NCBI GenBank assembly: GCA_029953675.1 | Contig: JAMWBK010000010.1 | Span: 1,116,001-1,180,000 of the forward strand | Length of the DNA: 64,000 nucleotides | Direction of reading: 5' to 3' | Source: Rhodosorus marinus CCMP1338 | Taxonomy: Eukaryota; Plantae; Rhodophyta | Shown here: piece after piece, positions 1 through 64,000 of the stretch | Layout of the letters: every line of letters starts with the position of its first letter | How positions within the stretch are numbered: position 1 is the stretch's first letter | Program-made: the position numbers and the translations under genes | The notes under the pieces: generated by a model | Database searches by the model: none | Told to the model about the DNA's origin: nothing | The model's input: only the letters and a program-made list of their open reading frames with translations

Positions 1-650
1 TTTTTGTCGGCGCATTCGCCCCCCTCCAACAGTAAGCACAATTTTTAATAAAGTAGCATTCCAAAAATTATTTTGGACTTTCTTGATGGAAGCTCTGATT
101 CCCATCCAGCCCTTGCCCGAAAAAAACCATCGCCCGGAGAATGCAAACGAATGCGCGTACCCCCCTGAATCGATGAGATGAACTTTCCTCATAATTAAAC
201 AAATCCTATTATTGAATAATTATTGTACATATGTTTTGGCGGGACTTTTGCGTTGGATAGGTTAGGGGTGGCTATAGACGATTGGAAATTTTTTCTCCCC
301 GACGAATGTGATGCCCTGAATGGGGGCGGAGAAATGGATGTGGAAGCATATTGGGGGCTATTAAGCTTCCACCGGGGTACAGGGCGCAAGGCCTTCGGGG
401 AGGGGTCTGCGGGGCTGGTGGGATTCTGTCGAAGTTTTTCGCTAGGTGTACATAAGAAAGGCTGGAGTTTTGTTGAGGTATTCTCTGTTTTCAATTGACG
501 ATGGTTGGTGAAGATAAGAATCAAGGCTTCGTGGCGGTTGCGAAGCAGTCGCCGTCGGAGTCTTATCAAGTCACGCGCTCCTGGGGACAGAAGAGTGGAA
601 GCTTTCTGGATAAGAGTGGTAAGATTGGTTGTACATAAGATACTCCCCTG

Positions 651-1304
651 TTGTCGCTTTTTCGACAGAGTTCTGACGTTGAACTTGCGCCCGTTCGCAA
701 ATTTTTCTGTGCAGCAATCGTGTTCGATTGGGATGACACTCTTTTCGCCTCAAGTGCGATGTCAAGCTACGGACTGTACTCTTCCGAGGAAATCGACTTG
801 ACCAGTGAAATGCAAGGGCTGCTTATTGAGCTGGAAGAACACGTAATTTCCGTTTTGGAGAAAGCCGTTAGGTTCGGCAAAGTCTGCATTATCACCAACG
901 CGGACAACGGATGGGTTGCGCTATGTGGAGAGCGGTTCTTCCCCCGTGCGTTGAGCTTTATTGAGAGGAAGGAGATCCCCGTCATCTCGGCAAGACATTT
1001 ATATGAGTCCAAATACCCAACTACTCCGAACAAGTGGAAGGAGGCAGCTTTCGCCGAACATCTAGCTCCCTGGTGCCACCGCGAGGAGGATCTGAACGTT
1101 TTAGTTCTAGGAGATGGCCTTAGTGAGAGACTTGCAGCGCACGCTTTTGCGAGGAATAGAACGCAGGCGCGTGTGAAAACTGTCAAGTTCATCGAGCATC
1201 CAACCATCAAGGAGCTCGTCCAACAGCTTTTCCTTTTAGAAACATCCTTTGATTATATCTGGGAGCACGACGGGACATTTGACATTGACCTCAATTTCCA
1301 GTGA
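651..1304 (+). CDS. HAD-superfamily hydrolase-like protein (FDWDDT family), single exon, 217 aa
   Basis: HAD motif I (IVFDWDDTL), motif II (CIITNA), motif III Lys (KWKE/RVKTVK) and motif IV (VLVLGDG) in one intact ORF. Confidence 0.8.
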   Translation: MSLFRQSSDVELAPVRKFFCAAIVFDWDDTLFASSAMSSYGLYSSEEIDLTSEMQGLLIELEEHVISVLEKAVRFGKVCIITNADNGWVALCGERFFPRALSFIERKEIPVISARHLYESKYPTTPNKWKEAAFAEHLAPWCHREEDLNVLVLGDGLSERLAAHAFARNRTQARVKTVKFIEHPTIKELVQQLFLLETSFDYIWEHDGTFDIDLNFQ

Positions 1305-1737
1305 ACAGATGCAGAAGAAGGCCAGCTTCTGCTCCTGTTGAACGAATCAATCCTCTCATTAAAATCTAACTTATACTTGCGGACTAACATGAAATTTGCC
1401 TAGTAACTGGCCAGACTCTGATAACTTGCTAGCCCGCACCAAGCTCAGGAAAAACATGCCAGTACAAGACATGCATCTCAATCTGGCTGAGTCCACCCCG
1501 TCCACAGTACTCCCCTCCAATCGGTTCCATTCCCATTGAGATTGATAAATCAGGCACAAGCGAACCAGATTTCACACGCCGGAGAGTTGCTCGTTTTGGG
1601 GGGGGAAGGAATGTGGGAGTGCCAGCTTGAAGCGGGAGGCAGGAGATTGTCAGGCATCTGAGGCGTCCTCCGATACTATTAGACTGAGCTCTTATTGTAC
1701 GGACGTGTTTTTTGTGTTTGTTTTTCTACCGTTTGAG

Positions 1738-2283
1738 ATGCCTCGACTATCAAAAAGGCTGCCGTCCCTTGAAGCGAATTCTGACGAAGCCAGGGCATCC
1801 AATCGGCGCCTGAAGAAGCAGAAGGTGAGTTGTCCAATTGTGGTTCAGCGTGTCCTTCTGCGGGGGCTAATACGCTGTTTCTCCTGCCCCAGATGAGAGA
1901 GGCGAAGAAGAAGAGAGCACCGGCAGAGGCTTCCGCCGAAAAACTTGCAGCCGAAACTTCGAAGACGGCGAGCTTCGAGGCCGCCTTGGAACAGAGCAAG
2001 GACCTGCCAGATGCTGAGAGACAGGCTGTGCAGAGGATTATACGAAACCGGCTTAGTGCTGAACTGTCCCGGCAGAGGTGGAAGGCAAGAATAACTGCTT
2101 TGGAGACTGAAATTGAAACTCTGAGAACGCTTCGGAGCAATCTAACAGACGTAAGATGTGTTGTCTTGATAGCTTGAGTGAAACTGGATTCCACCCGCTA
2201 ACGCCAGTTCGTGAATTACCAAATCCGTTGTATTCCACGTTTCGCAGGTCGAGCAGGAGCTCATCCAGATGAATGGGATTTAA
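1738..2283 (+). CDS. bZIP transcription factor, 3 exons (1738-1824, 1893-2150, 2248-2283)
   Basis: Basic region QRIIRNRLSAELSRQRWK followed by a heptad zipper (ITALETEIETLRTLRSNLTDVEQEL). Both GT-AG introns are phase 0 and keep the frame. Confidence 0.85.
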
Positions 2284-3212
2284 GAGATTATCATGTATGC
2301 TATCTATATCATATACTACAGGCGCTGAGGGTAATTTTATTAAAAGCCATGCAGGCGGTTATCGGTAACGCAAAAGTCGGAAGATAGAGACATTTAGAGG
2401 TGGTCCAGAAGCCGCATGGAACTCTCGGCACAACTATGACGAGGCATCCTCGAACCTGGAGGAGAGAAATCACGTAGACTCGGTTCCTGGAAAGTCTGGC
2501 GCAAGAGTAATATCCTGAGAAGATGCAGGTTGAAATCCGACCAGGAATCGAGAATCGCATCCATCCCAGCCATGCACGCTTCGATGTCCGGAGCAGAGGT
2601 TGCCAGGCAAACTACCTCTGTGACTCGGCCAAACTTCAGTCAAATTGAGCTTCCATAATGATTGAACACCTGAAAAAGCCGAAAATGTGATCAATCGTTT
2701 CTAGGGGGGAAACCACCTTAGATTGAACAGACTCAGATAATGCAAAAACTTTAATTCATTATATGATAAATTGTATTTGAGCGCAAAAAAGAAATGCATA
2801 GCTCCCCCCCGGCGTTCCTTTCTTCCGGAAAGAAAAGATTCCGCAGGAAAGTTCTAAATCGAAGATTCCTTGAGAAATGCCTGAAAAACTTCTACAAAAA
2901 GAAAAAAGAATCGGTCCTGCTAAAACCCCTCCAAGGGCTCCAGGCCGTTTCCCGTGATGCTGAAAGACAACTGGCATACCATAGTTGGTTAATTTTGGAA
3001 TTACATGAAATCGATTGGATGGTTGCTAGCTATTTAAAGATTCTTCACAAAATTTGGATCGAAAAGACTCGGCTTGAGGGGAACTGATTTATATATGTTT
3101 TATTGAAATATTTGACCCGCCACTTTTTTCGGGGGACATCCCAGGAACACGGGACAATGGCAGTATATGGGATAGTTAAGAAGTGGCCGTTCAGGGCGTG
3201 TTGTCAACTCAT

Positions 3213-3247
3213 GGGTTGGGAGGGAGGGAGGGAGGGAGGGAGGGAGG
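3213..3247 (+). repeat. (GGGA)n microsatellite with G-quadruplex potential upstream of CHCHD2
   Basis: GGGTT(GGGA)7GG read directly, about 110-150 nt upstream of the ATG at 3360. Confidence 0.9.
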
Positions 3248-3359
3248 TTGCTAGTTCGAGTGTATAGGTGAAGGAGAGTTTTGAACATTTCGGGAGTGTT
3301 TCTTTTGTAAAAAGAGGAGGTGACTTGTTTGTAAAGAAGTGTGAGAAAAAGGGGGAAAG

Positions 3360-4085
3360 ATGCCAAGGAGTAGAAGAACGGGAATGGGGAGAGCTCCGCC
3401 GAGGAGGCCCCCGCCGCCGTCCCGGGCTCCTTCCCGATCGGCTAGTACGAGGTACGTTTGAGTAATGTGGAAGTGGTTTTTGTTGATTTGGTAGGGTTGG
3501 GAGTCGGGAAATGGTGTGGTTTCTAAATGATTCGTTTTGCGCTCTATCGCCATCTTCAGTGCACCTCCACCGGCGCAGAAGGCGCAGCCGCAGAAGACAG
3601 AGCAGGCTAAGCAAGCATCTCCGCCCCAGACCACCAATGCAGCCGCTCCGCCGGCAACTGCTCAGCCTGGAGGTGGAATGATGAGTAACATCATGACTAC
3701 CGCAGCGGGAGTTGCCGCTGGTCACGTTGCTGGACGTGCCATTGATCGTGCCATTTGGTAAGCTTACGTCCTCCTTCGAACTGCTTCATTTAGTTCTCGT
3801 AGATCTACGCATTGTCTCTAACTCTCAAGAATTTTGTGAATTTTGAACAGGGGAAATGGAAGTGGAGAGGGTGCGGAGCAAGGCGCACCCGTCGAAGGGT
3901 ACGATCAGGGATACGATCAGGGACAGCAGTTGCCTCAGCAGGGAGAGGTTTGCGGGTTCGAGTTGTCGAACTTCCGCCAATGCCTTGAGCGAAACAACAA
4001 CGATGCCAGCGCATGTCAGTGGAACTATGAAGTTTTGCTCCAGTGCCAGAATCCAAATCAGGAGCAGCCACAGGCAAACTTCTAG
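3360..4085 (+). CDS. CHCHD2: CHCHD2/CHCHD10/Mix17-like mitochondrial twin CX9C protein, 3 exons
   Basis: Arg/Pro-rich N-terminus, conserved hydrophobic GGGMMSNIMTTAAGVAAGHVAGRAI segment, and C-terminal CX9C-X10-CX9C (CGFELSNFRQC...CQWNYEVLLQC). Confidence 0.9.
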
Positions 4086-5094
4086 ACGATTAGTCCGTAG
4101 TGAAAAGCAGATGGTGATTTTTGTTAATTTGGATGAGCGAGCTAAGCTAGTGGCGAGCTGTCTTTCAGTTAGAAGGGATGCTCTCGATTTAGAAATAAAC
4201 TCACTCCATTATCCGTGTACTCAACTTGGTTTTCTGCATGAAAGCGAGTGCTTAGCAAAATCCCAAAGACAAGCACTTGCAGGTCCAAAAGCCACAACAT
4301 TCATTGACCTAGTCGACGAAGTCTCCCTACAGAAAAATTCCGTTCTGGCCTTTTAAAGGCGGAGCAAAACGGATCTTCCAGCAGTTGCGGGTAGAGCATA
4401 ACTCAGACTCCCACATTCACCCAGACTCCACTCGGGTCGGAGCGATCGATACATTGGGTGCTCAGCTCAGAAAGGGGAAAAACGCAGAAACTATGATTAT
4501 CCACTAGTAGCTACTACTATTATGGAACTAGGATGAGAACAATTCGGCCAGTCCCATTTGCCTTGCTCAAACATGGGACCAAGCAACCAACGACGTCTAG
4601 GAACGCAAGACCAGACCGGATCCTTCCGTCGGCGTGCACAATGTCTTATGAGCAACAAAAGCAATTCGAGATAAGACCCTGAGCTGACTAGAAGCATCGA
4701 GTTTCCCAGATTGAAGAGTACAATACTGAGTCGGATCTAAGCATTCCAGTTCGAACATCTGGCCATCTTAAGCTACCCCCGTTCCAGCTCGAACCAAAAA
4801 GCTCAAAATCGTGGCAGCGCCGAGATGAGGAGGGATCGATGCGCAAAAGTGTGGGTGAGGAGGGTGTGCGGGGTACGATATTCAGTTTGTGTTTATTTTG
4901 ATAACCTGGATCATCGTATTGAAAGCACCAACGGTAGAAAGCAGTTCCAGGTGCTCCTCACGTTGACTTTTTGTCTCGGCTGTGGAACCCTGGCATGGTG
5001 TGACGAGGTTGTTTCGATTTTAGGGGATCCTAGGTTTCGGGGTTGTCTTCAAGCTGTTCGGGGGTTGTCTTCCCTGTTTTGAGGGCCGGACAAG

Positions 5095-6141
5095 ATGTTG
5101 CGCGGCCTTGCTGCGGTGGCGATGAAGCGCAGCCAGCCGCATACTGAGTTCGCTCGGTTTTCACACTTCAGTCGGTTGAAGGGTAGGCACCGCCACAGGA
5201 TCTTGGCGTTGGGACGTTATAGGGAGATGAGGTGTGAGACCCATCCACCAGTAAGGACGAAGTTCCTCACTCCATTTTTGGCAACTGAACTCCCCCCGAG
5301 GGAGGCGGAGATGATAGCGGGTGTCAAAGCGAGGATGGCGGACAAGAACCGCGAACGTCCACATGCATGGCTGGATGACATGAACATGACACCACAAGCG
5401 GATAAGACGGAAGAAGAGAAGAAGATCCTGGGGCACAGACCAATGGTCTATCAACTGCCTCTCTATGGTCACGACAACCGCGAAGAGATCATAGATAACC
5501 TCCCAATAGAGAAAGTCTACAAGCTTCTTTCGGTGTACGGATGTCCATATTACTCTATGGATGTTTGGGGGCGTCCAAGACTCAAGGATGTAACAAAGTT
5601 CAGGTACCTCACGAGAAAAGTTGGCGTCGTCGCAACAAATAAGAATAAGACGCAGGCCACTGTAATGGTCAGGTATATGAGATATAACTGGAGATACCGC
5701 TATGTAAGCCCGCTGTCGACTCAGATCACCTTAGTTTGCCTATGTTTTGATCTAGTTTCTCATGAAAGCACTCTCGTCTCCTACTTACAGAGATACTGGT
5801 GGACGAGGAAGTTTAAATGCCATGACGAATTTAACATTTGCAGATTAGGGGACGTGGTGGTTATCCAAGCGCAGCGGTTTGAGAAATATGGGAAGGATTT
5901 TACTGTTGTACAAAACTACGGCAACAAGGAGAAAATTGAAGGTACCGAGAGAGCGGAGAGAATAAAGGAGTTAATTGAGGCTGTGGAGTACGACCCGGGT
6001 GTTGCGCAGTACCTTCCTGCTGATTCGAGGTACAAAAAAATGAAAAAGAGGATCAAACGATTCCAGTGGCGGGTGGCAGGCAAGTTCAGTAGACGCCAGG
6101 ACAAGAAGTACAGTTTTAAGAGGTTCCACATGCAAGTCTAA
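5095..6141 (+). CDS. MRPS17: Extended (probably mitochondrial) ribosomal protein uS17, with an in-frame 87-nt intron at 5704-5790
   Basis: KVGVVATNKNKTQATVMV...RKFKCHDEFNICRLGDVVVIQ aligns with the uS17 core (GVVVSDKMDKTVVV...KKYKAHDENNECKVGDVV) without gaps once the GTAAGC...TTACAG intron is removed. The N-terminus is Arg-rich and presequence-like. Confidence 0.8.
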   Translation: MLRGLAAVAMKRSQPHTEFARFSHFSRLKGRHRHRILALGRYREMRCETHPPVRTKFLTPFLATELPPREAEMIAGVKARMADKNRERPHAWLDDMNMTPQADKTEEEKKILGHRPMVYQLPLYGHDNREEIIDNLPIEKVYKLLSVYGCPYYSMDVWGRPRLKDVTKFRYLTRKVGVVATNKNKTQATVMVRYMRYNWRYRYVSPLSTQITLVCLCFDLVSHESTLVSYLQRYWWTRKFKCHDEFNICRLGDVVVIQAQRFEKYGKDFTVVQNYGNKEKIEGTERAERIKELIEAVEYDPGVAQYLPADSRYKKMKKRIKRFQWRVAGKFSRRQDKKYSFKRFHMQV

Positions 6142-6297
6142 ACCAGTGGCGATGCGAAAAACCAAACCTTGCAGTGGAAAAAGGCAGCTGGGTGCCTCGA
6201 CATGCGCTATACTATTGAGCTGTTTAGCCTAGCCCTTATGTCTGCATGCAGTCGGTAAACTTAGATTTTATTCTTCGCGTTCCCGAGAAGCTCCAGT

Positions 6298-7525
6298 CTA
6301 AGCTTCTTCCTTCATGAGCAAGTCGCAGGCTCTGTAAAGTGTTTTCATGAACCCGGGAATTCCTGTGGACACGGCCCAGTTGATTATCGATTTCGGTATC
6401 GTCCCGCGCGGATCATCGTAGAACGAGTAGACGTACTCTGTTACATCTGCCTGTCTTACCAGAATCCACATGCGCGTGGTCGTAGATTTTCATGAGCTTG
6501 GAACGCCTCGAGATGATCGCAGTTATGAGATAAAGTAACTAGCTATGAGCTGAATGCTTACATTTTCGCGTGCTCTCAGGACATACGTGCCGAAGTAGTC
6601 CAGGACACGAACTTTGCGCCTCACCTCCGGCTTTTTTTCATTTGCGGTTGTTCTCGTTACGAAAACGTAAGAGCCATCTACTTCCTTTCTGTATCGTCTG
6701 GCGTAGACATAGTCCCTGAGCGAAGAAAAGAGACGCACAACCAATTGTCGAGACTTAGCACAACGACTGACTACTAAACGGCACAGGCCTCCATGGCGTC
6801 CGGTGTTCCGCCTGATAAGCCCTTACCTGTTAGAAAACCAAAGTGGATACTTCGCATCCCAGTAGATGTAATCAGTGCTGCCCTCCGACCCGATCACTTC
6901 GAGTTTCTCGCAGTGCTTGTCCCATCTTTTGTGAAAATCAACATCAAGGAGTACCTTGACGAATGTTTCGACACCGTAAGGTGCGGATCCGAGGATCAAG
7001 TACTCATAGACGCCCTGCTTCCCCACCTTCTTCCAGATCCTGAGGGCATCCTTATCCTTCCTCGGGTCACCATTTTGAATCAGTGCTTCAAAACCCTTCC
7101 CCTCGGGCGGTCCCCCGGCCTCGAAGTAGGAGAAGTTGTCCTGGACTGAGTCCATATCCGAATCGCTGACAACCTCGACCATCTTTTCTGACAGTGCTCT
7201 TCACAACTCCAGGCAACCAGTTCTTCCGTGGACCGGGAATTCCGGTGATCAAGGAGCGCTAACTTCTGCTTCAACGGAAACAGGTCAGGCCGCTCCAGCA
7301 GGCTTCTCAGCTGCTCCCACAGCCCAATGCTCCTGGAAGACAAGCTTTTTGAGCTATCTACCACTGATCAGAACAGAAGATCAGCATTCACAGGCGTTTT
7401 TTCTCCTGTCAAAAAGATACCATAATATTCTTTACCAACCCAAACCAACCCAGGGGTTGCTCACGGACCCCATACCCCTTTGCAAAACGCTGATCCCAGA
7501 TTTCGTTATCCAAATGGGACACCAT
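6298..7525 (-). CDS. START-domain lipid transfer protein (PCTP/STARD7-like), multi-exon; 5' end uncertain (conserved part 6298-7182)
   Basis: DVDFHKRWDKHC, YIYWDAKYPLWFSNR|DYVYAR, KVRVLDYFG and C-terminal YDDPRGTIPKSIINWAVSTGIPGFMKTLYRAC are START signatures. Confidence 0.85.
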
Positions 7526-9915
7526 CCCTAAGGCACCGATCCATCCACCACGTCATCCCAATTTTTTGTCAGCACCGGGATGGAAAGCGTCTATGCTCAA
7601 CAAGGCAGACATTCACCAAGACAGGATTTTGTCTGGTGATAGGGTTCTAGGCTAGGTCTAGATCCATCTACAGTATGGTAACATCCGGATCAGCCTCCTC
7701 ATACCAGACTCGAAAAGCCTTCCCCACCCCCCCCCCCAACTGCCAATGATTCGAGGCCTGGTTCTCACGGGGCAGTCAACTGGAATATGCAAATAAAGAT
7801 TCAAGACACGCGTAAAAACATAATTTGTTAGTACCATTCGTATTATCCAATTAGCGTGCTTAATTCTGGTAATTTTGATGATTCTCAACGGATCCGGTAA
7901 TTGGGACACTTTTTGGGACTGTAGGAATCCTTAGGTTTTCGTAGGTTGGGTAGGGTTTCAAAAAGCTGTCTTCGACTTTAGCCGTGTGTTAGATCTTTCG
8001 AACCAGCTCTCGTCCTTTATATATGTCGCAGTAGCAACGTATCATTTTTCTATAGAGGATATGAGCTTGCAAACTATTTGCCAAGAGGGACCGACGGTCC
8101 TCGCATTTTGGTCGCGCTTGCTTCTCTGCTGATTTGTGAATCAGTTCTGCACTTGCAAGCTTATATCCTTGTAGCGTCAATAGCTGTCATTACTTGTTTA
8201 GCTGAGAACACAGTTGTAGGACAGAGCACGCTAGACTACTGCTTGCCTTGCCTGCCGGTACCGAATTCTGCTTTGATCGCCGCGTTGCGGTGGTGAACTG
8301 TAATCCGATTAGTCCCTTAACAGAGTTCTTAGATGACTTCAAGGGAACAGAGAGTGGAAACTATCTCGTTGAAGCTTCTCAACCCCATCAGCGGGGTCCT
8401 CCATAGGAGACGCTTTTACAGGATGGCTTTTAATGTTCGAATACCTGGTTCGCAGTTGTAAAAGGGCGGGTCGTCACAAGTTGGAAAGGGGAACACGCGG
8501 TGCATCGTGTTCACGGGAAGGCGTGGTATACCGAGGTTAAAGTACTCCAATGAGATCGGGAAATGGTATCCGTGAGCATTGCATTTGTTCTCCCTGTGTT
8601 TTTGCGCGTCAGAGAAATTCCATAGTTTCTCACCATTAGCGACTGGGTTGGTTGTAGTCGGGACTGAAAGCACTGATGAAGATACCGCAGACACAGCTTC
8701 AATAAGTCAGATAAAGAAAATTGGATAGCATTGCAATCGTCCTGGCAGAACTTTCCCGATTGTGCGCGTCCTAAAGCTATCCTAAAGTTGTGCGAACTGC
8801 CCAGACCGCCTTTAGAGTGTCTGTTCACTGCGTTTCGAGATGAACGGCCAGCCGGAAAAGCAGATCAATGTATCCAGACCTGTCCGCAGCGTAGCCCTGC
8901 CTAGGTTGTAGTTTTTGGGGCTGACCATGAGAGTAGTTTGCAGGAGCTGCTAGAAGCCGATCACTGGGATGGCGAAGAACTGGAGTTCGAAACGTCGCGG
9001 TTCGGATACCCCTGACATGTTCAGCTAGACCACTGCTTGAAGCTGTTGCTGTGAAACAGTCTACTACAACAAGATCGCAATAGAGCACCAGTCAGTTGCT
9101 GATAATCCACGCGATTTGCTGCACCATTAGACGCTCAACCCACGCACGAAGACCACCGGGCCGTGATCAACGACCGAACCAGTTCAAGCAGCCGGGGAAA
9201 CTTGTGAAGCGGTAGCAATGCCAAGCGTTGAGTGAGTGGGCATCCCAGGCTAGTACCCTGACCACACAAACCCAACACGCGATTTCAAAAACCGCATCAA
9301 TAAGAGCCAAAGAAACCACCAACCTGTACGACCAGAGTTCGGTTGGGCGATCCCAACGCAATTCCGCTTCGTAGCAACCACACTCCCCAAGGACAGACGA
9401 GATCGCGCCACAGCAGACTAGCCCGAGCTCACCTCTACCAATTCCCATCGTAGCCGATGAGAACTACTCAAGAAAGTCCGTTGCACCCTAGCTTAGGACG
9501 CGTGTCCATAATCAATTCGTTAATACAAGATATCCCAAGAAGAGTCAACACGCGTCAATATATGATTCGATTAAAATCCAAAAAGCCGCGTGGCAGAGAT
9601 CTATTGTATTAATCAACTATTATAGAGATATCTATTGGATAATAAATATTGTTTTAAGAAATTTTAGCGAGCCGGTTTGGACCGTGGGGACATGGCCGTT
9701 GGGTATCTAAAGGGGGAGGCGGGTGGGGGGGGGGGGAAGGGATAGTTGGGGGTAGTCGGGGAGAAGGAAAGGGTGGATGATATAATTTTTTGGAACATTT
9801 TTGGATCTGTTGTAAGCTCTTGTGCTAGTGTGTGTTTTTTGTAATTGAGTTTTCAGTTAGCATTTGAGTATTTGTAGTTGGATCTTTAGATCCTCGTTTT
9901 GGTGTTTTTTGCAAG

Positions 9916-11537
9916 ATGTCGGTTTCGAACAAGCTTGGGCTGGATGATATCGACGTGAAGGATAAGCGGGTGTTCATTCGGGTGGATTTCAATGTCCCCT
10001 TCGACAAGTCGGTAAGGAACGGTTAATATGTGCGAACTTTTGTCTTGCCCATGCGGATGGACTTCTCCCGCTCGAGTGTTTGGAGTATTTTGGAGAGCTT
10101 ATGCTCCAGCTGATGCGGGAAGAATCTTCTGGGGCAGGCGTTTTAGGACTTGGGTTCTGAAGCTGGATTTCACCTTTTTCTGTTTCCGTAGACTGGGGAA
10201 ATATCAAATACGCAGAGGATTGACGCCGCCATTCCGACAATTAAGAAGGTGATTGATTCCGGCGCAAAATCTGTGGTCCTCGCTTCTCACCTCGGCCGAC
10301 CGGAAGGAAAGGTTACCCCAAAGTTCTCCATGAAGCCCGTCGCAGCCGCTGTTGAGAAAGCCCTCGGAAAATCTGTCATTTTTCTAAGTGACTGTGTGGG
10401 ACCTGAGGTCGAAGCAGCCTGTAAGGATCCGCAACCAGGTACGTCCCTGACTTACAGAGAGCAAGTCAACGCGCATTCGCTTTTGGTGGAGACTCAATGA
10501 CGCTACTTCTGCGCTACTTGCACCCTGTACAGGCTCAGTGTTCCTTCTCGAAAATCTCAGATTCCATGTTGAGGAGGAGGGCAAGGGAACGGACGCAGAG
10601 GGAAACAAGATTAAGGCTGAGAAGGATAAGCTTGCCTCTTTCCGAGAGAGTTTATCTACCCTTGCTGATATCTACGTAAACGATGCCTTCGGAACTGCGC
10701 ACCGAGCGCATTCCTCAATGGTCGGAGTATGCCTTCCAGAGCGGGCAGCTGGGTACCTGATGAAGAAGGAGCTCGACTATTTTGGAAAGGCATTGGACAA
10801 TCCAACAAGGCCATTCCTTGCGATTCTGGGCGGTGCAAAGGTCTCTGATAAGATCCAATTGATCAACAACTTGTTGGACAAGGTTGACTCTATGATCATC
10901 GGTGGAGGCATGGCCTTTACTTTCACCAAGACGATAAGCTCGATGAAGATCGGAGCTTCCCTGTACGACGAGGAAGGATCGAAGATCGTTCCAGATATTA
11001 TGACGAAGGCGGAAGAAAAAGGTGTCAAAATTTATTTGCCCATTGACTTCATCACAGCGGACAAGTTCGCGGCCGACGCTACAACCGGAATCGCTACTGT
11101 GGCCGATGGAGTTCCTGACGGATGGATGGGTCTTGATGTGGGACCAGAGAGCTGTGAATTGTTCAGCAAAGTCGTGAAGGAATCAAAGACTATTGTCTGG
11201 AACGGACCTGCAGGAGTATTCGAATTCGAAGCTTTTAGTAAAGGAACTCTGGCGACGATGGAGGCGGTGAGGAACCCATTCTGCAGTACTCTCATCCAGG
11301 CGAGTAGTCCTGATGCTGTGTTTGCCTTGTTTTGCTTTTCTGTTTTGTTCCCTGTAGGTCGTTGCTGCAACGGAGGACGGAGCCATCTCAATCATTGGCG
11401 GAGGAGACACCGCCACTGCAGCGAAGAAGTTTGGAACTGAGAGCAAGGTGAGCCATGTGAGTACGGGAGGCGGAGCGAGCTTGGAGCTTCTTGAAGGAAA
11501 AGTCCTTCCAGGTGTTGATGCTTTGAGCACGAAGTAG
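9916..11537 (+). CDS. PGK: Phosphoglycerate kinase, cytosolic type, 4 exons
   Basis: [63 protein letters not shown] and [16 protein letters not shown]. Introns start at 10012, 10439 and about 11267. No transit peptide. Confidence 0.98.
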
Positions 11538-11793
11538 GCGATGAGAGAAGGAACAATGAGTAAAGACGGGATGTGATGGCTGGACGAGTTGTTCTCTGCC
11601 TCTTTCAACCCCCGTTGTTGTGTCACTGACGATTAAATCTAAGAGTGAGCTACGAAACTGTGAGTAATCTACAAGATTGCTGTTTATGCTCAGTTCGATT
11701 CAACAGTCGAGTCCTTGTCCACAGAGACGGTTGCTTCCCATCTGTAGTGGGTGCAGCAGCTCCTTTGAAAACTCCATCGAGGAAATAAGCCAT

Positions 11794-14700
11794 CTATCTA
11801 AATCGAACTCTGATTGACATATCTCCAGTCTCAACACCATGTGGAACGGATGGATTCGTTTCTGAACGAGGAGCCGATTTGCTACTTGTTGGGGTCCGGG
11901 ATGGTTCAACGACTGGGTTGAGTCTCCTCTTCTTCTTCGGCCTTTCTTCCAAGTGCTGGCCAACGAGGCAGCTGGCGTCCTCGCTAGACCGGGGAAGCGG
12001 AGTACAATCCTGATCGATCTCAAACAGCTCCTCCATGTCCTCTATGAAATCAGAAAGCACGTCGGTTGCGAGTACTAACTTCGGAACGCTCCGATGCGTT
12101 TTCCTCGATTCCCGATGTGAGTCAACGATGGCTTCAAGCTCCCGCGCTAAATGTCTTACACCGACAAGACATTCTGACCCACCTGGCAGACCAATTACTG
12201 ATCCTAAAGCAGCTGGCAACTGTAGGCAGGCATTTAGCACACCCATTTGGTGATCGACTTCCACCAACCCCCTCAGCAGCGATACCCTCTTTGCCGCTCG
12301 ACTGGTGCTGGAGACTGGTTTGGCTAGAGAGGCCATGGCAACCTGTCCCAAGATATGTACAACGCATTGAATTCCGTTTCCTGTAACTTCGGGGAAAAGC
12401 CGCTCGTCTCCATTCTCAGAAAGTTCGCATACGCGAGTCCACGCGCACGCCTCGTCAACCCTAGCCTCAGAGCCGAGGCAGGCGAACATGGAAGAAAGTC
12501 GATACCGAAGCACGGACTCCTGGTTTCCAGCTCTGCCTCCTTTTACATGCAGTTTACCCTGCTGTCTAGGGTTGTGGAAAAGAGGATCGTGTACAGAGGT
12601 ACAGTTCAATGCCAGAGGGGTCGATGGCAAAAAGCCCTTGCCTGCGAATTCAAAGGTTCTTGAAAGTGTTCTCAACCATAGCTGAGCCGCGGAAGTGTCG
12701 TTAACCCCACACCGCATAGCCATATCCACAGATATCGATGCCAAACTGGAGTCAGCAGTTGAATCAACAACTTTCCTCGCGAGCCGCTTTGCATCCTCTG
12801 GCTTGAGCACAATAACTCGTAGAGCCCAGCCCATTGCTTGGTAACACAGTTGGGCCTCTTCCGAAGACGCTTGGCTCATGTCTTCGTTTCTGCTCCTCCC
12901 CCTAGTCCGTTCTGACCCTGTTGAAGTTCGACCCCTAGTCTCGTAGTCGAGAAGACGTTCAACATATGTTTTGAGCTCGGGTAGCCTTGCGACCCCAAAC
13001 ACTTCATCTTCCAGCATTTTTGGGATACAAAGAAGTAAGGTATACAGAAGCTCCACGTTCTTAGACTCCTCTTCGAGCACAGTAAGGGCTAGAGCTGCAG
13101 ACGCTCCTGTAACCTGCACGTCCTCGTCTTCTGATTTGTTTAGTAACAGCTTTTGAACCTTTCTGCGCCATTCAACTCCCTGAGAGAGTTTCCTCAGGAA
13201 GCCCTCCCGGTGGGAGTCTTTCGAGGGATAGATATTTACAAGGGATATGTAGATGTCAGCTGCAAGAGATAGCTCAGCAATAGTGGCAGCCTTGCGAGAA
13301 GCGACCGGCCTCCCCGTTCTCACGTACTCTGAGGCTTCATCTGAAACCTGCAGCTCGAAGCAGAATGGATTCTCGGCAGTCTGCTCGACGATAGCCACAA
13401 CGCTGGACGCGACTAGTACTCTTCGATGACCGTGTGGGCCTGCTCTCTCCAGGAGCGACGCAACTTTCACAGACACCGCTCCGCGCTCACTTCCGGCCCC
13501 CAACACAACGTCACGTAAATCAGATATGAAACACTTGACGTGGTTGGTGTCCACTCTAATGCCCTTCGCAAGCAACACAGCTACAGCGTTCAAGGTCTCA
13601 ACCGCAAAGTCCACATCAGCTTCTGGAACAGTTGCCGCCCTTTCGACAAGCTGAAGCGCGTCCTTCGCATCAGCTTCTTCCAAACTTGGGATAATGGCTG
13701 TGACTGTCTGAACGCCGATGCATTTGTCCCTACTCTTCCCAAAGAGTAACTGCTTCCTGACCGAGACCAGTAGTGATGTCGCGACTTGCTTTCTTCCGGC
13801 TACGAATAGAGCGGCTGCGCTAGACAGTGCCTGTACAGCCGCTTGATTCAACGCACAGGGACGTTGCAAGGGCTCTAATAGAACATGCAGCCACGCTTCT
13901 AACATTTCCGACCCTCGAACAGCTGCCTCGTGCACCACGTCCGCCGCTCGACGAGCAGACGAGGGATTGCTTGAACACATCGTGGAGGATAGGTCTGTTG
14001 CCAGAGTCCGTCTAGATCTGGAAGAATGCTCAAAAAGATCTAGAAAGAAGGTCCTAACAACGCCCGCGCTAACCCCTTCATCTGTTTCATGAGTGTACAA
14101 CAGGAATGAGTCAGCGCAGCCACGAACGAAAGGAAAATATATGTCGGGTGAAAGCAGGATCAGCCAGGGTGGACTTGGGGCTTGAGATGAACGAGAACAA
14201 GGTGTTCTGGTCTACAAGAATCCGCTCTGAAATTCGATCAATCCAATCCTGATCAAGCAAAGCCCCTAAGAAAATGGTAGGAGATCCTCCGGTCCTCCTA
14301 CGTCCCAAATTTCAGCCAGGCGTGAGCCGACCCTGAGCCCATTGGCGAACTGACAAAAAGATGGAAGGGATTCTCTATGCTCTCTAATCGATAAGATCTG
14401 TCGGGTTTCCTCACCGTGTAGCTGCAGAAGCAGATTAGCTAGTTTTCTCAACCCCTCCACGTGCTTGTCGATTATTGATGGGTGCATTTTCATGATGATT
14501 CTGATGGTATCGGTTGTGATTCGATTCGTTGCAGCAGCCCGTCTTACGGAGGAGACTGCCATCCCTCGGTCTCTAGGTCGACAAAGCGCTGTTCCCCATA
14601 CGATAAGATCAATGGATGAGACACCGCCTTGACATTTTCCGCATACTTCGAGCAGGAGGCTGTTCGTCCTCCGGTTCAAACGAGATGCGTCCGCAACTAC

Positions 14701-15641
14701 ATCCGCTACGAGAGAAGCGATCCCATCACTAAAAAAAAGTAAGCAGGAAGATATGCACAAAATGCAAGGACAATTTGCCAGTGAACCGGACCTGATACTT
14801 GGGCATGGAAAGCAAAAGAGACACGAGGGACTGCTTGGCTATTGTACCTGAGAGATCTGGTCTTTTCTCTTAGTTTCTGAAGTGTTTCAGAAGAAGCACC
14901 AGTTCGGAGTATGCTGTTCACGATTGCAGGGACATCATCTTCCTCAACCGTGCTCAGAGCGTAGACCAGTGTGTCTTTGAGGTTCGCCGTTTGGTCTTCG
15001 GTAAGCTTCAGCTCGCTTGCGGAGGCGACAATCAGGGTAAGTAAAGACCGATCCTCTTGTAGGAGTTGTGCAAAGGTTGAGAGCACGCCCTCAATTTCTT
15101 CTTGGCTGTCCCCAATGAGATCAACAACGCTCGGGATGACTTCTCGCGGGTAAAGAATCGCAAGGTCTAGCAGACTATTGTTTTGGTTCCATATCGAAAA
15201 CAGAAGACAATCAGATGACCAATTAGAACACATAAGCCAAGCAAAGAAGAACACGAAAGCTGGAAATAACATTTCACATAGCTTACCCGTAGGTAATCGC
15301 CGGATGCGGCGAAGAAAGCTCGTTAGTCAATAGCCGAGCGACTCTACAAACGTCTTTTTGAGTGCTACACTGAGCGGCCAGCAGCAAATTTCGTCCGAGC
15401 TCGATATTTTCCTTCTCGTCCCCCCGTCGAAACACGTCTCCAGCTCCTTCGAGCAGGACTTGAAGGTCCATCTCAATCTCTCGCGCTCAGAGCGCCGGCG
15501 ACTCATTCTCTGCCATACCCCTGGTTGCTCCGAAATCCAATCCTGACGGATTGTCAAATCCTGCGAACGGATACCTCCACATCCAAGGCTATCCACGGTA
15601 ACCATGGTATTGTCCGACGCGCCCAGAACAAGAGTTATCAT
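11794..15641 (-). CDS. FANCD2: Fanconi anemia group D2 ortholog, multi-exon; start approximate
   Basis: SVVDLIGDSQ...LLQEDRSLLTLIVASASELKL...LSTVEEDDVPAIVNSIL matches the FANCD2 LPEILGDSQH...LSSIRLEDLPVIIKFIL block. VRKQL...KCIGV matches IRKQL...KLIGI around the monoubiquitinated Lys. Confidence 0.8.
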
Positions 15642-16249
15642 GGTATCTCAAAGAACATACATTCATCCAATGACAAAGGGGAGGGGGGTTCGGGGATAGT
15701 ATGTTCCCAGATCCTGCCTGCCCGCGAAAGAAAGAGCTCTACATATTTAAAACAACTTCGGCTATCAAATGTACCCAACAGACCAGGCCCTCCTGATCCA
15801 AGTCTCCTTTCCTTCACATACCGCCTTGCAGCTACCTTGCACCCGTAGAGGAGCGGCCGTTGGAAAGATCTGACAGCCAGTCAGGATCGGATGTCGAAGC
15901 AACGGGGACTACAGCAGAGACCGAGTCGAGTTTGCGTTAGCAGAGGGATCCGATCCTCAACGATCGCTTTCCAATGCCAAAAACAAAAAAGCCACAAAAA
16001 CATCTACTTTTCTGATTGTTTTAATTTGGAAAACATGGATTGGTTTCTAAATACAACAAAATATATCATCAAAAGACATGTGGCAAGACTGGATTGCATA
16101 GAAAAAGCATAACTCCTAACTGTTGGGCGTACTGTGTAAAATAAAGTAAATAATTGTCCACCAATGACGCTCAGGACGCGTGTGAACTATATATTGGATA
16201 CTACTGGAAAACGTAGAAAAATATAAGCAGCGCAAAATTATTTATTTTC

Positions 16250-16275
16250 ATATATATATATATATATATATATAT
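16250..16275. repeat. (AT)13 microsatellite flanked by a degenerate direct repeat
   Basis: Read directly. GGACGCGTGT and AACTATATATT..CTACTGGAA occur on both sides (about 16174-16208 and 16287-16342). Confidence 0.9.
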
Positions 16276-16668
16276 TTTAAAGTGTTGGACGCGTGTTGCA
16301 CCTTTATTGAACATGCGCGGTGTAACTATATATTCTACTGGAATTCAGTTGTTGCCCACAGCTGATGAAAGATGGCAAAGGAAACCTCCTATACACACCC
16401 GCACCCGTTGGTGTTGCGAGGAATGTTGGACTTAACATCTCTTTATGTTTCCATCGAGTTCCATGGCAGGACTTCTACCGTTCATTTGGTTACACATATC
16501 AAGTCGAGGATGGAGAGCTCTAAACTTCGACAGTTACACGTCCGCGGTTTCGGTTTTCGAGTGCTCTATAGCGGGTTGTTCGCTCTCAGAATTCGCTAGT
16601 TTGATACGACTCTACGGCAGAAACTTAAATACTCTCGGAGTAGCTCTTTCAGGTTACAGAACTTTTAA

Positions 16669-19600
16669 CTAGGACTTCATACCGTTCTTCTCCTCCGAGG
16701 CTGGCCTGTTCACGTCCTGGTCGGCCGGCTTCTCAGTTGTCGAACCCTCGCTCTTGGGTTCGGTTGATTTGGAAGATTCTTCAGAGGACCTTTGCTGTGA
16801 TACATCATAAATTGCGCCACCGATGTTGCGGAGAGCAACCATTCGAAACAAGGCGACCTAATCATGAGAGTTTAGCATATGTCAGGTTTGCAATGGGATA
16901 AAGAAAGCAGCGAAGAACTACATTGCGACAGCAACGGCAGACAGCCCTTACTCGGAATTTCGATCTGATCTGGAAGGCTTGAAGCTCGTCCACGGAAGCC
17001 TTGAGAGACTGTGTGGACAGCTCAGTTGAACGCAGCCATGGGTGTTTCAGAGCTTCCTCCGCGGTTGGTCTGAGGCGTGGATTCTTATTGAGCATCCATC
17101 TGACAAGGTCTTTACAGCTTTCGGACACATGTACCCATGCTCCTCCTCGAAAATCAGGTTCCTTCCTCACAATTCGTTGAAAGAGCATTTCAACGTTTTT
17201 TCCCTGGTCGGTTTGACAATGTTCGGGAGTCAGGGAACCATTGCGCAAAGATGAAATCCTGCTTTCTTGCTTACCATTGCGTTGCCGAAAGGAAACCTGC
17301 CACAAAACATTACATATACCACCACCCCTAGACTCCATATATCTGCTTTCTTCGGCTGGTACCACTGTCTTCTCACAATTTCAGGTGGTACTGGAGGGCA
17401 ACACATAAACCAAGAATATTCGACTTAGCACTACGCCTGCATAAGGGACGCGTGGAAGCAAGCATACAGTACTGAATTGTTCCAAGGAAGTCATTGACCA
17501 TGTGCTCAGGGTCCTCGGAGTAGATTGCGAAACCAAAATCAATCAGCTTCAGCTGACTCACGCCCTCCTTTGTAAACATGAAGTTCTCAGCTGCACAGGA
17601 ACAAAGCAGGCAGGGTGAATTAGTCCCAACCTCATCGCGAGTTGCACCGCACCTTCGAAAACTCACGCTTTATGTCCCGATGGGCAATCCCAATTGAATG
17701 TAGGAACTTGATGTCCTCCAGCATTTTGCGGAGGTCTCTCGCTGCATCCATCCTACAGTTCGAAACAGAGCGAGGTCATAAGCCAAGTCAGAAAACAGTG
17801 AAACAGTCGTCTTCCCTAGGGTCGAAACAGGTAGTGCTTCCGCCTACTCTGAGTATGTTCCTTTCTTTACAATACGATCAAAAAGCGGACCTCCACGACA
17901 CCTGGCGGCAAGACAAGAGACGAAAACCAGAAAACCATGGTTGAGCAAGGATGGCACGGCTACGCGCTGGATAGAAAACTATATTGAAGAGGAAGTCGAC
18001 TACGCAACCCAAGGTCAACTAGGGCTTCGCTGTAACGATGGTGAACTGCATCTGAGACTTACAGTTCCAGCACGATGCTCAACGTGTTGTTGTGCTCAGA
18101 GACTTCGTATGCGCGAAGAAGTCGATGACTCGTATCCATGTCACAAAGCTAGTCATCAAGGCAAGATAGGTGGGAACATGTCGTTGGTCAGCAGAAGTCA
18201 CGACACGATGGCAAAATCGAAGATAAGACTCTGAAAGTACCAATCGAAGACTCGCGCATTCTCCTTCGAAAAGAGCCAGCTGCTCCTCAGGAACCCCTCT
18301 TAACCGCATGTTCTTTATCGCAACTTGGACCTCCGAATTGTCCTTCGCCCTACCAGTAACAACTTCCCCAAATGCCCCCCTGAAAACCGGAGCGAAAGTG
18401 CCAGCCGAATTCAGCATAGAGTGTCTTCTGATCCGCACCCAACGGCTTGCACAGAACGCGCAATCTTTCTCAACTTACTTTCCGAGCACCTTTTCATCTA
18501 CATCCCATCTTTCATGTACACTTCCCTCCGTGAAAAGTGCGCCGGCAGCCTTTGAAAATCTGCTTTTTGCTGTAAGAGAGTAGAACAAATTTAGAATGCT
18601 TTCATCAGTGTTCCTGCTCTTAGGAACGCAAAGCAAAATCAACTCGCTTACCGGCACCTTCCGTAATCGTCGTTTCCGTCTTTGCCGGTAGTGCCTTCGG
18701 AGAGAGTACCTCCTTCGGCAGACTCGAGACCTCATTGGTATCTGCAAGCCCTGTCGGCTCAGCATCTTCAACGAGAAACTGCATCAACCGGTTCATCGCA
18801 ATAACTTTGATTTGTGCATACTGTAGACACAGGGAGGAAGTCAGAGCCCGAGCTTTCACCCTTAAAAGTGCAGACCAGCTTACTCTAAAGCGCTGTCTCA
18901 AGGTTGCGTAACGCATGAAAGGCGAGTCGACGGCCTCCGCAGCTGACAGCCTTTCCTCAGGTTCCTTCTTCAAAAGCTTGCATATAAGATCCTTTGCAGG
19001 TTCTGAAATTGATCTCCACTTCGCTCCGGAAAATGATGGCTGTGCATTTTGAATCCGGTTGAAAAGCGGGTCCAGTTTATCCTGCGCAAGAGGTTTATCA
19101 AACGACGCGGTGAACATGGTTTGCGCGACTCCAGGCATCAGCTGCCTTTGCGGGTTTTGGAGTTCTCCGTACCCCGCTTCCGAAGGGAAAGGTACCAGAG
19201 AACAGCACATACAAACTAGCACCAAAGCTCCACATATCTGCTAGGACAGGCTTGTAAAACTGGTTTCTGCAAATCTCAGGGGGAACTTTAGATGACAAAC
19301 TTTGCATGGTTAGCTTCCTTCAAACTACCAAGAACGTAGAACGGCAGTGCTCATGGCTTACGATACGGAGGTGTGCCTGTCAGCGCAAACCAAAACAGTA
19401 CAAGGTGAGCAGGTCGTGAAACTGTATACGGAACCTGAGCGTTGTGTCAGCCTTACCACACAGCTGCTTAATTAATTTGTTAGGATTATCTGACTGGTAT
19501 CCAAAGGAGAAATCTGACATGCGCAGTTCTCCCAACTCATCAGGCCTTGAGAACTTGAAAACCTCGGCTGTAGAATTATCACCAAATCAGCGAGGGAATA

Positions 19601-20650
19601 CCAAGTTCTGGCCAACGCAAACAGTCCAGCTAATTCTGTGACCTTACGTTTGATATTTCGATGAGCACAACCCAGTTGTTGCAGTAAGATCAAGGCCTCA
19701 AGCATTATCTTTGCATGAGAGCGTACTTCGTCCCTGTCACAAAAAATACCGCGGCCTAAGCGGCTAAGGAAAGCACGACGATATCTGAGCGGCAGTATCC
19801 ACTTACTCTGACAGTCCACCTTCGGCCTTGGACAACCGGTCGAATAGATCCTCTCCAGTTAGTCTGCAGCACAACAAAGAAGCTGCTGAGTTGACTTGCC
19901 CCTACACAGAATTCTATTTCACTTTTCGCGCTGTGCTCTTGGACAAACCTTTCAAGGATCATCAGCAGATCATCCCCGTTAACGTAAACTTCTATTATGT
20001 GTTGACATCTGTGCAGCTTGTCCGCCCGAGTAATCTAGCCAAAGCCGAACATTTTTGCACAGACTACCTTTAGGAATGTGGCACTAGGCGAGGCAAAAAC
20101 TTGCTATCAGAACTTTCGCGCGATCAGACCTTCTTAATAACTTGAATCTCAGAGGTGACATTTTTCTTCTGAAAGGAGTCGAGCTCCTTAAACGGGATCT
20201 TCTTGCAGAGGGCGTTTTCTTTCTTTCCCCCTCTTTCAGCAGCTTCAAAAAATTCGCAATATCGAGAACTGCATAAACAAGTTGGGCGTTTTCAGCGGAT
20301 TGCTCTCACAAAGCAACCCCTTTAACTCGGATCTGTTGCGCATACGACCAGGGCAAACGCAATCAAGCCGTTCCAGATCGCGGGGTCAAGTCCATTCTCA
20401 CCTGCGCAATAGCTGGCCTATCTCCCATCGCTTATGTACACTTCCCTCAGCAAAAAACTCCTCTGCAAGGACCCTAGTTTGATTTGTCAGGTGCTCATCT
20501 CGAGACGCTGGACATTTGCCAAAGAAAAAGCCACGCATTCCCTCAGAACTTATACAGATCATCGTCTACAGTGCTCTGAACTGAACCAAGCGTACCCATA
20601 AACAAGCGTTTCTCAGGTGGTTGGCGATCTCAATCGAACGCCTGCCAGCG
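16669..20650 (-). CDS. Tandem CaMK-family protein: N-terminal pseudokinase plus C-terminal active kinase, each followed by a CaM-binding-like helix; many exons, 5' end unresolved
   Basis: Domain 2 has LGKGAFGEV, VAIK, HRDIKPEN, DFG, GTIQYLPPE and ADIWSLG. Domain 1 has LRSSRYCEF, ALCK, HRNIKPEV, DFS, GTPPYLPPE and ADMWSFG. Confidence 0.85.
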
Positions 20651-22020
20651 AAAGCAAAATCGAAAGAACAAAAAAACCACGACTCCCCCGACCTCGTTCG
20701 TAGGCTGAGCCCCGAAACCCTCCCTTCCCTATCAGCCTACTCCGCAGAAGAAACAAAAAAAAAGCACAAAAAACAACCAAACCGAAACAAAAACAAAAAA
20801 TTAAAACGCCATCCAATTCCCTACAACAAAAGTATTTACACATCCCAGTCTACCAACAACCACATACCTTCCAACCCAAAAAAATATTTAATCACTCCTA
20901 CGCAGATCCTTCCTCACTTCAACATGCTACGAACAAGAACCCCAACTCTCCCTATTCACTTCTGAACAAAAATAAAAGCAACCTAAAACAACTCCGAAAA
21001 CTTCTCCTTCAAACCGTCCCCACACAAGGGTCAGCATCCCTTTCCCCCTTCTTAGCCTCTTCATTTAGTAGCAGTATCCCTTTCTTCTTTCCCGAACATG
21101 AGCGGAGAAAAAGTACTCAAACGAGCATTCCCATCAAAAACGAACCCAATAGAAGGGGTGCTCTAAAATTCCAATAAAACACATAAAGCTCTTTCTCCCC
21201 CACCCCACCCCCCCAACCCCAACCCCTATATTCAATGTGCGAATCATTGTGCGCATTCCGAGATTGGACTCCGATCGCTCTCCCCCCCCCCGTCTCCAGT
21301 TCAAGAAAAAATTGTTTCATGACAGAGAACTCTGTTTGGCGACTGATTTTTTTCTGGTTTCTTCTCATACTGTGAAACGCTTCAAACACGGCTGAATCAA
21401 GTATACCAGCAAGAAATAAACCTTCCCCCCCCCCCCTCCTTTCCTTTTGGTTTTTATAACCACCTAGGATCACTTTCTTTTTTCTTATTAAAATAAACCA
21501 TTATGTTGGGTTTTCGTTTATCTAATGTTTTTGTCTGGCCAGAATCAACGGAACGATCTCGTTGTTCCCCCTTTATATATTGCAATGAAATTAGGGTTTG
21601 GAGGCTTGGCGGATGAATTGCGAGAAAAAATAGATGCCGAGCTGTCCTTTTAAGGTTTAAGGTGATTGAAAGCAATCATTTTCTGTTGCTGACATTTTTC
21701 GAGTTGGGGGAATGGATCGATGGTCTGCCGATGAAGAGGCTGGGTGGGTGTTTACGACAAGTTGAAGCAACTAGATTTTTGATCCTGAATGTATTGCTGC
21801 TCGCACGGTCTGTTTTTTAGAAAGATCGTGTTTTCTTGTTCTCTGTTGAAACGATGGTTTAGTGCCTATAACATGTCATGACAACTGTGGTGTGTACTTC
21901 ACCTAGGCTATGGATTAAATACTTTGATTTTCATCTTGGTTGATGTGTGCCCTAGAAGGGACTGCTAGAGCCTCGGTGTGGCCATGATACCCGAGTAGAT
22001 ATGCGGTCAAAAAGAGGACG

Positions 22021-23025
22021 CTAAGGTTTCCTGTCGTCGGTGTCATGGACAACCTCAAGCGGCTCTGGTTTGCTGACCATTTTCTGTTCAGACTTCAAGA
22101 CGTCGTCCGCATCCCAGCCCATGTCTACGCCTTCGGAACCAATCTGGCTGATTTCATGGTACATTTTTTTCGTCAATAAGAGCTGGTCAAACTTGATTCG
22201 TCCCCGCGAACCCCACCCTGCAGCACCATGAGCGACATCTGGACGAAACTTCTCGTACGTATTGTAAGGCGTAGGGCCACTTACCAGTTCGTCCATTGGA
22301 ATAGCCTCTGAGAGACCTCGGAATGCTCCGTACACGTGCTCCAGTTTTGCACCAAAGTTTCGACTGATATAGTTCCATGGTTTAGAAGGCGAAATCTCCC
22401 TTCCGTCGTCATCAAGAGCTCTATAGCCAACTTGTTTGCCCTCTGTTTTCCTCACAGCATTGATTCGAACTCCGACAAGTTCTATTTCTTCAAGGTCCTC
22501 ACGAGATTCGTCAACCGCATGTGGGGTCTTGTGCTGCAGGATACCATGATATTCTCCCTTCTTTCGCGCATACCAGTCTGCTGAGGCCTGTGCGAGCGAG
22601 AGGCACGAGTTCCAGTCGAAACCTCGTTGTTTCGCAACAGAGCAAGCCCAGAGGATCATTACTGGGGACCGATTAACGACGACTTCAAGGGCTTTAAGCT
22701 CTACGGACGTCAATTTTCGGGGCTCCGGTTCATCTATATGTGACTCTGCAGCGCCTTCTTTGGCGTGTTTGGCCTTGGCCTTGGTTGAGGAGGCTTTCGT
22801 CGCACCAGATGGCTTTTTCTTCAGACCTGCTACTATCTTCCGTCGGGTTTTCGCATCTGGAACGGCCTTCTTCAGTTGAGCATCTGACAGGCCCCGCAAA
22901 GATGACTCGTCATTGACTCCGGCAGAGAGCAGACCAGGAATTAGCTGCATTGCAGTTCTCACATCTATTTTACATTGCTTCACCAGCATGTTCAAAACAA
23001 TAGGTACATCCTCGGCCCTGCTCAT
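22021..23025 (-). CDS. Conserved uncharacterised protein (NRSPV/NRAP-motif family), single exon, 334 aa
   Basis: Intact 334-aa ORF with globular blocks VVNRSPVMILWACSVA...SLAQA and WNYISRNFG...YNTYEKFRPDVAHGAAGWGSRG, resembling a hypothetical family I recall from fungi and bacteria. Confidence 0.75.
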   Translation of the reverse strand: MSRAEDVPIVLNMLVKQCKIDVRTAMQLIPGLLSAGVNDESSLRGLSDAQLKKAVPDAKTRRKIVAGLKKKPSGATKASSTKAKAKHAKEGAAESHIDEPEPRKLTSVELKALEVVVNRSPVMILWACSVAKQRGFDWNSCLSLAQASADWYARKKGEYHGILQHKTPHAVDESREDLEEIELVGVRINAVRKTEGKQVGYRALDDDGREISPSKPWNYISRNFGAKLEHVYGAFRGLSEAIPMDELVSGPTPYNTYEKFRPDVAHGAAGWGSRGRIKFDQLLLTKKMYHEISQIGSEGVDMGWDADDVLKSEQKMVSKPEPLEVVHDTDDRKP

Positions 23026-23687
23026 GTTTCAAAATTTCTCATCGAACGTCTGTGGTCACAGACGGTCCTGCACAGCGCTCAGCAAGCACCTGCCCCCTCA
23101 CCACATTCCCTGTTGGAACTAACATTGCGCCTTGTCGGATTACTTCTGTAGTTCGCCGGGACGCTTAAACACCAAAAACTTTCCGCTAAGGGTCGTACGG
23201 GCGTAAGCAAACGTCCTCAGACTACTTACCACGGTGAATCGCGACTAGTTTCGAGCCCAGCTGACATGCTGAACTAGTCATCCAGCTTTGACAGAGAGAG
23301 CCAGAATGAAAACCAAGGCCCACCGAGGCCATGAAGACGTCGGGGAGCATCAACTAGGAACCAGTGCTGTGAATCGAATGGGAAAGCATATGAAACGGGG
23401 TTTTGGAATTCAGCAAACATCTTCTGACTTAACCAGGTGCTGTTCACAGTTTTCTCAACGGTACCTCAGCACATCCAACAGGATGCACCCCCAACCAAAG
23501 CTGAGAACACGAAAGTGGATTGAAATAGAGATCCTTTCGCTCGTATGTTAGCGTGAGTTGGCTTGCTGCCTTGTTTGTACACGAGAATATGTTTTGAGCA
23601 ATATAAATTTTTAATGTATCACCAAAAAACTTGGAATAGGTGCTGGCTATGTTGTAATCTGCACAATCCTCTCCTGTCGGAGAAAGA

Positions 23688-25841
23688 CTAGGAAGTGGTA
23701 TTAATCTGATATATAAACTTGTCGCTGTCTCCTGAAACGTCCACGTGCGAAGACGGAACTAAATCCCCGGAAACGATCAGTCGACTGATCTCTGTTCCAA
23801 TTTCCTTCTCGAGGAAGCGCCTCATTGGACGGGCGCCGTACTCTGGTGAATATGATTCCTTCAGCACCAGATCGATCGCGTTTTGATCCAGGTCGATCGT
23901 GATCTTCTTCTCTTGTAGGCGTTGAGATATGTCATTCATCTGCAAGTTTACAATGTTTCTCAGTTGCTCCTCTTGCAAAGAGTTGAACATTATCACGTCA
24001 TCGATACGGTTTAAAAACTCCGGCCGGAAAGCCTTCTTGAGCTCGCTCATTGCCATGTCTCTCGAGTTCGGCTGATTGTCCATCAAATAATGTGCTCCAA
24101 CGTTGCTCGTCATGATTACCACGGTGTTCGTGAAATTCACGGTCCTACCCTGTGAGTCCGTCAGGCGACCATCATCAAGTACTTGCAGCAACACGTTCAG
24201 AACATCACGATGTGCCTTCTCAATCTCATCCAAGAGGATTACGTTGTAAGGTCGGCGCAAAATGGCTTCCGTAAGCTGTCCACCCTCATCATGTCCTACG
24301 TAGCCAGGAGGTGCTCCGATCAACCTGGACACAGAATGCTGCTCCATGTACTCTGTCATATCTATCCGCACCATGTGCTTCTCGTTGTCAAATAGCTCCG
24401 CTGCAAGAGCTTTCGCAAGCTCAGTTTTGCCAACTCCCGTTGGACCCAAGAACAGGAACGAGCCCATAGGTTGTGACTCACGGGCCATGCCTGCTCTGCT
24501 CCGAAGAATCGCCTGGGCAACCGCCTGTACAGCATCGGATTGCCCAACAACTCTCTTTGACAAAGCCTCTCCCAGCTGCAAAACCTTCTCAGTCTCACCC
24601 TGTGTGAGCTTCTTCACGGGAACTCCCGTCCATCTAGCCACGATTTCTGCTATCTGCTCCTCCCCAACTACATCTGTGACGAGCTTTTCGTCCGCATTCT
24701 CGTCCTGGTTTTCCTGGTCGATCTGCAGCCTCAGTCGCTCAATCTGCTCCTCAGTGTTTGGAATCGCGTAGTACTTCAAGTCCGCTGCAACGTCAAGTTG
24801 CTGTCTACGTTCAGCCTCCTCGAGCTTGATACGCAATGATTCCAGCTTAGAGTTGAGGTCCTTGAGCTTTCGGACCTTTCCCAGCTCCTTCTCAAAGCGA
24901 TCTTTCAGCTCTTTCAGTTCTTCCTCAGTTTTCTTCAGTTCGTCCTTCACCTTGGTGCGTCTATCTGAGCTCTTCTTGTCTTTCTCCTTCTTCAAGGCAG
25001 CTTCTTCGATCTGCAGGCGCAACCGCTTCCTTTCAAGCTCGTCTATTGCGTCTGGCTGAGAATCAATTTGTACCCTGACACTGGCGCAAGCCTCATCAAT
25101 CAGATCTATGGCCTTATCAGGAAGAAATCTGTTCGTAATATATCGCGCAGACAGCTTAGATGCCGCTACTAGGGCAGCATCTGCCACACGCACTCCATGG
25201 TGAATCTCGTACTTCTCCTTTAGACCTCGTAGAATGCTTATGGTGTCCTCCACGGAGGGTTCGCCGACATACACTTGCTGGAATCGTCTTTCAAAGGCTG
25301 CATCCTTCTCCACGTGTTTCCGATACTCTTCCAAAGTTGTTGCCCCTACACATCGCAGATCCCCTCTGGCTAATGCCGGCTTCAGCAAATTTGCGGCGTC
25401 CATCGAGCCTGAAGTTTGCCCGGCCCCGAGCAGAAGATGCAGTTCATCCACGAAGAGAATTGCTCCCTTGTCCTCCTCCTTGATCTCCTTCAGAACAGAT
25501 TTCAACCTCTCCTCAAATTCTCCGCGATAGCTGGCTCCAGCCACTAGCGCACCAACGTCCAGTGAGTACACGGGTACCTCGAGGCTCTTGGGCACATCGC
25601 CCTTCACAATCCTCTGAGAAAGGCCCTCGACGATAGCCGTCTTTCCAGTCCCAGGTTCTCCAATCAACACTGGATTATTCTTCCTCCTCCTCGACAGAAC
25701 TCGTACCACCCGGCGAATCTCTTCATCCCTGCCGATGACGGGATCTAGCTTCCCGTCCTCAGCCATCCGTACAAGATCCTGTGCATAGCTGTCCAGTGCC
25801 CGCTTACGCTTGTTGTTCTTTCCATTCTCTGGCCCATCCAT
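23688..25841 (-). CDS. clpB: ClpB/Hsp100 disaggregase lacking the N-terminal Clp-repeat domain, intronless
   Basis: [15 protein letters not shown], Walker A GEPGTGKT, Walker [26 protein letters not shown], coiled-coil M-domain, second AAA module [12 protein letters not shown]...LLDEIEKAH, and GARPMRR. Confidence 0.95.
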
Positions 25842-26341
25842 TTTTTTCACCTTTTCTGGTCAGCTCATACAAAAAATGAAAAAAGCCTACCAGGATCCTT
25901 CTCCAACACCACCAAAAAAAACAACCAAAACGCGCTCCTGCCAACAATCCATATACCTCAACCGTGCACCTCCCCCAACCACCATCGTTTATATACACAT
26001 ATCCCGCGCATATCCCAACGACAATCGACTTCAATTTCTTGAAGAAAATTTGATTACTTGAGAGTATCTGCCCTCAGTGGTCCATTTTCGAAGACTCCAG
26101 AGACGACCAAACACCATGCCCCCAAAATTGCTCCTTTCTGTACCTTAATGAATTTCTATAGAATCTTAATTGACTTCTATTTGGACTTGAGAATAAGCAC
26201 GCAAGTAAGTATTTATTAACCAATAGAGTTTTGTTGATGGAATGGCTCTTGAACATTCATTGGATTAAGCGTCAATGCGCAAATACCGTTCATTTACTCT
26301 CTTGATACATGAGAAAAATGGAAAATAGATGACAGCTGTGG

Positions 26342-26376
26342 GGAATTTTCCAGATTTTTCTTGAGGATTCAAGAGA
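26342..26376. promoter_or_regulatory. Heat-shock element array upstream of ClpB
   Basis: GAAttTTCcaGATttTTCttGAGgaTTCaaGAG is seven in-phase alternating nGAAn-type units, about 500 nt upstream of the ClpB ATG. Weaker HSEs lie at 26246-26258 and about 26036-26043. Confidence 0.6.
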
Positions 26377-27085
26377 CGACTAGACCCGACCCTTTGAGAG
26401 AACGAGTTGAAAGGCCTTTTCAATTTTTCAAAAACTATTTTAGTTTGTAGCCTGTCCCGAAATGTTCGAGGTGTCCCAATACCAGATTGTCCCACGGGTA
26501 GACGGGTTCTGAATGAATTTGGCTACATCTAATCGTCGAGAATTGGGCTGATGTTTATGTTGCCTTAGGATGGGACAGACAGTCCTTGACCGCTTGTTTT
26601 CGTTAGAACTCTTCGGGGAGGTTCTCACATTTTTCTGGATAGCTTGTAGCTATCGGGGCCCTTCAAATCCTGACACGTGGAAGGGCCAGTTCGGGAGATG
26701 GATGTTTCACACTCCCGTATCGTTGGCCGTTTTCGCGCCGTCCGTACTTATCGTATAGCTGGGTGAATTATTTGAGTTCGATGAATTGATGTCCTTGAAG
26801 CTAATATTTTCGGGTCACAAGTCCAAAGGCTAGTGAAGTCCAGTACTACGACTGGCAAGTAGGCCCAAACCAGCATTTGAGAACACTAACCGCGGCACGA
26901 GCGCGTTGTCACGCCCAAGTCTTAGAATCATCCCAACCTTGTGGACGATGCCATAATCCAGTACTATATTAGTCACGGGCTTCTCCATACGTGCATAAGC
27001 TGTTGTCAGTACCTCGTAGTTTTGCCGGCCCGCCCATGGAGCGACCCTGCCGATTCACACTGAGGACAGTGGATGGATACATCCA

Positions 27086-27119
27086 TGGAGAAGAGTCGGG
27101 CCCGCCCGACTCTTCTCCA
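27086..27119. other. Perfect 15-bp inverted repeat (hairpin)
   Basis: TGGAGAAGAGTCGGG-cccg-CCCGACTCTTCTCCA. Confidence 0.9.
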
Positions 27120-27404
27120 AGGCCTCAAGAGATATGAGCTCCGCAGTCCCGCGCCTACAGGTGCTCTGTCCTGATGAAGAGCGTCGTGAAAACTTTTCAA
27201 CTCCTCAACTCCGCTTGGGCCTCATGATCTTTGTACATTCCACCCGGACGGGTCTGGGCTCTATGCCGTAAATATCCAGGTATCTTGTTGAGCATGTCAG
27301 TGGACAATCCAAACCAAGTCGCCGAAGGATCATAGCAAACTCCAGCTAGCGAGTTCGTATCCGACAAGCAACCCACTCAATTTTTGGGACGGTCAAGACG
27401 ATGA

Positions 27405-27565
27405 CGGAGAGAATCAAATCAACCCGTCCCATCCAAGTACGTGAAACTCTGAAACTAAATAAATCCGCATTGTCCTACAAAACAGGAAAAAAACATTATT
27501 TTTCCTCTGTTTCGCAGGGCCGGAAAAAACACTCATGGCTCTGCAAAACAGAAAAAAAAATATTT
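27405..27565 (+). repeat. Dispersed repeat, copy 1, left part
   Basis: AGAATCAAATCAACCC..CATCCAAGTAC..CAAAACAGGAAAAAA..GTTTCGCAGGGCCG..ACTCATGG is shared with 29178 onward. Confidence 0.8.
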
Positions 27566-27649
27566 TGCCCGCGCTGTGAAAGGCGCGCGCGACATACGCG
27601 GATCTTTAACCTGTTATACCGCGAACTTCGACTATCGTACGGTAAGCTG

Positions 27650-27694
27650 GTCTTGAAATTGAACGTGAAATGAACGTCTTGAAATTGAACGTGA
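27650..27694 (+). repeat. Near-tandem 19-bp direct repeat
   Basis: GTCTTGAAATTGAACGTGA at 27650-27668 and 27676-27694. Confidence 0.9.
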
Positions 27695-28195
27695 GAGCCC
27701 CCTGCCTGTCGCAGACTACAAGAATGATGAACGCATCGTGGCTGACCTCGTGGTCACCTGTGACGCTAGCCGCCGCACGACGTACGTTGATCTTGCTGTT
27801 CCTAATCCTCAGGCTAGTCGCTATTTGCCGGTTGCGGGAGAGCACCGTTGATTTGCCGCTGCCAATATGAGACGTCACAAAGAGTTGAAACATGGGGGGG
27901 CCTTGTCTTCGCCAAGCATTCGTGCTTAAGCTCTAGCTCATTGACTGGTACCTCTGCCCATTGAGTGCTTTGGGTTAACGGATTCCGTTGGCTCTCGTTG
28001 GCTTCAGGAATGTTCCGCGAACGCCTGACCGTCTGTCCTGGTTGTTTACTCGTTTAAGTTTCTTTCTGTGGCGTATGAACGCGGCTTTGATGTTGGAGGC
28101 GAGCGGTCTTCGCCGCGCCGAGTGTTTTTTTTCCTCTAGGTGTTCTTTTCTCTGAGCCTCCGATTAAACAAATTAATTCTTAGGATGTTCCGAAG

Positions 28196-28260
28196 GGCCG
28201 TAAAAACACACCCAAATTTTCTCCTAAAAAAAACACAAGCAAACAACGAAAGCAAATTGC
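28196..28260 (+). repeat. Dispersed repeat, copy 1, right part
   Basis: CCGTAAAAA..CAC..AATTTTCTCCT.AAAAAAAC...CAAACAACGAAAGCAAATTGC matches about 29357-29428. Confidence 0.75.
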
Positions 28261-29177
28261 GATTTCGACTTTGGAAGAGTGAATTCGACCACTAGATGAA
28301 GAGGGATGAAAAAACAAGCAAAAACGTTATGTTTATCTCGATATTTAGGTATAATATTCTTGTATAGGACCGGAAAGCGTCGGTGGGGAACTGCCCTTTC
28401 ATAGTCATATACAGAGAGAAGGCAAGGCAGGACGCCAGCCTCACTGCAAGTCTGGCAGACCCTCCTGAGAAAACGCTCCTGAAGAAAATGTTAATAGCGC
28501 TATGTATTTATTTCCACGTTCCGAGCGTATTCCCACTTTCGATGACCTCCGTATGAATTAGAGCAGTCTCTTTTGTTTGTTTTCCGGTGGGAAAACGACT
28601 ATCCCGCTGCAAGATCGTCCGCTGCGGCGAAAAAAAAAAGTGTAGATGTTACCGATACTAAAGCTTGCTGATCTCCAGGACAGCGGGGCATCGCAACACT
28701 TTGTGTACATGGAAAGCTACATTTTTTAATTTTTTTTCCATGCAGAACTGCAACCTTCAGCTGAAGCGTACCAAGTTCGATTCAAACTCACAGCAACTGG
28801 TTCAAAAGACCTGGCTACCACGAAACCGCCAAAGTTGTGTACTAAATGTTGATAGAGTTCAACAGACTGCCATGTATTGGCCTTGCAGATGTCCAACCAG
28901 CATCTACCGCTCGGCGGACTGAGCAAAAACACCCCCGTCAGCGTGAAAGCGACCTCGACAGGAGAAGAGCAGTCTGTTTTCCTCTTTCATCCACTCATCG
29001 CTAAGCAATATTTTACGGCCTGACCCTGACCAAAGGTCTTCACATCGACAGTGCTGAGCAAAACGACTCACAGCTAGTAGTAGGCAGAAACATGGTAGCT
29101 AATCAGAGGTGACCTTCAGAACTTGAATATCTCGCCGATCCAAGAGGCTGAGGATTCCACGATAGTAACTTGGCAAG

Positions 29178-29428
29178 CGGAGAATCAAATCAACCCACCT
29201 CCATCCAAGTACATAACACAGCTCCTAAACTAGAAATCGGCATTGTTCTGCAAAACAGGAAAAAACATTATTCTTTCTCGTGTTTCGCAGGGCCGTAAAA
29301 ATACTCATGGTTTTACAAAAATGGAAAAAAAACATCATTTCTTTCCCAAGTTTCACCGTAAAAAAAACACTCCCTAATTTTCTCCTTAAAAAAACGGCCA
29401 AACGCCAAACAACGAAAAGCAAATTGCA
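29178..29428 (+). repeat. Dispersed repeat, copy 2 (contiguous, about 250 bp)
   Basis: Contains in order both segments found at 27405-27565 and 28196-28260. Confidence 0.8.
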
Positions 29429-30412
29429 GTTGCCTCCAGCGAATGGTAGAAATCAAACAAGGGAAACGGATGAGCTCAGGGGACAATTGTATTCAATTAT
29501 GTAAATTTTATGGCATTATTTTGTTCGTTTCTGACATTTCATGTATACGGGTAGTTGAAACTTCAATGGCATCCCCCCCACTTGCCTGGAAACCTACAAA
29601 TTAAGAAGAGGACAGCTGTACTTAAAAGAAAAAAAATTCTACGATTTCGCTCAACGGACGAGAAGCCTCATAACAGCCGATATGCCTTACTTAGCCATCC
29701 CAATAAAACAGAAGATTATTCCAAGATGTCAAAATCTTAAAAACGGAAAACGAACAGATAAGTTAGTGGGCCTTGAACCCAAGAGAGGCCAATGTTACAC
29801 AGCGCATTCCACAAATGATTGGCTGATGAGGGTTTTTGCTCTAAACAATTCTTCCTTTTTTTCTGGGGGGGAGGGGAACGGGCCGAATAGCATGAAAAGA
29901 CAATCGAGTTTGTAAACACTAGAAAAAAGAACCACAAGGCTGAGATCACAACCCTAACAAAGAACTGCACTAAAACTACTTCTAAACATATGTCCCGTTT
30001 CATGGCATATATTTTACCCCGAAAGAAACCATATACCCCTGGCGGCTTGGTAAGGATGCCGGTAGCAAAGAAAACTTTGAAGACCACACCCCTCAGTTTA
30101 TTGGCTATACTTTTCAATTGATATAAATTAATTATTCAAAAATTTATTATTTGTGTTTTTAAGATATAGGTTTTTTACCCCCGAAGAGTTCTCGACGTCC
30201 CCCGGGCTGGAGGGGTTGTCTAACACTGTGCTTAAGATGGCTAGTATTAGGTGTTCCGGTATGGCATGTGCCCGTGGTGTGGGAGGGAGGGAGATGCGTT
30301 GGTGTTGGTTGGGGGGGGAGGTGTGTGGTGGAGGAGGACTGTGCTGTAAGGTCTTTAGGCTTTTGTCTGGTGTAGTTGTGTTTTGTGGTGAAGGGATCTG
30401 GGCATAGTGGAA

Positions 30413-32765
30413 ATGGAAGGTGATGGTGTTGTTGAAACCCACAAAATGGGGGATGGAGTTGCTGATGTTGAGCAACATCCAAACGTGACCATTCTCAGCG
30501 GGGGCAATGAAGCGGATGGGGACGGTGACATGAAGGAGGACCTGGAGAATGGCGGCAATTACGAAGCCGTGGACACAGATTTTGATCCGTTTGCTGATGA
30601 TGGTCTGGATAAGACTGCCACCAGCTCTATTGTGCATTCTCCTGTTCACTTGCAGTGGAAGGACCTTGCGTACATTGCAAATGCTTCTCACGGATGCCTG
30701 CCGGGAAGGAAGAAGAAGAATCAAGAAGTCAAAAGCACAGAGAAACTAATATTGTCTGGTGTCTCGGGAACGGTGTTCCCTGGGCAAATGCTGGCGATCA
30801 TGGGTTCCTCTGGTGCTGGTAAGACCACTTTGCTGAATCTTCTCGCGGGTAGGTTGACAACTTCGAAGAACGTGAGGACCGAGGGCGGCGTTCTCGTAAA
30901 TGGTCAGAAAAGAAACTATGCAACTTTCAAGAGGGTAAGCAAATTTGCAGGCGACGATAGTTCGTTTCATAGTCTGTGTGTCGCGGGGTTACCTCGTTCC
31001 CGCACAGGTGTTGACTGGGTATTTCCTCGTTCATAGCTCTCCGCTTACGTTGAGCAAGACGATAACATGTTTGCTGAGGTGACAGTCTCGGAGCAAGTAG
31101 AGTTTTCCGCACATTTGCGCCTACCAAAGAGCCATAATGCGAAACAGCGCCAACAAAAGGCGCAGGATATTATCACAGAACTTGGATTGAGCCATGTCAA
31201 AGATTCGTTTATTGGGGATGAACTGAAACGAGGAGTCAGTGGTGGAGAGCGAAAAAGGGTGAACATTGGAACGGAACTCGTGACTGACCCTTCGCTGATC
31301 TTCTTGGATGGTGAGTTGAATCTGTTGGGATCCTGCGGCTATCAATCACACTGGAGATTGGCTTCAAGAGTGAGTTGCAGTGCTTAAAAGGTCGTTTCTT
31401 TTTCCTTTTTTTGGCAGAACCGACTAGTGGACTTGATTCCTTCAACGCTCTGAACGTAATGCATACTTTGCGAGGTCTTGCCCATAGGGGAAGGACTATA
31501 GTGACCACTATTCACCAGCCGCGATCGAATATTTTCACTCTATTCGATCGCCTGCTGTTGTTGTCGAAAGGGCGAGTGATGTATTTTGGACCTGCGACGG
31601 ATGCTGTGGCGTACTTCTCCACATTGAACTATCGCTGTCCAGCAAACTTCAACCCCGCAGACTTCTTCATTGATCTGATTTCAGTTGATAATAGGAGCGA
31701 GAGAAAGTCTAAGACAAGCAATGCTCGGATCGATCTGCTGGAAGACGCATTCCTGAAGCATGAGGAGAATCTGCAGTCCTCCGCTGAGAACAAGGCCAGC
31801 GAGTCATATGAGGATGAGCCGTTTGGAAAGCAGCCGAAGTATGCTTCTAGATGGAATCAAGAGCTGTACTACGTGATGAAACGACAGTTCAAGCAAGTTT
31901 TGCGGGCGAAAGAGATTAACGTGGCTGCTGTTTCCACTAATACCGTAAGCTCCGTGCACGGACAGGTTTCTCCGGATAATTTTCCAGTAGCTGAATCCTG
32001 AGTGATTGCCTATTGTGTTCGGTTCAGATTTTCGCGGTCATTCTTGGACTTATGTGGCTCAATATCGGGCGAGAATTTTTCTCCAATCCAGAAGGGGAGG
32101 GTGCAGAGCAAAGGTATCAAGCGCTTCTCGGAGTACTGTTCTTCATTGCTATCAATCAGGCTTTTGGGTCGACGTTTAGTGTCATATTCAGCTTTCCAAT
32201 TGAGCGAGCCGTCGTGTTGAGAGAGCGAGCGAGTGCAACGTACCGGGTGTCAACATATTTTATTGGCAAGACGATTACGGAAGCGCCCAGGTCTCTTTTG
32301 ACTGGAATCTTGTTCAGTTCCATCACGTATTGGATGATTGGCTTGCGTTCAGAAGCAGGGTTGTTTTTTACCTTCTACATAACTGTGTGGTTGGTGGCCT
32401 TCAATGCGGAAAGCATGACAGTGGCGATTGCAATATTGGCGAAAGACGCGCAAGTTGCTGCCTCCATAGTACCAGTTTTCATGATCCTTATGCTGCTCTT
32501 TGCAGGATTTCTCATTCCCCAGAATCTGATTCCAGGCTTTTTGGCGTGGATTCAGTACGTTTCCTTCATTAAGTATGGCCTTACAGCGATCACTCTCACT
32601 CAATTCTCGGGTGTCCCCACGTGGGAAGAAGAAGTCAACAGACTGTACGGAAATGTCTCACTTGCGACCTGCTATATAGTGCTTGTGAGTGAAGCTTTAA
32701 TCTTCCGCCTCATGGCCTACGCCTTCCTGAGAATCAATGGACCGAAGTATGATCGTAAGCTGTAA
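30413..32765 (+). CDS. ABCG (White-type) half transporter, multi-exon
   Basis: Walker A GSSGAGKTT, AYVEQDD, signature VSGGERKRV, Walker B LIFLD|EPTSGLDS, H-loop TIHQPR and NPADF, followed by a C-terminal ABC2 membrane domain (ERAVVLRERAS..Y). Confidence 0.95.
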
Positions 32766-33439
32766 TCTGTGGTGCCAGTTTTTTTTTTTTTTGTTGTGTT
32801 TTGCTTAGACTGCGAATGCTGAATTAACGGAGGTATCTCCATTGCTGTGAAACCCAAAGAGTTTAGACCTCAGATTGCAGGGGAAGCCCTTGACCAAGTT
32901 TGAATGGCCAGAGGTTGTCTTCCTCTTCTAGAGATTGCATTGGCAGCAGTAGTCATTCGCAGCTCTCAGCTGACCAAGACAGGAGCAGTCGCAGGCCAAG
33001 GATGAATCCCATGCGCAAAAGCAGATTGAAGCTACCCTCTCTTAGCGGGGCGGCAGATCTATCCATATGAGCAGTGACCATCAACACGTCTATGCTACGC
33101 ACCATCGCATCTTGGGCATGTTGCCTTGTACCTCCAGCATTCGTCCTCAAAGACCTCATACACTGATGGCCTTGCCCTAGCGCATAGATCGAGGGTGTCA
33201 GATGGTTGACTGATTGCTTCCCTCCGGAGACTCGCGGTCACCGAGTTGGTGCCACGATTCAGTTACTTGCTTTGGTCGATCAATGCCGCATTGCTTCTTG
33301 AAGTTTTAAGCTCGATGGGTCGAGTATGGGTCGAGTATCTTCTGTAGTTTTTCGTGTTAGTTTCGCACTCTCCTCAGTTGACTTGCAGTCCCGATGGGGG
33401 CTCATGAGAATGTGCAGAATGCAGGCTTAAATCCTGCAT

Positions 33440-33739
33440 CTAAGTTTGAGCGCATGTCATTGATTTTGAGAGCGATCCCCCCTTGGCTCTATGAATTCCA
33501 GCTCAGTGAAGCCATTGCTCAACGCATTCACGCAAGGGTTCGGGTCCCAGGTGCCTCGTCACCTTCCGCAAGGCTTTCATGGTCTGGTCCACAATTATTC
33601 CGCTCGTCTCAAAAGCGACTGATATGTAGTCTTCGGGGTGAGCTGCATAGCGGGTTTGTTTGGCTCTCAACTGATCTGATCCGATGGCCCACCCCCCCAA
33701 AGAGCGGGCTTTAGTACGAACTAGTACCGCTGGCCGCCC
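33440..33739 (-). mobile_element. Decayed 3' fragment of an RLE-clade (CRE-like) non-LTR retrotransposon
   Basis: GRPAVLV...GGWAIGSDQLRAKQTRY....YISVAFETSG...LRKV...EQWLH*AGIHR resembles the RPAD-LV / K..KY / P.AFET.G / WL..R..IQR motifs of the restriction-like endonuclease. It carries an in-frame stop and an apparent deletion. Confidence 0.5.
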
Positions 33740-33990
33740 TCACTAGATATTTCCGTAACAGATTGTATATGTGAGTTTACTTTTGTATTGTTGTTAAATA
33801 AATGTTGAGGTAGTTAACGTATAAACAGCTTTATCGTTAACATGATAGTGCGTCCTGAGCGGGATGACGGGATTCGACTGTGATTGACGTAGCGAAGAGA
33901 AGGAGGCATTGGAGCAGAGGTAGTTAGGAGTTCTTATGCCTTTTGAGGAGGCTGTTGTTTTTGGCTTATGGTACTGTGTATTTTAGTAGA

Positions 33991-35145
33991 ATGAACGTAC
34001 CTAGATTAGTTAAACGTTTGTGGGACGCGAATGGGTCGTGGGTGCAGCGTAGATCGCTGGCTCTCAAGGTTCGTTTCTCGATCGCGGACGGGGCTACAGA
34101 AGCTGGAAAGGTAATGAGCGGTAGTCCGAGATTCATGAAGGATCTAGTGGAGGAAGCTCATGATGAGGAGGTCGCTACTCCCGCAAAGAGCTCGCAAGAT
34201 TTTAAGAGCACGGGTACTACTTATGGGAGCGGAGGACTAGCTGATGTTGAGGATGAGGGGGAGGTATTAGATCGGAAAAAGCATAAGGAAAGAATGGGTA
34301 TCTTGAAAATGGCAATCAGTGAAGGTCGTGAACGCGCAGAACGAGAGTTGAAGAAAAAAGAGAGCGGGAAGACAGCGTTTGATTCTGTTGTGGACGGGGA
34401 GGACGAAGATGATTTTGACTCGGAACACGGTGAAGAGCGAGTACCAAAAATGAGCTTTGATCTCAAAACAAAATTTAAGAGTGATCCGTATGAGAATCGG
34501 AATGAACCGCTACCAGTGTATCCCGCTACGAGAGGGAGGAAGAAGCGTGCTAGGCAGATCATGAAACGACTTAACAGGATAGAAAGTCTTGGCATGAAGA
34601 ACTCGGGTCGAGCTGTGGTTGCGGAAAAGCTCCCGCATCTGCGAAAAGGCGATGTTGTTCGTATCAAGCATAAGGACCTGTACAGTGAGAGCGGTACCAA
34701 CTTTTTCACGGGTGCTGTCATACAGTGCAAACGGAACGGAACTGGTACGCCCCATCGAGTTCCTATTCCGTGGTTGTCCATGAATACAGATGAAACGAAA
34801 TTTGCAGCCTGGAAAACGCTTTAGATGAAGAGATTCAGCAGTTGCTGAATCACCAAAAAAACCTTTACTCGTTTGTCTCTTTCTACGTGTTCTATAGGAA
34901 GTTCATTCGTTGTCAGAAATGCAAAGGACGATTTAACCTTGGAGCGAGGTTTTCACACGCACTCCCCGACGATTGTCGATGCCAAAATAGTGTCGTACAG
35001 AAAGGTTGGAAAAAGGAGCATCCTTTATTTGAAGAAAGGACGTCCCGCGCTTTCCGATGTCGGCATAGATCCCCTTGGCAAAGATCCTACAATGACTATC
35101 GGAGACCCGCCTATTATCCCTCACAAGAAGGCCACTAAGAAGTAG
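33991..35145 (+). CDS. MRPL19: Extended organellar (probably mitochondrial) ribosomal protein bL19, 2 exons (intron 34745-34897), 333 aa
   Basis: LPHLRKGDVVRI...FTGAVIQCKRNGTG|SSFVVRN...LERGFHTHSPTI...RKVGKRSILYL matches the bL19 core. Confidence 0.8.
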
Positions 35146-35671
35146 CCTTGCCTGACTACTGCGTGCCGGTGAGTGTGCTATTCATAAGTTGGATTCTGCA
35201 AAGAGGAGGCCCAGTCTCGTCGCTGGCGGATGACAGAACAACGAGCACGGACAACTAGTCCTTGTACAGGGAGGTTCATTCGCTCCAGATTACGATCCAC
35301 TGTTAATAGAGTCGAATGAGCATAGGAGAAAGCCTTTTTTTTGAGTAAGAGAAGTTGGTTTGTGACGGTCGATACCGAGCATTTTCTGAGGAGACCAATG
35401 AAAGGACGTCTGGGCACGAATAGGAGTGCTCTTTGGGGATCCGGGCCCAAGTAAGGCTCCACCAACTTGAGATTATGATTGTCAACCTTGCCCAAGCTCA
35501 GAGGGAATCTTGCAAGGCCCTGGAATTCTGATCCTCTCAACTGAGGGTTGGAGGGCCAATTGAGCCCATAGATTTTGTTAGAGGGGATGACCAGGTCGCT
35601 GTCAACGGTTCTCAGCGCTTCAATTGAGGTTCAGCGATGATACTGTGATACGAAGCCTACAGGATCGCACT

Positions 35672-36105
35672 TCAAACAACAAGCATAGCATCGCACGTCC
35701 AAACCGATGAGCCTGAACTAGATACTCTGTTACTGGAAACAAGGGGTTTCAACCCCTTGCTTCCTCTAACAGGAAGACTTGTGGGATACAGGAGATGTTT
35801 ACGAGTTGCCAGCTGAGTTCGACTCCAACTAATTTCCGCTATTATTTCATAGGCCGCCAATGTCCCTGCTTCGTTGCGGAGCTCAGGTCGAACTGAACGA
35901 TCGACAACACAAGGTTCACATCCGCAACTTTCTCTACGAATCTCGTCAGAGGTGGCAGCCTGAATCTGGTCGTGGATTCGCGAATGAGTCGTGGATCTCC
36001 TGGTTCCGGAAGTCTGTAAATTCCCAAAGGAGCGAAGACTAGATTTCTTGAGGTAGAAGCCAGGAGCTTCTTCAACCCGAACCTTCCAGTTGAACCTTCT
36101 CTAGT
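35672..36105 (-). CDS. Possible exon of an unassigned hypothetical gene
   Basis: About 140 codons open on the minus strand (KVRVEEAPGFYLKKSS...AYEIIAEISWSRTQL...), with a minus-strand G-rich leader near 36330. No family recognised. Confidence 0.3.
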
Positions 36106-37400
36106 TCATGCAGAGCTTGATCTCAGAATTTCAGTAACCGTGGGGGTCCCATTCTCCGCGGCTTGCCTTTCGAAGAAGTTTTGTCAGAGAACAATCACGC
36201 CATCTTAGGAGCCTAGGCGTCACTCTGCCGCGTGGTCGGGGCCATTTCCTCTCTGCACGGAACGAACAGAACCACGACGTTGAAGGCGTTGAGGTGTTTT
36301 GGTCACCATCGCTACAAAACCGTCGTCCCCTCCCCCCTCAACCCTCCCTCGCTCAACCAACCCGAGTGTGACAACAGTCTCCTTAAGACATTTTACACCA
36401 ATGTCTGAAACGCGCCGTTTCCCTTTAAAACCTACTATTTATTTCCATTAATCTATTCTCATGCCATACGTGCCTGTTTTTCAGTTGATCTGATGGGCCA
36501 AATCAAAAACTCGGCCAATGTTAAGTTGATATGGTCCTGGCCGTAAAATAAAATACAAAATCCTTGCACACATTTGAAACACCTCCGTTAGAAAATGTTG
36601 GATATTATGATATCTTCTAGTGAATGAATTATAGACGATATTCTCTTGATGTGTAAATGTCCTACCCCCCTACCAACCCCCCGGGATTTTAGGCCGATCT
36701 AGAAGGGGAACATTGGCCTGGTCTTGGCTCTAAAATGATGTAAATTATATGTAAATTTTTGAACGTGAGTAACGTACCCGTCAACCATGCCGTGATCAAT
36801 TCCCAATCTCGTGTAGTTACAAAATCAAAAAGGAAAACAATAAGTGTAAGAGGGGTATGAGAAGTCCAAGCAAAGAATTGTTAATGGAAAATGGGGGGTA
36901 AGGTTGAAGGTTTTAGCTTTGTTAATGCGCTATAGAAAACTTGGTATGGGGTATAATTGTAATATTTTTTAATCTTATCGGAGGTTTTAATAAATGACAG
37001 GGGTAGTATAGTTACACATTGTTGCTTTTTTCTACTATGGAGTAGAGATATGATAAGTAATATCGCGTGGCATTGTTTGGAAGGGGTGGAATAATAAATT
37101 TCGATCCCGAAATTGGAGGGTTTTAGTTGTTTTTTTAGCATCCAAATGGGTTTTGTTTTGCAAGGGTACGTCGGGCCGTCGATTTGGAAGAGACACAGAG
37201 TTAAGTAAGGGTTTCGCGTGAGGGGATATGTCTGGGGTGGGTGGGAGGTTAGGAGGGAGGGTGTTGTAGTCTGCTCTTGGAACTTTTAAGGGGTGGGGAG
37301 GGGGGTGGGAGGGGGAGAGAGGGCGGATAGATCAATAGTAGTTTTTGTTGTTTTTTTGTGTTTGTAAAGTTTCATTTTTGGGGGAAAGGGGCTGAGTGCG

Positions 37401-38992
37401 ATGACAAGTCTTTGCTTTTCACATGGAGCGGTGGCTCTGGCGGCTGGTGTGAGGCCTAGCATAAGCTCGTTTTCTTCTGCCAGAAAGGCGCGAGGACGGG
37501 TTTCGGTTAGACTTTCGAGTGAGGTAAGAGCTCACGCTGCGGATTCAGCCTCGGCTGAGCCTCGATCGCTCGTCTGAGTTTCGAGTCTCTGAATTGTTCT
37601 TCGATCTGGTTCAGGAGGCAATGGAAGGAGCACAGGTTGAGGTCGAAGTTGGCGGTGGCGATGGTGGTGGAGCGGATGGGAACTTTGGGAATGGAAGTGG
37701 CGGCGATGGGTCCGGTGACGGCGAAGGTCCATCTAGAAGTGATAGAGAGATGGTGATGAGGTTTATGGAGTCGTCCGGTGCCACTGTGGAACAAGTAGGC
37801 ACTCAAATATTTGATGCTGGAGATAGCTGGGTGAAAAGGCATCTATTTGACTGACGTCCTCGTTCTTCTTCTGACATTCGTCTAGGTGGACCCTAAAGTG
37901 TGGTCAGCTTTTCAGACAGGAAATATCAGCGGACTGGCGGTTGTGAACTATTTGAAATGCATCTTGAATCCTGCGAAGAAACTGTTTCTGAGACTCTTGC
38001 CGTTTACGTTGAGTCGCGTGTTGGCGGACAATCTGTTCATTTTCAAGGTTGGAGTAGAGGAGGTACGCGCCCAAGAACTGACGAACCATGCTGTCTTGAG
38101 CTCGTTTTGTTTATGGAACCTGAACATCGTGCCCTTTGCTAACGGATTCACCGTATTGTCGTCTCTGCGCTCAATCAGGGCCTCGGTATTTTCGGCAAAC
38201 TCTCAGCCGAGGCAGAACAGCGTAGAGGGAGCTTCTTCAAAGAGATTGACTTCGTTCTCTGCAACCTTTTGACCGCCTTCCTTGTCGACTTTGGGCTTGT
38301 CTACCTTCCAGCTCCGTCGGTCAAGCTGAGAGGTATGCAAATGACTCAATCCTTCACTGGCGAATTGCATGTCTTATCGGTCGGTTTCGTTGGCGATGAC
38401 AGGAGAGGGTGCAGAGAGCTGGATCAAGATGATGAACAGGGTTCTCCCTTCAAGCATTTTCGTCAAGGATCCCGCGGTTACGATGGCGCAAAGATTCCAG
38501 GGCTACTTTTGGACTGGGGCGAAGTTGTTTGGAGTGGGTTTTGCATGCTGTTTTACAAGTGCTGTGCTTACCAACCTGATTATCTTTTCAAGAGCGAAGC
38601 TCGACCCCTCGTTCACTCCGGAGAACTCAATGCAGAACCCGTTCAGTGTTTCAGCCATGTACGCTACTTTCCTTGCTCTTTCCTCAAATACCCGTTATCA
38701 AATTGTAAACGGGATTGAGCAACACTTCTTGCCAGTATTATTTGGGTAAGTTGCATCCAACCACGGAGCGCTGATACTATTCTATAGTATTAATAACTAC
38801 GGGTGGTACTGAGGATTCTTAGTCTCACACTTCACTGACCACTAAGTTGGCCCCGTTTTCTTGCGTAGCCGCTTGCCCCCGATTGCTACTGAGGCTGCAA
38901 CGCTCGGCCTTCGATTTGGAAACACTTTCTGGGGTTCTCAGCAATGGGTGATCTTCGCAACATTAACCGGGGTGCAAAAGTCAGGCCATTAG
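37401..38992 (+). CDS. RETICULATA-related plastid envelope protein (DUF3411), multi-exon
   Basis: Transit-peptide-like start, Gly-rich linker, SRVLADNLFIFKVGVEE, ELDF...VDFGLVYLPAP, GAKLFGVG, SSNTRYQIVNGIE and GSQQWVIFATLTGVQ. Confidence 0.9.
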
Positions 38993-39288
38993 ATGTCTGC
39001 TTTGGTCCTCATCTGTATAAGCAGACGGACGCCTCATGTATCAGACCAACTAGGCGTCCGTTTCATTTGGAGGACGCATGAAACTTTTATTTAGAGTTCA
39101 TGTGCAGTACAGGAGGATGAAGCGTGGGGGTGGAAAATCAGAATAGCTTTGTAATAGTGGAACAAGTTCGATATTCTTTTTAAAGTTATTTTATTAATGG
39201 TGAGGATTGCCAAGAAGACATCGACTTGAAGGCGCTTGTTGTGTCATCAGGACAGAGTCACAGTTCTACAACGAGGGCCTAGAAGGAC

Positions 39289-40476
39289 CTAGAAGTTGAG
39301 GAAAATGTTTTCATTCGGAACTCCTTGGGAGGTAAGATAATCCCGAACGTCAACGGTCATGCCCTTGACTCCGCAGAGCAACGCGGCAGTTTGTGCTGGG
39401 TTTGCCACCCCATCCTCCTTCAAGGCGTCTTGGACATACCCTGTTTTACCTTTCCACTCCTCCTTTCCCAACGCCGGTTGCGACATGACTGGAATGACCT
39501 CAACGTTATTCTCCGCCCAAAGTTGGAACCTGTCCTGATAGGCCTATTTTGTGCATGGCAAGAATTGACAATAAAAACGACAGAATCAGTCGATCCTGTT
39601 CGTTTCTGCTCTCGGTGTGGGTAACTCCAACCACACTGCCTTCGGCAGTTTGAGCCGGCCACACCAAAGCGCGGTCAAGAAACGGAAAAATCAAGGAACT
39701 CAACCAGAATGCGATGAAGCCACTCGACAACATGGATTCAAGGTTTTCGTGGATGATGTTTTGGGTCTCACCATTCTTTCGGGATAGCGACACCCGTAGT
39801 AGAGCTTGACGGAGTTGCGGGTCTTGGGCGCGATTCCATTTAGCCTAGACTCGATAGCACCTCGAATGGGTGCAATTCCCGATCCATTCGCGAAGAGGAG
39901 GATATCCTTTGCGTTGGCAAGGTCAGCGCTTTTCGCGAAACCCTTTCCTCCTACTGGGGTCATTTCGACCTGTAAGTAGCCACACAAACACGTTCCATAC
40001 TAAGATCTTACTACTCAATATGAAGGCTTCTGCAGCTAATTGCTCACCATCTCTCCAGCTTGTAAGTTGTAAAAGGATTCCGAGGAAGGCGATTTTTTAA
40101 CGAGAAACTCGAAAACCCCCGCGATGTTCGGAGCCGAGCTGATCGCGTAGAATCCTGCCTTCTCTTCTCCCGGCAATTTGATCTGAACATACATCCCGGG
40201 TATCCGGTAGGAATCAATCAATGAACCAGTACTCCCTGTCACTCCAACGTTGACTGCAATAAGTCTATGGTCCTCAGAAGCTTGGTTGTTGGACAAAACT
40301 TTCACCAAGTTCCACGGGGTTTCCTGCTGCTTCATCGAGATCCCCCATGACCTCGGCCGGTAGGCAGGTTCAACATACCCTCTCTGCACACGCGGTGCTC
40401 TCTGGGAGCATTTCGCCGTGAAGCTCGAACTCCCCAAAGTGGACAAGCCACTCGACACAAACCCAACGTTCTTCAT
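39289..40476 (-). CDS. Plastid FNR-family FAD/NAD(P)-binding oxidoreductase (fruit protein pKIWI502-like), multi-exon
   Basis: Transit peptide MKNVGFVSS..., PGMYVQIK, FYAISSAP, GKGF, LLFANGSGIAPIRG, LYYG, GYVQD and LCGVKGM. Confidence 0.88.
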
Positions 40477-41674
40477 TGCTCCTGAACAATAACGCCCTCT
40501 TCCCCCTTCTCCAAACCCTCCCGCAAAAAAAAACAAAGAAGTCCTCAGAAGAAAACCAAACTTACAGACTCTCAAATACCCCGAGCAAAAACGTGCGTCC
40601 TTGCAAAAGCCAAAATGCTACCCTGCCCAAATCCTATCCCTATCGAGCACACCGATCTCCCCCCTTCCCCTTTTCCTCTGCACCTAGTCAATTCATCAAT
40701 CCAGCCGTTCCTCACGACTTAACCAATCTCTACTATCCGCGCATCCAGTTAGGACTCACGCAATCTCAAAAAAAAAGATTCGGGACACCCAAAAATAGCT
40801 TCTTACATCTTTCCTGACCTTCGTACAGTTATTTGTAGAGAAGTAACCTCAGATAAACGTATTCTTACGTCTTAAATGTCTATATCTGTGTAGTTTGCGG
40901 ATGGAGAATCCGAGTTCACATTCGATAAAACGATTGGATATAATCGACGTTGTATAGCCAATATTTGATTGCCAGGTGTCCTATTCGCTTCGGTTGCAAC
41001 TCTAGAGCATATCCTGAGGACGCTGAGAGAAGTGTGTGGTGAACTCTTCTCCGATCTACTGCAGTCCCGGAGTGAAGCTAAGCTTGCGCATGCCGCTTGA
41101 TGGAGCTTGAATGGATCAAGGCTTAATTCAGTTTGTACTGTTTCTTTTTCTCCCTCGGCTTGGGACCTCCGATTCTGGTGCACAAAGTTTACACTCACAC
41201 CCCACCGTCATCGGCACAGATGGAAGAATCTCTTCTGCACATGATTTGATCCAGAGAGAAGTTTATTTGATGCGAAACTGCTGCAGCGTGGGTTAATAGG
41301 ACGCTGTGCTTTCGTCCCGTGCATCTTGCTTAGTTGTTGATAGTTGCCGTTTCCATTTATTGCGCAGATTACGTTGTACAATGTCAGACCGGCATGGGGT
41401 CTCGGCTATTACCCTTCGAGTAATAATAGACTATGTACCATGGAGGAGCAGTCCGATCTACCCGATTACTCACGACAATTTCTAAATGCACAGAAGTATT
41501 GCGTCAAGAAGCAAATAGCTACTTCGCAGAGTGTAATCACAACAAAACGTTGGTGCATCGCGGTACATGCACGAGCAGCCCGGTCGATCGTCCTAGAGTA
41601 TGTACAGTGGAGGACCACGTTGTCCACCAACTTCCCCCTGGATCAGAGTCCCAACCCTTTCCATGGGTTTACTC

Positions 41675-42735
41675 TCATGGGGGTGCGGAGGCTCCCGTTC
41701 TTCGAGAAAGAGCTTCCGCATATGGAGGATTAATTGGGGGTTGGACTGGAGGAACGTATTCTACATCTTCGTCAAGATCGTAAGCCATGTCTGGGTCATA
41801 TCCGCTTAGGTCCCCGCAAGCCACGAATGGGACCAGCTTTCTGTTCACAGAAGACGCATTCCTGCAAGTTTGAGCGATGAAAAGCAGCCATTCGTCAGCT
41901 CACGTTGTAGATCCATTCACCTGAGCTCTATGCTTTTGGCTAGGCTTCTTACAATGCAACGAAGTTCTCTCCCGGGATCGACCGAATCGGGGTTTCGGAG
42001 AAGCCTTTGGGTAGCTCGAATCCCTGACACACGACGAAGGCCTCAATCGAAGAATTGCGACTGCTTCTTGGTTTTGCAATTGTAACCTGTCGGAAAAAAA
42101 TTTGCAGGCGCGCATACAACATCTCCGAGTCTTTCTGCCTGAAGATCTGCGAGAAAAATGATCGATTGGGGCGAGTTAGAAGTTGCGAAGAAGTGAGAGA
42201 TATTGCAATCCGGACGATGCTAGCGAGAGACATGGTCACGTCTGCAGTAATTCTGTACCTTTGCCACGAACGTTCCGCCGTGCTTTAGGGTGTGAAGTGA
42301 AACGTTAAGTGCGGAAAGGATCAGTTGGGACTGCACATACTCGTCTATGTCGTGCAGTCCTGTGACGTCAGGAGCCCCATCAGATAAAACCAGGTCCGCT
42401 TTCTCGCTCCCAAACTCTTGGAGGATTCGGTCCCAAGTCTCCTTTCGTGTGATATCTCCCTGAAAACATATAACTCCCTCAATCGGGGCCATTTCTTGAA
42501 GATCAACTGCTACGATCACCGCATCAGAAGCTCGCAGATCCTCTCTTAATCTTTTAGCGACGACCTGGCTCCAGGATCCTGGCGCCGCACATAAATCGAT
42601 GACCCTCCCCACGTTCTCAAACAGGTTGAATTCTTCATCGATCTGCAGCAACTTGAACGCTGATCTAGCCCTGTATCCCACTTCCTTCGCTTTCCTATAG
42701 TATATATCTCTCTTGTCTTTCGAGTTTTTGCCCAT
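41675..42735 (-). CDS. TRM7: tRNA (cytidine32/guanosine34)-2'-O-methyltransferase, FtsJ family, multi-exon
   Basis: [89 protein letters not shown] and VQPPINPPY. Confidence 0.95.
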
Positions 42736-44873
42736 TTTTGTAAGATGATCAAGCTTGTATCATCGGCTGAAACTCATATTTACGAACACAACCCTCGCTC
42801 CTCTTCCACCCCGGTGAAGCCTCGTCGATGACGATGGCCTCCGCGAGGTTTCGGGGCTTCATAGAGATTGCTGAGAACCTTCGGTCCTTTCTGACAGTCA
42901 AGCTCATGCTCGGAACTGCTTTTCGGGGTCTGAGAATGATAAAACGAATGACATCTCCAACGCGGAAGGCTGACTTGTCCAGCCTCATCCCACTTGAGAT
43001 CTTACAGTGCCTTAACATTCAAGATTGTATTGGCGTTTTCGCACGTGAGTTCCAACTGTTGAAAGCGTCGCAGAGGTGCTTCTAAGATCACCATAGAGAG
43101 TGTTCCCGGCTCCACTTAAGCACTTGCCAGGCTCAGGGGACCGATTGTAACGAAATCTAGGACGTCTGGAGGTCTACCACATGGGGACAGCGGGCGGATG
43201 CTTTTCGTAGTCTCCTCCCGGGCTAAAGGCCGTGGAGAGAGTTGCAAACTTCTCCAATCCACTGGACATGTTAGGACCCATGCCGCTGGACGAATGCATC
43301 ACTCGGACGGATTCACACATTGGACCAACATTACCATGCTCAAGAAGCAACAAGGAGCACGTTCATGTGCACCTTGACGAGCGAGTTGTGTCATAGGAGT
43401 AGGAGGTTGGACATCCTAAGCACCATTCTGAAAATGGTTGATGTCTATGGTAGCGAGGTCCACAAGCAGCCCGCACTAATGGACAGAGTATATTCAACAA
43501 TAATCTAAGCCGAGGGTTCCGGGCTCTTTTTTCCTTTCCACTCTAGAGTGTTGTGCCTTCTGACCTAGCAGCTCTGGAGGGAATAGAACCCACGATCCCT
43601 TCGTGAAAAGGGGTAGTTGAAAGAAGAGGGGAGGCATTTGAGGGAACTATATCTTCTGAGATCGAACGTCAAGGACTTGCCATGCCATGCCGCCATTGCA
43701 TTCTGGGGAATGAAGCTCTTGCTTCATGCATCATTTTCGCCACGATTGACACGGCAGAGCCGGTGTCGATGTCTCTCTGCAGTGGTTCTCAGCACGTTCC
43801 CATTGGTGGGCAAACGACAGTCGACGAGTGGTGACTTGAAAACAGCTACGATGCACCTCGAGAATCGAGAATGGAACACTCTCGAATTGCAAGCAACATG
43901 CTGCAGGGTGGTGAGCGATACACGGACGCATCAACCGAGGCGTGAGCAGAAAGTTGCGCGGGTGCGTGGGGGAGTGTCAGTAACGTAAGCGATTTGGTAA
44001 TCTGTGCGGGCCTCTCATTGCCGTAGGAGTTGACGACAAAACCACGAACAACCAGTCAGCAGATAACGCGGTGATGCGTTCGTCCCACGCTGCTATTGGT
44101 GCGCAGACGGCAGTCGCGGTGGACACGCGAGTTGGAACTAAACCGGTACTCGTTCCTTACAGTATTGAAGACCGCCTCCTTGGTTGCATCCCGCACAGAC
44201 ACAATGTACACCAACGAAGATAACCGCGAAAGTCGTTCATCGCTCCCTCCGCAGCCCTCGTTTACAGTAATATCCTCATCGCCTACGCAGGAGGTCTTGG
44301 TTTCGCATCAGACAAGTAGTCGTCGATGTCACTGTAAACTTCCTCCACGTCCATGGAGACGCTAATTTACAATGAAACTCAAAACTAGTGCACACGGAAC
44401 CTTGGTCGTGGGGCCCGGGATCCCCGCCCCCGGAAATCCTGACTGAAAGCTTCTCTTATTTAATCTATACGACAGCGATACAACATAGACTTTTGTCCCC
44501 CTCCCCCCCCCCCTTTGCACAACTCACCAGAACGACAAAGAAAAGCGCTCTTTGTTTCAAGTTTTCGTTTCCTCTTTTGCTGATTCAATGAACAAAATTC
44601 TCGCAAAAAAGTTCCAATCCTCGTCTGCCGTCGAACCAAAGGCAAAAACAAAACAAAAACAAGAAAAGCGTAAAAAAGCGGAAATCATCCGTTTTTTTGC
44701 TCTCCTGAGGATCTCTACAATCCAACTCCATCAAAAACCCATCGTAGCCGAAAGTGATGAAGTAAAACAACCCCTTTTTCAACTGAAAACCGCATACCTC
44801 TTTCGACTCTCTGTAAACAATCAGTTATTTCATGCTTAGTAATAACAGAAAAACCTGAACACCACAGAGGCGG

Positions 44874-45022
44874 TTCATTTCTGACTAATTTATAGTATTA
44901 TTCACGTCAAGAAAAATGGGAGGACACCGGGAAGCACGAAAGGGAAATTCTTTTCGCGAACCATTAAAATAGGAAAAAAACATGGGCCCTGCTTCATTTC
45001 TGACTAATTTGTAGTTTTATTC
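44874..45022 (+). repeat. About 30-bp direct repeat pair with 119-bp period
   Basis: TTCATTTCTGACTAATTT is identical at 44874-44891 and 44993-45010, and continues with mismatches (ATAGTATTATTC / GTAGTTTTATTC). Confidence 0.85.
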
Positions 45023-45987
45023 GACACAATATAAAGTCATATGAAAACATGAAAAGAAGTACTTTTTCCGTATGCGTTCCAAAACCACCGTTTCAGAATC
45101 GATTTGTTGTTTTTTGTTTTTATTTATTAAATTGTTTGTTTTCTTCCGTCCCTGGATCTAGGGGTACTGCCACTCGGGAGTACATTCGTCACGAACGATT
45201 TTTGCTTGCAGGAAACATTGAAAACAGAGGTTTCGCTGTATGCCGAGAAGTAGTGTAGTCGAGGATCCAAGGGGTTAGGTGCTGGTCGCCGGTTGCGGCT
45301 GAAGTAAAATACATCTTGTTAAGAATTTTTACAGGTAACGATGGGAAGACAGTGGCTCGTCCAATGACATCTGTTCCTGATGACATCCCAACGAATTCCC
45401 TGGCTTCAACGAATTTCTGACTGCAATTGGCTTATGAAGACCCTGAAAAATGAACAAATTCAATGTATCTCGCGCATGATCATAAAATTAAATACATTCA
45501 TATACGTTCTATTCGAATAGACTTACATTTTCGCACGTACCTGCAATTTTTGAGCAAGAATTTTTCCGCTAGGGGTAGGTTTCAAACTGCCGCTAGTTTG
45601 GTGAACAGTTCCTTTCAATGAATATATACGAACAATTCTAATCTCCACCAAGCCCAAGAATGCCCTCTCATGCTGTAGAAAAGACCAACTCATTGAGAGA
45701 ACCAGCCTAAAAGTTACGGTTTGACCGACCCGGAATATTTTCGAATCCATGGATTCGGAGATTTTCGATTGCTTTCCCCCCCTCTCCTTTCTCCTGCTCT
45801 TTTCTGTCCAGTAGACAGATATTGCCGAAAGCCCTCGTGGAAGGATTTACCCCACCTCTTACGATAATGGATTTTTTCAAGAAAATTCGGTATACAGATA
45901 CTTATCAAAATATTAAAAAAACCCTCTCATATGCGCCTTGTCAATGGTAAACTCGATAGATAGTATTTTCAAAGAAATTAGACCTAA

Positions 45988-46033
45988 ATGGTCTGATGAA
46001 CAAGGGGGTAAACCCCCTTGTTCATCAGACCAT
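45988..46033. other. Perfect 21-bp inverted repeat (hairpin)
   Basis: ATGGTCTGATGAACAAGGGGG-taaa-CCCCCTTGTTCATCAGACCAT. Confidence 0.95.
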
Positions 46034-46653
46034 ATAATTATCGTAAAATGACAAATATGCTTAAAACCTTGAATATCAGTACTTTACAATGGGGTGGAGA
46101 CTGAACTTTCAGCAGATCCTCCCCTTGTAACATTTTTCCCCCACGATAAAGATCTTGAATTAATAATTGCTCCACAGGGCGAACTGGTATTTAATAATTA
46201 AAAAGATTGTCAAATGAAAAAAATGAGGGAGAGGAAAGGGGGTTTTAAGATGGGGGGTGAAATTAGAAACATACAATATGTTTTGTTGGTTATTTCTATA
46301 ATATTTTTATGAAATCGATTTTTCGGATTGGTGCTTAGTACTTTCGAAAGGGTGGTTGGTTGTGGGAAAGTGATGGTAAGTGAGATTTTGGGGGGGTGTG
46401 GTGCGGTGTTTTGGAAGAGGATACGCAAAATGGGATTTTGGTGAATAGGCTCCGCGCTTGCAGGTGGTTGAGTGAGGAGGGAATGAGTGGAACGTATATA
46501 TAAAAAGTGGGCTCTGGTTTGGCTGGTGACAAAGTTGTCTGGGTTGGGAGGAGATGGTTGGTTGAAGGATTGAAGGCTGAAGAAGTCCGTGTATCTGCGG
46601 CGGGTTGGGGGACGGGCACGGGGTTGCGTGTATTAGGTTCTGGTGTGATAGCC

Positions 46654-49600
46654 ATGGACGTCGAACAGGGAGGGGTGGATCTTAGGTTTGGGGTGGGAAA
46701 GAACGAACTTGTGGAATTGATTGAGGAGAGGGACCATACGAAGCTGGAAGAGTATGGAGGTGTGCAAGGACTATGCAAGAAGCTGGAGATTGACCCCGAC
46801 TCGGGAATCAGCGGGGACGAGCTGCATGGCAAAGGTTTGGGGGCGCGGAAGGAGGCGTTTGGGTCAAACGAATTTAAATACCCACCTCCGAAGAGCTTCT
46901 TTAAGCTTTGTTATATTGCGTTTCAGGATCTGACAATCCTGATTCTGAGCGCGGCGGCGATACTGTCGCTCGCGATCAACCTTGCCGTGGAAGAGAATCG
47001 AAATGAGTACGGTTACCTTGAGGGCATTGCCATAATTATTGTCGTTATTGTTGTGGTTCTCGTCCAGGCGTCGATCGACTTTAGTAAGGAAAGGAAGTTC
47101 CGACAGCTGAATAGCGTCAAGGACAATTACGAGGTTCAGGCTATACGGGAAGGTACTACCACACCCATCCCCGTGGCTGAGATTGTTGTTGGAGATGTTG
47201 TCAAGCTGTCCGCAGGAGACAAGGTGCCTGCGGATGCGATTCTGATCCACGGTTCTCGGTTGAAGACGAACGAGTCTGCAATGACCGGAGAACCAATTGA
47301 TATTGACAAGGATGAGAAGCGAGACTGCTTCATGCTTTCGGGGACATCGGTGTCAGAAGGAACTGGAACTGCGGTTATTATTGCAGTTGGAGAATCGAGC
47401 CAATGGGGAGTCATTCTTGCAGGGCTCATTGTCGAGCCTGAGGACACCCCGTTGCAGAACAGACTGGATCGACTGGCGATGACCATCGGAAAGATTGGCC
47501 TGCTCATGGCAACTCTGACGTTCTTCATACTACTCATTCGCTGGATTGTAGACTCTGCGCGATCGGGACATTGGGATGGTCTCCTAGTTTTGGAGTATTT
47601 CATCGATGCTGTAACGATCGTTGTCGTTGCTGTTCCGGAAGGACTTCCGCTCGCAATCACACTTGGTTTGGCCTTCGCGATGAGGAAGATGATGACCGAC
47701 CAGAATCTCGTCCGTCGACTTGAGGCCTGCGAAACGATGGGAAGTGCTACTCAGCTGAACGCTGACAAGACCGGAACGTTGACCCAGAACAGGATGACCG
47801 TTGTCGAAGCTTTGTACGCCGGGCAGACCATATCGTACGTCGATGACCAAGAGTCAGAGATGGAAGCTGGTGTGATAAGCAGCGGAGCTATGGAACTGTC
47901 CGAGGAGTTTAAAAAGATAGCGGGTGTTAATATGGCAGTCAATACACAGGCGAACTTGCTAGTCGGAGAAAACGGCCTTGTAGAGCATTTGGGAAGCAAG
48001 ACGGAATGTGCTCTTCTGCAACACATGGAGGTGTGGGGATATGACTACAAAGCTCTTAGGGATGCAAATCCCAACGCGAGAATTTATCTCTTCGACAGCA
48101 CGAAGAAGAGGATGAGCACTACTCAGGAGATCGCCCCTGGAAAGTTCAGAGTGCACTGCAAAGGTGCGCCGGAGATCGTCATAAACATTTGCAGCTCGCA
48201 GCTGAACGCCCAAGGCGTGGCAGTGCCCTTGACCGAAGAAGGACGCCAGGAGACTACTCGCAAGGTCAATGAAATGGCCTCCAGGGGCCTCAGGACTCTT
48301 CTCCTGTGCATGGTTGATGTGGACCACGCCGGCGATGACGAAATGTTTTGGGCTGAAGCTCCGGAGCGAGACATGACTCTGATAGGAGTGGTTGGTATTA
48401 AAGATCCTGTGAGGCCGGAGACGAAGGAGGCTGTGAGACTGCTTCGAGGAGCTGGTGTTACAGTTAGAATGGTCACCGGTGATAATCCACTTACGGCGAA
48501 GTTCATTGCCAAAGAAGCTGGGATTTTGGAGAATGACGATGAAGGGCTCGTCATGGAAGGAAAGGAATTCCGGAAGATGTCGGAAACAGCCAGACAGAAG
48601 ATTGCTTTAGATCTTCGCGTGCTTGCGCGCTCCACCCCGAATGACAAGCTTATATTGGTGCAGACGCACAAAGCCATGGGAGAGGTGGTGTCGGTGACTG
48701 GAGACGGAACTAACGACGCACCGGCTTTGAAAGAGGGCAACGTTGGGTTTGCGCTTGGAATGGCTGGCACGGAGATCGCGAAGGAGGCAAGCGATATTAT
48801 AATTATGGACGACAACATTTCTTCCATGGCGAAGGCTGTGCTTTGGGGGAGGAACGTTTACGATTCCATTAGGAAGTTCCTGCAGTTTCAGTTGGTCGTC
48901 AACATTGTTGCAGTTTTGCTTAACTTTATTTCCGCGTGTGCCGGAAAGCCGCTTCCCCTCGGCGCCGTGCCCTTGCTATGGGTGAACATGATCATGGATT
49001 CGATGGGAGCGCTTGCACTTGCGACTGAGCCACCGCGTATGGAGCTAATGGAGAGGAAACCTTTCGGAAGAACTGCGCCACTCATCAACCGTGCAATGTG
49101 GCGAAATATAGTCGGCATGTCCATTTATCAGCTGGTTGTCTCGTTGATCCTGCAATATGGAGGAGAAGCCATTTTTTACGGGGAGTGCCCAATTGAGGAT
49201 CCGAGCAACCCACAGCCGTCTCTCGACGCGTGTGAATTGCAGATCAGCTCTGTGATTTTCAATTCCTTCGTCTTCATGCAGGTCTTTAACGAGATCAACT
49301 CGAGGAGAATTGACAGTCCGCGTGTGTTCCAGGGCATCTTGAAGAGCTACTACTTCTTAGCGATTATCGCGATTACGATAGTCATCCAGATCTTGGTTAT
49401 GCTTCTCGTTGGAGGAACTGAGGTCGGAAATGCCATCAGGATTGGCGAAATTACTGGAGTTCAGTGGGCCGTGTCGGTTGTTGTGGGAGTGATAGCTCTG
49501 CCAGTTGGAATACTCCTGAGGTTGTGGCCACTTGAATGGTGCATTGGACCCATGGACGAGGACCCTACGGAGCAGAGCAAACTGGAGAAGTTCCTTCACT

Positions 49601-49950
49601 TGCCGAAGAGAAAGGCTCCAATTGAGGTCTTGGAGGACTTCGAGGATATGCCTGATGACGATACGGAGGCGATTGAGATGGAAGGCTACTCAAAGGTTTC
49701 CAAGCAAATTCTCCGTCTCCGCGTTTTCGTGCACGCGGTGGCCTTCATCAACGTTGTAAAGCGAGTGGCTGAACCTGGGGATGATCCCTTAATCACATAC
49801 GAGGCTGTGAAGGAGCAGGAAGATGCCCGTGGCCACACTGAGCGTGAGCACATGAGAATGCATTTCAGAGCTCGCGTACGCGCCATTCAGTTCATGAACC
49901 GACTGCGAGGCCAAAGCACGGACATCACGACGTCAAAAAGCTCACACTGA
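46654..49950 (+). CDS. P-type IIB (PMCA-like) Ca2+-transporting ATPase, intronless
   Basis: NESAMTGE, VVAVPEGLPLA, DKTGT, FDSTKKRM, KGAPE, DPVRPE, MVTGDN, TGDGTNDAPALK, KFLQFQLVVN and LWVNMIMD...LALATEPP. The first ATG is at 46654; the track's GTG extension from 46507 is probably UTR. Confidence 0.97.
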   Translation: MDVEQGGVDLRFGVGKNELVELIEERDHTKLEEYGGVQGLCKKLEIDPDSGISGDELHGKGLGARKEAFGSNEFKYPPPKSFFKLCYIAFQDLTILILSAAAILSLAINLAVEENRNEYGYLEGIAIIIVVIVVVLVQASIDFSKERKFRQLNSVKDNYEVQAIREGTTTPIPVAEIVVGDVVKLSAGDKVPADAILIHGSRLKTNESAMTGEPIDIDKDEKRDCFMLSGTSVSEGTGTAVIIAVGESSQWGVILAGLIVEPEDTPLQNRLDRLAMTIGKIGLLMATLTFFILLIRWIVDSARSGHWDGLLVLEYFIDAVTIVVVAVPEGLPLAITLGLAFAMRKMMTDQNLVRRLEACETMGSATQLNADKTGTLTQNRMTVVEALYAGQTISYVDDQESEMEAGVISSGAMELSEEFKKIAGVNMAVNTQANLLVGENGLVEHLGSKTECALLQHMEVWGYDYKALRDANPNARIYLFDSTKKRMSTTQEIAPGKFRVHCKGAPEIVINICSSQLNAQGVAVPLTEEGRQETTRKVNEMASRGLRTLLLCMVDVDHAGDDEMFWAEAPERDMTLIGVVGIKDPVRPETKEAVRLLRGAGVTVRMVTGDNPLTAKFIAKEAGILENDDEGLVMEGKEFRKMSETARQKIALDLRVLARSTPNDKLILVQTHKAMGEVVSVTGDGTNDAPALKEGNVGFALGMAGTEIAKEASDIIIMDDNISSMAKAVLWGRNVYDSIRKFLQFQLVVNIVAVLLNFISACAGKPLPLGAVPLLWVNMIMDSMGALALATEPPRMELMERKPFGRTAPLINRAMWRNIVGMSIYQLVVSLILQYGGEAIFYGECPIEDPSNPQPSLDACELQISSVIFNSFVFMQVFNEINSRRIDSPRVFQGILKSYYFLAIIAITIVIQILVMLLVGGTEVGNAIRIGEITGVQWAVSVVVGVIALPVGILLRLWPLEWCIGPMDEDPTEQSKLEKFLHLPKRKAPIEVLEDFEDMPDDDTEAIEMEGYSKVSKQILRLRVFVHAVAFINVVKRVAEPGDDPLITYEAVKEQEDARGHTEREHMRMHFRARVRAIQFMNRLRGQSTDITTSKSSH

Positions 49951-51220
49951 TTTCGTTTGTTTCCTAGGCCGTGGCCTAAACTAACTGTATTGTTTTTTTA
50001 ACCGAGGAGTGCTTGTAGGTGTTATCGTTTTAACGAAATTGAATAAATCTTAAAGATCATCATAGGGAATACTAGCCACTTGCGCAAGACCCAAGTCGGA
50101 CCCTCTCCTCGACGCACCAATAAGAGCGCACACTATCCTAGCGCAATGCTCTCTCTGTTCCCAGTTAACCCAGCTCCAACATACGCTGAATTTTCATAAC
50201 CGTGGATTCAACTTCAGGGTGGGGTTTCGGGATGTCGGACCTGCAAATTTACTTAATAATTAGCGGGTTTCGCTTCTGGCATGCTCCGATACAAGCTTTT
50301 CGGACCTGAATAAAAAAGAAACATGCTTCGTCCGATAACTCGTCTGATAACGACCGATTGGCGTCCGCTATTTTTCAATCAACGACGGACATTGATTGAG
50401 CTTGAATCCGATGATACTGTTGGATGCGATGGGAATGTAAAAACACGCGCGCGGGAGGTCCAGTTTTTCTAGATCACGGTCTAGTCGAGCCTTGCGAAAG
50501 AACTTCGGCTGTTGGACTACTACAGTTCACCTCTCGGGGGAGGTGGTAACGTTTTATGTCCGCTGCCCGCAATGGTGACGATTCTTCCGTTGATCTTCGA
50601 GTGCTTTGGTCCTTTAGACAGTGTTGCTTCTCCCTGGCTTCGTCGTGACTTTCACAATACCCTCCCCGTCAGACTCCCCCCGGCCGTCTTGACAACTTCC
50701 TCACGGAGATGTCTGTGACTCTCTGGCGTTCGAACCCCCTTGCCTTTGTTGTTGCACGCCCATCATCGGCCACAACTCCCTTTCCGCTTCTGAATGTTGA
50801 TTGGCCCTGATTAAATTGATTGAATGTTTGAAACGGGCCAAAGAACGGCCTAATTGTTTTCATGAAAAAGGAACTCTGCTTTGTCCTATTACTGGCCAAT
50901 GCTACCGTAGTGGAAGACGTGGTTTTCGATTGAGATGCGTTTTGGAGGTCTTTCGAGGTTTTGGGGAGGGTGACTAAGGGGGTTAGATTTCGTTTTTTGA
51001 CGGTGAGGATTGGGAGACTTGTGTGGAAAGGTATATGTATAGTTGGTCTTTTGGGGAGGACACTGGAAATTTTTATTGTTAGAGTATGAAAGAGTGTGGC
51101 TGCAAACTATTCTCTGTTTTTTTTTGGAGTTTTTTTTTGTTTGTAGTTGTGTTTGTATGTGAAGGTTGAAGAAAGCCTTTGAGAGGGGCGTGGATTGGGT
51201 GATTGGGTGGATTTGGAATC

Positions 51221-52268
51221 ATGTTTCGGTATGGATCATTGATAAGGAGAGCGGGTTTGGGTTTGGGAAGGCAAGTTAGGTTTGATAGTAGTGTTTCTGT
51301 GTCGATAAATGGAAGAGTGTCAGAGGTCCCCAAGGGTTCCACGATTATCCAAGCGTGCGAGCTTGGTGGGGTAGAGGTACCTCGCTTTTGCTATCATGAG
51401 CGTCTCTCGATTGCAGGCAATTGCCGAATGTGCCTAGTGGAGGTGGCGAAAAGTCCCAAGCTCGTGGCTAGCTGCGCAATGCCGGTTATGGACGGGATGG
51501 AGATTATGACGGATACCCCAAAAGTTAAGAAAGCGCGTGAGGGAGTTCTTGAGTTTCTGCTAGTGAATCACCCTCTGGATTGTCCAATTTGTGATCAAGG
51601 TGGTGAATGTGATCTGCAGGTAAGAGCATACGAGCCCCTGCGAGCTCATTTCCGTTCGGGTTTGCTTCTCGCGTCGGTTCTGAAGTTGAAATGTTCGTTT
51701 GCATTCGCACCAACAACAAAATCATGTGCAGGATCAAGCAATGGTCTTCGGATCTGACCGCGGTCGTTTTTACGAGTACAAGCGATCAGTTGAAGATAAA
51801 TATTGTGGCCCGTTGATCAAGACGATTATGACGCGGTGCATTCATTGTACAAGATGCGTGCGATTCGCAACTGAGATTGCTGGAGTTGAAGACCTCGGGA
51901 CAACGGGCCGTGGCAGAGATACTGAGATTGGGACATACGTCGAGAAGGTATTGCAATTGTCTCAAAAGGCCTACTGCTGAGGATCCGTTCCCTCAAACCC
52001 GAGTGTGATTCCTTACTGGGTCAAATTCTTTCGCTCTTTCTCGCAGATTTTTGGCAGCGAGCTCAGCGGGAACGTCGTCGATCTTTGTCCGGTTGGTGCC
52101 ATAACGCAGAAGAGTTACTCATTTGCGGTGAAGAAGAACAACCAACCCAACGAATACAAGGACAGCGGTCTTTCTCGTAGAAATCAACCCGTCTTTCGTA
52201 GGGCAAGTGCATTCGAGGAGCTCGTTTCCTTCGATGTCAAACCCAAGCAAGCGGAACTTCGACATTAG
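51221..52268 (+). CDS. NDUFS1: NADH:ubiquinone oxidoreductase 75-kDa subunit, N-terminal Fe-S module only (Nad11a-like), 3 exons, about 278 aa
   Basis: Presequence, [40 protein letters not shown]|[14 protein letters not shown] and [11 protein letters not shown]. Exons are 51221-51619, 51732-51947 and 52047-52268, with a stop after a divergent tail. Confidence 0.9.
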
Positions 52269-52381
52269 TACTACTCACCAGACCCATTAGTTTATGGAAG
52301 AGAAAAATTTTATATTTGTACTGAAAACGCTCGTCTCAGACCATCTCAACTCTGGACTTGGCCTCCGGATTCCCTCATAAT

Positions 52382-52857
52382 CCTATTTGTTTCCACCTAC
52401 TGCTGAACACCAGGATCCCACATCTGCAGGGGATACCAATGGCTGACCGAGAGAAGCAGACCGAATCGGTTGTAGCGCAGGGGGCTCCATGACGATGTGT
52501 CGTTAAAAGACAGCTCCAAAGTTGGTTGGATGGCAAATCAGTTCGCCTCGTGCATCGCTCCGAAGCCACTTTCCGGCAGCTGACAATGTACGAGCATCCA
52601 ACGGTTTAGCTTTGGGCTCCCTATTTGTTTCCACCTACTGCTGAACACCAGGATCCCACATCTGCAGGGGATACCAATGGCTGACCGAGAGAAGCAGACC
52701 GAATCGGTTGTAGCGCAGGGGGCTCCATTACGATGTGTCGTTAAAAGACAGCTCCAAAGTTGGTTGGATGGCAAATCAGTTCGCCTCGTGCATCGCTCCG
52801 AAGCCACTTTCCGGCAGCTGACAATGTACGAGCATCCAACGGTTTAGCTTTGGGCTC
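52382..52857 (+). repeat. Head-to-tail tandem duplication, 238-bp unit, 2 copies
   Basis: 52382-52619 and 52620-52857 are identical apart from one visible G/T difference (CCATGACG vs CCATTACG). Confidence 0.95.
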
Positions 52858-53706
52858 AATGAGGTACAGAGATAGCTTCTCGGTCTCCGGTACAATAGTC
52901 CAGGCTCCAACGATCCTCAAAAGCTGAGGCTTCCAACTATACAGTGAACATTCTGATCCTCGAAGTATTCTATTTGTACACAGACGAGCCTAAAATAAGA
53001 AATATCCTTGAAATAATTTTACTATACTTTTTTTTATAAGACAGAGTCTTAAATTTAGACAATAGTCTCCAAACGTAGGACTGCTGAGAGATGGTCAGGC
53101 CGGGCTGCCGTTGAGCGCAAAGGTTAATTCTTTGATGATCTGTCCAGCCCTGTACTTCTCTGCAACTCTGCCCGTGTTGACCGAACAGCTCCACTTGCTT
53201 GTTCTCTTCCTTGGCAGGACCTTGGGTCAAGTTCCACTGGGATTACGACGATTTGTCACTTGCTGAGAACGAGGATGATGATCGAGCGTCAAGCTCCATG
53301 AGTTCCTATCGACCAATCATACACAAATTCAATCCCTGAATAGTTCTGACATCAACCAAACGAACGACTTTAGCTGGTCATAGTCTGCTGGCGAAGAGAG
53401 GATCGTTCAGCTTCCCTTGTTGCTGAGCCTTTAGGCTCCTGGCGTTCTTATCAATCAGCACAACAGTTGCAGTTTCTGAAGAGTTCTCAGATCGATCAAA
53501 TGAACGACTTTAAGGAATGACAAATCCCTTCCATCATCCTTGAAACAAAACAAGAAAATTGTTTGCGGGGCTGTCCTCCACGAAAGCATCCGTCAATCTT
53601 AACAGGATCATGCTCGTCCCCGAAGAAGGTGGGCCACCTCGAGCATCGATAGCTTTCGGCTTGTGACTCTTCTTGAATCATGACTGGAAACAAAGACAAC
53701 TTAAAG

Positions 53707-54302
53707 ATGTCAACTCAGAACGAGAAAATAGTTGAGGTTCTGGATTTGGTAGACGAGATTGTCCAGTTGAAGCAGGCTTTGTCTACATCAATGTCGAGGG
53801 GATTTATGGACATCGCTGAGGAGCGGTACTATAAGAGATCCGCGTTACTTGGTGAGCAATTTGTGCTGATTTCTGAGCATTCGTTCTCCAGCGAACAACT
53901 TCCAGTGCGTACTGAAGCTCTTTAACAATTTTTTTTTTGTTTTGCGTTCATTCAACACAAGAGCTGAGCAAGTTCATGTACGATGAGAGACCTGAACAAG
54001 CACGGGTTGTAGTTACTGACAAGTTGGAACTAGAATACGATGATGACGATGCCGACAGCAGTGCGAATGTTCAAGATCGAATTAGCTCACCAGTTGGTGT
54101 GCTAGTTTCTCCTTCTCTTCGAGATGCTGGTATTGCTTTCAGGAACTCGCTCGAGATTAGCCTTGAAGTAAGTACCGAGCCGAAACGAAAGTTGTTCTTC
54201 AACGAAAGATTCTAAACGCGCCGATAAATTCTCCAGCTGGTGAAGAAGGACCGAGAGCTGACGATGAAGATAGAAAAATACAAACTGAACCGGAGCTCGT
54301 GA
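53707..54302 (+). CDS. VMA22: V-ATPase assembly factor Vma22/CCDC115-like, 3 exons
   Basis: VLDLVDEIVQLKQALSTSMSRGFMDIAEERY and GVLVSPSLRDAGIAFRNSLEI match the family's two conserved blocks. Confidence 0.8.
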
Positions 54303-55560
54303 AGAGGGAAGGATATTCTGCGCAGGCCTGTTCCGCAAGATTGTTCTAAAACTGGTCTGTAGCACAGCCCTAAAGCGTCTGCCTTGGAAACGAGCTTCAT
54401 TGAAGGAAGGAGAATGAGCGAAGCGACCTGACGAGGAAGAAACATGTGTATAGAACTAGATACAATACCTGCGAATACTTTTGACTTACAAAAGCAGAGC
54501 AGAACTCTTGTTGCCCAAAAGAAGGCAGAACGAGACTGGATTTGTTGATACTTTTGGTGTGTCTCTGGTGGTCGTGCTCCTTATCAACCCACTTCAGAGT
54601 GGGGGTTACTGAGGAAGAGAGTTCGAGCACTCATCTGTGTAAAAACGTACTCATCTGAGAAGCTAGTTCTTTCAAACTCCAGCGCGACTACCCTCAGAAG
54701 ACAGTTCGGTTTTTAGAAATGGGTTCAATTCACCGTGTTCTACCGCTCTTTGAGAGAAGACTTTTAAGATCAGATTAGATTCAAGAGAACTGTGAACTCA
54801 TGGACCAACTTTGGTGGATCAGCCCTTAGAGAAGTAGATTTTCAGTACGCCAGCTACCCTGTTCTCCTCCCAGAAGACTTCACAATCTACCGACAAGGTG
54901 GCGGTACTCATCAGGACGTGCTTCAGAGAAGTGAAAAGCTTTTCAAAGTCGAGATGTCGTTGTCAGGTAATGATCGTCAAGCCGAAATCAGCCAGAAGGG
55001 AGAACTCCAAGGCCTTTGATCAGTGATCTTGTAGCTTCATCATTTTCTAATACCTTCTGATGGTACTCATGCCGGATTTTGAGAGAACTAGCCTCTCCGA
55101 CGTTATCGACAAATGCTGGGATCTCTTTCCTCTCCACGCTCTTACTCAAGTGGGTTGGAAAGGAAGAGGCAACTATATGATGATGATGATATGAGAAAGA
55201 GATGTAGAGGTAAGAGCGGTAGGTAGTGAAGCTGCTTGACGGAACTCTCTTACCCTAAGTCCAGCTAGAAAATGAAAAGAGGGAAAAACACCCCTTTGCT
55301 CTTTTGTCTTTTTGCTTCCTCATTGATGGGGAATGATGATGAGGACAGCGCGAGAAGAGAGTCTGATAAAGGTGGTGTGGGAAGTGAACTGGACTGTTTT
55401 ATCTTATCTGGTTTTAGGATTTGAAGGACTTGTTTCTAAGGTAAATAGAAAGCAAGGACAAGGTGTTGGTCGTTGTTGAAGAGGAGGATGGTGATGGAAA
55501 CATAGGAGTGGGAATGCTCCGGTTTTGGTAGCGTTTAGTCTTCCTTTTTAGTGTGAAAGT

Positions 55561-56872
55561 ATGAATGGTGGAGGTGGTACTAGGGGAGGCAGTGTTGGCA
55601 GTGGTGGAGGTGGTAGTGGTGGGAATGCAAGCTTAAGAGGACGTGATGAAGCGAGTATGTATGCTCAGTTGCAAGGGCAAGGAGGTTTTGTGAATGCTGG
55701 AGGTGGAGGTGGGGGCGCGAAGGTTGTGGGGAATGCTAGAGGAGGAGGAGCGGGGGGTGTAGAGAAGGGGCTTGGGAATATCGGGTTTGATATGGGAAGT
55801 GCTGGAGGTGATCCAGCTGCTGGTGGTGGTTTTGGGAATATCACAGGTGGGGGAAGACAACCTCAGGAATATTCCAACAGGGGGAAGCCAGCAGCTGCCG
55901 AGTTCTTGAAGAAGAATGCGCAGTCTGCCTCTACGGCTGGACGGGGAGACGACTACGTTGCCAGACACCCAATTGTCTCAATGATGGGGGTGGATGAATG
56001 CGTTCAACGTATTGTAAGGTTCAATGAGGTATGGATGGGCAGGCCCACATAGACTCCCATGCGAGTTGGGTCTTGACAGTTCTGTGTCCCCCTGTGCGCG
56101 TGAATCAGGATCAAAGGAAAAGGAAAAGTTGGAACAACGATCTCGAGCAGTTTTGGAGACCGTTCGTTAAGAAGTATTTTGCAGATGACTCAAAGATGCT
56201 CCTGGATGTTGCGAACAAGAAGACGAAATCTTCACACTCCATTGAGCTCCGAGCTGAGATACTGGCGAGGGTCTTCAAAGCAAAATATGATGCGGGAGTC
56301 GAGGAGGAAAAGTGCGCGCGGCTCAAAAAGTGTTTCCCGCAGTTTCCAGTGTTCTTAGCGGACATCTGACATCATTCCCGCTTCCCTCTGCGCTCTTTCC
56401 GAAAGGTTACTGTTGGAAAATCCCTGCGAGTTCCTACTGTACAGCGGCAACATTGTGTTGGACTGCCCAAGGACCATCATAATGACGATATTTCCGGATT
56501 CTCATGTTCAGACCGAAGGGCATCTGCGAGTCACTTTCTCCCAGACTAAGCAGATCTTATGCTGGGAGTTCAGCACAAGGAGGCATGAAGAATACATCAA
56601 ACTCGATCTCCCTAAGCAACCTCAGCCTGCCGCAGACGATCTAGGGTTTCCCCCTGCTTTTTCGAGTTATATCAAGGTAGGTGTGGGTTCAAGCTCCGCT
56701 GCGGGGGGCCTTTCTCTGCAGCATTTGGAGCTGATTTCCTTGCTCGGGTGTTTTCAAACAGATGGCAGAGGCAATCAGCAGGCTGCGAAAGAATATCATC
56801 AGCGCTACTGACGAGCTTGCAAGCCAAAAAAGTGGTCGATTAAACAACCAAAACCAAGGCCGTCGATCTTGA
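55561..56872 (+). CDS. LIM-domain-binding/SEUSS-like transcriptional co-regulator with Gly-rich N-terminus, multi-exon
   Basis: FWRPFVKKYF..., ILARVFKAKYDAGVEEE and SGNIVLDCPRTI...EGHLRVTF...ILCWEFSTRRHEEYI match the LDB dimerisation domain. Confidence 0.88.
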
Positions 56873-57339
56873 GAACTGGCTCGCATCACAAGATGTTCTT
56901 AACACGCCAAGCGCATGCGTGGAAGGGAAGTGCGTGTACCCGCGCTACAGCTCTCTGACCTCCGGCCACAAGCACTCACTACAACTGTGCGAAGACCTTT
57001 GAACTTATTTGGGGAAGCCGCAGTTATTCCCCTCCCGCTACTGGCGGTATTCACATGCGTTCACAGAAGTCTCTTACTCGATCTTCTCCGTTTGTAGATA
57101 GGCGAATCAACACTAGCTGAATATATGGAAACAATATAATTATTTTAAGCCAAAACAAGAAAACTTATCCAGCACCTCAAGAGATCGTCATCTCCTCTGC
57201 TCCCTACGGTATGCCAGCTCGTTCACAATCGAAGCGTCATACAGATGGTCTCCATCGATCTGTAGCTCGTACGTACAACTGCTTGTGACTTAGACGACAC
57301 CTCTACATAGCCTATTGCGCCATGCCCGCAAAAGGACGT

Positions 57340-58772
57340 CTAAACCTTCGCAAAAACTGCACCTTTCTGGAGTTTGCTCAGTGCATACTTTGTACTACGA
57401 ACGACGCCCGCTGTTAAGACACCCTTCAGCATTTGAGCTGTGCTTGATTGCCTCACCGTCTGGCAGAGAGCTCCCGTGAGCGCTTTTTGACAGTATTCAT
57501 TTCCCTTTGCCGCGACTGCCCGCGCGACAAGCCTTTTCATCACGGTGGTCGACCCTACTCGACGACGGAACAGAGGGTCTTGTTAGTGCTGTCCGTGATG
57601 GGGCAGTTCGGGTTCTCCTGTGGGGGTTGGTATGTACTTACTAAGCAGCCTACGCGAGCGGGTCATATGCTGGAGTTCTTCCTCCGCTAGAACAGCGCGC
57701 ATCTTATGTACGAACTTGCTGGGTAGTCTTTTGAGCAATGCCTCCCGAGCATCAGTCTGCATATCTTGGGTAGCACCTGACCCGCTGCTATCCCAGTAGA
57801 CCACAGTTTTCAGCCTCCGCAAAGCTGGCGCGTAGAGGCGACGGAAAGCTTCTCTATTGCTGGAGACGATCTTGCAAACTTTGTTTGGATCTTCCGCCCT
57901 CACGGACAGTCGTGGATCTCCAAGATACGACAGAGAAGCGACTCTCTAGACCGAATTTCACAATCCCCCCAAAAAGTCCGCCAGTCAGCAAGAGCTGGAT
58001 AGTTTTCCAGACGCCTGCAATGGAAAACTGAAAAGGGCATCGTTCCTTCCCTTACCTCATAAAACTTCGTCTCGTCGAAACGTTCTGGCAATGTCAAGAG
58101 CGCTGCGCAGGCTGCGTTTTCAATGTTTCTTTCATTTGCTGTTTCAATATCCTGCAAAAAAAGAGCGGGAATAACGGCCGCATTGAACAGAAATATGAGC
58201 AAATCTCTCTCCCTCTTATTCCAGGCATTGTACGAACCACCTCAGTCCCTACCTTGTCAGCTTTAATAATCTTTATGGGCTTGTGCATTCTGCCAGACAC
58301 ATACAATGTCTGCCACTCTTTCAAATCCTCCATAAGATCCGAAAAGGTGATAACCCCGTATTTAAATAGTCTTCCATTCTTCCATGGAACTAACGTGTTG
58401 TAATAAACTCTCGCGCCGAGAGCACTTTGCTGCACAGATGCAACCGCATGCGGTCCGAAAAACCTCATCAAGTTCGAATAATGGTAATTGTTTCCACGGA
58501 CGTACATATTTTCCCGGTGCCATTGCTCAGCTCCATCCACAGCAACAACGAAATCTAGCATTCTATTGCGAGAGATAACTCCTGACCACAGCGTACGAGT
58601 GGGCAGGAAAACAAAGAGAAAATCAGCTTAGTCTCGAAGAGTTAGGCAACCACGCTTCTGCTTGCCTACCATTCTGTGGTATCGCTCCGGAACCATATGC
58701 GAAAGAAAACCGGGCAGCAGGCAGCGATGCTAACACCTCTCTCAACAGCGAAGTATCGGTGTTGTCATTCAT
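57340..58772 (-). CDS. TAM41: Mitochondrial phosphatidate cytidylyltransferase, multi-exon
   Basis: FAYGSG, MLDFVVAV, GARVYYN, FKYGVI, LYVSGRMHKP, NIENAACAALLTLP and EDPNKVCKIV. Confidence 0.93.
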
Positions 58773-61700
58773 TGCTTCAAAAACATAAGACCAAAATAAT
58801 ATAAGCCCAGTCCACCTCCACCACTTCCTAATTCCTACAAAAGTCAGTAACAAAACCGGCCCACCAAAAATCGAACTCTACATCACCTTCTGACAGCTAT
58901 GTTTGGCGGTCTCATCGCAAACTCCCTGTATACCAACCACCCTCCACCCTCCACCAAAGAAAACTTCACATCGAGACCTAAGCACTCCAATTCCTTTCTC
59001 AAGACCTCTGTCAAAAGACAGAAATTCACCCTCTACTCCACCTAAAAGGCGTTCTCTGATCAAGAGACCCAGACTTTCCGTCCTCATCCGCTCCGCCAAC
59101 TTTTTGACATTTCTCGACGCACCACATGAGCACGTACACATCCCAAAGATGACGTTTAAACATGTATTTTGCGTACTAAGACAAATGCTCTTCAATTTAA
59201 TTCATATTATGCATATAATATAAATTTATTGTAAGTGTACGAAACTGTACTATTTTATAGTATCCGTTAATAGTCACCGGTTCAGTATGGTACGATGACT
59301 GTTAAAAAAATATTAGTTTTATAGTACATAAATATATCGTTTAAAATTTATTTATAGCAATATATTACTACGTACTATCCGGCTGAGAAGTACTCTATAC
59401 TTTAATAGTCACCTTGCAGTTTTTATTCACATTGCCAATGCCATTGGTCGTTTTTCAATCGGATGGCAAATCGGTAGTAGTAGGGGTTTTCTTTTAAAAA
59501 ATTGTGGGGTCGGCTTCTCATTTGATGGAAGCTCACTCTGCGTTGAATTTTTGGTGGGGGTGAGGAGGGGGAGGTGCTTCGGCGAAGATCTGGCGCCTCT
59601 AGGCTTTGCGTTGATTATGAGCGACCGCCCTGGTGCTCTTTCCCGACTGTACGTTTCTTTGAGCGGCCTGACTCTCTGTGGCAGTACTGATGCCTTAATT
59701 TTGGAGGCGCGGTCTCTACGCCCTTCCTGCAGTACCTCGTTTGGGGACCATGGCCTTTTGATTAAACCGATCTGATTGTGAGATTTGGTGACGATTCCAC
59801 TGCGAATCGCATTTCAACTAAAGGGTCGTAGTGGATCTGTGCTATCTAAGCCTTCCAAGGTCTGATGTGACTGTGCTTCAGGTATAGATGCGAAAACCGG
59901 CTTCAGCAACAGACCAAACACAGGTTTATGATTACTCCATGACGTCGTGAGTTGACTATAATGGTTACCAAGCCCAAACATGTGGTCAACCCGTCTTGCT
60001 CTAAGTTTGTGCCTGAACACTGCACACTTCGTAAGTTTGGCGTGCGACCTCTACCAAGCTTTTTGAGGAATGGGGATGTACGAGAGCATGATGTGGATAC
60101 TTTGAGACTGCCATCACAGAGCAACTGGTAAGCTCCTAGGTCGGATCCCGCGCTTCTGGACCTTAGCAACTCATGGACGCGGGATAAGCTCTCCGTGAAC
60201 GAGTGTTCGTCTCGAGCTCGGGGGGCGCATTCTCTTTGACATGCGCTATTCAAAGGGAACGAAATATTCCCCTTGTCGGCCTGAGTCTGGATTGATTTCG
60301 AGCACTCGAACCCGCGTGAAAGGCCGTATAGGTCTCCACCTGCCGCAGATTGAAGCTTGGTCTGTACAAAACCCGACAAAAGAAAAAGACCTCTTCTGAC
60401 GGGACGGTTTCACACAGTTGTCGCAGTCAAGCCACGGGAGCGAGAGCGGAGGGAGGCAAGGGCGAAAGGAAAGCACTGTCTTTCTGTGACGTTTCTATGA
60501 TTCCATGTGCAGTGTGAAATGTGAAAACTTTCTACCCCCCCTCCGCCTGTAAAACGAGGTGTCTGAAGGACAACAGAAGTGAACCACCTGACAGTTCATA
60601 TTCGTGTCAATCTGGATGCACGGACCATAAGGATCGCCTGCAAGCTTGATTGGAGCTGAGTGGCTGATTGATCAACAAACGTACGTATTTAGAACCTTCT
60701 AAGGGTCGCCCTCAATCTTGGAAACAATCTCATCAAACGTCACCATGGAAACTTTTGGAAAACGAGATATTTTGGAACAGAAACACCTAGAATAGACGAT
60801 AAATACTAAATCTATGATAGACATACCTAGAGTTTGGCATAGTACTGACTACCCGAACCGCAGAGTGTCAGAGATTCTTTGGGAATCCAAAAAAGTAACT
60901 AGTTGTTTTGGTAATAAAAATGAATCTTCCAGGGTTTCAGCCTTTTGAGCCCGTCCCGGGCAAGGTCAGTGGGAAACGAAAATGGGCCAATTAGCCATCA
61001 TGATCTAGCCGTACAAGAGTCACCCTCTGGGGTTACACTGAGAGCGCATGACCTAGATGTATTCATTTTATCCCTTTTCATTATGCAAGAAGTTGCTCTA
61101 AGACAATTTCAATATGTGCTGAACAGGAGCCTGCTCAGAGTTTATTGGAACACTCAATTCGTGCCGAACCAGACTTGTATGCTTGATTTGCGCTGAATAA
61201 ACGCAGATTACTGTAATGAGCGATGTTAATTCGACAACGTGGATCAGAATCAGGTATTCAGTGAGTAAAGTATCTCCTACTTTCCGAAATATTTAGAATA
61301 ATACACCGTTGAACGACGAGATGCTTAGACCCATTTCAAATCTTTTACTAAAGTAATTTTATCGGTTTCTAGACGAACCACATCCTCCGTGGAACATTCT
61401 GTACTTTTTACGTTCATAATTAATAAAAATGATTTAAACTATCCAATCGTAGAATGCTTCAGTTGTTCTTTCATCCAATCCAATGATTCTACGTCCAAAT
61501 CCACGAGAAAGCGATGTTCTCATTCGCAATGATAGACACCTGTCTACAGCATGTTGGGGTGCAATTCTGAATCCTTCTTTCTGGGCGTGCGGGTGAACCC
61601 AAAATATCCTAAAAAAAATTTAGAATCCGCGCAATTTTACTTTGCATCAAGAGAATGACATAAGCCCTCCCCCCACCCTTTCTCCTTCAAGTATTCGACA

Positions 61701-62485
61701 GGGAAAATTCTTTCTTGCCGGTGGTGACTTTCGTTTTGGGTGACAGTTTCGCAACCCCTCCTTCGATTCTAGCGGAAAGCCTACGAGACGTGGGGAAAAT
61801 ATGTTTTTGTAAAACTTTTCGACTCGAACTACTATATTTCTTTTACCTTACTCTTAACTCTGGATTTTCCAGAGTTTCCAAACAACGAATAGCAGAGTGA
61901 CCTCGTCCACGCCTCGACCAGTGAGTGGCTGAGTTACAATTCATATTATTGCTTAAATTTACGAACTCCTGATAGGAAAATCGGAAGAATTTTTACCGAA
62001 AAAATACACCAACCGCTTTCACTCGGGTTAACAGAACCGGCTGGTGCAAAACAATAAACGGAAACTGTTAGGGTAGGGGTTGCTGTAGGTAGTAAGATTT
62101 TTGTTTGTCAATATTTTAAAGAAAATGTATATATTCTTTCGCAGCGGTCGATTTGGGCAAAGCGAGGGGGGGTAGAGGAACGGGGATTTGCGCGCCTCGT
62201 TTGTTTCTGAATGGTATGGAGAGCTTTTCTTCCAGGACGGAAAAAGGGTTTTTGTGGTTCTTGCGGTTGGATTTTTGGATTCCTACGCTTTGCGGGCGTG
62301 CGACAGGGAAACGGAATGGATCCACTTACGAGTATGTATATAAATCCTGGACTTGGTCGTGCACGTGCGGGCTGAGGTAGAAACGGTATGACTGTGCAAG
62401 AAATGTGGATGACAGAGAACGTGAATGATAGTCTATGTAGTTGAGGGAGAAAGGCCTTTGTTGGTCATCGCACTTGTTGGTCAAG

Positions 62486-62839
62486 ATGGGGTCGGTTTGC
62501 GATAACTGCGGAAGAGGAGTTCAGGAAGAGCTTTCTCTCGGTGTTGAACTTGGCCGGAGGTTTTGTAGCATGGAGTGCTATTGGAGTGAAGTACTTGATG
62601 AGGACAAGAGCCGATTGAATAGGGGGGATTCGAGGAGTTTGTCTTTGGGTAGTCGGACGTCTGAATCTTCTACTGATGGAAGGAAGGGTGCGGGGAATCG
62701 CAGGACAAATGGACCATCCGTATATGCGAAGAAGACGAAAAGCGTTGATGAGATGGATACGAATGCAATGTACTTGTACCATGTTGAAAATGATTTGTCC
62801 TCGACTTTCCGTATGCGAAGAGGACTCATTTTATTATAG
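62486..62839 (+). CDS. Small FCS-type zinc-finger protein, 117 aa, single exon
   Basis: CDNC-X17-FCSMEC at the N-terminus, followed by a low-complexity Ser/Arg tail. Confidence 0.65.
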   Translation: MGSVCDNCGRGVQEELSLGVELGRRFCSMECYWSEVLDEDKSRLNRGDSRSLSLGSRTSESSTDGRKGAGNRRTNGPSVYAKKTKSVDEMDTNAMYLYHVENDLSSTFRMRRGLILL

Positions 62840-64000
62840 TTTACAACTCGCAACTGCTAACATATGCATGTAATATATAGTTGACCACCCTAGCGTTAAA
62901 TTATATTCAACTCTCAGAGTGTTAATTTACAAAGCTCGCAACGAGAAAGTCTGTCATTGAGACCCTTTGAGAACATGTTCATGACATTCTGCGGGGTTTG
63001 TAGTGATCGTCTGCAGCGGACGCTTGACAGACTCCCGTACCCGACTATGAGTTGTCGGTGGATTCGGGGAGGGCAAAAGCAGAACAAGGAGGTTCAGAGC
63101 TAACAAGTCAGGCAGCTACCGACCACGAGGACTCGGATTCCTTCATGTGCAAGTGTGCGAGGTCTGTTCTCGAGGTGTTTTCTACATGCAGAACTTCGCA
63201 TCCAAGGGCACAGAAAAGCCGCGCTTGTGGCTTCAGTCCTCAAGCGTTTCTCAGTGCGATTGCAAAAACAGCGGCTCCATGTCAGTATTCTCAACTCAAT
63301 ACGACTATGCTGCTTGAGAGCTAAATATTCTTGTCCAATTTTTACATCAACCCCGTTCGCCCTAGTTAATCAACCCATATCCTAAACGACGTGACCGCCA
63401 AGCAATCAGGACAGACCCCCAAAACCCACATCCGCCGCTGTAGTCGGCATTGTGAAAATACCCCAATTATTTTGGAAAACAACCTATCGGATTTCCATCA
63501 CATAAGCACACGATATCAAGATAACGAAAAAATTTCATATTGATTGAATATAATCAAGAAAGAACGTTGTGTTTTTATATTATGGAGCAGAGCCCCCTAT
63601 TGGAGTTCTAGCTCGTATGAGGGATACAACCTACCAATTAAGTATTGGAACGATGTAGTCTTAAGAGCTAGTAACCAATAGATGCTGAGAATTCTTTCCA
63701 AGGCGGCCTAATACTAGCAGTGCCACTGGGTATTGGGACAGCTGTGTTGGCTATTGGGTTTTACCGTGAAACTAACAAGCCCGGATGGGGGGCTATTGGG
63801 TGTCATTAGTGCATTGGGACTGTGGGCCTGTGGTCGCGGTGGTTAATATTTTTTTTTTCTTGGGTTTTCAGCTCCCGAAGTATTCGGCCGATCTGGAAAG
63901 ACCTCGACCTGATCAAGACGGTTCTATTTGCTGGGGAACGCATTCCCGAGCTAAAGTACGACATCTGCAGGTTCATGGCGGAGGCAAAGCAGAGTACGAA

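Follow-up and report, generated by a model that had tools for sequence, protein, structure and literature searches.

Gene structure and transcripts

The window, the whole stretch of 64,000 nucleotides that was analysed, is nuclear DNA of Rhodosorus marinus. Its minus strand, which also holds all the features described below, carries the gene NDN08_004073, whose whole coding region (16669..20599) consists of 20 coding exons separated by 19 GT..AG introns and encodes a protein of 739 aa. The translation of the 20-exon model was identical, residue for residue, to GenBank KAJ8901868.1 (P0030), which is labelled there as "hypothetical protein", and the genome locus span of 3931 nt was equal to that of the gene model. 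The first coding exon is ATGG only (20596..20599), followed by a phase-1 intron (20595-20508), and the N-terminus MASRDEH found in P0030 and P0035 needs splicing out of this exon. The translation start is the ATG at 20599, the in-frame ATG at 20538 being located within intron 20595-20508.

Every splice junction of the model was backed by full-length MMETSP transcripts, and three of these from other strains (P0035, P0001 and P0033) covered both of the kinase domains described below. Since these transcripts run across both domains, a single mRNA is produced, and the feature is a single transcribed gene of R. marinus, as the original prediction had proposed in place of two genes; the sequence elements that it quoted were all found in place. 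The phase-1 intron at the junction of the two units (18570..18651, GTAAGC..CAG) was absent from all full-length transcripts. Its retention would stop the frame 10 codons on (GKRVDFALRS, then stop), and this apart, nothing was found in favour of an annotation or assembly artefact fusing two neighbouring genes. Such an artefact has a negligible probability and was rejected: the junction is crossed in frame in transcriptomes that were assembled independently, both for other strains and for a second taxon, no separate start codon precedes domain 2, and the transcripts already refute a joining of two genes. Further MMETSP isoforms (P0042, P0038 and P0057) keep intron 18883-18821, which leads to a 342-aa product with domain 1 only that also forfeits the regulatory helix of this domain.

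The two kinase units and their regulatory tails

Repeat unit 1 (exons 2-11, aa 2-361, 18652..20507; Pfam Pkinase E=9.5e-39) contains a pre-kinase motif, a pseudokinase domain, a regulatory helix and an acidic Ser/Pro-rich linker. It scored 133.8 bits against Pfam PF00069 (Pkinase), above the curated cut-off of 31.7, and its AF2 model (pLDDT 86.7, pTM 0.80) had CaMKII, DAPK and CDPK as top Foldseek neighbours, while its best solved relatives by sequence were CaMK1G and CaMK1D (E=2.8e-32). The pre-kinase motif FFAEGSVHKRW lies at 20425-20457. In the pseudokinase core (aa 29-296, 18911..20427) the key residues, canonically the three G-loop glycines followed by K, E, D, N, D and G, read R, S, C, K, E, N, V, D and S. 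The degenerate G-loop LLRSSRYCEF (20250..20412) is split by a phase-2 intron (20401-20269). The catalytic loop HRNIKPEV (19560..19663), with Asp replaced by Asn and Asn by Val, is split by a phase-1 intron (19647-19568), so that HRNIK is encoded at 19649-19663 and PEV by the next exon. The DFG motif has become DFS (19506-19514) within SDFSFG (19500..19517). The losses of the G-loop, the catalytic Asp and Asn and the DFG motif that had been predicted for domain 1 are thus present in the spliced product. A 15-nt microexon encoding (G)TPPY (19362..19376) is made by an intron particular to domain 1 (19456-19377), no intron being found at the corresponding site of domain 2; transcripts across the microexon read QLCGTPPYLPPE.

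By sequence, a kinase-like domain counts as a pseudokinase once the beta3 Lys, the HRD Asp or the DFG Asp, or more than one of them, is lost. Domain 1, with Asn for the HRD Asp in both taxa in which it was found and otherwise kinase-like, is a pseudokinase by this standard definition. The beta3 Lys and the alphaC Glu are intact in it, as is the DFG Asp in the R. marinus protein, and with these residues it may bind nucleotide or have an atypical activity.

Repeat unit 2 (exons 12-20, aa 362-739, 16669..18569; Pfam Pkinase E=3.8e-61) comprises a pre-kinase motif (LFTEGSVHERW, 18505-18537), a canonical kinase domain, a regulatory helix, an acidic tail and the stop codon. It scored 207.2 bits against PF00069, above the same cut-off of 31.7, it was modelled by AF2 with pLDDT > 90, and its best solved relative was CaMKI (1A06, E=1.2e-50). 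In agreement with the canonical character predicted for this domain, all the catalytic residues (G, G, G, K, E, D, N, D and G) are present in its core (aa 383-651, 17030..18507), including the catalytic loop HRDIKPEN (17583..17682, split by a phase-1 intron at 17666-17591) and the DFG motif in IDFGFA (17526..17543). The position of CaMKI Thr177, which is phosphorylated by CaMKK, is occupied by Asp in domain 2 and by Gln in domain 1.

Each domain is followed by a putative regulatory helix, in line with the original prediction; the tails align best to CaMKI, however, and not to CaMKII as first proposed. The helix of domain 1, LRQRFRYAQIKVIAMNRLMQFL (18773..18901), is split by a phase-0 intron (18883-18821) and is of the basic 1-8-14 type (F1/V8/L14, net charge +5, position 5 being Gln in R. 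marinus); AF2 placed it at residues 300-323 with pLDDT 80-91. The helix of domain 2, FQIRSKFRVALFRMVALRNIGG (16816..16975), split by a phase-0 intron (16951-16858), is of the basic 1-5-8-14 type, was modelled at residues 661-705 and aligns to the autoinhibitory/CaM segment of CaMKI 1A06 (SKWKQAF vs SKFRVAL). The basic 1-(5)-8-14 motif was in register in all four tails and in the single-domain family; being necessary and not sufficient for calmodulin binding, this motif together with the alignment marks the helices as candidate sites. No EF-hand match was obtained with Pfam in either half, the tails ending in acidic low-complexity segments. Identity as a CDPK was rejected, there being no fused calmodulin-like EF-hand domain by Pfam.

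One ortholog (P0002/L001) was found in a culture transcriptome, with the same two-domain architecture and HRN in domain 1, in which NFS occupies the DFG site, i.e., the DFG Asp is lost. Conservation could be judged from these two taxa only, between which the core of domain 1 was 55% and that of domain 2 75% identical; domain 1 evolves about 1.8 times faster (45% vs 25% core differences). This faster change and the lost catalytic residues could be taken to indicate a neutral, decaying and functionless remnant, a reading that is very improbable given ten open and correctly spliced exons, a confidently predicted fold and 55% core identity to a distant ortholog; neutral sequence as diverged as this would be neither open nor alignable. 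On the evidence of this identity, domain 1 is not a decaying relic.

Origin by internal duplication

The two halves are 33-37% identical and matched each other with E=6e-58 at 33% identity. Seven intron sites are common to both, exact in column and phase, and an eighth spans a 2-aa indel. The original prediction had counted six common sites; the introns that it named were all GT..AG with the boundaries it gave, and the count has to be raised to eight, as the phase-2 introns after 'LE' of beta5 (donors 19948 / 18062) and after 'SE' of alphaD (donors 19806 / 17847), common to the halves, had been overlooked. The FPFG pair (donors 19172 / 17274) has phase 0 in both halves and is probably a common site, not an exact one because its position falls inside the 2-residue indel. 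Parallel exons have lengths of 139/139, 86/86, 57/54, 86/86, 126/123 and 113/116, and random coincidence of at least 7 of 8 introns has P ~ 3e-15.

Beyond its own ortholog, the best match of domain 1 was domain 2 (175 bits vs at most 152 for the others retrieved). In a tree made by neighbour-joining only, in which domain 1 lies on a long branch, the two domains were monophyletic with 87.5% bootstrap and nested in a red-algal CaMKI-like family, bearing out the sister relationship that had been expected; the red-algal single-domain proteins formed the sister group of the tandem, and two glaucophyte proteins branched elsewhere. Domain 2 grouped with the red-algal family to the exclusion of domain 1 in 0% of the bootstraps. 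Derived characters present in both halves and absent from the other red-algal relatives are LPPEI, FPFG and an insertion of one residue in 'Y(K/Q)P..AD'. Two further common features, the pre-kinase motif and the tail, occur across the wider red-algal CaMKI-like family and for this reason are not markers of the duplication.

Common introns, the best match of domain 1, the tree and the derived characters agree with the whole-gene internal duplication that had been predicted and support an origin in which a complete CaMKI-like coding unit, introns included, was duplicated in tandem at the DNA level. The duplicated unit comprised the pre-kinase motif, the kinase domain, the regulatory helix and the acidic tail, and both copies start right after a phase-1 intron, so that splicing joins the units in frame. 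Were the introns ancestral to the CaMK, the gene could instead be a fusion of two already distinct paralogs. The strong divergence of the halves (33% identity) and the family-wide occurrence of the pre-kinase motif and the regulatory tail would fit such a fusion, yet it is highly improbable in view of the sister grouping at 87.5% bootstrap with the alternative grouping recovered 0 times, of derived characters missing in all other family members, and of single-domain relatives that had no introns in the three cases checked, Porphyridium included. The duplication is old, since the halves are only 33-37% identical and the layout is present in one other taxon. It represents an unusually clean intragenic duplication, with eight intron positions kept although the halves are now 33% identical.

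Related systems and proposed function

The top PDB sequence matches of both halves were CaMKI and CaMK1D/G, and the top Foldseek matches were CaMKII, DAPK and CDPK; named matches to domain 2 were mostly CaMK and CDPK. Among solved structures, CaMKI (1A06, 4FG7-4FGB, 2JAM) comes closest to both halves, sharing the CaMK-group fold and a basic 1-(5)-8-14 helix in the same register, with an alignment that runs through the autoinhibitory/CaM segment. Unlike CaMKI, the R. marinus protein has two domains, of which the first is dead, reads PPE for APE and has an extra conserved pre-kinase motif. The closest single-domain relatives were those of Porphyridium purpureum (KAA8490827.1), Porphyra umbilicalis (OSX68980.1), Cyanophora and Gloeochaete. 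This CaMKI-like family shares the pre-kinase AGGxLFxxGxVxERW and the tail KRWKAAIxxVxAxNR with the R. marinus protein, but its members have one canonical kinase domain and long N-terminal extensions, without LPPEI and FPFG.

In JAK (JH2 then JH1) and GCN2 a dead domain lies directly N-terminal to a live one, in the same order as in R. marinus. Such tandems are generally attributed to duplication, and in them the live domain is regulated by the dead one (PMC13519141, PMC12867742). They belong, however, to the TK and eIF2alpha kinase groups, are of independent origin and lack calmodulin-type tails, and their regulatory role is demonstrated, whereas that of R. marinus domain 1 is inferred. Homology to the JAK or GCN2 families was rejected: all close relatives are of the CaMK group, and the resemblance is in design only. 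Obscurin/UNC-89/SPEG belong to the CaMK group (MLCK-like) and, like the R. marinus protein, have two kinase domains, PK1 of Drosophila Obscurin being an inactive scaffold (PMC10129394); they differ in being giant muscle proteins of animals only, with Ig/Fn domains, a long disordered spacer and kinase domains that are not recent sisters. PSKH1/PSKH2 are a live CaMK-group kinase and an HRN pseudokinase that arose by duplication (PMC7586955, PMC9988210), but as separate, unfused genes and in vertebrates only. The RSK/MSK type, in which an AGC and a CaMK domain are both active, was rejected, the halves being CaMK-like sisters and domain 1 lacking catalytic residues. Plant tandem kinase proteins are RLK/Pelle-derived, have immune-receptor roles and usually show the order kinase then pseudokinase. 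Among the 60 top-ranking solved structures listed per half, which were named as CaMK-group and related Ser/Thr kinases, there was no RLK/Pelle kinase, and identity with these plant proteins was rejected as the best matches were CaMK. Like the R. marinus protein, WTK/Yr15, Pm24, Sr62 and Rpg1 combine kinase and pseudokinase in one protein within Archaeplastida, and such proteins arise repeatedly via duplication or fusion (PMC6997164, PMC8956640).

No characterised ortholog family of the tandem was found in sequence and literature searches. The prediction that the architecture was undescribed in red algae held, in that no paper on the red-algal gene was found. In an exhaustive search about 100 further proteins with several CaMK-like domains were retrieved, of protist or metagenome origin, with two to seven domains each and many of them with predicted dead domains, HRN variants included, e.g., those of the diatom Cylindrotheca closterium (P0079/P0311), the chrysophyte Epipyxis (P0044) and Stygamoeba (P0050). 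Domains within one of these proteins are usually sisters, and the proteins are only 27-38% identical to that of R. marinus and of independent origin; the domain 1 signature was found in none of the approximately 100, none of which is characterised. The dead/live tandem thus stands, but not the unusualness that had been attributed to it, in view of the many uncharacterised protist proteins of this kind. The R. marinus tandem is a further example of the known dead/live design of JAK and GCN2 and not a new kind of system.

In the proposed mechanism, which taken whole we regard as somewhat favoured, domain 2 would be the sole phosphotransferase. By analogy with CaMKI, it would probably be held off by its basic 1-5-8-14 helix and freed by Ca2+/calmodulin. 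Because Asp (domain 2) and Gln (domain 1) stand in place of Thr177, control by CaMKK is unlikely, and with its acidic activation-loop Asp domain 2 may need no upstream CaMKK, as in plant CDPKs. Chances are about even that domain 1 acts as a non-catalytic regulator or scaffold of domain 2 through an intramolecular or dimer interface, like JAK JH2 and GCN2, which give precedent for cis-regulation by an adjacent pseudokinase (PMC13519141, PMC12867742). The full-length AF2 model (pTM 0.56) held no usable inter-domain information, domain 1 being poorly modelled because all the single-domain alignment rows fell on domain 2. From its motif, the calmodulin-type helix of domain 1 could conceivably be a second Ca2+/calmodulin input, although this is rather doubtful. 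It is unlikely that the protein goes further and works as a two-input coincidence detector, in which calmodulin on the helix of the dead domain would reposition the pseudokinase and gate catalysis together with release of the tail.

Two other functions were weighed against this mechanism. It is decidedly unlikely that both domains are enzymatically active, domain 1 by an atypical mechanism, in a two-kinase relay like RSK/MSK. The retained beta3 Lys and alphaC Glu, the DFG Asp of R. marinus and the confidently predicted fold speak for activity, and some pseudokinases defined by sequence, e.g., CASK and WNK, are active. On the other side, both taxa have Asn for the catalytic Asp, a replacement that is the standard kinase-dead mutation at HRD (e.g., CaMKII D135N, PMC7586955), and two or three G-loop glycines are gone; moreover, different metal ligands were lost in the two taxa (Asn to Val in R. 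marinus, DFG Asp to Asn in the ortholog), which suggests relaxed constraint on catalysis. There is also a small chance that domain 1 acts mainly in trans, independently of domain 2, as a scaffold, a docking or decoy module or a calmodulin sink, and it might then arise as a stand-alone product from the intron-retaining isoforms that encode 342 aa. Many pseudokinases are scaffolds (PMC13519141), Obscurin PK1 being one of the CaMK group (PMC10129394). Against action in trans, the fusion of the domains, with a short linker, predates the divergence of the two taxa and has persisted in both, and the simplest view of the intron-retaining contigs, which lack the regulatory helix, is that Trinity assembled unspliced pre-mRNA.

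If the proposed mechanism, with domain 1 regulating a calmodulin-controlled domain 2, is true, the protein would be an independently evolved tandem on the JAK/GCN2 design, built from a CaMKI-type unit with its calmodulin switch present twice. The coincidence detector, if true, would be a cis-allosteric logic undescribed for any CaMK and independently evolved in an early-branching red-algal lineage. Occurrence of the tandem in two taxa only, and the commonness of multi-domain CaMK-like proteins in protists, limit the practical impact. The protein, small (739 aa) and soluble, is a tractable model for how a duplicated kinase becomes a regulator, and for whether two calmodulin sites can compute on a Ca2+ signal. 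The gene also points to a red-algal and glaucophyte family of CaMKI-like kinases; in an earlier survey CaMKI was absent from plant kinomes (PMC5482843).

Gene model and transcripts

The gene NDN08_004073 (minus strand, 20599-16669) is a single gene with a single mRNA, the product of an ancient intragenic duplication, and encodes a conserved dead N-terminal domain (domain 1), a canonical C-terminal kinase domain (domain 2) and two CaMKI-type tails. It lies in intron-rich eukaryotic DNA and was assembled by hand. A first version beginning at the in-frame ATG 20538 (748 aa) was ruled out, as the GenBank protein and the transcripts begin with MASRDEH; this N-terminus places the start at ATG 20599, with a 4-nt first coding exon giving ATGG only, followed by a phase-1 intron at 20595-20508 (exon and intron together, 20508-20599). 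The resulting 20-exon model was identical to GenBank KAJ8901868.1 (739 aa), so that the gene is already public, as "hypothetical protein NDN08_004073". The genome locus spans 3931 nt, equal to the model, and all 19 introns are of the GT..AG type (63-161 nt). When 5.8 billion proteins were searched, the gene matched 17 Rhodosorus marinus sequences in a 98%-identical cluster, among them KAJ8901868.1 and MMETSP transcripts that begin with MASRDEH and reach 735 aa. The second ATG, at 20538, is located inside intron 1 in frame with exon 2; in an mRNA retaining this intron the normal frame would end (MGTLGSVQSTVDDDLYKF*), and a restart would be possible as MRGFFFGKCP-ASRDEH... (748 aa).

The inter-kinase junction is traversed by MMETSP transcripts of other strains (P0035, P0001 and P0033), and therefore both domains are carried on one mRNA, as originally predicted, and not by two separate genes. 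The shorter "isoforms" P0034, P0032, P0039 and P0042 are intron-retention products. Retention of the intron at 18883-18821 (minus strand) leaves a 342-aa ORF with domain 1 only and without its regulatory helix (P0042), that of 17666-17591 (minus strand) cuts off domain 2 at HRDIK (P0032), and that of 16951-16858 (minus strand) replaces the tail helix of domain 2 (P0034). These forms could be regulated isoforms; they are probably unspliced pre-mRNA present in the MMETSP assemblies.

Shared introns and origin of the two halves

Both halves matched the Pfam Pkinase family (E = 9.5e-39 for domain 1 and 3.8e-61 for domain 2), and are mutually 33% identical over 322 residues (E = 6e-58). When the introns were mapped on a global alignment, seven were found at an identical column and in an identical phase in both halves: two in phase 0 (after alphaC and after the tail "FR"), two in phase 1 (at HR(N/D)IK|P and after the P+1 Tyr) and three in phase 2 (in the G-loop, after the beta5 "LE" and after the alphaD "SE"). 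An eighth pair, after FPFG, is in phase 0 in both halves but falls within a 2-residue indel. The sharing of introns in the original prediction was thus correct and its count of six too low. Under random placement, the probability of at least seven coincidences out of eight is about 3e-15. A phase-1 intron is also found ahead of each unit.

The exon lengths run in parallel (domain 1/domain 2: 139/139, 86/86, 57/54, 86/86, (111+15)/123 and 113/116 nt), and the 54-nt difference in the last pair (198/252) corresponds to a shorter segment ahead of the tail helix in domain 1. The split exon is due to an intron private to domain 1 (19456-19377), which creates a transcript-confirmed 15-nt microexon (19362-19376, minus strand; GCACACCTCCGTATC, encoding (G)TPPY) between two introns of 76-80 nt. 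Nucleotide similarity between the halves has nearly vanished (82% in a stretch of 34 nt and 68% in one of 109 nt), which makes the duplication ancient.

In an exhaustive HMMER scan covering 1.84 billion representative proteins, close relatives were limited to the R. marinus cluster and P0002 (59% identity), of which P0093 is a C-terminal fragment; domain 1 alone, used as query in a word-indexed search, gave the same cluster and P0002, nothing more. No further orthologs were present in the metagenome contigs scanned with the domain-1-specific peptides RVL[AG]EEFF and S[SA]RYCEFF, the sole match being a chance kinase of 21% identity. P0002 is located on L001, a 3.2-kb transcript-like JGI contig (sample 3300016877); this sample resembles a culture transcriptome from MMETSP, which is what sample 3300017118 is for R. 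marinus. Without a retained intron at 1975-2065, L001 encodes a 777-aa protein of the same pseudokinase-kinase layout. This unspliced intron lies exactly at the QY|L phase-1 site of both R. marinus halves, so that at least this position is common to the two taxa.

Next in rank come single-domain kinases of a red-algal CaMKI-like family, which includes Porphyridium purpureum KAA8490827.1 (annotated "CaMK type 1"), Porphyra umbilicalis OSX68980.1 and several others, with glaucophyte proteins ranking after them (red-algal and glaucophyte set: loci L002, from P. purpureum, L003 and L004; proteins P0132, P0185, P0092, P0125, P0127, P0171, P0107, P0156, P0104 and P0116). CaMKI was stated to be absent from plant kinomes in an earlier survey (PMC5482843). 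An AGGxLFxxGxVxERW pre-kinase motif and a KRWKAAIxxVxAxNR tail already occur in the family; both elements are indeed present in the two halves, as had been noted, and being family traits they are not marks of the duplication. The red-algal members form one clade with a common pre-kinase motif and mostly long N-terminal extensions, and the CaMKI-type basic 1-5-8-14 tail is common to red-algal and glaucophyte members.

Three observations link the halves, whose sister relationship had been anticipated. Outside its own ortholog, the top match of domain 1 is domain 2 (175 and 169 bits versus at most 152 for everything else retrieved), and the halves have in common derived characters missing from the family, namely LPPEI, FPFG and one extra residue inserted ahead of the conserved Ala-Asp. 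In an NJ tree of 55 domains and 289 columns, domains 1 and 2 were monophyletic in 87.5% of 200 bootstraps, none of which grouped domain 2 with the family to the exclusion of domain 1. Identity between domains 1 and 2 is 36% across species and 34-37% within species; given this equality, gene conversion has not occurred, and the duplication is older than the divergence of the two taxa.

All three family genes checked for the shared introns, that of Porphyridium among them, were intronless (3/3). The eight introns must therefore have been acquired ahead of the duplication or have disappeared in the other genes, and under both scenarios the copying took place at the DNA level. An in-frame stop follows the junction donor after only 10 codons, and the junction acceptor has the phase of intron 1. 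This arrangement is consistent with a gene duplicated in tandem whose copies were joined by splicing, from close to the end of copy 1 into exon 2 of copy 2. The tandem is real and the evolutionary case for internal duplication is clean.

Kinase domains, regulatory tails and a possible mechanism

Key residues were read off one profile alignment of all domains, in the order of the three G-loop glycines, beta3 Lys, alphaC Glu, HRD Asp, catalytic Asn, DFG Asp and DFG Gly. Domain 1 reads RSC-K-E-N-V-D-S in R. marinus and GAC-K-E-N-N-N-S in the ortholog, and domain 2 of both taxa GGG-K-E-D-N-D-G. In agreement with the original prediction, domain 1 lacks canonical HRD and DFG motifs and domain 2 is canonical (N...S versus D...G). 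The HRD Asp is replaced by Asn in domain 1 of both taxa, and the metal ligands lost differ between them. Core identity between the taxa is 55% for domain 1 and 75% for domain 2; domain 1 is faster-evolving, yet clearly maintained.

Modelled alone by AlphaFold2 (AF2), domain 1 gave a confident CaMK-type kinase fold (pLDDT 86.7, pTM 0.80), with CaMKII, DAPK and CDPK as structural neighbours. In the full-length model (56-row alignment) its pLDDT was 35-60, because all the single-domain alignment rows fell on domain 2, and no inter-domain interface was readable.

Among solved structures, domain 2 is closest to autoinhibited CaMKI (1A06, E = 1.2e-50), with an alignment extending across the autoinhibitory/calmodulin segment (SKWKQAF versus SKFRVAL), and domain 1 to CaMK1G and CaMK1D. 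The basic 1-(5)-8-14 motif was found in the same register in all four tails of the two proteins and in those of the single-domain family (net charge +4 to +8), and AF2 predicted helices at the tails. No EF hands were detected by Pfam in either half. The equivalent of CaMKI Thr177 in domain 2 is Asp, which, judged from the sequence, argues against dependence on CaMKK. An Asp in place of the activation-loop Thr is a feature resembling plant CDPKs.

From these characters, domain 2 would be a kinase released by Ca2+/calmodulin, and the tail of domain 1 may provide a second calmodulin input. Domain 1 might regulate or scaffold domain 2 non-catalytically, in the manner of JAK JH2 and the pseudokinase domain of GCN2 (PMC13519141, PMC12867742).

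Related architectures and genomic surroundings

The tandem dead/live kinase design is already well known, from JAK and GCN2, plant tandem kinases (PMC6997164) and obscurin PK1/PK2 (PMC10129394), and PSKH2 is an unfused HRN pseudokinase of the CaMK group (PMC7586955). No published account of a tandem pseudokinase-kinase from red algae or of CaMK type was found in literature searches, in keeping with the original statement for red algae. Among the best 150 matches of an exhaustive search (proteins P0044-P0191), about 100 were uncharacterised proteins with 2-7 CaMK-like domains, from diatoms, chrysophytes, amoebozoans and metagenomes (e.g., Cylindrotheca closterium, Epipyxis sp. and Stygamoeba regulata); in at least 25 of them a dead domain is predicted from a complete residue string, and several of the predicted dead domains are HRN variants. 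Domains of the same protein were mostly mutual sisters in the NJ tree, and therefore internal duplication of CaMK units is recurrent. P0003, P0004 and P0061 represent an older family of two-domain proteins, in which the first domains form a cluster separate from that of the second domains.

None of the annotated neighbours of the gene (locus L005) is related to signalling; they are a ClpB-like AAA+ protein, hypothetical proteins of 334 and 1037 aa, phosphoglycerate kinase (PGK) and a START-domain protein. There is no second kinase paralog within the 64-kb window, and no tRNA or Rfam family in the region 15000-22500. The listed plus-strand ORFs between 16000 and 21500 reach at most 114 aa. An R. 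marinus contig from another strain (L007) covers domain 2 only. Read on the minus strand, G-rich tracts (GGGGTTGGGGTTGGGGGGGTGGGGTGGGGG and poly-G runs, about 21195-21300 and 21420-21440) lie upstream of the gene and a (TA)n microsatellite (about 16250-16280) downstream.
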